Origin: Monocercomonoides exilis PA203
Taxonomy: Eukaryota > Protista > Preaxostyla
Length of the DNA stretch: 64,000 nt
Assembly: GCA_001643675.2 (NCBI GenBank)
Contig: LSRY02000018.1
Span: forward strand, 1,302,001 to 1,366,000
Direction: 5' to 3'
In this document: positions 1 to 64,000 of the stretch, piece by piece
Numbering within the stretch: the stretch's first letter is position 1
Layout: every line of letters starts with the position of its first letter
Program-made: the position numbers and the translations under genes
Notes under the pieces: model-generated
Database searches by the model: none
What the model was told of the DNA's origin: nothing
Seen by the model: only the letters and a program-made list of their open reading frames with translations

Positions 1-198
1 TGCAATCGTTGACATTTAGCTGGAAATGCCGAAAAAACAATTCTTCTTGATCATCCCCACTTTTTTCATTCACAAAAATCTTTGAATCAATTATTCAAGA
101 AAATACGTTTTTATCTTTAAAAATTTTTGTTTTATTCAAACTCAAATTAAAAAATATAAACATTTAAGGTTTAGTTAAAGCTATTTCAGACACAGCGT

Positions 199-468
199 TC
201 ATTTCTCAATAATTAATGCTTTCTCACCGAAAAGCTGCTTAATTTGATCTTCTGCTTGCGAAATAACTGCATCAAATTCATTTTGAATTATTTGAATTTT
301 TTGTTCCGTGATATGGCAGAGGTATTCTTCCACGGTTAAGTCTTCGAGATCTGAATTCTTTGCTACGACTTCTTCATCTGGGTAAATTATATAAAAATAA
401 AAACATATCATTTAAAATAAGAACTTGAGATCAGAAAATATCATACTGTCTTCCTTTTCTTGTTCCAT
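199..468 (-). CDS. Small acidic hypothetical protein, probably 2 exons
   Basis: Candidate ATG GAA CAA GAA AAG GAA GAC A|gt near 468, a T-rich intron, then an exon (~381-199) encoding DEEVVAKNSDLEDLTVEEYL...IIEK*. Confidence 0.4.
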
Positions 469-671
469 AGGCTGAAAAGGAAAAATTTGTAATCTTGAAT
501 AAAGAAATATGGGGTTATATTTGAAACTTTTATTATTTGTTTCAAAAAGAAATAAATCCACACAGCAAAAGTATCAAAACGATGAATTCATATTTGTGTT
601 ATTTTTTATTTTTATTAAAAAAAAAATTAAAACAACAAAATTCTAAAAATAAATTTTTTTTGAAATGATTT

Positions 672-2516
672 TTAATAATGCGGAGTTAAAAATGAATCAT
701 CAACAGGATACTGAGGAGCAGTTATCAATTGATTTTGCGATCCTGGAGTAACCATCGAAGCCCCATACTGCGCTGTATTTTGCTGCGTTCCTGTGAATTG
801 CACTCCAGCATTCTCGTCCATTAATGAAATGCCATCTTGCTCTTTAGCTTCATCTGAAATGATTGTGTGTTCCATTGCTTCATACTCCTCTTTCCTTTTG
901 TTGTGTTTATGAACCTCTTCCAGCACCAGCCCTGCTGACTTCTCAATATGTACATTGCCACATCGTGTGTACTGCTCCAGCACTTCTATTGTTTCTGGCT
1001 CATCCATAGCTTGTGCAACCACATTGAAAGGAACAGAATCAGCAGTGAAATGAAGAGCATTGCTACTTTCTCCTGTTCTGTCATCGACCATCTCATCTGC
1101 CTGCATCCTGTTGCTAGCACTGTTATCATCATCTCCTTCATCATCTCCTTCTTCGTCATCGTCACTTAATTCTTCAATCATCATCGTTCCAGTTCTTGTT
1201 ATTCTCTCTTCTCTCTTCTTCTTCTTCTTCTCCTCTTTCATCATTCCCATCCCTATCTCGCTCCTTTCTGCCATCTGCCTCTTTCTGGCGAGTTCTGCCT
1301 CGTCCAGCATCTCCTTCAGCACCAACAACACAATTCCATCCACTTTCAGTGAAAAGCGATGGATGCAGAGAATCATTGCCTTGATGACTTCTTTGCAGGA
1401 CAATACAGCAAATGAGATGGAAGGGGGAGAAGGATGCACAGACAGGTAGCGAATGGCAAAGAGGAGCTCAATTGCCACTTCTGTTGGACCAGCCACAAGC
1501 GCAGGGACGATGTGGCGAAGGAGGCCGTGTTGAAGGAGATGGGAAGACTGATAGGGGGGAGGGGGGAGGATATGTAGAATAGGGAAATAAAGGAGAAATT
1601 GAAATTAGACATATGCGTATGGATTGATATGAAAGATTAATGATTGAGGAGAAAGTGATAAAAAAAAATGAAATTTTTGAAAAGAAAATTTTTCAAAAAA
1701 AAAAAAAAAAAAAAAAGAAAAAGAAAAGTTAGAAATAAATAAGTCCATATAACTCCAAAATAAATAGAATTCCTGCAAACCGTATAAGCATCGCGACATG
1801 AAAGATTAGCAACAGAACAAGCACATTGGTATCTGACACTGACAGCCTGATGGCAAAGCAGCAGAATCATCAGTCGGACACAGTCTGTTGTGAAAAGAGG
1901 CTAATCAGAGTAATTCATTGAGAATTATATATAGATGCAACGAATTGTTATTCATTTATATGTATGTCAGAAATATTAAAAACATAAGTAATGTTTTCAG
2001 AAAAAATAAAGAGAAAAAAGAAAGAAAGAAAATGATATAAAACAAGAAATCAGAACATTAATTCAAAACCTTCAAGTGTTGTGTTTTGAGTTCAGTCATG
2101 TTGTGGAGAATGGTAGTGAATGAAATGAGAAAGCGCAAAGAGCAGCCAGCAGAAGCCACTGGGGGCTGTTGAGCAGGCAAAGAAGAAGCAGAAAAGGAAG
2201 AAGTGTTTGATTGAGGTGATGTTGATAAGGAGATGGAAGGAGGGGCTGATGGAGCAGTTACTTGTTGAAGAAGAAGATTCAATGTTTCTTCATTGAGAAG
2301 GATCTGAGCAGGTGAATAAAATTAAAGGAATAAAAAAATAAATTGAAAAATAAATTAAAAAATCACAAAATTTTGTTAAAAAATAGAAACTTATTAAAGA
2401 AAAATGAAATAAACAGAAAAAACGAACAATTTCTTTAAACTTTTTCCTTCTTTTAAGTTTCCTCTTCAGCACTCACCCATTCATAATTCATTCATAAATC
2501 ATAACAAAAACATTCA

Positions 2517-2580
<64 letters not shown>

Positions 2581-2584
2581 CTTT

Positions 2585-2631
<47 letters not shown>

Positions 2632-3881
2632 CTCTTCCATCACACCAAAGTATTTCCTGGGTTGTGTGTTGTCAAAATGCTCAGGCAAAGGCATGCTTCA
2701 TCCCTCACAACTTCCTGCCTGTGTGAAATGTACTGCAGAAAGAGAGGGATGCACGAAGTGATCACACGATACGTGCTCTTAAGCAGCTCCACGGGAATGG
2801 TGGGCTTGATGTAAATGTTCGCTTCTTCTTCTGAGATGATGATGGAAGATGAGGCATTTAATGTTGTAGAAGAAGATTTGTCTGCTGTGGAAGAAGAAGA
2901 AGAAGGCACTCCTGATGCTGAGATTATCCCAGTCGATGCTTCAGCCCCACCTTTCATTTCACTTTCATTCGACTCAGATTCAGCGGCTGCGTTAACTTCC
3001 TTTTCTTTCAGCATTTCTGCTTCTTCTTCGTCGCTTGGCAAAGAATAAGTGTAGCACAACATGGACATTGCAAACATCACATTCGGCACGATTTTCTCGT
3101 TGCTCAGCCTCGCTCTAAGTATTTCCACCAACGGTGGTAAGACTCCACAGGCAATGCAATACTCTCGTAACGCTCCATTCCCCATTGCAATGTTTCCAAT
3201 AGCCCACGCCGTTTGTGAAACCAGCAATGCATTGTCGCATCTCAAAAGAGTTGGTGCATATTGCAGAAATCCACTGTACGCAAGCGATACTACCACTTCA
3301 TCTGCAAGCGTTGCTATCAAAGGAATAACAAAAGCAATCAAAAGCTTGAAACATAAACACAATCAAACCAATATTAGTTATAATAACAAGAATTTTATAT
3401 TTCAATTCCACGTCATTTGAAGCTTTAAGAATTTCTACAATTCTGTCAATGATATGCGCAGGGATATCCAGGTTTTTCTGTTTCGAAAGAGAATCTTTTC
3501 AAAATTGTCATTATTAACAGTTTTTTTGAACAAAAATTCTTTTCAAATAACCTTTTAAAAATTCTATTCCTTTCATAATTTCTGTGAGATCGTTAGAAAA
3601 CAGTGATTGTGTGTTCTCTTGAAATTGCACGGACTGTAAAAACAGTCGTCAATAAATAAATCATGTTTTAAATAAAACTTAAAAATCCGCATAAAGCACA
3701 CAAAATTAGATTCTTGCATTTGTGGAAAATCTTCTTCTTCTATCCTTTTCTTCTCCAAGGTTGAATTTCGTTTGCAATATCTTAGAGCAAAAGTAAACTT
3801 TCCTTTTTCTTCCTTAAATTCATCAATATCCGTATCATCGGAAAATCTTTGGTTCCGTTTTTCTTGAAACGGACAGGACAT
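672..3881 (-). CDS. Divergent importin-alpha-like ARM-repeat protein (multi-exon)
   Basis: IBB-like basic N-terminus (ALRYCKRNSTLEKKR). ARM motifs LVSQTAWAIGNIAMGNGALREYCIACGVLPPLVEIL, VRDEACLCLSILT and VRYQCACSVANLS. Exons are separated by GT-AG introns; stop at 672. Confidence 0.7.
2521..2637. repeat. Intronic microsatellites (CT)n followed by (CTTT)n
   Basis: Directly visible tandem repeats. Confidence 0.95.
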
Positions 3882-4029
3882 AGTTTGATGACTTTAAGAA
3901 ATAAAAAGGTTACAAATTAACTTTCTCTTTTCTTGATTTAAAGGTAAAAAATTTCAAAAGATCACAAACAATAGCCATAATGATATTTTTATTTTCTTTT
4001 TAAATTACAAATTGTGATTACAGAAGATT

Positions 4030-4909
4030 GATGGAGCCTGTGCTTCCAAAACCTACAAAAAGAGGTTCCTCGTTCCTTAAAATATTCGGTAGCACAGTTT
4101 GACTTTTCAAAGTTCAAGCTTTGTTCTTATCATTAATTGCTTATTGAATATTTCTATGTATTTTGAATAAAGTCCGAAAAAAAGCCTAGAGATATGTATA
4201 AATCCTCTCCGACAAAACGTTTTCTGCAGAAAAAATCAAAACAAACTTCAGTCGACAAAGAAAATGATCCTTCATTTCTTTCACCAACATTTTCCAGAGC
4301 ACTTTCACTTCTTGATTCAATTACCCCTCCACCCATACAACGAACTGGTGCAATTAAATCACCAGAACGGACAATTCCAAACGGAATTGTTTCTCCATTT
4401 TTCAGTGGTTTGAAATATTTGAAATGTTTTTCAATGATGATGTTATTTTCTCAGGAAAGAATGATTTAACCAAAAAATATCTCAAATCATTAACTGTTAA
4501 AAAAAGCGATTTACCAAAAAACAAATCACAACATAAAATTTCATCCAAATCAGAAATAGATTCCTTGATTGATGACTTGCCAAAAAAAGTTAAGCATCCA
4601 AGGATGAATAAGAGGCAATTTCTTCAAGAAATAAAGAGCATCGAAAAATCAATCAAATGGGATGCAAAACCTACAGGTTTATTCCAACCCAAGCCCACAG
4701 ACGAGAAGTACAAAAGACCTTCACATAGAAGATCATTTGGCGATAAAGATACAGATGAAGATGAGAGATCTGAAGATGAATCAGAAATAGAAAGCAACGA
4801 AAATGAAGAAGAATTTGATGAGGAGAAAGATAGTTCATTTTCAATCGATGAATTTAAAAAGGATGATAAGATTGAACAGATCGATCCTCAAAGCATCTTT
4901 TTCAGCTGA
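4030..4909 (+). CDS. Hypothetical Lys-rich/acidic protein, about 3 exons, divergent from the importin-like gene
   Basis: ATGGAGCCTGTG at 4030. ORF segments 4194-4408 and ~4455-4909 are joined by short GT-AG introns. Confidence 0.5.
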
Positions 4910-5673
4910 GAAAGGATGACTTGCATTTCAGTAGCTGTATTTCTTCTATTTCGCATTTCACTTTTAACTTTCACTTCACTTTGTTATTTGCGTCATTCTT
5001 GTGTTTTCTCAATTGCTTTATTTGCACTTCAACAAAATTTTTGTTATTGTTTTTGAAAGAGCAAAAAATTGAAGAAGAAACTCTCAAAATATTCTCATAT
5101 TTCAGATTTTTTCACAAAACATCAAGATATAAATGATGCAACTTATTTTTAAAAAAATAAATAACTTCTGAAAAAATTAATAAAGAAATTAAAAATTAGA
5201 AATCACAAACACAAGCTTTTTCAAACAATAAAAGTACAAAAAAAAGATGTCATTCTTTATTTTCATGCGAAATTTATCGTATAAGTTCGAATAAAACACC
5301 TTGCGAAAAAAAGGCTTTTAAACAGCAAAAGAGCGAACAAATGGAAATTCCGTTGAAGAAGAAGTTTAAAAAAAAGGAAAAGTCAAAAAAATTAAAATAA
5401 AACAAAACAAAATCAAAAATAAAAACTGTATTTTTTATTGAGAATAGATCAGCCAAAATGTATTTTTGAGTTCCAAACAATTTAAAAAAAAAAAAAAAGC
5501 AATCAAATTATCAACCAAAATGTTATGTACTAAACACAGTGTGTACATCTTCTTCAACCAATCAAAGCGGAACAAATACACAAAACTCAACACATTAACA
5601 CATTAACACTTCGATGCAAACTCTTTCACACACACTAATAACACGGCATTTCAAACAAAAAATCACCAAAACT

Positions 5674-14805
<9,132 letters not shown>

Positions 14806-15001
14806 TGCTTCGGTGAAGAAGCGCTCTCTTTAAAAGTTAATAACCCAATACATAATTTAATTCGAGGATTTTGGTGAATTATCAAACAAGTGAATTACTG
14901 CACTAGTACATAGAAAAATATAGAAATTTATGAAAAAATAACATAAAAAGATGCATATTAACCTTTATTAATTATTCTTTTATTTTATTTAGTTTTTTAT
15001 T

Positions 15002-18000
15002 ATGCAAAGAAAAGTTCAAACAACATTTGACGAAAAGAAGTATCAAAACAAATCGCAATCAAAAGAAATACCAACAATTGACGTTGTTTTCAAGTCGCTT
15101 TCAGATGATATCTTGACACTAATATTTCAGAATTTATCCGAAGAAATTTTCACTATATTACATGTTTGACTTAAAAATTATTTGTGGATTATATTTTTGT
15201 TGTCAATTTTGACTTTTTATAGGTTTCTGAACGATGGAGGACATTGGCAAAGAATATTACAAAATTGACATTGCCGAGCAGAAAATGGAAAATATCCGAT
15301 CTTCTTCATGTTGTCCAAATGCTTTCAAAACTCAGAGAATTTACATACATATCGGAAGAGCCAGAGCATGAATTACCTTTCTCAAAGGAACTTTTTCATT
15401 CTTTTGTCAATTTCTGTCCCCATTTAGAAATGATCCACATTGGAAATTGGACTCATGCATACGATGGATGCGTTGAAGATATACTACTCTCATTTCCTAA
15501 TTTGCAATCATTGTTTTTAACAAATTGCTCAAACAATGGAGTACCAATTCAACCACTTCGTTGGGATTCGCATCTTCCATTAAATAGTGTTCTAGAATGC
15601 TGTCAAGCAGGCACAGGGAATTTTAACGCAACAGTTCAACCACATCAAGAGGGAATACCGGACGAAAGGAGAGATCGGTTTCATGAAATGGATGGAGAAG
15701 TGATGGAAGAACAAGATAACGGTGAAGATGATGAATTATTACTAAACAACAACCATCAAATGAGAGACATTAACGACCAAAACTTCTTCCAACCACAAAG
15801 AGGCGCACTATTACACCACGGTGCCGCACCGGCTGTTCAGCAGCCTGGTCATGCTCAGCTTAATCCACAGATGGCTTCCCTAACAAACAAATTCAACCAG
15901 ATTTCTGAAGCGATCAACCAAAGTGTGGAAGACTGGCTTCCGATTGCAGGGCAGATGCAGGAAGAGCCGCATCCATGGAGTTCCTTAGAGAGTGCTGTGG
16001 AGGCAGAGGCAGAAGAGGCAGCAAGACGGAAGGAGAATATGAGGAAAGAGAGAGTAGATGCCATGGCACAGCAGTGGCGCAGACTCGGTCCAGCTTTTGA
16101 GAGGACGATGCGACTGAGGGCTGATTTGGAGGCAGGTAGAAGAGCAGCAGAAGGAGGAGAAGAAGAAGGAGAAGAAGGAGAGAGTGAGGAAGAGGATGAC
16201 GATCAAATGTTCGGAGGGGCAGAGGTTCGGCCAAGAAGACGCACCAGACAGGAAAGAAGAGAGGAGCAAGGAATGCGCAATCCAAGATCCCATATAAGGG
16301 GAGTCTATTCGATGAAAGTGCCAGCCATCACGATGCCCTCTGCGATTTCTGTGTTGTATTCTGAGTCTGCTCCAATTGATGTGTCGAACGAGCTGTTCTT
16401 CACGGCGCCTTCACAGTCTGTCCTGATACCATCACTGCACAATCCTTCTTCTTCTATGGAAGCTTCCAAATCAAGTGCAAGTGATTCAAGCCATTCAGTA
16501 GAGGACGAATGTGATTGCGAGTCTGAAGAGGAAGATGTGATTGAGTTACGCAGTTCAGACAAGTTTCACACTTTAGCCCATTCAGGCTCCTCTTCATCAT
16601 CTTCCCCACCTTTCTTGCATGATTCGCTGACTGTGCTGGATTTGTCTGGGACGCCCTGCCGATCTCTGTGTGTTGTGCATCTGCTGCCTTCGCTGGTGAC
16701 ATTTCGCTATGGCAATAGCTTTGAGGCAGAAGAGGTGGAAAGACAGCAAAAGATAGGAACAGAGAAGGAGAAGGAAAAAGAGAAAGAAGCAGAGCTCAAA
16801 CAGCAGAAGAAGGCAGAGAGGGAAAGAGAGAATGAAGGCGTGTTGATGGTTGGGCTAGTGGCAGAAGAGGAGAGAAGAAGAGAAATGAAAGAGGAGGAAG
16901 AAGAAAAAGAAGATGATGAAGAAGGGAAAGAAGCTATTTCAAATAAATCTCCAATGAGTCACAATGAAAAGAATGATAAAAAAGAAAATGAATCGAAAAG
17001 TGCAACATCAGATGAAGCAGATGATTTTCAATTCGATTTTTCGAATCTTCCAGCTCCGACATTCTCTTCATCAGAAGCAGAAAAGTATTCTTCCTCGCCT
17101 CCATCATCTTCAACCATCTCTTTCTCTGCATCCTCTTCTTCCTCTTCCTCTTCTGCTTTTGATCCCAACGCAGACATTGGTCCATCAGATCCCAAGTTCT
17201 TTGTTTCCACCTTGCCTCTTCCTTCCTTCTCGCCAAAAGATGCCACTCGAATCATTCGCACCTCTCCTCTTTTTGCCTCTCGCTTTTGGGGGGATTCTCT
17301 TCTTATCTATCCACACTTCTCTTCTGCCCTTTCTTCTGCGGCTTCTCCTTCGCTCACTTTTTCATCAGCTTCTTCCTCTTCCTCTTCTTTTTCAAATTCT
17401 ACACCTTCTTCTTCAGGCTCTTCATTGCCAGATTTCAGAACAAATTTCTTCCATCGTCTTATCTCTTTCTTTTCAAATGAAGATAGTTCCGCTGCTCCTC
17501 TTCTCTCTTCTCTTTCAAACTTCACATCTTCCTCTTCTTCCCAGCGCACTCTTTTCCCTTCGCACATCGGAGCTTCCAGCTACAAGCCACAGAGCAATTC
17601 CACTCAACCCCCTTTCCCCATGTTTAATGCAGGAGCAATTAATCCATTGATGGGAGGGATGCCGATGAATATTCCTCCAGGTGGAATGATGGGGAATATG
17701 TGGAATATGGCTGGGGATGGCATGAGAAGAGAAGTGAGAGAGACAAAAGTGCTGCCAACAGATTCCAACCAGTTTCCACTGCTGAACACGATGCTTCCAC
17801 CAGATCTTTCAACATACCATGACGATATCAACACGCTTCTTGGTGCGTCTTCTGATGAAGAAAAAGATAACAATTCTATTTCACCTCAATTATTGACTGA
17901 TAATTCATCGAAATCACCTTATTCTCTTTCTCTGCCCCTCACACCTCTTCGTTCACCAACAATCTCTTCCCTCACTCTCTCTTCATTCGCTCTGACAGGC

Positions 18001-20410
18001 GATGCTTTCTTCCTTTCCTCTCTCTTTCCTTCTTTGCAGCATCTTTCTCTGGTAAACTGTTCTCTCCACAAACACACAGCACTTGCGCCTCTTCCGCATC
18101 TTCTGTCTCTTCAGCTGAAAGGACTGGAAGCTTCGACATTTACTCTATCTGCGCCATCACTGAGATCTCTTGTGATTGAGAACTGCTCAGAATTCACTGG
18201 TATGATTCAATTTATTTTTAAAACTGTAAAGAAACAGTCTTTTTTATTCTTTTTGCTTGGAATCTTTGTGATTTTGTTAATAAAGAAAAAGAAAAAGATA
18301 ATTTTTAAAAGTTTTTATTGTGATGAATTCGCTTTATAAACAAATTAATTTCTTTTCTTTTCTTTTCTTTTCTTTTTCCAAAAAAATCTCACAATTTCTT
18401 CTATTTATCTTTTGTCCAATCAACCAGGCACTTCTATTGAGATGACAATCGCACTTTTCCCTTCTCTCACTTCTCTTACCATCTCCCGCTGCCCTCACGT
18501 CTCCACTCTTTCCATTCCTTCTTCCTTCTCTGCTCTTCCTTATCCTTACGCGCCAGGCACAGTCTCTCCCTTCATCACTCAAGCTGATGGCATTGATGCT
18601 GCAGATATGCCCCTCCTTTCACAGACGAAAGAAGACGATGACAGCAACGACCCAACAAAAACTGTTCTTGTTCCAACCACAAACTCGTCTTCTGCCCTTC
18701 CTTTGGACCAATCCCCATCTTATCTGAGCTATCTCTCTATTTCCCACTGCCCCACTTTCACTCATCTTTCGCTGAAATGCAGACATTTGGTTACACTTTC
18801 TATTGCCTCGCCACATCATTCGTTTGCTCTCTCTTCGATCCATCCTCTTCTGATGAACTGTCCTTCTCTGCAATCATTTTCTCTCACTGGAACACGCAGA
18901 CCGGTCGCTGCTATTGGAGTCATTGGCTCATCTTCCTCATCGTCATCATCATCAGCATCTTCTTCTTCTTCCACGGGGAGTGATGGAACAGACGAGAAAG
19001 ATACCGATGCTCCTCTCCTTCCAGAAACGAAAAACCAACTGTTTTGGGAGGATAAACCCCAAAATCGCTCTTCTTCTTCTTCTTCTTCCACATCTTCTGC
19101 CTTTGGTCCTTCAGTGATTGTGTCACACAAGAATCTGAGGATGCTTGACTTGTCCAACACAGACGTTGCTTCTCTTCTTCTTTTCACTCCAAAGCTAACT
19201 TCACTCGAACTGTCGCACTGTCCTTCTGTTTGCGACAACACAATCAAAACTCTGCTTGCTAACATCAAAAAAGAGATGCATGTACCAATGGAAGATGCGA
19301 TTTCTTCTGTATCAGATCCTGATCGCATTGAAACTTACTCAGTTTCTTCTTCTTCTTCTTCTTCTTCTCTTCCCCTTCTTTCCTCGTTAAATCTCTCCTT
19401 CTGTCCTTCTCTTGTCAACCCTGCCTTCCACTCGCTTCCACTCCTCACATCGCTCAATCTATCTCATTGCATCTCACTCGAAACTCCTTCTCTTTCTCTT
19501 CCTTCTCTTTCGTCTCTCTATTTCCCCAGCTGCTCTTCTTTCCGCTCTTTTTGTCGATTGGAGTGTCCGCACCTTACCACTCTCCTCCTTCCGCGCTTCC
19601 CATGTGACGCCATCAAACACATCCACACACCCAACCTGCTGTCGTTGCGTGTCTTAGACTTGGAAGAGGACAACAGGAGGAAGAAGATGAGCGAGGCAAT
19701 GCAGAATTTAGCTGCAAGTGATGTTTATTCTGATCCATCTATGTCTTCATCTGAATCCATCTCCAAAGTCGCGGCCCAGCTGCCTGTCCTGTTTCCCACC
19801 CTCACTTCACTCAGTCTCACCTCGTTTTCGCCCTTCCGCATAATCACAACCGCACCACAGCCTCTGCTTCCTCTGCGTTTGTCTTCCCTCACTCTTTCTG
19901 GACCGTTAAACGACAAGCATCTTGCTGGGCTTTCTTCCTTCGCACCATTCCTGTCGCATCTTGTGCTTATCCATCCATCTGTTGTCCACGCTAAAGTGGC
20001 TTGTTTGGTGAATTTGACATCATTTTGGGTGTCAGATGCAGCAGAAATGGAGGATTTGTGTGTGGAAGGAAATGATATTGTCAGTTTTACTGTTGCTCGC
20101 TGCAGCACAGTGAAAGAGATTGTTTTGAGGAAGAAAGAGCGAAATGAATCAGGTGATATTGATTCTTCTTCGCATCACACTTCAGAAGTTGTTCATACAA
20201 AGCAGAGGAAATCTTCACTGAGAAAACTATCTTTGCTTTCTTCGCAAGTTCTTGATGTTTCTTTCACCTCTCTTTTTGCTCTGAGATCTGTTTCTGTGTC
20301 ATCTGATTATCTTGCATCGCTTTCAATCACAAGATGCAATCAAATACAAAGATGCAGCGTTGGAGAAAGAGTGAGTGCTTCTTCAAACAAGAACTTGGAA
20401 TCAATTATTC

Positions 20411-20449
<39 letters not shown>

Positions 20450-21816
20450 TTTCTTGTTCCTCCTCCTCCTCACATTCTCATGTTTCATTTCATTCGCTTA
20501 CCATCTCTCCGATCACTTCACCTGCACCAGAGATATCTGTTCATTATCCGCTCAGCCAGATTTCTTTGCTTCGCATCGAACAAGCAACACAGCTGAAAGA
20601 CGCTGAATGCAAAAAAATGTGGGAAAGTTTCACAGAAGAGGAAGCAGAGAAGCACACAAAAGATGAAGAAAGAGAAGAAATAAAAGAGCACTCATCCGCT
20701 TATCAAGATCAAATGAAGGAACAGAACACATTTAATGTAGAACTGCTGGATAATTCGGAGAAAACTGTTTCTTTTTCCTCGTCTTCTTCATCATCTTCGT
20801 CTTCAAGTGAATTCAAAGGCAACAAGACTCTTATTCTGACAGGGGCAGTGCGGCTGGCTAATCCGCAGATCCCACCCGTATTCAGCACGATAGACTTGTC
20901 CAAAAGCTGGTCGCTGAAAGACGAGTCGCTCAGCCTGATTCTTTCATCGCCTCATCTCCACACGCTCATCCTCAACTCATGCAACGCCCTTGTGCTACCT
21001 ATCATACCCAGCCATTCTTGTTTGACTTCTCTTTCGCTCAAACATTGTGTCAAACTTGCTGGTATCTGCTTTGAGGCTGATAAGAGCATTGGTACAGATG
21101 CAGATTCTGTTCAGCTGCACCGCTGCCCCATCAGACACCTCGACTTGTCACACTGCCCTCAGCTTGTATTCAAGAGGAGAGGCGAGGAAAGTCAGAAAGG
21201 GGCAGTTGCTAATATAGATTCATCATCATCATTTTCTTCATCTTCGTCTTTCTTGCCATATTTCCCTCCAACATTGGAAGAACTAAACATATCAGAGTGC
21301 CTTCGAGTCGATGATTCCTGCCTCTCTTCCATCTTTTCTTCTTCTTCTTCTTCTTCTTCTTCTTCTTCTTCGCAATCTCTTCCTTCGCTTCTTTCTCTGA
21401 ACTGCTCAGGCATCCCAAAAAAGATGAGTGGTCTGCCAATTTCTTCTGCAACGCTAAAGACTCTCAATCTCTCAAAGTGCACCGGAGTCAATGATGAATC
21501 GATTGCAGGTTTGTTCGATAGTTTTTGAATTTTATTGTTGAATTGAATATTTTTTTGCTTTTGTTAAAAATTTTAATCTCAAAAATGAAATGCAATTTTG
21601 CAATTGATTTTTGCATTGGTTGTATTTCATCCTTCTTTGTGTTTCCATGCTTGGATGATGTAAAATCAAAATTGTGATTTAGTTATCTTCAATTCTTGCC
21701 CATCACTTTTGCAGTTGATAATGGATAGTACGAATGTTTCAAGTGAAGTGAAAGAGCAGATAACTATTTCTATGCAACTTAATCAAGCAAATGGTTTTGA
21801 AGATCGAGCGTTTTAA
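15002..21816 (+). CDS. Large F-box / leucine-rich-repeat protein with low-complexity insertions (multi-exon)
   Basis: F-box-like FKSLSDDILTLIFQNLSEEIFTILH|VSERWRTLAK split by an intron. Many Cys-containing LRRs (LTSLELSHCPSV, LSSLNLSFCPSL, LEELNISECLRV). Main exons 15223-18199 and ~18428-21508; last exon stops at 21816. Confidence 0.8.
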
Positions 21817-21879
21817 AAAACATATATATTTGTTTCCAAATGATTTAAGTCGTTATCAAGCTTATCACTTTATTGGATA

Positions 21880-22940
21880 GGGTGGTTTTTAAATCCACAC
21901 CTTTTTTTTATCCGTACAAAATTTAAAAATCAAATATCTCAACAAATATTCAATATTAATTTACTGCAATTTGCATAGTTGCGTATTAACATTCATGACA
22001 TCTATTCATATACAAAATTTTTTAAAGACAGTGTTGCATATTATTTGAAATAAATAATTATTATTTTTCATAATCTGATTTTTGATGAATTTTTCTATTT
22101 TAATAAAATGATTAAGCTCATTTTTAAAACACACAATTTATTTTTTCTACGTTATTAACAATTCTGGTTATTTTTTATTTTCGCTTATTTGCTCATTTAA
22201 ATTGAATGAAAATCTATCATTTATGAAAAATCTTTGTCAATGGGACAACTTTAAATTTTTTTTCATAAAATGCAGGAGCATCTAACTGAAACAAACACTT
22301 GCATTGAATAATATTATAGTTATATAAAATCACAACATAGTTGAAATTTCAAATAATTCTATATTCATTACATTAAATACAATTTAAAAGAAAATTCAAA
22401 GAAAATGTTCATTTAAAATCATTAATAATTAAAACAATATTAGTTTATGAAATGAATATAGAATTATTTGAAATTTCAACTATGTTGTGATTTTATATAA
22501 CTATAATATTATTCAATGCAAGTGTTTGTTTCAGTTAGATGCTCCTGCATTTTATGAAAAAAAATTTAAAGTTGTCCCATTGACAAAGATTTTTCATAAA
22601 TGATAGATTTTCATTCAATTTAAATGAGCAAATAAGCGAAAATAAAAAATAACCAGAATTGTTAATAACGTAGAAAAAATAAATTGTGTGTTTTAAAAAT
22701 GAGCTTAATCATTTTATTAAAATAGAAAAATTCATCAAAAATCAGATTATGAAAAATAATAATTATTTATTTCAAATAATATGCAACACTGTCTTTAAAA
22801 AATTTTGTATATGAATAGATGTCATGAATGTTAATACGCAACTATGCAAATTGCAGTAAATTAATATTGAATATTTGTTGAGATATTTGATTTTTAAATT
22901 TTGTACGGATAAAAAAAAGGTGTGGATTTAAAAACCACCC
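21880..22940. repeat. Long palindrome/foldback element: 490-bp inverted arms (21880-22369, 22451-22940) with 81-bp spacer
   Basis: GGGTGGTTTTTAAATCCACAC... versus ...GTGTGGATTTAAAAACCACCC. Outer and inner coordinate sums agree (44820), so there is no net indel, and no mismatch was seen in the stretches compared. Confidence 0.95.
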
Positions 22941-23200
22941 AAAGAAAAATTTTGTCAATACAAACATTATTATCATTTTTTCTTTATTTTATTGAATTGC
23001 ATTATATTTTATTTTATTTCCCCTGAAAATGGGTACATGGCTAACGGTTTGAAAATTATCTTCAAGAAGCATAAAGAAAACATGTGATGTATTATTTGAG
23101 AAATCTGTAAATACAAATAGCTCCAATTTACAAATATGAACAAAAACAAATTTCCAGTATCTAAATCGTAGAAAGCAAAATATTAAGCATTTCATATCTA

Positions 23201-23606
23201 TTGTTTGAGTTAATAATGGTGGACACTTTCAATAACTGTGGACAGTGGTATTATCTCAACAACCATTGATAGTTGGATTTCGATAATTAACATAATTATT
23301 CCTTCAATGAATAAGAACAAATAAGAATTTTTTGAATCACTCATCCAACACGATGATATTTTTGAAAAATTATTTTTTCTTTTTGGAGAAACTTGGAGAA
23401 TCTTATTTCTCCGAGTTTCTCCGAAAATTGAAAACGGTAAGTTTTTTATTCTAGGGAGAAAGTTGTTTCATTTCTTAATGTCTTATAAGTTCATATTTAA
23501 TGAATGAATAATTAGATTAATTGTCAAAATGAAACTGTCAACGGTTGTTGAGATAATGCCACTGTCCACAGTTATTGAAAGAGTCAACAATTATTAACAC
23601 TGACAA
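23201..23606. mobile_element. Degenerate foldback MITE (~406 bp), TA-flanked, Tc1/mariner-like
   Basis: Imperfect arms of ~110 bp (GTTAATAATGGTGGACACTTTCAATAACTGTGGACAGTGG versus CCACTGTCCACAGTTATTGAAAGAGTCAACAATTATTAAC), a central hairpin GGAGAAACTTGGAGAA/TTCTCCGAGTTTCTCC, and TA on both sides. Confidence 0.75.
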
Positions 23607-24110
23607 TATTTGCAATTCAAAAGATACACCTAAAACTATTCAAAATGAGAACTTTTGCATTCGAATTAATAATTGTTGAAAATCTTACGAAATTTAATTC
23701 AATCTCAAACGAAATTTTGTGAAAATCATTCTTTCAATTTTGAATCTGAAATTATTTTGTGCAGTCAAAATTATCTTGTGCATCAGAAAATATTTTGAAT
23801 TTTTTTATATTTTCTTGAAAATTTAAATTATTACTAATAATTTTCATTCATATGAAAACATTAGATATTTTCATTTCGAATGCAAAAAATTTTATTTCGT
23901 TTGAAAAAATCCTCATTTTGAATAATTTTTGGTGTATCAACCAAAACAGAAATGCATTTAAAAAAAGCAAAAATACACAAAAAGAGAAACAACTCAAACC
24001 TTGTCTTTCGAGAATTACAATGACTAGAAAAAAAGGGTAAAATGCTGACTGGATAAAGACAATGAATAGAAAAATTGAAAGAAAAAGATCAAGGAAAAAG
24101 GATAAAAAAA

Positions 24111-24190
24111 GTGGAAAAAAAAGTGGAAAAAAAAGTGGAAAAAAAAGTGGAAAAAAAAGTGGAAAAACAATGAGAAAAACAATGAGAAAA
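24111..24190. repeat. Minisatellite (GTGGAAAAAAAA)x5 followed by (CAATGAGAAAAA)x2
   Basis: Directly visible 12-bp units. Confidence 0.9.
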
Positions 24191-24531
24191 AAATGGGGAA
24201 AAAAATGGAAAAAAAATAAGAAAAATGCTTTGACAAAGTTAATGAGAAAGTCAAATAAAGACAGAACGAAAAGGAAACAGAAAAAAAGATCGGAAAGGAA
24301 AATGTGTTGAAAAAGAAGAAAGCAATTCATTTGTGGGCCATCATTGAATGTAAATGTTTCAACTCAAAAGCTTTGTCACTCTTCATAAGAGTAAAGCTGG
24401 ATAACCTTTGAAACCCATTATCTTCCTCAACAATCCTCTTTGGAAATAACAATTCACAGAAACACTGTTTCACATTTGCCACCGTGACATTTTTCCATTT
24501 TCCTTTGTTCTATTTCTCTCACCAACAACTT

Positions 24532-27500
24532 TCACTCCTTTGTCATGTTTGGTTGAACTACCACTGTCCCACAATTGCATTCACAAATAATCAAAGGCTC
24601 ATCACCTGTCAGCCATCCACTCTCCTTCTCACCATCTTCAGACTCATCATAATCAATCGCATCTGAAATCGTCATGATCACTGTTCCAGGAGGGAATCGT
24701 TGGACAAACTCTCTCTTCAAATCCACAAGACTCATCCTTTCATTTGTCTCCCCTTGCCAACACTTGCATATCGCTTCTTTCGATGAACACTCATCCAAAC
24801 TTTGAACAGTCGGCCTCTCCCCATTCGCTATCTTCTGTCCCGCCACCTCTGCTGGATACTCCCCAAACGGGATCTCCAGTGTCAGACACTCCCACAGCAT
24901 CATCCCGATCGAGAACACAACAGACTTCTTCGTTGCCCCCATCTTCTTGTTGATCAGCAATTCTGGTGCCATCCATCGCAGACATTCCTTTTTGTAATCA
25001 TCCTCATCCTCAAATGCTGATGATGGAAGGGAGTCACTGTCATCATCATCATCACTGGCTGATGTCACAACTGTTGATGATGAGATGGATGAGGAATCTG
25101 TGTCATCATCTGACAATAAGTCAGAATGCATCACAATGCAGATCACCATGTGTTCGGAGAAGAGTACAATGTGAGGACTCAGACTGGACAATGACTGAAG
25201 CTTGTTTTCCATTTCATCAAAGGAGTGGAGGGCGAGATTGGCCACCCAGAACAGGATTTGGGCAGCTGTCTGCTCCCTCTCCTGAAGAGTCCCAATTGCC
25301 ATTTCTTTCTTCTCATTTCTTCCATGCAGAAGCATGAACAATGAATCCCTCAGATCCACAATCAGCTTTTCGTGAGGAGACGAGCATGCCATCGCATCCA
25401 CCAGATTGGACATTGAAGAGGTGGTTGGACACATATCCTCCATTCGAACAAATGTTGAATCTGAATCAGTTGTTGAAGTAGTTGAAGTGGAAGAAATAGA
25501 AGGAGAAGGCGTTCTCTTCCTTATCTCTTCTTCCTCTTCTTTCTCCAATGCCCATTCAGGAATCTTGTCAGAGTCTCTTCCCAAGATATATTCTGTTGAG
25601 CCACTCTCACTCAGCAAATGCTCAGATGATTCCGAATGCCCCAAGCTTTTCGTATCATATATTCTCTTCTTTATCCTCTCTTCATTCTTCTTCTCTGCCT
25701 CTCTTTCTGCTCTTCTCCACTGCTCCTCAGGTGACATCTCCATCGTTACCATCTCAAACGCCTTCGGATCCTTCTTGATGTTATCATTCACTATCTCTCT
25801 CAAATCTTTCGCTTCATTCCTTGCCTTTCTCCATCGAATAGCTAGAACAATTGATATAATCAGAACAATCAAAAACAACACAGCAAAAACAGTAACAATG
25901 ACGATCCAATAAGAATTTCCTTCTTTTCCACTTTCAACAATTCTTTCATCCCCTTTTTGTACAATTTCACTTGCATTCTTCAGAATAAATGACTGAGTTG
26001 ACGAAGAAGATTCGACATTTCCAAATAAAATATGAGCGCTCACTTCGATTTCATCTCCACAACTGTTGATGAGATCTTTTCCCACACTCCCTTCAACTTC
26101 TCTTTCTGACAAAAACCCATTTGAATCAAAATCATAATGTTCAATCTCTTTCTCTTCTCCCTTCTTCTTCACAACTGAGAACGACAAATTGCATGGAACA
26201 AGAAGCATTCCTTTGAATGTCAGTTTCATTCTATCTGCCTCTTCTTTTGCTTCCACACTCTCCAGAACAGGAATGAAAAATGGAGATGCCCTCTCAGAAA
26301 CAATCCCTTCAAAACTGCACCCATCATTCAACATCCAAAGTGAAGTGTTTCTTTCCAATCCATCTCCTCCTTTCAAACTCACCACATTCAATATTCCCGA
26401 ATCTGAGCAAATGATGTTTCTTCTCAGCGATGGGTTTTTCTCAATCGAAGGATTATTGTTCTCAAACAATCCCATCTCAATTATCATTTCTCCTCCACTC
26501 ACTGTTATTCCACCATCTGGTGAATGTGAGATTGTTGAGTCTTTCATCGATACAGAACTCTTCACAACATCCACAAGCGATCCATTCCATTTGCATATCT
26601 CATCGGTTCTGTCGTTTCTTCTCGATTCTTCTTTTGCTTCATCTCCCAAATCTCCAAGGAAGTTGCAGGAATCAAAATTCATATCATCACAATTATCCAC
26701 AAACACAATCGACCCTTTCTCCTTTGAGCTAAAACATTTTCCAAACGAACAGTTCGACAAAACAACTCTCTTTGCCGCATTCTGGATTTTCGCCACACTT
26801 CCACTTCTTGAAATTGTGATGTTCTCAGCATCCAATTCCTTCAATTCCACTTTTGCGGTGTCCCCAATTTCAATAACATTTCCCTCTGATTTCAAATCAT
26901 CAATTCTTGTTTCTGACATGACTGCTTTCGATTCCCCAATGAACTCCATCAATGGCACTCTCAATTTCATTCTCGAAACCAAACATTTGTCCATCTCCAG
27001 TTCTCCTCCTTCAACTGCCATCACAATGCTGTCAATCACCAATTCAGATGTTGATGACAAGCACTCACACTCCCTCATTATGGTTGTCCCATTCTTCACT
27101 TTCATAATGCATTTGTGATTTGCTTCAAAGAGCTCTCCAAACTCATGCACACATCTCTCCACAGCACACTCATTCACAAATACAATCACACTCCCTTCAC
27201 TTTCCATCTCTTGAATAACTTCATTGAAATGAATTGTTCCCTTCGCCTTCTTCATTGACTTCATACACAAATCTCCGATCGCACATTCACCTCCAATGTC
27301 TCCTTCGCCATCAATCCAAATGAAATTTCCCATACCTCTTTGGATGTGACTCACACCGCAGCTGACACTTTTGCACGGATTTGTCTGCGCTCCACACTGC
27401 CTATTGTTACTCCCATTCACTGATATAAACACTTGCTGCCCAAAGAAGAATGTGATCAATGGGATCAGATTAATATCAGTCTTTCCCTCCCCATCACTCC

Positions 27501-30500
27501 CACATATCGAGTCCTTCCCCCTCAGCGCTTCCTGGTCGAAATCCAGTTCAAACAGTCTTTCATTGATCTGCGAAGCAATCGAAACACATCTGATAAACAC
27601 ATCCTTCCCAATGAATGCATCATTCATCATGAATCGGATGTTCTCCAATCTCAATCCAATTGGTGATATTTCTGTGTTGGTGTTCTTCTCATTTGGATCA
27701 AGTGCATCAATCATCATCCCTCCTCCCCTTCCTTTGCCTGTCGAGCACACACACATCCCTAATGAACATCCACTCACTTTCAACTCCGACACTCCTCTCT
27801 TCAACAGCATCTTCATCCCTCCTCCTTCCATACTCTTCTCACTCATGCACTTCGTCATTGTGCATCCTTCAATCTCACATTCCATCCCAGCTGAGAACGA
27901 TCCTGCACTCATCACACATGCTCTGTTATCAAAGCATGTGATGTTCGTAAACGAGGAGCAATTCACTTTCACTGTTTGTTTTGTGTTCTCCATTGCATTG
28001 TTGATCAGCATATTTGCTGTGGATGACTGACTCAGTGATATCAGACTGCTTTCAGATATCGTTATGTTCGATATCGACATGTTCATCACATCAACACTCT
28101 TCACATCTGTTGTGAATTCCACGAACCCTTTCGCCAACAGGAACTGAGAAAGGGTGCAACCCTCAATCACTGTTCTCCCTCCATCTGCTTTTATCAAGCA
28201 ATAATTCACTTTCATTGTTTCATCCTCACAAGCAAATGAGCACCTCACAACTGAAAGTGTTGCAGAGGAGGATGATAATGAATGAATGAATGACAAATGC
28301 ATCCCTAATTCATTTGGAAGAGAAAATGAAATATTAATGAATGAAACAACAATATTCGACGAAATCATCCCCTCTCCTTCTTCATCTTTATCCATTCCTC
28401 CATCATTCACTTTCAGATCTGTTCCTTCTCTCTCTCCCTCAACTGAAACAATAGGAGTGGTTAATGATGATGATGACAGCAGTGACATTGATTTCTGAAG
28501 CAATCCTGATCTGACTATTTTGATGTGTGATTTGCATTCTCCAAGTGTTGAATATCTCAGTGATATCAAGTGGTCAATCGATAAACATGGAGCTTCAGAA
28601 AACCCACACCCACTGAAGTCTCCTCCTTTCTCCTTTGAAACAAACCCATTCCCGCTCCAATTATCCCACAAATACACAACCAGTGGAATCACATATCCCC
28701 CTTCTCCTGTTGTCTTCCTCTCCCATCCACACAACTCATCCAATGAAATCAACTCCTCTGAACTCATCTCCCATTTGAAGTGCTCCTTGTTCACAACCTC
28801 ACTCAGATCCCATCCAGATATAAACACATTCCTTCCTTTCCAAGCTTCGCATCCTTCAAATTCCATTCCTTCCAACACAAATAATCCCATTTCATCTGGC
28901 AGCTTCACAAACATCCCTCCTCCCATTCCTCTCCCTCCATTCTCAACATCCTCTGATGGCACTTCACATCCTGATAATTTCACTCCTTTCACCCTCAATG
29001 TTCCTTCACTTCCAATTGATATCATCATCCCTCCCCCTTTCATTCCACTTCCACCAGAGCAGGAGGATGAAAAATTGCTTTCTTCAATATTCACATCTCC
29101 TCCTTCCTTCATCACAATATTCAAACATCCTCCTCCATTTCCACTTCCACTTCCTCCAGTCATTTCCACTCCACTCATTCTGCTGTTCAAAATCTCCAAT
29201 TTCACTCCACTTGTCATTGATATTGGTGATTTCCCATTCATTGTCAGTGTCACTCCACTTTCCATCACAAATCCATCAACAACCAGATTCCCTCCTGCCA
29301 TCTCAATGATGCTGTATCCTATCTTTCCATCAGTCAATGCCCCACTCTCAAATGAGATTGAACAGTTCGTCATGTTGATTGTTGATGTTGAGTGAATGAA
29401 TGCACTTTTCCTTGATTTCAACTGACCTTTCACAACAAATGAAAGTCTGCTCATTGTCAGTGAACTCGAACATCCAACGAGCCATTCTTGTGAAGCTGAT
29501 CCCCCATCACTCACATTCACTTGCATCCTCTCTCCCTCTTCCGACGATGATGATTCTATTCTGCCTGAAATTATCACACAAAATGAAGATATAGCAATTT
29601 CATCCTTTATTGAAGAAGATGTGACAACCTCTATTTCATTTGAACTTTCACTCAATCTTGAGTTCGCACAATAATCAACTGTCAAACACCTGAATGCCTC
29701 AAATCCACAATGGTTGTGGTCCTTCCCATTTCCTCCACTCCCATCAACAATCACTTTTGTCCCCATTGTGCACAAATACACAAACAGTGGAATCACTCCA
29801 CTTTCATCCCCATTTTCATTCCCACTCAGCTTCAACGCATCTGATGGAATAGCGCTTGCATCAAAAAAGGAAAATGAGCTTTTATTCACTTTTGACTCCA
29901 AAAACACTCCACTCCCACAACTCACAAACACATCCTTCCCATATGAAGCCCCATTCTCCTTCACTTTCGAAAACTCAACATTCTCACCAATTGTCAATCC
30001 ACATCCCCTACTCTCCATCTCCACAAACATCCCTCCTCCTCTCCCTCCATTTCCTTCAATTCCCACTGCAACACATCCATCGATCACACTCATTCCATTC
30101 ATCACAACTTCCCCATTATCTGTCAAACAAACACAAATTCCCCCTCCATTCCCTTCCTTGCACACGCTATTTTCGATTGACACATTCTGCACAGAAAATT
30201 TCTCTCCTCCCTTTATACTCTTTTCCACCACGACTCCATCTCCTTCAGACCGATTCACATTTCGAACTGTCACATTCACTAGCATACTCTCTCCAGATGT
30301 TGATCCTGCTGATGATGGTTCAGCAAACAGTTGCTGAGATATTTTCATGTTTTTAATCTCAACGTCACTCATCCTCAATTGCAACAGAGCTATCACAAAT
30401 ACCGATGAAGATATTACGCTCTCTTCTGATATTGAAGAATTGATCAGAACATCCTCCAGTGAAAGTGTCCCACTCCCAGACGAAACGACAAACACACTCG

Positions 30501-32682
30501 GAGATGAACTCCTTGTCGTGTTGTGATCGATACCCAAATGTTGAACATTCAGCTGCCCACTCTTCACACTGAACAGTGTTGTTGAAGATACAGAAAGCGA
30601 TTTTGTTCCAATCAGACTTTCTTCTCTTCCCTTCCCCACAACACTAATCAATTTATCTCCGATGTCAATTGTTGAGATTTCGCTTTGATGTTTCCCACTA
30701 AGGACTTTGATTGTTGAGCTTAGATGCACCATGCTCGCTCCCACCGCATGTTCCACTGACTTGCACGGATCTTCCTCACTCGCCCCACACAAACTCCTCA
30801 AGTCATCTCCACTCACCCCAACATACCGATCAATTATCCCGAAACTCAACCAATTCATCTTTTCTGTATGCTGATAACTATTCGCCAAATAACACACTCT
30901 TTTGTTATTTGAATTTGTTGTATAAGATTCGTAGAACGGATTGCTTGATGAAAAGAGATTGTTGTCATCTTCGAAATACACATCATGACCATATGGAGTG
31001 GAACTTGTGCAATTGCAATTGTGAAAAAAGATGAAATAGCAGTAATGACTGTTGCTCGAAACTGTTGCCATCTGTGGGTCCAAACACAAGCCTCCTCCAT
31101 TTGACGATGCATTGCATGAAATGAACCGAATGCTCCTCATTTTGAATTGATTGGGAATATTGCGGCAACGTAGGCCTCCACCTCCATCATTCACAACAAA
31201 ACATGAAGTGAAGCTGCAGTCAAACACACATGCACTCTCACCTCCTCCATTTTCTAATCCAATGCAGTTTATTCCTGAAACCTGAAATTCATCAAGGTTA
31301 ATCCCTCCTCCATAGCTTTTTGCTTTGCAACTCTTGAATTCGCATCCGCTTATCCGAACGCACTCTGAAATTGTAACTACATACATTCCTCCTCCATAAT
31401 GGTTTTGAGCAGTGCATGCATTGAACATGTTGTTTTCTATATGAACAGATTTCACATGATGAATCATTATTCCACCTCCTCGACTGTATGCAAAGCATTC
31501 ATTGAAGGAACAGTGAGAAACTGAAAGTTCTCCAGAACTTTGATTACACATGCAGATTGCTCCTCCACTCGAAATTCCATCTGATGTGGAATCACTCTTT
31601 CCTGTTGTACTCGATCCGTTCCACTCGCACCAAACAAATGAATTAGCTCCTATGTTTGTAGTGTTCTGTCTCCCTGGCTTAAATGGAACCTCTGCAGTTC
31701 CATTTATATAAACATTTCTTGTCCTTCGAGACTCAATAAATGAGGTGTTTGAGACTGTCAAGGAGGTGAAGGGGTTATTGATTGAAGGAACAATTCCCCC
31801 ATCATACACATCACAGACTGATGAAAATGAGCAATCATTGATCAAAGTGTTTGATCCACATCGCAAAGATGAAGTGACAAATCTGTGTGTTGGAGCTGTT
31901 GAAATATTGGAGAAAAACAAATTAGTGAGTGAAACACTCTCAACATTTGAAGAAGACAGAAATGGATGTGAAGAAGTCTGGAATGAAGAAAATTCAGATG
32001 AGAAAATTGAGACATAACTGGAAGAGTGGCTTTTCGCAGAACCTAATTGTGATGAGAAAAGAGGAGGCATTTGAGTTTGTTGTGAATTCCAAAATCTAAG
32101 TGTCAGGTTTGCCAACAATAATCGACTCCCACACAAATCAAATGGGCTTATTCCATTTCTGACTTCAAAACGGCACCCGATGACCATTGCAACACTTTCA
32201 ATGCTTAAGGTTATAGAACTTGTATTTCCATTTCCTATCAAATCCATATTCGCACACGAAAGAGACGAGTTACACAGAATAACATGGCTCAGCACTTTGC
32301 TTTCTTCAAGGCTCATCAAAATCCTCTTTCCATTGCGGTCGTTAACATTCTGTGCATCTCCTTCAATTGAGATAATTTTACTATTTGTGTTTGTGTTTGG
32401 AAATTCAATTCTGTTGTTAAGTTTTATTTTCCATTGACCTTTCCATTCCACAGGCTCATCGTATTCAGAATAATTCTCGTTATATTGAACTTGAATGTGA
32501 GTTTTCTTTTCATTGGAACTATTTTCAGTTTCCATTGAAGTCATCTGGGCATCTGCAGGTATAATTTGCAAAATATTCGAATCAGGAATTATTCCAATTT
32601 TGTCGTTTGTAGCATCTTCGTGAAAGCATTGCTCGCAAATGACATTCCCCAAAATAGCAGCGATAGCAATCAATAAATTCAT
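24532..32682 (-). CDS. Giant single-pass receptor-like surface protein (~2700 aa) with beta-helix-like Gly/Cys-rich ectodomain and C-terminal pseudokinase
   Basis: Signal-like MNLLIAIAAILGNVICE (the ORF track starts at 32751). Repeated GGAI/GGGM...CSF..C motifs, TM segment YWIVIVTVFAVLFLIVLIISIVLAIRWRK, and kinase C-lobe RWMAPELL...VVFSIGMMLWECLTLEIPFGE...CW...R. Single uninterrupted ORF. Confidence 0.85.
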   Translation of the reverse strand: MNLLIAIAAILGNVICEQCFHEDATNDKIGIIPDSNILQIIPADAQMTSMETENSSNEKKTHIQVQYNENYSEYDEPVEWKGQWKIKLNNRIEFPNTNTNSKIISIEGDAQNVNDRNGKRILMSLEESKVLSHVILCNSSLSCANMDLIGNGNTSSITLSIESVAMVIGCRFEVRNGISPFDLCGSRLLLANLTLRFWNSQQTQMPPLFSSQLGSAKSHSSSYVSIFSSEFSSFQTSSHPFLSSSNVESVSLTNLFFSNISTAPTHRFVTSSLRCGSNTLINDCSFSSVCDVYDGGIVPSINNPFTSLTVSNTSFIESRRTRNVYINGTAEVPFKPGRQNTTNIGANSFVWCEWNGSSTTGKSDSTSDGISSGGAICMCNQSSGELSVSHCSFNECFAYSRGGGIMIHHVKSVHIENNMFNACTAQNHYGGGMYVVTISECVRISGCEFKSCKAKSYGGGINLDEFQVSGINCIGLENGGGESACVFDCSFTSCFVVNDGGGGLRCRNIPNQFKMRSIRFISCNASSNGGGLCLDPQMATVSSNSHYCYFIFFHNCNCTSSTPYGHDVYFEDDNNLFSSSNPFYESYTTNSNNKRVCYLANSYQHTEKMNWLSFGIIDRYVGVSGDDLRSLCGASEEDPCKSVEHAVGASMVHLSSTIKVLSGKHQSEISTIDIGDKLISVVGKGREESLIGTKSLSVSSTTLFSVKSGQLNVQHLGIDHNTTRSSSPSVFVVSSGSGTLSLEDVLINSSISEESVISSSVFVIALLQLRMSDVEIKNMKISQQLFAEPSSAGSTSGESMLVNVTVRNVNRSEGDGVVVEKSIKGGEKFSVQNVSIENSVCKEGNGGGICVCLTDNGEVVMNGMSVIDGCVAVGIEGNGGRGGGMFVEMESRGCGLTIGENVEFSKVKENGASYGKDVFVSCGSGVFLESKVNKSSFSFFDASAIPSDALKLSGNENGDESGVIPLFVYLCTMGTKVIVDGSGGNGKDHNHCGFEAFRCLTVDYCANSRLSESSNEIEVVTSSSIKDEIAISSFCVIISGRIESSSSEEGERMQVNVSDGGSASQEWLVGCSSSLTMSRLSFVVKGQLKSRKSAFIHSTSTINMTNCSISFESGALTDGKIGYSIIEMAGGNLVVDGFVMESGVTLTMNGKSPISMTSGVKLEILNSRMSGVEMTGGSGSGNGGGCLNIVMKEGGDVNIEESNFSSSCSGGSGMKGGGMMISIGSEGTLRVKGVKLSGCEVPSEDVENGGRGMGGGMFVKLPDEMGLFVLEGMEFEGCEAWKGRNVFISGWDLSEVVNKEHFKWEMSSEELISLDELCGWERKTTGEGGYVIPLVVYLWDNWSGNGFVSKEKGGDFSGCGFSEAPCLSIDHLISLRYSTLGECKSHIKIVRSGLLQKSMSLLSSSSLTTPIVSVEGEREGTDLKVNDGGMDKDEEGEGMISSNIVVSFINISFSLPNELGMHLSFIHSLSSSSATLSVVRCSFACEDETMKVNYCLIKADGGRTVIEGCTLSQFLLAKGFVEFTTDVKSVDVMNMSISNITISESSLISLSQSSTANMLINNAMENTKQTVKVNCSSFTNITCFDNRACVMSAGSFSAGMECEIEGCTMTKCMSEKSMEGGGMKMLLKRGVSELKVSGCSLGMCVCSTGKGRGGGMMIDALDPNEKNTNTEISPIGLRLENIRFMMNDAFIGKDVFIRCVSIASQINERLFELDFDQEALRGKDSICGSDGEGKTDINLIPLITFFFGQQVFISVNGSNNRQCGAQTNPCKSVSCGVSHIQRGMGNFIWIDGEGDIGGECAIGDLCMKSMKKAKGTIHFNEVIQEMESEGSVIVFVNECAVERCVHEFGELFEANHKCIMKVKNGTTIMRECECLSSTSELVIDSIVMAVEGGELEMDKCLVSRMKLRVPLMEFIGESKAVMSETRIDDLKSEGNVIEIGDTAKVELKELDAENITISRSGSVAKIQNAAKRVVLSNCSFGKCFSSKEKGSIVFVDNCDDMNFDSCNFLGDLGDEAKEESRRNDRTDEICKWNGSLVDVVKSSVSMKDSTISHSPDGGITVSGGEMIIEMGLFENNNPSIEKNPSLRRNIICSDSGILNVVSLKGGDGLERNTSLWMLNDGCSFEGIVSERASPFFIPVLESVEAKEEADRMKLTFKGMLLVPCNLSFSVVKKKGEEKEIEHYDFDSNGFLSEREVEGSVGKDLINSCGDEIEVSAHILFGNVESSSSTQSFILKNASEIVQKGDERIVESGKEGNSYWIVIVTVFAVLFLIVLIISIVLAIRWRKARNEAKDLREIVNDNIKKDPKAFEMVTMEMSPEEQWRRAEREAEKKNEERIKKRIYDTKSLGHSESSEHLLSESGSTEYILGRDSDKIPEWALEKEEEEEIRKRTPSPSISSTSTTSTTDSDSTFVRMEDMCPTTSSMSNLVDAMACSSPHEKLIVDLRDSLFMLLHGRNEKKEMAIGTLQEREQTAAQILFWVANLALHSFDEMENKLQSLSSLSPHIVLFSEHMVICIVMHSDLLSDDDTDSSSISSSTVVTSASDDDDDSDSLPSSAFEDEDDYKKECLRWMAPELLINKKMGATKKSVVFSIGMMLWECLTLEIPFGEYPAEVAGQKIANGERPTVQSLDECSSKEAICKCWQGETNERMSLVDLKREFVQRFPPGTVIMTISDAIDYDESEDGEKESGWLTGDEPLIICECNCGTVVVQPNMTKE

Positions 32683-33893
32683 TTTGGCGTGCAAAATGGA
32701 TTTTCTTTTTTCTTTTTTTGATCGATTATTATAATGGGTCATATTGATCATTTATAATATAATCAAATTTTCAACTGATAATAGCTTTGTATTTCATTTC
32801 ATTCCTTTCGCAATAAAAATGAAGAAAATAAATTTCGCATGTTGACCTCTTTCATTTTTCCTTCATCATTATTTCAGTTATCTTCTCAAAATACGTTCCT
32901 TTTCGAAGTGATTATTTCAAAATGATGAAGAATATGTTTGGAAGTCTTCAGAATATCGAGAAACATATGTCACTTATTTTTTCTTGCAATTTCACAAAAA
33001 AGAAATCTTTTGAAGCAACTCTCAAAGAAATTTGTTTTTCATGAAATCCAATTCTCATTTTTCCATGTTTATTTTTCAACCTCATTCTTTTTGATTGTTC
33101 TCAATTATATGGTTGGTATCCTCTTTTCATTGAAGAAGTGTCTCTTCCTCAATTGAAGTGGAAATATCTTGCGGTATATCACGAACAGTTGTTGATTTTC
33201 AAAAAGAACATAAAAATTGCTACAGCAAAAAGAATAAGCAAAAACCAAGGACTCAGCAACCATGTCCCAAATGTTTCAAACGTTTTGTGCTTCCTTTCTG
33301 AAAAGACGTGAAATCAGAATTCTCAGTCGCCTGAACTTGAAATGACTGAATGTTTGAAAGAGATAAATTTGATTGAACAAAAGGCAAAATAAGAATAAAT
33401 AATTGAAATCCGATGCACAAAAGAAGATGCAGCAGTGAAAATAGTTGTTTGAGTTTTTCACTCATGAAAACGCAATGTGACGGTTGTTGATGTGTTTTTT
33501 CGTTCTTCTATGAATACATGAACAAAAGAAACGGATTGTGAAAATTGGTTTGCTTTTTTGTATCTCTTTATAATTTTAATACTGAATATCGTTATCCTTG
33601 GCTGTTTTGAAGAGATTTATATGGAAAAAACAAAACAAAAAATTGTTCAAAAATTTTTGCCCATATCAAAATTTTATTGTTTTTGATTGAAAAAAGATTC
33701 TTTTTTCGAAGGGCAACAACGTGTGAATTCTCATGACTTTTTCTTTGTGATGCATATTTCTTTTGGGACATTTTTTGTTCGCAAACCTACAAAAACTTTT
33801 TGCATAATAACAATTCTGTTTCTTTTTCAAAGGCCACCTTACGAACCTTCACCTCCTCAACAAACACACGTGATACTCTTTCTGGTGGGGGGA

Positions 33894-35153
33894 ATGGAAG
33901 TTGATGAAGCTCCGAACGAAATGTCCAAAACCTTTGATGAAATGCTTTTGAAAGATGAATTGCTTCGTGGTGTATTTTCATGTGGTTTTGACACACCATC
34001 TCTTGTTCAGCAGATGGCCATCAAGCCAATTATTTGAGGACGCGATGGTTTTTGCAGGCTCAGTCAGGACAGGGAAAACATTTTGCTTAATTGATTGCTT
34101 GTTTGCAGATTGCTGATCCTTCCCTGCACTTCATCTAAGCAGTGATTATTAATCCAAGTCGTGAACGTGCATCGGGTGAGTTTTGAGTGTGTGCACTTTT
34201 ATGTTGTTATACACAATAATTTTACATGTTTCTTTTTTTCAGGCAACGAAGGGACTTGCAAAATCCATTAGAGGAATCCACATTTATTGCATTTTCGATG
34301 AGGACCACGTTCGCGAAGCTACACGAAAAGGAGCAGAGAAGCCTCAGCACATGATTATTGGAGGTCCCGAGATTGTAGAGAGGATAATATATTCTGAGGT
34401 TATTGATGTTTGGCATCTGCGAATCTGTGTGCTTGATGGAGCATATACATATCTTTCAAAAGAGTGTAATGTTATGATAAAAGACATTTTCTCGTCTTTA
34501 CCGTGAGAAAACGCAATCGGTTGTGATAAGCAACTGGATGTCAGTTGAAGTCATTGAAATAGCTGGCCATATTTTTGCGTTATTTGATTCGAATTATGAT
34601 TCCTTATGAAGAACATTTGCCTGACGGAATTCGACAATTCTATGTGGATGTTACAAAAGAAGAATACAAGAAGGAAGTGCCATTCGGTCTTTTTGAGACA
34701 ATTCCCATTGCTGGATATGTCATGTTCTGCAATTACCAAGAGAAAGTGGATTATATCACAGAAGCGATAAGAAGTTGAAAGTTTTCAATGAGTTCGATTC
34801 ATGGTGGAATCGGAAAAGAAGGCAAAGATCGCGCTATGAAAGATTTCATAGAAGGAAAAATCAAAGTGCTTGTGGCAACAAATTTATTAGCGCATAGCAT
34901 TGATGTGCAGCATGCTTCGTTTGTTGTGAATAATGACTTTGTGAATGAATGGTTCCACATTAATTGGCGAGTTGAAATATTAGGCTGTTATGAAGGGAAA
35001 AGTTATGTAATTAACATGGTTACTGAAGCAGATGAGAAAATGATGAAGGAGACACAGGAATACGATGAAACAAAAATTGAAGAGCTTCCACAAAAGTCGA
35101 TGAACTGCTTCAGAAATAGCAACAGAGGAATGGACATGACAAAGAAATTATGA
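33894..35153 (+). pseudogene. eIF4A-like DEAD-box helicase pseudogene
   Basis: Q-motif region [35 protein letters not shown], then TGA. Frameshifted AQSG-TGKT, further in-frame stops (e.g. I*AVIINPSRERA), DEAD degenerated to DGAY. GIRQFYV, SSIHGG and KVLVATNLLAHSIDVQ are retained. Confidence 0.85.
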
Positions 35154-36059
35154 ATTTTTTGAAGAAGGGGAGAACAAGCATTTGAGAAGAGAAATGGGTT
35201 GCAAGCATAACAATGGGGAGAAAGTGAAATGAAGTTGCAGGCAAACTTCACCAAAAAACGAAGAGAAGAGCATGAAAAAGGCAGCATTTTATGAATTGCT
35301 GTGAAAAGGAAGGACTGACGTTAATATGATTGTGAAATAATAATGCTTATTGAAGGCTATTGTTGGAGTTCTTCAATTATTTTCTTACAAATAATAGAAT
35401 ACCAAAATTAATAAATGATATTGGGATAACTTTTCTTTGAGGCTTTGTTTTGATACGATCATATTGTGAAGCTCAATGTCCCACGTTTGTCATCACTTCC
35501 ATGTGGCCATACGCATTTGAAATTCCAATTGTGCATTTCAAATGTATTTACACATTTATTGTTTGTTTGTTTGTTTTGAACTTGGTTTTTGTTTATTAGC
35601 CATTGAGATATTTTCGGTTTTTAGCTATTTATTTATTTAATTATTTATTTTTCAATCAAATAAGATTTGTTTTGTAATTTGAGAGAAAATCTCAATTGAA
35701 GATGATATTCTTTTTTTATTCGTTAGATGTATTGGTACTTTTGTACATCAACCTAAATAAATAAATAAATAAATTTATCGTTTTTGTTTTTTTAACAACG
35801 AGTTGCTGATAATTAAGTATGATAATCTTATTTCGCACTAAAAGTTTCAATTCATATTTCATTTTGATAAAGTCGAATTGAATATGTGTTGTTGTTTTCA
35901 TGGCAAACACTTATAAAAATAAAGATGTTTTTGCAAAAATGATATGGTTTTTAATAAAACTTCATTTTTTTCAATCATCTTTAACATCACATAGGATTTT
36001 ATTGAAGCAAAAAAATGTGTAAAAAAAGAAAACCAGGAAAAATGTCTTCATCCACAATC

Positions 36060-39000
36060 TCAATCAACATCAATTTGAAAAGCAAGATCTTGATCATCCG
36101 GCACTGAAGGCTGCATTTCTGCTTCAATCTTGCTCAATCCATCGTTTTCTTTCTTCGAATCTGCAGGCTGTGAAGAACTGATGTTTGTTTGCAATTCATC
36201 ATCCTTTTGTTTCAATCCCTTGCCTTCTTTGTTATTTTCTTCCCCGTCATAGCTCGGAACCGCTTCTCCTCCATTCCGCGCTCTTTCTGCTTTCTCCTTC
36301 TCTTCCTCTTCCTTCAGCACAGCCTCAATTGGCAGAACAGACCCTTTCAGTGAAGATAGCAGCTTCACTTCCTCAGCATGCGCCAGATACTCCTTTAGAT
36401 TGAGCGACGGAGACAGCAGAGAAAGAAGCAGAAGAAGATACGGATTGAACAAAGCAGGGTGCGAGAAAGAGCGTGTTTGAGGGTATTTTGGCTGAGCTTG
36501 GCGGAAGTTGCTTGGAGGAAGTGGCTGGCTGGAGGGGGGAATGGGGAAAGGAGGATGTGAAGCGGAGGAGGAAAGAGGGAGGCAGGAAGACGATGAAGTG
36601 GAGAAGGAGGAAAACGAAGGAGACGGAAGAGGTGAGGGAGAAGGAGAAGGTGAGGTGACTGTGACGACAGGGGTGCGATATGGATGAAGTGAAAATGAAG
36701 AAGAAGTAATTGTAGTAGTTGGAGAAGGAGAAGGCGAAGAAGAAGGCGTCAAAGAAGGAGAGGCAGAATTATCAGTCAAACAAAGTGAAGTGTCACTGGC
36801 TGAATGTAATGAATGAACAGAAGCATGATTTGTGAGTGAATTGGATGAATTCTGTATGATTGGTTGTCGCAAAGAGGGAAGAGCAAAAGAGGCATAAGAG
36901 GAAGGTGGGAAAGAAGACAGAAGCTCCTGAGATGGTGATAATGCATTAGAAAGCTCTTCTGAACTTTTGCCAAATTCTTCTTTTGTTTTGTTATCTTTTT
37001 TGTTTGATTGACATTTTTCTTCTGCTTCTTTCTTGAGCTCTTCATTTCTTCCTGTCTGTTCATTAAAAGCGCTAAATGAATCCACTTTCTGGTTGTCTGA
37101 GCTTCCAAACACAGAAGGAATTGTCAACTCCATCTCATCTTTGTTATCATCACTCTCTCCGCTTTCAGTTTTCTCGTCGTCATTCTGTCCTTCTTTTCCA
37201 TCGTTTTTGAAACTGACTTTTCTTCTTCTTCTTCTTTCTCCCTCTTCTCCTTCTCCTTTTTCCTCTTCTTCTTCGTCTTCTTCTTCTTCCACCTCCACAG
37301 AGCTGCCACATCCGATCTTGTCATCTCCATCTTCTCCTTCATTCTGCTCAACTTCTCCTTCGTCTTCTCCTTTACTCCTCTGAATGCTCTCCACTTTGCT
37401 TGCGACAGACGCCACTGACTGCATCAGCGGCAGATAAAACAGCGACTTCTCGTTTCCTTCTCTCAGCTGAAGAGAAGAAAGCGACGACACATTCAGCGGG
37501 CTGCTTGACGAGTACAGCACAGCCGAGGCATCGTCCAGTGAATCGCTTGGCTGGCAGGGCGGGGCAGGCAGAAGAGGAGAAGGAAACAAAGGCGCATTAG
37601 ACTGCTCTGAGGGTGTCTGCACAACAGGCGGCTGGGATGGATCGAGGAATGGAAGGAAAGATCCCTCTGCGTCTGGCTTAATCTCCTGCACAAGATCATA
37701 TGTTGATGCGCTTTCTTCCATTGTGTTTGAAAGCTGAGCATGGGGTGCAAGAATGGCTGTGCGTTGAGTCGGATTGAATGGAGATTGACCAGCAGCTGGA
37801 ATGATTGCCATTGCATTGGCAGATTCTGTGCCTTCTTTTCTCTTTTTTGCTATCGCTTTGTCTGCTTCCATCGAATGCAGATGTTTTCTCTTTCTTTTTG
37901 CCAGCTTTGATTCAATGTGCATCTTACAAGGAAGTAATCTTTGGTGCAAAGTGGACAAGTCATTCACTTTTCCTTGTTCGAATGTGATATCATCGTTTTC
38001 GTCTGTCTCAGATTCGCAAGCACTGGAAGTGGAAGAAGCATTCATTTGTGTTTTGATTTTTGTCATTTTCTTTCTTTTTCTTTTCTCTTTTCCTAAAGTT
38101 TTCTGGTCATCTCCGAATGAAACGCTGACTTTCCCACTTTCTCCTTCTTCTTCCTCTTCATTTTCCTCTTCATTTTCGTTTGAGCTGCTTTCGCTTCCAC
38201 CTTCACTTGTCCCACTTTTATCTGAATATTCATCTTCTTCCTCTTCTTCTTCCTCTTCTTCCTCTTCATCAGCAATACCTGCTGCATACGCATTCGACTT
38301 GTGTATTCTGTTTATGCTTTTCAGTCTGTCGCTCATAAACTGCTTCATAATCGTTGCATATTTCACTTGATTGACTTGATTCATCTGATTCACTTTGCGT
38401 GCTGACTTCTGCAGAGCCATTGAATAACGCCTATTTCTATGCTGTGCCGGCCACAAGCGGAATAACGGCTTTGCTGGAATCGAGAGAACCGTAATTGCCT
38501 GCTCGAATTCCTCCAGCTGCCGGAAAAAAGAAGGGTTGGGGCTGATGATAGGGCGGCAGAGGCGGAGATAGAAGAAAGCGTTGCGAAGAAGGACGAGATC
38601 GGCGAAGGTGATGGTGGAGGCACGGAGGACATAGCGGATGGGGATGAGAGATGAGGAAGAAGAGGAGGTGGCGGATGATGATGATGATGATGAGGCAGAA
38701 GGAGAAGGGAGAGAGAGAGGAAGAGGAAGAGGAAGAGAAGGATTGGAAGGAAATAGAGTGGACTGGAAAGAAGAAGAAGAAGATAGCAAAGGATGTGATG
38801 ATGCTGATGACAAAGGAGAGAAACCAGAAGGAATCAGAGGAGGAAAAGGATTGGGCTGTTGAAGCTGCGCAGGAGGGGATATCAATTGAGATGTTAATGT
38901 GGACGTGTTATGAGAAGGAGAGAAAGAGGAAGAAGAATTTGTCAGAGGGAAAAGAGGAGATGAGACGAGAACAGGAAACATGGGTGTGACTGATGATTGT

Positions 39001-41321
39001 TCACTTGGTGAAGGTTCGAGGGATTGAGGTGAAATGTTATTGGAAGAAGAAGAAGAACAAGAAGAAGAAGTGTTGGTGTGTTGTTGTTGTGGAAGATTTG
39101 CAGAGAAAGAGGTTGCGGGTGCTAATGAAGTGTTTTCAGTGTCAGGAGAGCCATTTGAGGCTGTTTGTGTGTTGAAGAGAGGCTTTGTAGAGAGAGAAGA
39201 GGCAATCAAAGCAGAAACATCTGAAGTGAAGGAGGAACGAGGGAAAAGAGGCTGAGAACGGAGAGAGGAATAGTTCAGGGAAAAAGGAAGAGAAGAAGGA
39301 GAGGAAGGAGAGGTGGAAGAAATAGAAGAAACAAGCATGTCTGATGGACTGATTGGCTCGTCAACTGAGTCCGTTGTGTCATCGCTTGGATTCATTTTTG
39401 TTGTTAATTGGGAATTTTGTTGATCTGGTTGAGTGAGTGATGGTGGAGAAGGGGGAGGAAGAGTAGGAAATGTTGTTTGAGAAGACATCAAACATTCTTT
39501 TGCTGAATTGTCAGTGTTTGCTTCAGCATTGTCAGAAAGTGAAAATGGAGTTGAATTCAGAGAAAATGGTTGATGTTTATCAGAAGATTGATGATGAAGT
39601 GTATCTGAATTTAGTGGGGTGTTATCATAACAAGAAGAAGATAATGATAAAGAAGAAGGCAAAGGATTAGGCTGATTTAAGGAATTAGAAGATGAGATAG
39701 GAGTAGGAGCAGCAGCAGAAGAAGAAGCAGAGGAAGAAGATGGAGTAAATGTTTGTGTGGATGTGGGTGTTGGCGTTGATGCTGGCGAAGGAGAAGGCGA
39801 AGTGACAATTGGAGGGGCAGACTGATAGGGAATGATGGAGTCAAATTGCTTGTCAGGCAGCTGCGTGATGCGAGTGGAAGGGCGAAGAGATGAAGTGCTG
39901 TACTGGCTGTCACTGAATTGGAGAGAAGACGGTGAGGAAGCAGAAAGAGAGGAGGAGGAAGAAAGTGAAGATGAGGAAGATGCTAATGAACTTTTTTGTG
40001 GTGCTGATATATTTTGCTTTTGTTTGTATGTTTGTTGGTAGTGCTTGTCTGGCAGATGAATTGCATCTTCATTCGTGTTTAGTGAGTGAGACAGATTGTG
40101 TATTGCTTCAAGTGATTCCGTTTTGCTGGCAGCCAAGTTAACTGCGTCGCCATTCATCATCATTGTCATCATCGCTGCTTTGTCTCTTTGCTCTTCTGCA
40201 CTTTCCTTTTCTGCTTTGATGTCTTTGCGTTCGCATCCTTCTTTATCAAATTCAGTAACTCTGTTATCATCGTCACTTTTCCTTCTCCTCCTCTCTTTTC
40301 TCATTCTCCTTCCGTGTCTTTTATCTTCATCGACGGAATACGACTTGTCTGAGCGTGTCTCTCTTTCTCTTTCTTCTCTTTGTATTCTTCTGTCTCTGCT
40401 GCCTTGTCTGCTTCCGAGTGTTCCCCCAACAGTCAATGCGGCCATCATCATCAAATACATCAGAACAATGCTGGCAGAACGTGATACGCCCAAGTGGCAG
40501 AACACAAGCACTTTCCGCTCTTCCTTTCGACACTTCTCCAAAAAGTAGAATGCCTCGGAGAAAAATTGGATGATGTTTTCCCAGTCTTCATCGCATATAA
40601 GAAGATGGAGCACTGGCCGTTCAAGAAATATGCCCTTGCGCGACATTTCACGCCCTTGCCTAGGACCTGTACCTGCCATCGATATTTGGTCAACCATGCT
40701 TCCTTCTGGTATATCAATTTCTGACGCGCAATTCAGTAAACATTCAATGTGAAGATCATCCAATATCTGTTGGTTTTGTGCATGAAACGAACTCCCAAGG
40801 TACAGGTACGGTAAAACTGCAGATGGTAAATTACTGTCAAATGGAGGGAGTGCTGGAATTGAATCTCTTCTCCTCAAAGACCTGAGACGAATCTTCAATC
40901 TTGAGGTTCTATCATAACAAAATGATGGAAAATATAAAAACACTGACTTGAATCCTCCTTCAATAACAAATAGCGGAGAAAAAACATGAAATCCTGCTAA
41001 GGTATTTGCGAGAAATTCTGCGTTTTCATGTCCAGTTTCATCGTAAATACAGCAAATGTAAAAACATGTTTCTCGAAACTGCAAAATAGTTTGTGCATTT
41101 CTGTCTGCTCTTGCAACAATTGAGTCTTTGATGTTACCTTTTCTAGCAACTGAAACATCAAAATTTGACAAATCAATGTTAAAGGCGCTGTAAATATGAT
41201 TGTCAAAAAAATCGGCTTTTGAACGAACATCAAATATCACCATCCAACGCCTAACATATCCAGTCAATAAAAGCTGAGCGAACTGATGAACGGAAATGTA
41301 ACCAGTAACATCAGCTTGCAT
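36060..41321 (-). CDS. Dual-specificity phosphatase with N-terminal rhodanese-like domain (MKP-type architecture)
   Basis: Rhodanese-like VIFDVRSKADFFDNHIYSAFNI...VIEGGF. DSP motifs PSAVLPYLYLGS, LLNCASE, catalytic VLVFCHLGVSRSAS (Cx5R) and RPIISPNPSFFRQL. The likely ATG is MQADVTG at 41321; the ORF track extends to a non-ATG start at 41519. Confidence 0.88.
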   Translation of the reverse strand: MQADVTGYISVHQFAQLLLTGYVRRWMVIFDVRSKADFFDNHIYSAFNIDLSNFDVSVARKGNIKDSIVARADRNAQTILQFRETCFYICCIYDETGHENAEFLANTLAGFHVFSPLFVIEGGFKSVFLYFPSFCYDRTSRLKIRLRSLRRRDSIPALPPFDSNLPSAVLPYLYLGSSFHAQNQQILDDLHIECLLNCASEIDIPEGSMVDQISMAGTGPRQGREMSRKGIFLERPVLHLLICDEDWENIIQFFSEAFYFLEKCRKEERKVLVFCHLGVSRSASIVLMYLMMMAALTVGGTLGSRQGSRDRRIQREERERETRSDKSYSVDEDKRHGRRMRKERRRRKSDDDNRVTEFDKEGCERKDIKAEKESAEEQRDKAAMMTMMMNGDAVNLAASKTESLEAIHNLSHSLNTNEDAIHLPDKHYQQTYKQKQNISAPQKSSLASSSSSLSSSSSLSASSPSSLQFSDSQYSTSSLRPSTRITQLPDKQFDSIIPYQSAPPIVTSPSPSPASTPTPTSTQTFTPSSSSASSSAAAPTPISSSNSLNQPNPLPSSLSLSSSCYDNTPLNSDTLHHQSSDKHQPFSLNSTPFSLSDNAEANTDNSAKECLMSSQTTFPTLPPPSPPSLTQPDQQNSQLTTKMNPSDDTTDSVDEPISPSDMLVSSISSTSPSSPSSLPFSLNYSSLRSQPLFPRSSFTSDVSALIASSLSTKPLFNTQTASNGSPDTENTSLAPATSFSANLPQQQHTNTSSSCSSSSSNNISPQSLEPSPSEQSSVTPMFPVLVSSPLFPLTNSSSSFSPSHNTSTLTSQLISPPAQLQQPNPFPPLIPSGFSPLSSASSHPLLSSSSSFQSTLFPSNPSLPLPLPLSLPSPSASSSSSSSATSSSSSSLIPIRYVLRASTITFADLVLLRNAFFYLRLCRPIISPNPSFFRQLEEFEQAITVLSIPAKPLFRLWPAQHRNRRYSMALQKSARKVNQMNQVNQVKYATIMKQFMSDRLKSINRIHKSNAYAAGIADEEEEEEEEEEEDEYSDKSGTSEGGSESSSNENEEENEEEEEGESGKVSVSFGDDQKTLGKEKRKRKKMTKIKTQMNASSTSSACESETDENDDITFEQGKVNDLSTLHQRLLPCKMHIESKLAKRKRKHLHSMEADKAIAKKRKEGTESANAMAIIPAAGQSPFNPTQRTAILAPHAQLSNTMEESASTYDLVQEIKPDAEGSFLPFLDPSQPPVVQTPSEQSNAPLFPSPLLPAPPCQPSDSLDDASAVLYSSSSPLNVSSLSSLQLREGNEKSLFYLPLMQSVASVASKVESIQRSKGEDEGEVEQNEGEDGDDKIGCGSSVEVEEEEDEEEEEKGEGEEGERRRRRKVSFKNDGKEGQNDDEKTESGESDDNKDEMELTIPSVFGSSDNQKVDSFSAFNEQTGRNEELKKEAEEKCQSNKKDNKTKEEFGKSSEELSNALSPSQELLSSFPPSSYASFALPSLRQPIIQNSSNSLTNHASVHSLHSASDTSLCLTDNSASPSLTPSSSPSPSPTTTITSSSFSLHPYRTPVVTVTSPSPSPSPLPSPSFSSFSTSSSSCLPLSSSASHPPFPIPPSSQPLPPSNFRQAQPKYPQTRSFSHPALFNPYLLLLLSLLSPSLNLKEYLAHAEEVKLLSSLKGSVLPIEAVLKEEEEKEKAERARNGGEAVPSYDGEENNKEGKGLKQKDDELQTNISSSQPADSKKENDGLSKIEAEMQPSVPDDQDLAFQIDVD

Positions 41322-41700
41322 TTTTTGAGAAGAAGTAAGTGGAATTATGGCATGTGAGAAAAGAAAAAGGAGGGAAGGAAAATGAGCTATGCTCAGAGAA
41401 ATGTGCAAAGCAGACAAAAGACGGAAAGGATTTGGATGGGGAAGCGCATCTGTTGTAACATGAATATTTGAGCACTGGAAAAAAGCAAATAGCTTGTTCT
41501 TTGAATCACAACAAAACACTCTGTCAAGTTATGAAAAGTGGATTATGAAATGCACCTCATCAAAAATAAAAACAAACGCTAACCCATTGCGTTAAAAGTC
41601 CATTTTGTCTTATTACGAACTTTATGAAAAAAAATTATAATTTCTTTTCTAATAAAAAGTAAAGAAAATCAGATAAAAAAAGACTTGAAAGTTGAAAAAA

Positions 41701-41774
41701 TGTCGCGATCCGGGATTGAACCGGAGACCTATTGCGTGTTAGGCAATTGTGATAACCAACTACACCATCGCGAC
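41701..41774 (-). tRNA. tRNA-Val (AAC)
   Basis: Cloverleaf with acceptor GTCGCGA/TCGCGAC, anticodon arm ATTGC-CTAACAC-GCAAT, T loop GGTTCAATCC, and a downstream T-run terminator. Confidence 0.95.
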
Positions 41775-42405
41775 CCGAAATTTCAAATTTCACTCTTATC
41801 ATTTTATCAACTTCCTTCATTCCTTTCCCTTCTTTCATTTTTTTCTATTCTTTATTCTTATCTTCCACAGCAAATAATTTCTTCCACTTTTCTTTTCTGA
41901 AATGACTTTATTTTTTGTATCACATCCATTTCGCAACTTCCTCAAGTGTTCTTCTTTTTCACTTTGTTTCACCCTCCAACCTCCATTCTCCTCTTTATTT
42001 ATTTCCAAAACAGCACAAACTGTTTTCTTTCAATTTTTTCTTCCACAATCTCATTCATCCACTCAATGCATCAGTCTGTCTGCCTCTTCATTTTTTTCAT
42101 GTTATCTTCATCTTTCACTTCCTGAGACAAAATCATTCTAAAATTGTAGCAGCTGCGCTTGAGCACCAATCTTCCCTTTTCGAAACAGATTTTTTGATTA
42201 ACTTCTTCCAAATCTCTTTTTTTTTTCTTTTAAATCACTTCGTGTTCAATGCGAACAAACACACAAATGAAAAATAAATTCTCTCATTAATATTGTTACA
42301 GTGTTTAAAGATAAGAATATTCGCTTCTTCAAAGCTTGTAACTTTTGAAAACTCTAAAAATTTTATTCTGCTTCATCAGAAAGTCCAGTTCCTCTTTATG
42401 CTTCG

Positions 42406-43968
42406 CTATTCACACAAAAGATGAATGTGCTCTTCTCTTGTGAGCTCAAAATATGACTTCAAAGAAGTGCAAAGTTTGCAAAACTCTTCCAAGTTTTTTG
42501 CTTGACAAAATAATGAATGGCTTATTTCATCTCGTAACAAAGAGTTATGTGTTTGTTTGGTTTCGCCTGATTTACTGTCAAGAGAAGAATTGATGTAACT
42601 GAGAATATTCTCCTGCTGAGGAGGAAGTGCAGACCCAAGTTTGATGCAGGTCGCTTGCTCTTGTTCGAGATAATACTTTGCCCATGAAAGAAAATTTACT
42701 GTAAACATTTATAAAATAACAGAAGACATTTAATAAAATTTGAGAAATAGAATAATCCACCATTAAAAAAGAAATTTAAAAAAAAAGTTTTTCTGGTTTT
42801 AATTTGTAAAAATGATAACGTTCAAAGCACAAAGATCAAAAAATTTTTGATTTTCTAAAATGAAAACATGATTGTTCATAAATTCAGCGGGCAAACTTGT
42901 TTCATCACGTCCAGAAAATAGCTGAGCATTTTGGAATTGTTCGGATAATTTCTTCAATGCCTGCAGATCACTGAAGGCCTGTTCCGCTTTGTCCATTTTG
43001 AAATCTCCGATTCCTCCTCCGCTAAGCAAAGATTCTCCCGAAAACACAACTGAAGTCGGAGGCTGCGGCAAAAGCAGTGACTGTTGGGAAGGCGTAGAAA
43101 ATGAAGTTGGCGAAGCTGTTGATGTTAAATAAGGTGCAAATGAAAAAGGAGATGCTGAACTTGTGCTCGCTGAATCAGAGAATGATTCAAAACATGAAGA
43201 TGTAATGAAATGTTGATTGTGAGAGCTAAAACTATCAATGTTTGAATGAATAGGCTGCAAATTATTTAGTAATAAATTCATATGTCAAATTTTAATCAAA
43301 ATAAATAAATAAATAAATAAATAGCAGGAGCATACAATACAATGAAAGCACATGTGTCCCTCAGAATGGGCTGGAGTTGGAATAGGGCGAACTTCAATTC
43401 CAGACCCTATCTGTCAGTCATTCAAAAAACATTATTCATGATTGCCAGCTAAAAATTACCCGAAAAAGATTGGATGAAAAAAAGAAATAAAACTGTTATA
43501 ATTGAATGTTCGTCAATTGCAGAAAGATGCTTCAATATAGAAGAAGGAAATTTTGACGAAAAAGATTCCACTTCCGCTTTTCCTATATATATTGAAATAT
43601 CTTTACATTTTTCATCTTCTATCTGTAATTCTGCCCTCCTCTGTACATTTAGCACAACATTAAGAATAAGTATGTTTGGCATTAAAAATATTGTTTATTG
43701 GCCAAATAAGAATAAAATTGAAATATTATAAATTTTCAATGGCACATACAATTAACTCGGGGATAAAATCAACAACCCCAAGGGAATGATCATAATGTGA
43801 ATGCGTTAAAAATATTTTTGTGATTTTTGGAATTGGATGAAGTTGATTTAGTTCATTCTTTATTGATTCGAAGTCAGGCGCATCAATCAAAGCTCCAAAT
43901 GACGTTTCTCTGTCTACTATTATATAACTTGATATATGACGCTTACAGCAAATGGTATGGATATCCAT
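42406..43968 (-). CDS. Metallo-beta-lactamase-fold hydrolase, glyoxalase II-like (multi-exon)
   Basis: SYIIVDRETSFGALIDAP, FLTHSHYDHSLG (HxHxDH), IPTPAHSEGHMCF and VVFSGESLLSGGGIG, followed by helical C-terminal exons. Confidence 0.75.
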
Positions 43969-44024
43969 TAATCTTTCTATGATGGTTCTACGAATGCAAA
44001 GTTTACATTCAAACGCTCAATTCT

Positions 44025-44461
44025 ATGATGCCAATGCTATTTTCAATCTCATGCTTAGTATTTGTGAAATGTTTTTCAGAAGAATATGATTATGATGTAG
44101 ATTTTTCACCTTTGTGTAGCTGTCCAATTGAGGCTTTTGTGATGGAAAATGAAGCTGATGAACTTTTATCGCCTCTATTGTATTAAATAGCTCTTTTTAT
44201 ATCTTTCAAAATGATTCTATTAAATTTTCATTATCAAATATTATCAGGTGTCCAACAGTAACAAGTTCTGATTCTATTAATCGTTTCACAGGAGGACTTT
44301 ATAAAGTTTGGTGATCAAAAAAATAAGTTTTTTGTTTTTTCATTGATATAATTCAGCCTTATTATAAAAGACCGAAAGTTAGTTTTTGTGGAGATCAGAA
44401 AAGTGTTGGATATTATGGATTACCAAGAAAGTATTTTTTCGCTGGACTTCCTGCTGCCTGA
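44025..44461 (+). CDS. Putative 105-aa secreted peptide precursor (3 exons)
   Basis: Exons 44025-44179, 44248-44305 and 44357-44461 join in frame through two GT-AG introns. Hydrophobic N-terminus MMPMLFSISCLVFVKCFS. Confidence 0.6.
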
Positions 44462-44716
44462 GACAATATCAAAAGAATTACTGTTCATGTTGCTATTTCG
44501 TCTTTGTCCATCTTTTCAAAAAATATTGGACTTATCATAAATCAATAAAGAAAATCATTAATTTTTATAAATCGTGATCAATTTTCAATAAAATCAGGAT
44601 TTTTGTATTTTTGTTTTATTTGTTGAATTTGCAGTGTCCATGATTTTTTTTAATTAATTAAATAAACAATTTAGACCTGTGCAACACGGCATTCAACTTA
44701 TTCACTCTGTCGGTCA

Positions 44717-44718
<2 letters not shown>

Positions 44719-44778
<60 letters not shown>
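44719..44778 (+). repeat. A60 homopolymer
   Basis: Directly visible. Confidence 0.95.
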
Positions 44779-44782
<4 letters not shown>

Positions 44783-44784
44783 TA

Positions 44785-45181
44785 CAATTTGTGCATAAAA
44801 TACCGGACATCGCACAAAATACCGGACAAGATCGATTTCACAATAACCGCAAGAAGAAAAATTTTGTTTATTTTCCTCAAAACATACCTCATCAATACAA
44901 ACTCACGTGACATACAAGACTTTCTTAACAGCTTCATTTGTGCTCTAAGAAAATTATTTTCCGAATCTCAGAGTAACTCAAAATCCTTGTTCTTTGAGAT
45001 TTCAATCATTAATATTTTCTGAGCACAAATGAAGCTGTTTAAAAAGTCTTGTATGTCACGTGAGTTTGTATTGATGAGGTATGTTTTGAGAAAAATTATC
45101 AGATTTTCTCTTTAAGTGGTTATTGAGATATCGATCTTGTCCTGTATTTTGTGCAATGTCCGGTATTTAATGCGATATCTG
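44785..45181. mobile_element. Foldback MITE (397 bp), TA|CA...TG|TA, Tc1/mariner-like
   Basis: Imperfect arms of ~170 bp, e.g. CTCAAAACATACCTCATCAATACAAACTCACGTGACATACAAGAC and its reverse complement. The AAATACCGGACA motif is duplicated; TA flanks. Confidence 0.85.
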
Positions 45182-45724
45182 TAATTTATTTCGCTGATTG
45201 TTTAACTAACATTGATATTTCAAGAAATGAAAAAAAAATATGAAAAAGTCAAGTGCTTTATAACAAAGAAAAACTAAAAAAATTAAAAAGTTATGTATAA
45301 TTATAATCTCAACTCTCAAAGCACTCAAAACAAAATACCAGTGCTTCAACTATCAAGTTTTTGATCTTCAAAATAAACACAAAAAACTAAAGATCTTTTC
45401 TCAAAAATTACAAAAAAATTTTTTTAATGAAATGTGGGTCATTATTTTTGAAATCATATTATTTTTCGGGGAGTTGATATTTCGAACATAATAAATTTTT
45501 TTGAAAGGAATTTTTTCACTAAAAAAGAAAAAGTTTGACAAATGTTTAAAAAAACAAATGGTCTTACCGAATCAAAAATTAAAATGTATCCAATAAGCCT
45601 ATTGTTTTTTCAATTTTTATTTATTGATATTCAAAAGGAATGTTCGAACCAAAATTTTTGAAAGAAAAAATGTGATTTCTTAAATAATCTCCCAATTATA
45701 TTGACAGATATAATACATCTATAT

Positions 45725-45950
45725 TTTTTTGAAAAGTTCCAATTGTTTAATTTTCGAATCTCACAAAAAAATTCCATATTTTTAATCGAATATCTGTTCC
45801 AACTCACGAAACTTCAAAAAAATGGAAATAATAACATTGTCAAGATTTTGTTTTCATAACAGCAAAATTTGGTGAGTGGAAACAGAAATTTAATAGAAGT
45901 TTGAACTTTCATTTTGTTTGCAAATTAAACAAAAGGAACCAAACAAAAAA
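45725..45950. mobile_element. Old degenerate relative of the 47533-47774 MITE
   Basis: Inverted TCTGTTCCAACTCAC/GTGAGTGGAAACAGA and TTGTTTAATTT/AAATTAAACAA. Shares TTGAAAAGT..CAA.TGTTTAATT and GTGAGTGGAAAC with the 47.5-kb element. Confidence 0.5.
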
Positions 45951-46114
45951 AATCGACTAATATTTTTAATGATTTTTTTTCAAACAAATATCAAAAAATG
46001 ATATCAAAATATTTCAAGAAATGAATATTGTTGCAGGGTTATTTATATTCCTTTATTTTTTTAACTGCCAAAGTGTCATAAATTATTTTTAAATTCAATT
46101 TCATAAAGAAAATA

Positions 46115-47108
46115 GACCTTAAAGGAATTGAGCGGGTCAATTCGAATTGATTAAGTCGAAACGTTTTTTGTTTGTTTTATTGGTTTTGACTCAATCGATT
46201 CGGTTTTCCCTCAATCTTTTTTGTGATTAAAAAATCAAAAATTTTATATCAATTTTGATCATAATTCTTGTTGTTCTTTTCTGGTTTTCGGTTTGAAAAC
46301 AGTTTGTTTTTAGTAATTATTTGATATGTTTTTTAAAGTGTTATTTTTTGTATATTTGAAAAAGGTAATTCAGTAATCATGAACAATTCATCCGATATTT
46401 TTGTTGTTGTTGTTTTTTGAAATTCCGAATTAAGAAATTAGTTTCAAATATTCTAACATGCGTATTAAGAAGCAATTATGTCACATTTATATATGGCTTT
46501 GTTATTTATGGTGTGGTTTTGTTTTTTAAGGATTTTTCGAAAAAGCAAAAAGTTTTATTTGACTTTTAGTGAACAAAGAATTAAACAAATTGTGTTTTTG
46601 TATTTTTTCATAATATTAATTGATGCGTAACCATTTCTTTGATTAGAAAGATCTCTTCACTTGTTTTGTTATGTTTGTTATCTCAATTTTGAAATTCTGT
46701 TTTTTTATTCAATTTCTTTGTGATCAAATAATTTTTTTACTTCTCATATCAACAATATTTTAACAAAAAATGAGTTCTTCATGATTTTTTTTTTGGTTTT
46801 TTGTAATTTGAACAAAAATGAAGTTCAATATTGAATTCTTGAAAAATGAAAATTTTTGAAACTAAATTTTTTTCTGTTATAAACATTTATTAATCAATGC
46901 AAATGTTATGTACTTCAATTGTGAACAAAAAAGGCAACATAAAACAAAAGTTCGATCAGGGGTTTGCAAATGATCAGAGACCCAGAATTGAATCAATCGG
47001 TATTTACTCAATCAAAACGGGTTTGAGTCTAACTTTTTGGTTTTATGGACCACTAATTGGTATTAGAATGAGCCAACGGGTATTGATTAGGCAATTTCGT
47101 TTAAGGTC
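46115..47108. mobile_element. Non-autonomous ~1-kb TIR element, TA|GACCTTAAA...TTTAAGGTC|TA
   Basis: TAGACCTTAAAGGAATTG at 46113 versus the reverse complement of CAATTTCGTTTAAGGTCTA ending at 47110. Non-coding AT-rich interior. Confidence 0.65.
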
Positions 47109-47532
47109 TAATGAAAAATAGAGAAAAGGTGATAATCATAAGGTTAAAATCTAAAAAAATATTAAAAAAATTTTTTTATTAGAACTAATTCAAATTGAAC
47201 GAATCAGTTTTCATTGATTCTGATATTTTGCTTTGAATTGTTCTTATTTGATTTGATTTTATCAAATATTATTTGAATTGATCTTATTTCGGATCTTTTC
47301 AGAAATTATAATATCACCGTGTTGATCATCTTTTTTATTATTTTGTGCTTTTTTCGATGAAGTTTGAATATCAATTTGTGAATTAACCAGATATCTGCAT
47401 CTTTAATATATTATTTCTTCATTCACTCACTTTTTTTACAGATTCCATTTCTGATTCGGATCATGTGTTTTATAGAAGAACTCGTTCCATAGAATCAAAA
47501 AGTCTATGATCATAACAAAAAAATACTTGATA

Positions 47533-47774
47533 TGGGTGATTCTTTTTGAAAAGTCACAAATGTTTAATTATCAAATAAATCCAAAATTTCATATTTTGCT
47601 CAAATTGATGTTAACATATACCAAACTTCGCTAATATAGAATCTATTTCTGTATAATGCTATTACAAACATTCTTAAGAAGATTTGTGAGTGGAAACCGT
47701 CATTTGAGCAAAATATGAAAATTATGATTTCTTAGAAAATTAAACATTTGCGACTTTTCAAAAAGAATCACCCA
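47533..47774. mobile_element. MITE (~240 bp) with TGGGTGATTCTTTTTGAAAAGTC TIRs
   Basis: Imperfect inverted arms of ~75 bp with perfect termini. The flanks read ATAT, so the TSD is TA or AT. Confidence 0.85.
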
Positions 47775-47837
47775 TATGAATGGAGTATTCATCTATTATT
47801 GTTATTTATCGGCATTATAATTTTGCTATACATAAAA

Positions 47838-47841
<4 letters not shown>

Positions 47842-47872
<31 letters not shown>
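47842..47872 (+). repeat. Poly-T tract
   Basis: Directly visible. Confidence 0.9.
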
Positions 47873-47873
<1 letters not shown>

Positions 47874-48101
47874 ATAATTCTTAATGAGTTTTTCATATTG
47901 AAATGAAATATAACATGAAAGTTTAATATATTTTGATGATTATTTTTTAATATTACCAAAAAAAGGTTAAAAATCGAAAATTCAATTATTTGTCAAGAGT
48001 GAAAAAACTTTAAACAGTTTAACGAAATGAGAATCAGTGTTTGATACGTTCTCGCTTTCAAAATTCATTTCGGTATGATTTTAAATAAATGTTTTCAACA
48101 A

Positions 48102-49713
48102 TTATTTTTTTGGAGAAGAGGAAAAAAATACAGATGGTATTTGGAGATTTGATGCCGATGTTGATGAAGATGTTAAAGGAAGTGACACTGTAATTGAAGA
48201 AGTTGATGATGTCGGTTGATTTTGACTTTGTTGTTGCAGCGTATGAGATGATGTCACAGTCGATGAAAATGACAAAGGAGGTGATGGGAATGGTTGAATT
48301 GATAAGGATGGAAATGAATTTGTTGCATCCCACTGAAGAGGAAGGTGCCATGCTTGCGAATTGTTGCAAATGAGATCTTCATCGCTGTCAATGTTTCTTT
48401 CTTCATTCAAAGCTTGAATTCTTTTTTCATTTCTTATTTCCAGAACTTCTAAATTCGCTTTCTCTCTTCTTTCTTTGGAAATCGCAGCTGAAATAGTTCC
48501 TTGATCAGTATCCGATATATCTGAAATATGAAATATGGAAAATTGATAAATATAAAATGAAAAATTAACAAGTTCAAATTAAAAATAATGGAAAAAAAAG
48601 TGAAGATAATCCTCCTGTTTCTTCGAAAAATGAAGATATTGTGGGAGTCAATGTTTTTCCAGGATTAAGCCTATTCTTCATTTTCGCAAAATATCTGGCA
48701 TTTGCTATCTTTTTTGCTTCTTTTCTTTCCAAATATTTTTCTGTCATTTCATCCAAAAATCTTGTATTAGCTTCAGAATCTATTTCTGTAAGAGGGTTAT
48801 GAAGAATATGAAAATTTGTTAGACAACAAGCAACAGAAAAATAATCAGCAATTTTTTCTATCTCAAAAACCCATGGTCTGCGAAAAACTGTGAATAATGT
48901 TTTGAGTTGACCAAAAAACCGTTCAACAATCACTCTGAGTGAAGCCAACTCCGGAGTTCCGATTGGTTTTGTGATGATTGCTCCTAATTCAGGCTTAGCT
49001 CCGATATATGCAGAATCTGCGAATATTTTAGCTCCTCCAAGTTGTGTTTGAAACGTAGGATAGTGATCCTTAAATATAGAAAAATCGTGTGTTGAACCCG
49101 AATATATGGAACTGATCGTACTGGCTGTTCCAATTCGAGGATTCACTCCCACCTCCGCCTTTACGCAATAAATATGATGTTTGCCAGAAAAATATTTCTT
49201 TCCGTACTCTAACTTTCCCCCCGGACGATTGATTGGTGTGACAGTACAATCAACAATGATTCCTGCTTCTTCAAAACCAGCAATTCTGTCAGGACGAAAA
49301 GACGGAAATAAATGAGCCAGTTGATTTTTGACAATCGAAATAGTTGAATGGAGAAGGCGAATTGTCGAAGATTTTGAATCTTGTTTTGGTTGTGCAAGCA
49401 AATGTGTCAAAGTGTAAGATCCATGATGAAGGAAATTCAGAAGCAAAAAAAGCTGTTCATCAAACGAGTTGATGGATTAAGTACGACCTCTTCGTGGAAA
49501 ATCACACGGAGAAAGTAATCGAATCAGCATATCAAACTGTGCTCGTACAAATCCTGTCAGACGATAGAACCCAAAAGATGGGTCGATAAATTTTTGACAA
49601 GCAATATCGATGATTGATTTCTTTTCTTCTTCTTTAATTTTTTCAACATGATTGGGAATCGCATTTCTTTTCTCCACTTTTTTCAAAACTTCCAACAATG
49701 GAATTTGTGACAT
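48102..49713 (-). pseudogene. IS5/ISL2-like (DDE_Tnp_4, Harbinger/ISL2EU group) transposase, copy A, probably inactivated
   Basis: FYRLTGF, IVDCT, YFSGKHH, GSTHD, ADSAYIG and RVIVERFFG motifs. One in-frame TAA at 49477-49479 (RRGRT*SINSFDEQ) where copy B has Lys. The colinear intron 48521-48611 starts GA instead of GT. Exon 2 ends at 48102. Confidence 0.85.
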
Positions 49714-50050
49714 AATTGTTAATGACAAAAAAAGGTGACAAACAAAAATTTCCATTTTTCATGATTTTTCTTGATGATCCTTGCACCCAGAATTGTGTAT
49801 AATTGCTAAGATTCAATCAATTCAATTTAGAACAACCATAAATTGCTTTTTATGTAACTTTAATGGATTTGATTTGGCAAATACCATGTGAAGAAATAAA
49901 TATGTTTCAGTTCTATTTTTGATCATTTTTATCAATCAAAAAAAAAAATTATTTCGTATGTTTTTGAAGATTCAAAAAATTTTAAAAAATAAAAAAATGG
50001 ATGAATTTTGGAATTGGATAAAGTGATGAGAGTGAAATTTGAGATAACTA

Positions 50051-51715
50051 GTCGGGGTGGAAACCCGAGCCACTTTGATCAAAATTTTCAAATAAAGTTT
50101 TTTGATCATGATGGAGAAGGTTATACCCTCTTTGGCCAGGCTGTTGGCTACAAGTGAAATGCGTTCAATGGAAGACGATACTATCAAAGCAATATATGCC
50201 TATGACATTTAAAACTTTTCTGAGCGAGAAATTGAGGAGTGTAAATTAATATCACGTGGATCACTGCAAAGAGCTATCAAAGCGAGAAACGAAGGTAGAA
50301 AAATAAGAAAGTGCGGAAGACCGACTCTTTTTACCATTTCAGAAGAGGATGATTTTGAACAGCAAATATTGGAAGAGGTGCGCAATGGAAAAAATCCAAC
50401 AAAGAAATTCATAGAGCAAATGGTTTCAATGCATTGTTTTTATATTTTTATTTAACAATTTTTTTTATTTTGGCCAACGAGTTGTTATTGAAGAAGCGAA
50501 AAGATGATGAAGATGTAAAAAAGGTGGACAAACATTGGATTGATAGATTTTTAACCAGACATCCAAAAATTGAACTTGTCAAGCCTAAAGCTTTACCAAT
50601 TGGACGTGTGGCGCACACATGCAAAATGGTTTTGAATCCATTTTTTAATTGTTATGATTTGTATATACAGCAAATAAAACCTCTACCACTGTTGATTTTT
50701 AACATGGACGAAACATCAACATCCTTTTCCGACTCGGAGCAAGATTTTGTAGCATCATCTTCTCCTACTCCTTCATCTTTTATTGCTGAGCCATCTCTTC
50801 CATCTTCAACCACCATCGTATTTATGACTAGTGCGGATGGCTGCAGATATATTACTCCAGTTCTGATCCCATTTAAAACAATTCCCAACGAATATAGACT
50901 TGCTACAACCTCACTTGAGGTTTTTATACCAACTGCAAATGGACATCTAACTTCAAATCTATTTCTGGAATTATTTAGAAAATATTTTCTGCCGGAAATA
51001 TTGAAAAAAAAGAATCAGATTGGAGAAAATTTTCGACATGCAGCTCTTATTATGGATGGAGGAGTAGGCCATTTTCAGGAAGATATAAAGAAAGAATGCA
51101 GAGATAACTTAATTGATTTGATAAAATTACCATCTCATTCATCCCACATTCTCCAGCCAAACGATCAATTCATTTTTGCCAATATGAAGCGCGTTTTTTC
51201 AAAATCAAAGGATTGTGGCATGGTTACATCAGCATCTGCGAGAAGAGAAGCCTTTGTGAAAGTTCTGAAAAATGGAATAGCTGCAGCAAGCTATCCAGAT
51301 ACGATTATCGCATCATGGAGAGTGAGCGGAATGTGGCCAGTGAATAAAGAAGATATTCTCAAGCACATTCCAGATTCACCTCCAGAATGGGCTCAATCCG
51401 AAATTGAACCAAAAAAAGCTCCTGAAGGTGCAACTTATGGAGCAGTTTACAAAGCTTCCGATAGGCTTGAAAACCTTTTTAAATAAACAATTTTTGATCT
51501 TTGTTATTCTTCTTTATTTTTCATTATCTTTCTTTTTTTTCAATTCAATTGAATATTTTCAACATGTGCAATGAAGAAATATTGTATTTTTTTTATTATT
51601 TTGCATAAATAAAAACTCAATTTGAAAAAATTTAACAAAAAATGGAAAAAATATTTTTATAAATGAAAAGATTACTGGCTCGGGTTTCCTCCCTGGATCG
51701 GGTTTCCTCCCCGAC
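50051..51715 (+). mobile_element. pogo/Fot1-like DD35D DNA transposon with TIRs and TA target duplication
   Basis: TA|GTCGGGGTGGAAACCCGA ... TCGGGTTTCCTCCCCGAC|TA, enclosing a DDE_1-type transposase gene. Confidence 0.9.
50108..51486 (+). pseudogene. pogo-type transposase (HTH, GRP linker, DDE_1), 2 exons, with a premature TAA
   Basis: Exon 1 (50108-50422) has CGRPTLF but an in-frame TAA at 50210. Intron from 50423 to 50472 or 50481. Exon 2 has WIDRFLTRHP, IFNMDETS, LIMDGGVGH and LPSHSSHILQPNDQ (35 residues between D2 and D3). Confidence 0.85.
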
Positions 51716-51717
51716 TA

Positions 51718-52685
51718 GAACTTGATTGATTTGACTGCGTCAAGTGGCATTAGATCGGTCAACATCCAATAAGATCGATCTAATACCATTAAGATACAGT
51801 CAAATTGGATGTGACTCAGTCACATCCGATCATTTCCATTCTGGGTGTCATGATCAAAATATTTTTGTAAAAAAATTATTATTAAAATCAATAAATTTCG
51901 TTATATTTAATATCATTTTGATTGATTTTAACAATTTTTAATTCTGAATGGTTTTTTATTTTGTATGTTTTTTAAAATTATTGATATTTCACCGAAAAAC
52001 CTGGAAATTCTTATTGTTTTTGTTTGATAATGATTATTGGTGAATTATAAAAATGATATAAGTTAATTTCATTTCATTTTTCAATAATTTGAACAAGTTT
52101 CATTTGTTTTTTTCATTTCACTAATATTTTCAGAAAAAAGAAAAAATTCAAAAAAAGAAGCTTTCGAATCATATATTCTTTTTATTTTTTATTCGAAATG
52201 AAAAAATTTCAAAAAATGATTGATTAATAAACACACAACAGTTAAGAAAACACAAAAAAGTTTAATTTTTCATAAATGTTGAAAATTTACAAAAAAAATG
52301 AATATGAAAATGTAAAAAATGTATTATATTAACAATTTTATTTCGATTATTGTTGGAAAAATTTGTTGCAGAGTCGCAATGATAAATAAATCAAGTTTTA
52401 AAATTGCTGAATTAAACAAAGAAAACAACAAAAAATCAAACGAATATCAAAAAAATGTATTTTAAACAATAACATATTGAAAATTCAACGTTTATGAACT
52501 TGTAATAATAAAAATATTAATAAAACAAAAAAATGTTCGATCACAATTCGTGATCATAAAAATCACAATTTCGCCCTTGTTGAGATTGAGAGAAATTCGA
52601 TTAAAAATAGAGAAATTCGATAAACCAGACAAAAATCGATTTGACTGAGTCACATTTTCGCGACTCTGTCAAATCAATAAAGTTC
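51718..52685. mobile_element. Non-autonomous ~970-bp TIR element, TA|GAACTT...AAGTTC|TA
   Basis: 24-bp TIR GAACTTGATTGATTTGACTGCGTC versus GAACTTTATTGATTTGACAGAGTC (reverse complement of the right end). Subterminal inverted GTGACTCAGTCA (~51811) / TGACTGAGTCAC (~52642). Confidence 0.85.
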
Positions 52686-52889
52686 TACTAGAACCTTTTG
52701 TGTTTTATTTGATGCATCCGCAAAAGATATATTAACACTTAATAATATCGATTGAAAACCAAATAGAATCAAACTTATTTGATTTGATTCAATAACATTC
52801 ATATTCACAAATGTTGGTTTCGTGATCATTAATAACAAAATTTCAATATTTGGTTTTGATCAAACGAAAGTTGTTCTTATTTTTTTCTG

Positions 52890-54413
52890 ATGTCACATTC
52901 AAATTTTTTGGACGTTTTGAAGAGTGTGGAGAGGAGAAATATTATTCCACAACGGAATGAATCACTTCAAAAGGAAGAAAAAATTTCCATCATCAAAAAA
53001 GCTTGTGACTTTTTTGATGATCCTGTTTCTTCTTTTTTTCGACTTACTGGATTCACAAAAGAAGAATTTGATTTTCTCATTCACATTCTTCAAATGGAAG
53101 TTCCTCATCGTCGAGGGAAACTGAAAGCAATCAACAATTTTGATGAACAGTTATTCTTGTTACTCACTTTTCTTCATCACGGTTCAACAACACTCACACT
53201 TTTATTATCCACACCTTTCTATGAAACTCAAAACGCTCTTGTCAGACTTCTTCACAGTATTGTTTCTCATATCAGAGCTCCATTAGCAGATTTGTTTTTG
53301 ACATTTCGCCCTGACAGGATTGAAGTGATGAAGGAGGTTGGAATTGTTTTGGACTGCACAATCATTCCCATCAACAGACCTGGAGGTCGATTAGACTTTG
53401 GGAAAAAGTTTTTTAGTGGGAAACATCACACATATTGTGTGAAAGCTGAGGTTGGAGTCAATCCCAAAGTTGGTACAGCAAGTACTATCAGTGCAATTCA
53501 TTCTGGCTCAACTCATGACTTTACAGTCTTTAAAGATCATTATCCTCAATTTTTGGATCGTTTGGGAGGGGCAAAAATATTGGCTGATTCGGCTTACATA
53601 GGAGCGAGACCTGATTTGGCTGCAATTATCACCAAACCAGTGGGAACACCAGAGCTAGCTACTCATCGAGTCATCGTGGAACGGTTTTTCGGTCGTCTGA
53701 AGACCCTCTTTTCAGTTTTTCGAAGACAGTGGCCATTTGAAGTTGAAAGGGTTGCTGATTATTTCTGTGTGGCTTGTTGTTTGACCAATTTTCATATATT
53801 ACGAAATCCATTGACAAGAGCAGATGGGGAAGCAAATCAGCGTATTTTGGACAACTTGTGGACGGAGCATTTACAAAAACAAAAAGCAAGACAAATAGCG
53901 AATGAGAGATATCGAATAAAATTGAAAAATAGATTGAATCCGAGCTTGTCAATTACACCCACAATAACTACTTTACACGCACAAATAGACAGTTTATTAT
54001 TCATTACTTTACCCATATTTATATTCATTATCTTTTATTTGATTTTTTTTGATAACTCTTTCAACCATTATATTTTCTCTTTTTTTTATTCAGATATTTC
54101 ACAGAATGAAAAGGAAGGCGAACTGAAAAAGAAATGTGAAGAAGAAAAGAAAGAAAAGCGAAAAATCGAAGAAAAAGAAGAAAAAGAAGAAAAAGATAGA
54201 AATGAAACGAAAAGGATTGATTTGGAAGAAAATGATAGTGACGAAGATGATAATTCTATGGCCTGGTGTTTACCAGGTCAGTGGAAATCAATCCAACATT
54301 CTTCTGCATCTTCTTCATCTCCTTTTCCTTCAACTCCACGTTCATCAGAAGCAGAAAAGGCGAAAAGAATTACACCAAGTCCTTTAAGGCTTCTTTTGGA
54401 ACAAAGAAATTAG
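52890..54413 (+). CDS. IS5/ISL2-like (DDE_Tnp_4) transposase, copy B, apparently intact, with one likely intron (53992-54093)
   Basis: FFRLTGF, FDEQLFLLLTFL (HTH_Tnp_4-like), VLDCT, FFSGKHH, GSTHD, LADSAYIG and HRVIVERFFGRLK. The Phe/Ile-rich stretch in the ORF corresponds to a 102-nt GT-AG intron. Confidence 0.9.
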   Translation: MSHSNFLDVLKSVERRNIIPQRNESLQKEEKISIIKKACDFFDDPVSSFFRLTGFTKEEFDFLIHILQMEVPHRRGKLKAINNFDEQLFLLLTFLHHGSTTLTLLLSTPFYETQNALVRLLHSIVSHIRAPLADLFLTFRPDRIEVMKEVGIVLDCTIIPINRPGGRLDFGKKFFSGKHHTYCVKAEVGVNPKVGTASTISAIHSGSTHDFTVFKDHYPQFLDRLGGAKILADSAYIGARPDLAAIITKPVGTPELATHRVIVERFFGRLKTLFSVFRRQWPFEVERVADYFCVACCLTNFHILRNPLTRADGEANQRILDNLWTEHLQKQKARQIANERYRIKLKNRLNPSLSITPTITTLHAQIDSLLFITLPIFIFIIFYLIFFDNSFNHYIFSFFYSDISQNEKEGELKKKCEEEKKEKRKIEEKEEKEEKDRNETKRIDLEENDSDEDDNSMAWCLPGQWKSIQHSSASSSSPFPSTPRSSEAEKAKRITPSPLRLLLEQRN

Positions 54414-55039
54414 TTTTTTTTTTTTTTTTTTTTGTAATTTTTACCTATTTTTCAATCATTCACCTTTTTTTAAAAAAAAAAATAAAAGAGAATAAAAAAT
54501 ATAACTTATTGTATGTATGTCATAAAATATTTATAAAAAATATTGAAATGAAACAAAAATCGTTGTTTCCCCTTGAGTTTAATATGAAATAAACGTTGAA
54601 AAAGTATTATCAATGATCCTGATTTTAAATAAAACGTCACAGCTGTTAATAGCTCAAAACATATAAAAATAATCATAAGAATTAATATAAATGCTCAATC
54701 GCAAGGATATCATGTGAAAGAATTAAAAATAAATGCAAACCTTTTGAACTTTAAAAAAACTCAAAATTTGCTGAAAACAGATCAAAACACCATGGATTTT
54801 ATATAGATGCATAAAATATCAAAGTTTTGTGAATAATCGAAACGAAAGAATCAAATAAAAGAAGAAACAAAAAAATAACAAGATCAGTTTTTCAAACATT
54901 TCGTAATTCCTATTTTGGACCAAGTGAGATTGAGAAAGTTCCAATTTGATTGAATCAATTCCAAAAAAGGAGGTTGACATCTATGTTGTAAAATCAAATT
55001 TATTTTTTGCTCAAGATTCGAAAAACGTCTACTAAACAA

Positions 55040-55113
55040 GTCGCGATGGTGTAGTTGGTTATCACAATTGCCTAACACGCAATAGGTCTCCGGTTCAATC
55101 CCGGATCGCGACA
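55040..55113 (+). tRNA. tRNA-Val (AAC), identical to the 41701-41774 copy
   Basis: Same 74-nt cloverleaf followed by a T-run terminator. Confidence 0.95.
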
Positions 55114-55248
55114 TTTTTCTCAATTTATTATGTTTTTTGTTTTTTATGGTTTTTAAAATAAAAGAAATAGATTTGAAAAAGAAGTTCAGAATCGTGATCA
55201 CAAATGCATTTTTATTTATTTTTGGGAAAAACGCTCTTATATATTTAT

Positions 55249-55278
55249 TGGTCTAAGGTTCAATTCCCACTTCGTACA
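55249..55278 (+). pseudogene. Internally deleted tRNA remnant (tRNA-Leu-like)
   Basis: D-loop-like TGGTCTAAGG fused to a T-arm/acceptor 3' half GGTTCAATTCCCACTTCGTACA, with a T-run just downstream. Confidence 0.5.
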
Positions 55279-55465
55279 ACATATTTTTTAATTTTTTTAT
55301 TTTTTTTCTGTTGTTATTGTTGCTTCACTTCATTTTGATGAATCGGGAAAATAAATCACTTTTAAAACAAACATATGAAAATTGACCTTTGTACCGTTTT
55401 GTGAAATGAACAATGAAAGAAAAAACAAAAATAATGAATCATGAAATTTGAAGAATTTCATTTCC

Positions 55466-56876
55466 TCAAACATTCACAAGATAATCAGAAATATTCAAAG
55501 ATAACGAATGATCATAATTTCTTTTAAAAAATTCTAAAGCCTCATGAAAGCTTGTGATGATATCTTCGCATCCTTCTTCTTCTATCTTTTCAAATATCTT
55601 CCTTTTGGTTACCTTTCTGTTCACTTCTATTTCATTATCCGTTTTTTCTTTCAATCTATTAATAACATTCGCAAGGAATTTCAAGCTTTCAAATAACATT
55701 CTGTCATCCAACGTTGGTCGCTGCATCCCCTCCAAAGCAGCATCAACTGCTCCTCCTTTCAGCAAGTAATCAATTTTCACAGCTCCCCTTTTTGCTGCTC
55801 CTCTTAATAGGCTTATGCTCCAGTTGCAAATTGTTCCGTTTCTATCCATTGATGCTCGAAACATTTGAACAATGCTGCTGATAAGTTCAACAAACCCTTC
55901 ATAACATGGTCTGCACGAGAGAAAGAAATCAAAAAATGCACAGAGCCATCTCCTAATAATACATACTTCTTTTGCTTCCCCTTCTCCATTTCCCTCTTCT
56001 TTCTCTCTCTTCCAATCAACACACTTTCTCAACTCTTCCAGTTCTCTGGCTGCTTCTCTCCCCAAATGCAGCTCATTCGCGATGACTACTTTTGATGTTT
56101 CGAATTTGATCATCAGTTTGATCAAAAACTGCCAAGCAGACTGATAGGCAAGACGAGTGAGGTTGAAATGCTTTTGATGATATTTGATGATCTCTTTTAT
56201 TTCATCCAAATACAATTTTTGTTCGATAAACTAATTATTAAAAAAAAATTCAATTTATCAATCAAAAAATAAATCATGCCTTATTGTACCCAATATTGTT
56301 CAGTGCCATCAAAGCAATTTCCACTTCTTTTTGCGTTTCCTCATTTTCCTCTTTGTTCAATGCAACTTTCAGAAGACAAGGCAAGCTAATTGAAATCAAT
56401 TCTTTTGAAATGCCTTCAAAGAGCATAAGATAGCATTCACAAAGACCAACAAGCAGGTTTTCGTTTTTAACTTTTTTTTTCTTTTCTTTAATTATCATCT
56501 TCTCAAATCTTTTGCACAACAAAGTATTTTTCAAATTCAGACCCCACATGCTTTTCATCACTTTGCAGCATCCAATATGTTTCACCAACGAAATTGTATT
56601 TTCTATCGAAAGTTTCTTTTCTTTAATCATTTTGTCCATTTTGTTGAATAGCTCCATTGTGAAAATAGAATCGAATTCCTTTTCATCCATTTCTTCCATC
56701 AATGTATTCATATCAAATATTTTCCGTTTTTGATCTTCCTCATCGCAATCTTCTAGCTCACAAAACAAATCTTCAAAAAAAAGAAAAGAAAGAAAAAAAA
56801 ATGTCAATAATCAAGAATTAAAATGAAATTGCAATTGAAAACCTGTGAACTTTTTTGTGTTATCTGTTTCCTGCAT
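55466..56876 (-). CDS. Lineage-specific helical hypothetical protein, paralog 1 (3 exons)
   Basis: MQETDNTKKFT|intron|DLFCELEDC...LLKVALNKEENEETQKEVEIALMAL|intron|...YHQKHFNLTRLAYQSAWQFL...EEEGCEDII. Colinear with paralog 2. Confidence 0.75.
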
Positions 56877-58210
56877 TTTTGAAAATACATCGCAGCCAGA
56901 AAAAAACGAAAATTCATCATTTGATTTGAATTTGAATATTTTTTGGATGGAATAAATTGGTGCAAAATATAAGCTCAAAGCAACGATGAAAATATAAGTG
57001 CTTAAACCAGGTCTTTTTGCACTTGGATTTTTGAGAAGTAATAACAAAGAAAGAAAGAAAAAACGTTTTATCTTTGTTGGTTTGTTATAATGGACATTCC
57101 GATCATCAGATTTGAGAGAACAAAAATATTTCTTGTTAAAAATTGATATCGGTGAATCAATATTTTCTGCAGAGCAGGCGATATTATTTTGTGTGGTGGA
57201 ATGAGGCAGCTACAACTAGACATTCAGAATGGAATTGGGGGAGATGATTTTTATGAAATGTATCTTTTAATGAAAATGCAGCAATTTCTGATATTTGAAA
57301 GAAAATATATTGATGTTTGTTTATTTTTAAAGTTCTTGTTCATTTTCAAAGATGTTTCCATTAGTGGCCTTCACAGAGCGCAAGAATCTGATAAATTGTC
57401 TAAATGGCCATTCCTTTGTTTTTCTGAGGAGAACATCAGAAGCGAGCTGGATTCCGAGATATAATCAGCAAATGAGAATTGAAGATTTTTAGTGTTCAGT
57501 TGGGAGAGGTGCTGAAAAAAAAATTTGATTTCAAAGCATTTTGATGAGAATGAAAAGAAGAATGCCAACAATTGGACAGTTATTGGAAAGAATAAAATTC
57601 GGAGATATTTTTTTCAGGAAAAAAAAATGGATGAAAACATAGAAAGAAGGATATTTAAGGAGAAAAAAGGATGATGGAGAAAGGAGCACAGGGAAACAAT
57701 GGAAAAGGAGATTGAAAGCATCAGTGATTGGACAATCCTCTGCATTTGCGATAGGGAGGGTGTATGTGTTCTTTTGAGGAATTTTTTAATCAATGCAAAA
57801 CTAATTATTTTTATGTATTTTTTAATCTTTTTTCCATTTCAGAAAACATCATTTTTTAATGTTGAGCTTCATTCTCAGAGAAATTTCAGTTCAAGCAGCA
57901 TTTTTGAGGATAACACATTTTCTTTTCCTTCTCCTTTGATCTCTTCATTGACGATATTTTTTTCAACTTGGCTGATGGAAAGAACACATTCTTCGTATTT
58001 GAGAATTTTTTACATAAACAACCAACAAATTCTCATGTTGCAACAAGGAATGGATCTTCTGTGAGTTGCTGCTTCTTATCACATAAATCGAATCTATTCA
58101 TTTTATCTGCATTTTCTTCAGATGAATCTTGCTCGCCTTTTGTCATTTTGTTGCATCAAAAGTGAATCATCGAATTTATTACATTTCACTTCTCTTTCAA
58201 CTTCTCTTTC

Positions 58211-58244
<34 letters not shown>

Positions 58245-59046
58245 TTCTTCTTCCATTTCTTCTTCTCCATTTATTCGTTCCTCTTCTTCCAATAAATTCT
58301 CTTTCCTCTTTCTCTTCTTCGCCTTCATCGTCATCATCGTCATCTTATTCTTCTTCGCCTTATTCTTCCCCTTCTTCTTCAAAAGCTGTTTACATAAAAT
58401 TCTGCAACACTTATAAATACTGTTTCCAATAAAAGCTAAAAGGCAATGTTGTTTTCTGTTATTTTGGCAGATGATTAGCCTTCATTTCAGAGAAATTGAT
58501 GTCACATCGATCCAAAAAAAGTTGGGCATCATTTTTTTAATCAACAAGGAGAATAAAAAAAATAATCTTCATGTGAAGATTTAATATCAATCAGAAAAAG
58601 CTGGAATGAAAAAAACTGTGCAGGAGAGATCATTTGCAGCGGGATGATTGAAACAAAGATTTTATGAAGACCTTTCGGCTTTATGAACCTTCAACTGGTT
58701 GTGTTCGAGAGAAAAGGAAAGGCACAAAAGAAAAAATGAGGAGAAAATTTTATAAGGCGAAGTTTGGAATGATGGAATTGAATATCAATGATTGGGTTTT
58801 TCTTCTGAAGTCTTAATCTTTTATATTTTTAAATTATTTTAGAATTTCTTGTTTTTTTTCCCGTTTTCTTTCTTTCTTTTTTTTTTTTGAAGAAAAAATC
58901 GTTATTTTCAGAAAGTCCTGAAATTTTCATGAAAAAGATTTATATGAAAATTATGATCAAATTGCTTTTGCTTCTATAAACTTTTTTCATTCAGATATTT
59001 TATTGATATGAAAATAAATAAACAAATAACATTTTTCTTTCTTTCT

Positions 59047-60460
59047 TTACAAATACACATAATAATCAACTAATCTATCTGAGTCAGGAAGGAATTTGAA
59101 CTGGATTTTATACATAACAAAATAAGTTGTGATGATTTCTTCATATCCTTCTTCCTCCAGCATGTCAAACACCTTTCTTTTCAACTCTTTGCGTTTTCTC
59201 TCAACTTTTTCCTTTTCTGCCCCTTCCCACAATCTAGCCCAAAGTTCCTTGAAAAAATTAATCCTGTCAATAAACTGAGGTCTTATTACTATGAATTGCT
59301 TGACCTCCTCCAAAACAGCACCAACAGATCTTCCATTCAACAAGGCTTCAGCATTTACGGCTTTGTTCATCACAACATTTCGAAACGAATTAATACATCT
59401 GTCGCATATTTTTGTGTAATTGCACATTGCTTCTCGAAATACCCTTGCAATACTACCAACAAGTCCAGCCAGTTCTTCATCCCCCGTTTCGCCCACATAA
59501 ATATAACTGTCATACAGTTGAAGCCATCTCATGATTGCAAAAACTTCTTTCGCTTCAATTCTCCTCTCCTCCTCCTCCTTTTCTTTTCTCTTCCACTCAA
59601 CGCACTTTATCAACTCTTCCATTTCTCCAATTGCTTCTCTTGCGAAATGCATCTCATTTCCAATCACTTCTTTCACTGCCTCTTCAGTTATAAATCTAAA
59701 TATCAAAAACTGCCAAGCAGATTGATACGCAAGCTGAGTAAGGTTGCGTTTTTCCTGATGAAATTCGATAATCTTTCTGATCCCACTGAATAACCCCTTC
59801 TTTACTTTCTGATCAAAAAGAATAAAAGTTCAATAAATCAAAATAAATCAAAATAGCATTCCATTATCAGATTAGTTTCACTCAGAGCAAGCAACGCCAT
59901 TTCTGCTTCTTTTTGAGTTTCCTTGCTTTCATCTCTGTTAAACGAAGCTTTCAGAAGGAAAGGAACATATATAGAAAACAACTTGGGGTAAAAATGATTA
60001 TCCAGAAAAATATGGCATTCACAAAGATCAATAAGCAGCTTTTCATTATTTTTCCCTTTTTTCTTCTTTTTTTCTTCAACAATCATCTCTTGAATTCTTT
60101 TGCTCAATAAAGTGCAATAAAAGTCATTGCTTTGTAATTTGTTCATTATTTTGTAATATCCCATGTGCTTTAATAATAAAAGTACATTTTCCATCGAAAG
60201 TTTCTTTTCTTCAATCATTCTGTGAATTTCACTGAATAATTCAATTGCGAAAACTGATTTCAGTTCTTTTCTATCCATTTCATCCAACACTGTGTTCATT
60301 TCTTTGATTTTCTGTTCCTGTTTCTGTTCATTGTTTGCGCAACGTTCCAGCTCAGAGAGCAATTCTTCATTAATTAAAAGAAATAAATCCAATCATCAAG
60401 AATTCAAAAGAAACAGCATTTGCACACCAGTGAACTTTTTTGTGTTATTCGTCTCCTGCT
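59047..60460 (-). CDS. Lineage-specific helical hypothetical protein, paralog 2 (start uncertain)
   Basis: KQETNNTKKFT|intron|ELLSELERC...LLKASFNRDESKETQKEAEMALLAL|intron|...NLTQLAYQSAWQFL...EEEGYEEII. Confidence 0.7.
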
Positions 60461-63109
60461 TTTTTGAAAATATATTGAAGATATAAAACAACAAATTTTT
60501 AACATTTACAATTATTGAGCACACGTTTGGATAGAAGAAACAGTTGAATAATTAAAACTCAAAAACAGTCGTAAAAAATATCTGCTTTCACACCATCGTT
60601 TTTTGCATTTTTATTGGCAAGTATTTATTGAAAATGCAAAGTTAAATCTTTTTCTGTTTGTTGTTATGGATGCAATGATCGAATAATTTTCTTTGAACTG
60701 GAATACCAATTTGCAAAATGATAGAGCGGTAAGAAAACATCATCTATAGAACTATGAATATTATTTCCTGTGGAGACAACAGACAATGATGGTGATTCAT
60801 CGATTTTGAAATTCTGTCTGATAATTTTTGTTAATTGGATGACCAAGGGGAATACAACAATTTCATCAATAACACAAAAAGCGTCCTGTATGTAATTTTT
60901 GTTGTTCTGTTGATCGTGAAGATATTACCATCCGTATCCTTTTCAAAGTGCAGGAATCCGAATTATTGTTGAAATGGCCAATCCCCGCTTTGGAGAACAA
61001 TACGATGAGAACGGAGCAGATTATTACATAGCAATTGGGAAATAAAGGAAGTTACACAAGATGCATGATTTTCATGATTTTTGTTTGGTACATGAGGTGA
61101 AAACAAATTCAACTTGTGTTTTATTGAATGTCGATTTATGGATGGAATTCTGTGAAGTGCAAAATCTGCATAAAATTAAATAGAATTTGGGAGCATAAGG
61201 CAGGGAGAACAATTTGTGGTATTTTTTGGCAAGGAAAGTTGGTGGAAATATCGAGAGAAGGATATTTATCACAAAAAATAGCAACAATTCAATGGAAAAA
61301 AGGAGAACCCAAAAATATCTATTTTATTTATAAGGCTTTCCTGTTTCTCGGACTGAGCCAGACAGACATGGAAAGCGATGAAATCCAATTCCTAAAACCG
61401 CTTTTGCTTCAAAAGAGTGGAGAAACGCCATCAAAGATACAACCTATTATCGAATATTAGCTTGCAGTCGAACAACATTCTGCCTAATTGCATCTTGATT
61501 TCATTCTTCGAAGGGACAGCCATTTTGAGCAAGCAAGACGATTATCATACGAAATTTGCTTTCTTCGATGCCACAGCCAATGAAAGAGAATATGATGGTT
61601 TTTGTATCATCATTTGTTTTTCAACAAAGTCATTGTCACACCCAGCTTCTATGTTTGTGCATGGCCCATTGAATTTTGTGCCTTGAGCGTCAGAGAATGC
61701 ATTTCAGAAGCATTATCATCTGCATCGTGAGCATCGATGAATGAATGTTAACCTTTCCATCCATTTTCCTCTTCGCTGTTGAAGCACGGCCAACTCATTC
61801 TCTTCATTTTCATCAGGTATTATCTTCATCATATACGACCTGGTTGATTTTTGATATTTTTCAATTGCACAAGCCGAAGAGTCACGTCCTTCAAACACAG
61901 AAATGAAAACATTCCAATCTTCCTCGTTATCTCCATTTCGTTTGATTCAATTATCAAATCATCACCTACATCACCTTTGCCTTCTTATTCTTATTTTTCT
62001 TCTTCTTCTACGACCACTTCTACTTCTATTTCTTCTTCTTCTTCTTCTACTGCTGCTGCTGCTTCTTCGCTTTCTTCAACTTCTTCTACGTCTTGTCATT
62101 TCCCACAAACTGTGCCATCTTGAACTTTATCTTCTGCTTCTTCTTCAACTCCTTCAATGCCATTTTAACTTTCTATGAGTTTGATCAGGCTATCGACCAT
62201 CAAATGCATTTAAGCTGTACAATCAGAATCACAGGCAAATTGAACAAAAAATAGCTTCATTCACAGTTTTTCCTCTCAACGACCGTTCACCAAATATGCC
62301 TTCTTTTCATTTGCGATTCTCGTGATGAAAAAAGGCCTTCTTAACAAATTTATTTAATTTCCTTTTCGTCGTATTCTTCTTCAATGCCTTCAATTAGTGA
62401 ATAAAAATATTGTTATTTCCATTTCAGTCAACAACCATCGAATTTAGCACCAGTTCTCGTCTTTCATTTCTATTCATAATCGCAAAATAAAAATTCATTC
62501 TTACAAAGAATTTCAGCCAGGCCCAATACATCAGTGAAATGATTCTATATTTAGCCAAGAAAATTTTATCAGATGGTGTTCAATAAAAAAGGAGGACGAT
62601 TTTGTCATTTTCATTTGGAAGATGAAAGAGGTTCAGATGAAAAGAGCATATTATCGAAGCAATTCTTGAACGGAATAAATGATTGAAATGATGTTCTTCT
62701 TCAGATTTTTACAAAATTTCGAGCCTTCAACAAGCAATCAAAGTGAGACGATGAAGGAAAGCGATTTAGAGGAAAATTCATTTTTAAAAGGAAAATTCAA
62801 TGAAACATCCGAATTTACAGCAGACGTGTGAAGATTAATCCATCTAAAGTGTTTTTGAGTCTATTTCTTATTTTTTGTGTTTATGCCATCTCCATAACTT
62901 TGTTCGACTTTGCCTTCTTTTGCACATAAATTCACAATATATCTGCTCATTCAATATTATTTTCCAACTTTCTTCACCTGCTTCAGAAGCCCCGTCGCAT
63001 TGCGTATGCTCTTGTTGGGAGTCTTTTCCAACTTACAATTCACTTCCTTTATGCCAAGTATTCTTTCCACGTATTCATTGTCAGCTGTATTCCCGTTGAT
63101 AAAGATTTA

Positions 63110-63520
63110 TTAATCACCGAATGCTTCTGTTCTATCATGTCCAACAACCGAGTTGTCTTTCTGAGTGATGTTTCCCATGAAGGCGAACAAGGGTTCCTTT
63201 ACAGAAGCGACAAATGATTGGCACACAAAATACATATCTCTTCCTACACTGGCCTTGCTGGCTGAAAACACGACGTTGGTGATGGAAAAGGAGGATTCTG
63301 ACACTTCTGAATCGTCCTTGTACTCGATCATGAGAGCTCCGCCTCTTCCTCCAGAACTTGTTTCCTCGCTTACAGAGCAGGTGGAGAAGGTTGTGTCACT
63401 CGCTGAAAATGTGTTGGTAGAGGCAGACTAGGCGAATGAGATGCACCCGCCATTGGTGGCAGTCTGTTGGTTTTGTGGAGCTGAGTTGATGTTGGACATG
63501 GAGTTGTTGGAGAGGGAGAG
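63110..63520 (-). pseudogene. Isolated fragment of a Gly/Cys-rich surface-protein ectodomain
   Basis: NGGCISFA*SASTNTF...CSV...SGRGGALMI...F...ASVGRDMYFVC resembles the GRGGGM...A.IGKDVFIRC modules of the 24.5-32.7 kb protein. It has an internal stop and no start, TM or tail. Confidence 0.6.
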
Positions 63521-64000
63521 GGAGAGAAAGAGAGCAGACAGCGAGGAAGAAAAAGAAAGATGAAGTGCAATGGGAGAATGCTAAAAAAATCATTTGGTGA
63601 AGAAAAAGTGTTTGATAATGCATTTTCAAAGGAAATGGAGTTGAAATAATAATGAAAGATTTTTAAGGAAGGAAAAGAAATGGGAAAAAGAAAGGAGATT
63701 TTTCGGGAGAATAGGGATAAGCAACAAGATTGAATCACCCATTGCAACAAAGATTTCAATAGCAACTTCATTTCATGCTTTTTTTGAGAGATGGTTGTTG
63801 GTGTTCATTTCTGGTTCGGACATTTGGGTGTGAAGATGAAGCTGAAAAAACAAAAGAAAACTGACTGGGTGCTTTCTTTGAAATCAATGTTATTTATTCA
63901 TTTATAATGGTATTTTTAATTTTTCGAAAATAAGAAACGAGGAATATGTTTAGCATAAACCCTATCTCTTTTTGATGAATTTGTCATTTGAACATGAGAA

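Follow-up and report, generated by a model that had tools for sequence, protein, structure and literature searches.

The window, a stretch of 64,000 nucleotides of the Monocercomonoides exilis PA203 genome, carries two tRNA-Val(AAC) genes 13 kb apart. The gene at 55040..55113 (+ strand), identified by ARAGORN and Rfam, is the target of a stack of transposable elements. Its paralogue at 41701..41774 (- strand) is 100% identical to it, has an upstream region free of elements and was taken as the empty-site reference. Outward from the occupied gene the stack consists of an intact autonomous element (copy B), a non-autonomous member of the same family (X1) and a pogo-like element.

Copy B (52690..55030, +) is 2,341 bp long, with the ends AGAACC...CGTCT. 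It is flanked by an ACT target-site duplication, the left triplet of which (52687..52689, +) is common to the right end of X1, while the right triplet (55031..55033, +) lies 6 nt ahead of the tRNA. The 3' terminus of copy B is thus 9 nt upstream of tRNA-Val, a feature absent from the first-pass annotation, which had placed the 3' end near 54960; that position is wrong, as homology among the six copies of this element extends to 55030-55034. The six copies share 96-98% nucleotide identity and have unrelated flanks at both sides, and their transposase ORFs differ at 7-10 positions per 1,059 nt, mostly synonymous. These copies point to recent activity of the family, with purifying selection on the transposase. 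One B copy (L032) is placed 5 nt further in and has an apparent 4-bp AGTT duplication.

X1 (51717..52686, +; 970 bp), second in the stack, ends in AGAACTT...AAGTTCT with a terminal inverted repeat (TIR) of approximately 24 bp. Full-length copies number about 25 (76-99% identity), and the first 140 nt of X1 are also found at the head of autonomous elements. The outermost element (50051..51715, +) is a TA-flanked, pogo/Tc5-like DDE_1 element (Pfam DDE_1, HTH_Tnp_Tc5) with 25-nt TIRs, the arms of which (50048-50072 and 51694-51718) are 92% complementary. The pogo-like TAGTCGGGG family is unrelated, has a plain TA target and is also present in tRNA stacks. Beyond it lies the ancestral upstream flank of the tRNA-Val (49984..50045, +), separated from the gene by 5 kb. 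Within the window, the segment that matches it best apart from itself (41843-41780, 78% identity, E 7e-9) is the 64 nt directly upstream of the unoccupied tRNA-Val, which retains the ancestral flank and provides a paralogous empty site.

A second autonomous element, copy A (47181..49914, - strand; 2,734 bp; ends AGAACTG...TTAGTTCT), is dead. Its 3' end had been predicted correctly near 47180, as AGTTCT terminates at 47181, and homology to its nearest relative (84% identity) spans the region from TAGAAC to 47180. The gene carries an in-frame TAA at 49476-49478, and GA replaces the splice donor. The AAT duplication of the left end (49915..49917, -; ATT on the + strand) equals the right-end triplet (47178..47180, -). 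Nested in copy A is a TA-flanked foldback MITE of an unrelated family (47530..47779, about 250 bp), which is missing from the closest relative of copy A and has more than 20 copies matching on both strands. A clean insertion standing alone, copy A has the opposite orientation and lies some 130 nt upstream of the ancestral tRNA-Val flank. No Pol III gene was found beside it with Rfam or ARAGORN, and no element ends were seen in the 5.4 kb between copy A and the tRNA-Val on the minus strand. A former position beside a tRNA that has since been lost was considered and dropped on these results.

Transposase gene and protein

Both ORFs had been assigned to DDE_Tnp_4, and Pfam matches with E values of about 1e-20 bear this out; the PF13359 match scores 73.8 bits (cut-off 24.8). 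The catalytic triad of copy B consists of D155 (at 53352), D233 (at 53586) and E264 (at 53679), which are in register with the D, D and E of 115 relatives in the alignment. The spacing is D-77-D-30-E, and the short interval of 30 residues that had been pointed out earlier is present in both genes.

The transposase gene is predicted to contain a single intron. Exon 1 of copy B (52890..53991, +) encodes the DDE_Tnp_4 domain, and is followed by a predicted GT...AG intron of 102 nt (53992..54093, +) and by exon 2 (54094..54413, +), both delimited by comparison between subfamilies. All subfamilies have a GT or GC donor and a YnAG acceptor at the same place, and in most of them a stop or a change of frame separates the core from the tail. 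Exon 2 encodes a K/E-rich stretch followed by the tail motif NSxAWxLPxQWKS...FP...SSS, which is retained in every subfamily of 56-100% identity. Neither the tail exon nor the N-terminal 148 amino acids has a significant Pfam match. As had been stated, there is no partner ORF: a second ORF does not fit in the 2.34-kb element, and Myb, SANT, YqaJ and THAP domains are absent by Pfam.

The element belongs to a multi-copy family, as had been supposed, with at least 115 transposase matches across the M. exilis genome. In a FastTree phylogeny with 115 relatives, the proteins with D77-D(28-32)-E spacing form one clade (SH-like support 99), which is separate among relatives that are mostly unnamed metagenome proteins. 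The remaining relatives have a D-E gap of 34-45 residues, apart from a single row with 32 that is placed outside the D-30-E clade. The NCBIfam cut-offs for IS5 are not reached: the best match, NF033581 (transpos_IS5_4), has 27.8 bits where 140 are required.

Termini, target-site duplication and classification

TAGAAC occurs at 52689-52694 (+), 201 nt ahead of the copy B ATG at 52890. In copy A, which has its ATG at 49713, the motif occupies 49915-49910 of the minus strand and precedes the ATG by 202 nt. The boundary proposed in the first-pass annotation is shared by other copies: of 30 genomic relatives (62-100% amino-acid identity), 24 have TAGAAC 200-203 nt 5' of the ATG, which rules out chance. 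The leaders, described there as visibly colinear, do share the blocks TAGAAC, TTGA.TTGATTGAAT, TGGGT and GATCA, although their identity is modest (column mean of 67% over five leaders). At the right end the elements have the conserved sequence AATTCG-N5-GTTCT. An autonomous element is about 2.34 kb long and carries a single transposase gene behind a 200-nt leader, between TIRs that reach about 20 bp; in X1 and the L012-type elements the TIRs measure 18-24 bp, and ends read AGAAC or AGACC.

On the comparison of flanks, the family ends are established at the sequence level as AGAAC...GTTCT, with a 3-bp A-N-T duplication and T|ANT|A as the deduced target. In 19 of 26 pairs, some of them with the non-default AAT, AGT or ATT, the two ends have the same A-N-T triplet, and in the other seven the triplets are mismatched; most duplications are ACT. 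The base preceding GAAC is invariant at the left and therefore part of the element. Past the right-hand duplication, by contrast, any of A, G, T and C can follow. Together with the matching triplets, this asymmetry identifies the 3-bp ANT as the target-site duplication. Four other models, in which the duplication is 2 bp (TA), 3 bp (NTA), 5 bp (TANTA) or 1 bp (N, with the ends TAGAAC...GTTCTA), were dropped because ANT alone fits the contrast between invariant and variable flanks. The proposal of a TA duplication, or of TAGAAC termini without a duplication, fails on this evidence. The site of the TA|GAAC boundary was correct and its parse was not: a T|ANT|AGAAC junction of the Pangu type had been divided one base out of place, which calls for caution in classification.

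The family had been put forward as an undescribed IS5/ISL2-like lineage, apart from the described eukaryotic groups. In favor of this, TAGAAC is common to nearly all copies, the stack junctions read GTTCTACTAGAAC and can be parsed as a common TA, the D-30-E proteins have a clade of their own, and the IS5_4 score is low. The flanks nevertheless make such a lineage very unlikely. Of 19 non-redundant left flanks, 18 have an A ahead of the variable N; this A is duplicated at the right, and in unique flanks the base past the right-hand T varies. Copy A has AAT at both ends, an ANT duplication of the Pangu and IS5 type (PMC4482050). The element of the nearest named relative, a Phytophthora nicotianae protein, reads T[ATT]AGACC...GGCCT[ATT]A. 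THAP and YqaJ domains and an A|AT|T target are all absent. The separate clade stands; the termini carry the hallmarks of Pangu/Harbinger2.

With its DDE_Tnp_4 domain and intact D-D-E triad, the family belongs to the PHIS superfamily (PIF/Harbinger-ISL2EU-Spy). Within it, Pangu/Harbinger2 is defined by ANT duplications, TIRs starting with AG and DDE-only transposases (Han et al. 2015, PMC4482050), and by description the M. exilis elements resemble it in both the 5'-ANT-3' duplication and the AG start. They also share with Pangu the DDE-only transposase (DDE_Tnp_4 or DDE_Tnp_1_6) and a size of 2-3.5 kb (PMC4482050). Pangu TIRs start with AG or GG and are 11-40 bp long, and there is a second ORF without known motif, which some families lack, e.g. 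Pangu-1_PInf of 2,729 bp (PMC4482050, Table S3). The M. exilis family fits the DDE-only transposase and has no room for a second ORF in 2.34 kb. It differs from Pangu in the interval from the second D to the E, which is 30 residues compared with approximately 37-45, and in a spliced (predicted) C-terminal tail with a conserved W-rich motif. The adjacency to tRNA genes, the orientation bias and the stacking described below are likewise unreported for Pangu.

PIF/Harbinger proper shares the DDE_Tnp_4 transposase, the 3-bp staggered cut and short TIRs, but requires a Myb/SANT partner gene, and tRNA targeting is unreported for Harbingers; here the duplication is ANT rather than TWA and the partner is absent. 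None of the four features of ISL2EU (AT duplication at A|AT|T, GG-starting TIRs, THAP transposase, YqaJ second gene) is present. Spy makes no duplication and inserts between AAA and TTT; the M. exilis elements are bordered by matching ANT triplets, and AAA/TTT flanks are not seen. Neither the CWG nor the TNA at C|TNA|G of NuwaI and NuwaII was found, nor were TIRs starting with GG(G).

Insertion upstream of tRNA genes

Elements of the family place their right end 1-10 nt 5' of mature tRNA starts and nearly always have the same orientation as the tRNA. An element end lies 1-10 nt upstream at 15 of 16 distinct tRNA loci examined (14 anticodons), a figure biased by the choice of most loci for their nearness to a transposase. 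Of 12-13 tRNA-adjacent ends, 11-12 are right ends and one is a left end. Among the 63 best-scoring tRNA genes, a sample picked regardless of transposons and evaluated by coordinates rather than base-level flanks, ten have a same-strand transposase match within 10 kb upstream where 0.44 are expected, a 23-fold excess; only one match lies downstream on the same strand. The non-autonomous elements take part, with one X1 copy 7 nt from the tRNA at C5:237532-237603. Insertion in a narrow zone beside tRNA genes of many kinds, the mark of tRNA-targeting elements, is thereby found here. The targeting is not absolute: copy A, with its AAT duplication, stands alone at a site that has no adjoining tRNA.

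The elements also build head-to-tail stacks, in which neighbors have a single ANT in common at each junction. In one example, a 47-kb array on contig 62, at least nine transposase matches all lie on one strand and the array terminates at an intron-containing tRNA-Lys. Tandem or segmental duplication with unequal crossing-over, instead of serial transposition, could be suspected on contig 22, where the ORFs of two neighboring B copies are identical, and where a 3.4-kb composite (pogo end, X1 and B) at a contig 8 locus is 93% identical to the window. As the general origin of the arrays it is highly improbable, and the least probable of the explanations weighed: neighbors in the arrays belong to different subfamilies (56-68% amino-acid identity), every unit has its own TIRs and ANT triplet, and the same young element occupies six loci with unrelated flanks.

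The stacks might also form without any tether, through a T|ANT|A preference, the rebuilding of sites by the elements themselves and survival only in the harmless DNA upstream of tRNA genes. The palindromic target is re-created at every junction and rebuilt at both ends of an insertion, so that sequence preference alone could cause some stacking; copy A sits alone at A|AAT|A with no tRNA start beside it, and the pogo-like family occurs in the same stacks with its plain TA target. A palindromic target cannot fix orientation, however, and arrays of five to nine or more elements all share the orientation of the tRNA, with right ends making up nearly all of the tRNA-adjacent ends. The sequences upstream of these tRNA genes are unrelated, yet in every case no more than 10 nt separate the gene from the first element, and precision to single-digit nucleotides is not expected from selection alone. 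Preference and survival without a tether are accordingly considered unlikely.

The reading preferred here, held at a probability of about 0.8, is a recently active PHIS family of cut-and-paste transposons that has a T|ANT|A target, is directed to the starts of tRNA genes and stacks there. Integration would be directed to the Pol III initiation region, with each new insertion reusing the tRNA-proximal ANT and moving older elements outward in the manner of a conveyor belt. Such a process would explain the uniform orientation, the common junction triplets and the order tRNA-Val, copy B, X1, pogo-like element in the window. More speculatively, the C-terminal tail motif might tether the transposase to a Pol III factor, for example TFIIIB, and could stand in for the Myb-like partner protein of ordinary Harbingers. 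A fuller version, with Ty3-like tethering to the Pol III initiation complex via AWxLPxQWKS, serial insertion at a single triplet just ahead of the tRNA start, stacks in one orientation that reach a dozen elements or more, and a pogo-like family that has converged on the same sites, is tentative and is given slightly less than an even chance.

Relation to other tRNA-associated elements

Mobile elements can spare compact genomes by inserting at defined positions relative to Pol III genes, a textbook strategy. Ty3, NLTR-A, TRE5-A and DGLT-A likewise insert a few bases from tRNA starts and have many tRNA targets (PMC5911963): NLTR-A inserts 2-6 bp before the start of the mature coding sequence and Ty3 at the Pol III start site (PMC5911963). 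The genomes of the yeast and Dictyostelium hosts are compact and gene-dense (PMC5911963), as is the case here. Ty3 and the Dictyostelium elements are, however, retrotransposons and integrate by means of an integrase or of target-primed reverse transcription, whereas the M. exilis elements are cut-and-paste DDE transposons, and the TFIIIB tether demonstrated for Ty3 and TRE5-A (PMC5911963) would hold for M. exilis by inference.

In the reviewed literature, Pol III gene targeting is documented for retrotransposons only, and Dada, which inserts within the gene, is the sole DNA transposon linked to small RNA genes (PMC5911963). Dada is also tied to multicopy small RNA genes, including tRNA genes, but belongs to another superfamily and uses a sequence-specific site inside the RNA gene (PMC8869645). 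The M. exilis elements insert upstream and leave the gene intact, as indicated by the identity of the occupied and empty tRNA-Val. In Blattamonas nauphoetae, relatives of 32% identity at three loci have fragmentary shared DNA, and neither AGAAC ends nor an adjoining tRNA was found there.

If the preferred reading is true, targeting of tRNA starts can arise on entirely different integration machinery, and the family would offer a small single-protein system (about 470 amino acids) for the study and engineering of tethered DNA integration. It would also explain part of the 35% of unclassified repeats in the M. exilis genome (PMC8767320).

Element ends and target-site duplication

The genome searched comprised 82.3 Mb in 101 contigs, with the window at contig 12:1302001-1366000. 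In the M. exilis ONT assembly paper repeats account for 46% of the genome and the "unclassified" class for 35%, without description of any transposon family (PMC8767320). The boundaries of the intact element, copy B, were set from five more copies (96-98% nucleotide identity) on contigs 56, 34, 22 (two copies) and 8, and from a sixth, frameshifted copy on contig 33. Homology common to all copies runs from window positions 52684-52689 to 55030-55034, with unrelated flanks. Because the copies stay homologous to 55030-55034, the right end lies about 70 nt beyond the 3' end near 54960 that the first-pass annotation had suggested. The 3' end at 47180 suggested for the dead copy A (47181-49914, minus strand) was borne out, as its nearest relative (84%) matches from TAGAAC through 47180. 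A 250-bp block of copy A, 47530-47779, is absent from this relative; it is a separate, nested foldback MITE of about 250 bp with TGGGTGATTC... ends, flanked by TA, with more than 20 genomic copies matching on both strands. The right end common across subfamilies is AATTCG-N5-GTTCT, and left and right ends align as terminal inverted repeats (TIRs) over up to 18-24 bp.

TAGAAC, previously noticed about 200 bp before both start codons, precedes the ATG by 201 nt in B and 202 nt in A. It recurs 200-203 nt before the ATG in 24 of 30 genomic relatives (62-100% amino-acid identity), so this shared boundary is a property of the family, as the check proposed with the first-pass annotation required. The leaders are colinear, with a few conserved blocks.

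The junctions have the form x-A-N-T-AGAAC ... GTTCT-A-N-T-y. The A preceding GAAC never varies at the left end, where x can be T, G, A or C; at the right end, y can be A, G, T or C at unique flanks, and the T of GTTCT does not change inside any one subfamily. These invariant and variable positions mark AGAAC...GTTCT as the element and A-N-T as the duplicated triplet, the target resembling T|ANT|A. Duplication of TA and duplication of NTA were both ruled out by the same asymmetry. The triplets at both ends agree in 19 of 26 pairs, with non-default AAT (three pairs, copy A included), AGT and ATT among the matches; a 3-bp A-N-T duplication thus replaces the TA target, or TAGAAC termini without duplication, proposed initially. 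An irregular B copy, at locus L032, carries AGTT on both sides and lies 5 nt inside the end of an older element.

Transposase gene and recent activity

Pfam DDE_Tnp_4 was matched (E ~1e-20) by the ORF 52890-54413 (+) of B and by two minus-strand ORFs of copy A, 49477-49755 and 48574-49446. The triad is D155, D233 and E264 with 77 and then 30 residues between, in agreement with the spacing first read. The element also proved to have a single gene: a second ORF is absent, and ORF and Pfam searches found no Myb, SANT, THAP or YqaJ domain. A stop closes the transposase frame at codons 368-397 in most subfamilies; several have the conserved downstream ORF in a different frame. All subfamilies have GT (or GC) at one fixed position with a YnAG acceptor about 100-130 nt downstream, and share a tail consisting of a K/E-rich stretch followed by NSxAWxLPxQWKS...FP...SSS. 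By subfamily comparison, a one-intron gene with a spliced tail is predicted in copy B, with exon 1 at 52890-53991, the intron at 53992-54093 and exon 2 at 54094-54413, all on the plus strand. Copy A carries an in-frame TAA and reads GA in place of the donor.

The family has spread recently from functional sources, since differences among the six young B copies number 7-10 in 1059 coding positions and are mostly synonymous (9 synonymous versus 1 non-synonymous in one example), and the copies of 92% and 85% identity carry stops and more replacement than silent changes. Two B copies in direct tandem (L033 6481-10000, contig 22:114481-118000) have identical 1059-nt ORFs, which points to very recent consecutive insertion or unequal crossing-over.

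Insertion upstream of tRNA genes

The last base of B, 55030 (+), is followed by the ACT duplication (55031-55033) and an intact tRNA-Val(AAC) gene (55040-55113, +). Upstream of B lie X1 (51717-52686, 970 bp), a non-autonomous relative with about 25 copies, and a pogo/Tc5-like DDE_1 element (50051-51715), TA-flanked, with 25-nt TIRs reading TAGTCGGGG(A/T)GGAAACCCGA. At each junction of this stack one triplet or dinucleotide is common to both elements. Removal of B, X1 and the pogo-like element in order, each with one duplication copy, leaves GAGATAAC-TA-AACAA directly before the tRNA. A second tRNA-Val(AAC) gene, 41701-41774 (-), is unoccupied, 100% identical, 13 kb away and inverted. Across the window, the closest match to the 62 nt that border the stack on its left (49984-50045) is 41843-41780 (78%, E 7e-9), the 64 nt directly upstream of this paralogue, which serves as an empty site for the entire 5-kb stack. 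A pogo-type end, X1 and B (window 51668-55034) form a 3.4-kb composite common to contigs 8 (L034, contig 8:1062000-1071999) and 12 at 93% identity; this may reflect joint movement of two stacked elements by their outer ends, or a segmental duplication.

The loci picked for their transposase contain 16 distinct tRNA genes, 15 of which are preceded by an element end at a distance of 1-10 nt: Val, Tyr, Asn, Thr, two Phe, Leu, Gly, Gln, Pro, Asp, Trp, Lys, Ile and an intron-containing gene whose identity is uncertain. The end next to the tRNA is a right end in 11-12 cases and a left end in one, and in two it comes from a pogo-type MITE. Intron-containing tRNAs (L032 4799-4884, L038 3290-3370, L041 7456-7536 and L042 9448-9533; Tyr, Lys, Ile and one called 'stop') were called correctly by ARAGORN only in intron mode, being otherwise overlooked or misidentified, and several array ends seemed to have no tRNA until rescanned in that mode. 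Same-strand arrays with about 2.3-kb spacing lead to tRNA-Pro on contig 22, tRNA-Thr on contig 1 and tRNA-Lys on contig 62, the last with at least nine transposase matches in 47 kb.

Because these loci were chosen by transposase, the 63 best-scoring tRNA genes of a genome-wide Rfam search were also used. A same-strand transposase match lies within 10 kb upstream of 10 of the 63, versus 0.44 expected. Four have one upstream on the opposite strand; downstream, one has a same-strand and three an opposite-strand match. A facing tRNA accounts for several of these. An X1 copy (C5:237611-238581, -) and a tRNA gene (C5:237532-237603, -) are 7 nt apart. The pogo/Tc5-like element and its short foldback derivatives are also placed with a TA 2-6 nt ahead of tRNA genes for Gln and Ile (L031 ~2382-2450, L042 ~9380-9447), and use of the same niche by a second, unrelated superfamily is suggested.

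Beside the observed ends, duplication, tRNA adjacency, orientation bias and common junction triplets, a mechanism can be proposed. Integration would be aimed at the Pol III initiation region; newcomers would reuse the triplet nearest the tRNA and so push older elements outward. A preference for the palindromic T|ANT|A, which is restored at the ends of each element, may contribute to stacking but cannot set orientation. More speculatively, the conserved tail motif is the obvious tether candidate and may replace the Myb-like partner of ordinary Harbingers. Copy A, which stands alone and inverted about 130 nt upstream of the ancestral tRNA-Val flank and is bounded by an AAT duplication, weakens any claim that tRNA specificity is absolute. 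A review of Pol III targeting covers retrotransposons only (PMC5911963), and Dada DNA transposons insert within small RNA genes (PMC8869645); a full-text search of part of the literature turned up no cut-and-paste transposon described as targeting sites upstream of tRNA genes.

Classification and relatives

Within the PHIS superfamily, the duplication is TWA in PIF/Harbinger, AT (at A|AT|T) in ISL2EU, absent in Spy, CWG in NuwaI and TNA (at C|TNA|G) in NuwaII; Pangu (Repbase "Harbinger2") combines an ANT duplication, TIRs starting AG/GG and a DDE-only transposase (Han et al. 2015, PMC4482050). By this published description the M. exilis family has all three Pangu features and lacks only the usual second ORF, and its termini would make it a Pangu-type element. 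The family is real; its ANT duplication and AG-starting ends displace the earlier view of a new ISL2-like family. New beside the known Pangu type are the D-30-E clade, the single, predicted spliced gene and, above all, the inferred targeting upstream of tRNA genes.

HMMER, run in full against 1.84 billion representatives, matched 683 proteins, and 115 usable relatives entered the tree and spacing comparison. One clade (SH-like support 99), made up of M. exilis, Blattamonas nauphoetae and unnamed metagenome proteins, holds the relatives in which 28-32 residues separate the second D from the E; the rest have 34-45, except P0057 (32), outside the clade. The short spacing, rightly flagged as unusual, therefore marks a sub-lineage. 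The D-30-E relatives of B. nauphoetae, a second oxymonad genus, are 32% identical; their three loci (L043-L045) have just 1.2-1.3 kb of DNA in common, and neither AGAAC ends nor an adjacent tRNA was found there.

The nearest named relative outside oxymonads is P0013 of Phytophthora nicotianae, whose element reads T[ATT]AGACCTCAGG...TGAGGCCT[ATT]A. Two candidate TIR pairs, one nested within the other, surround its gene (L046): an inner one, AGACCTCAGG, at 689-718 / 2496-2525 with the matching ATT duplication, and an outer, perfect 13-nt one, AGAATCCTT, at 364-376 / 2586-2598, which resembles the AGAAC ends of M. exilis.
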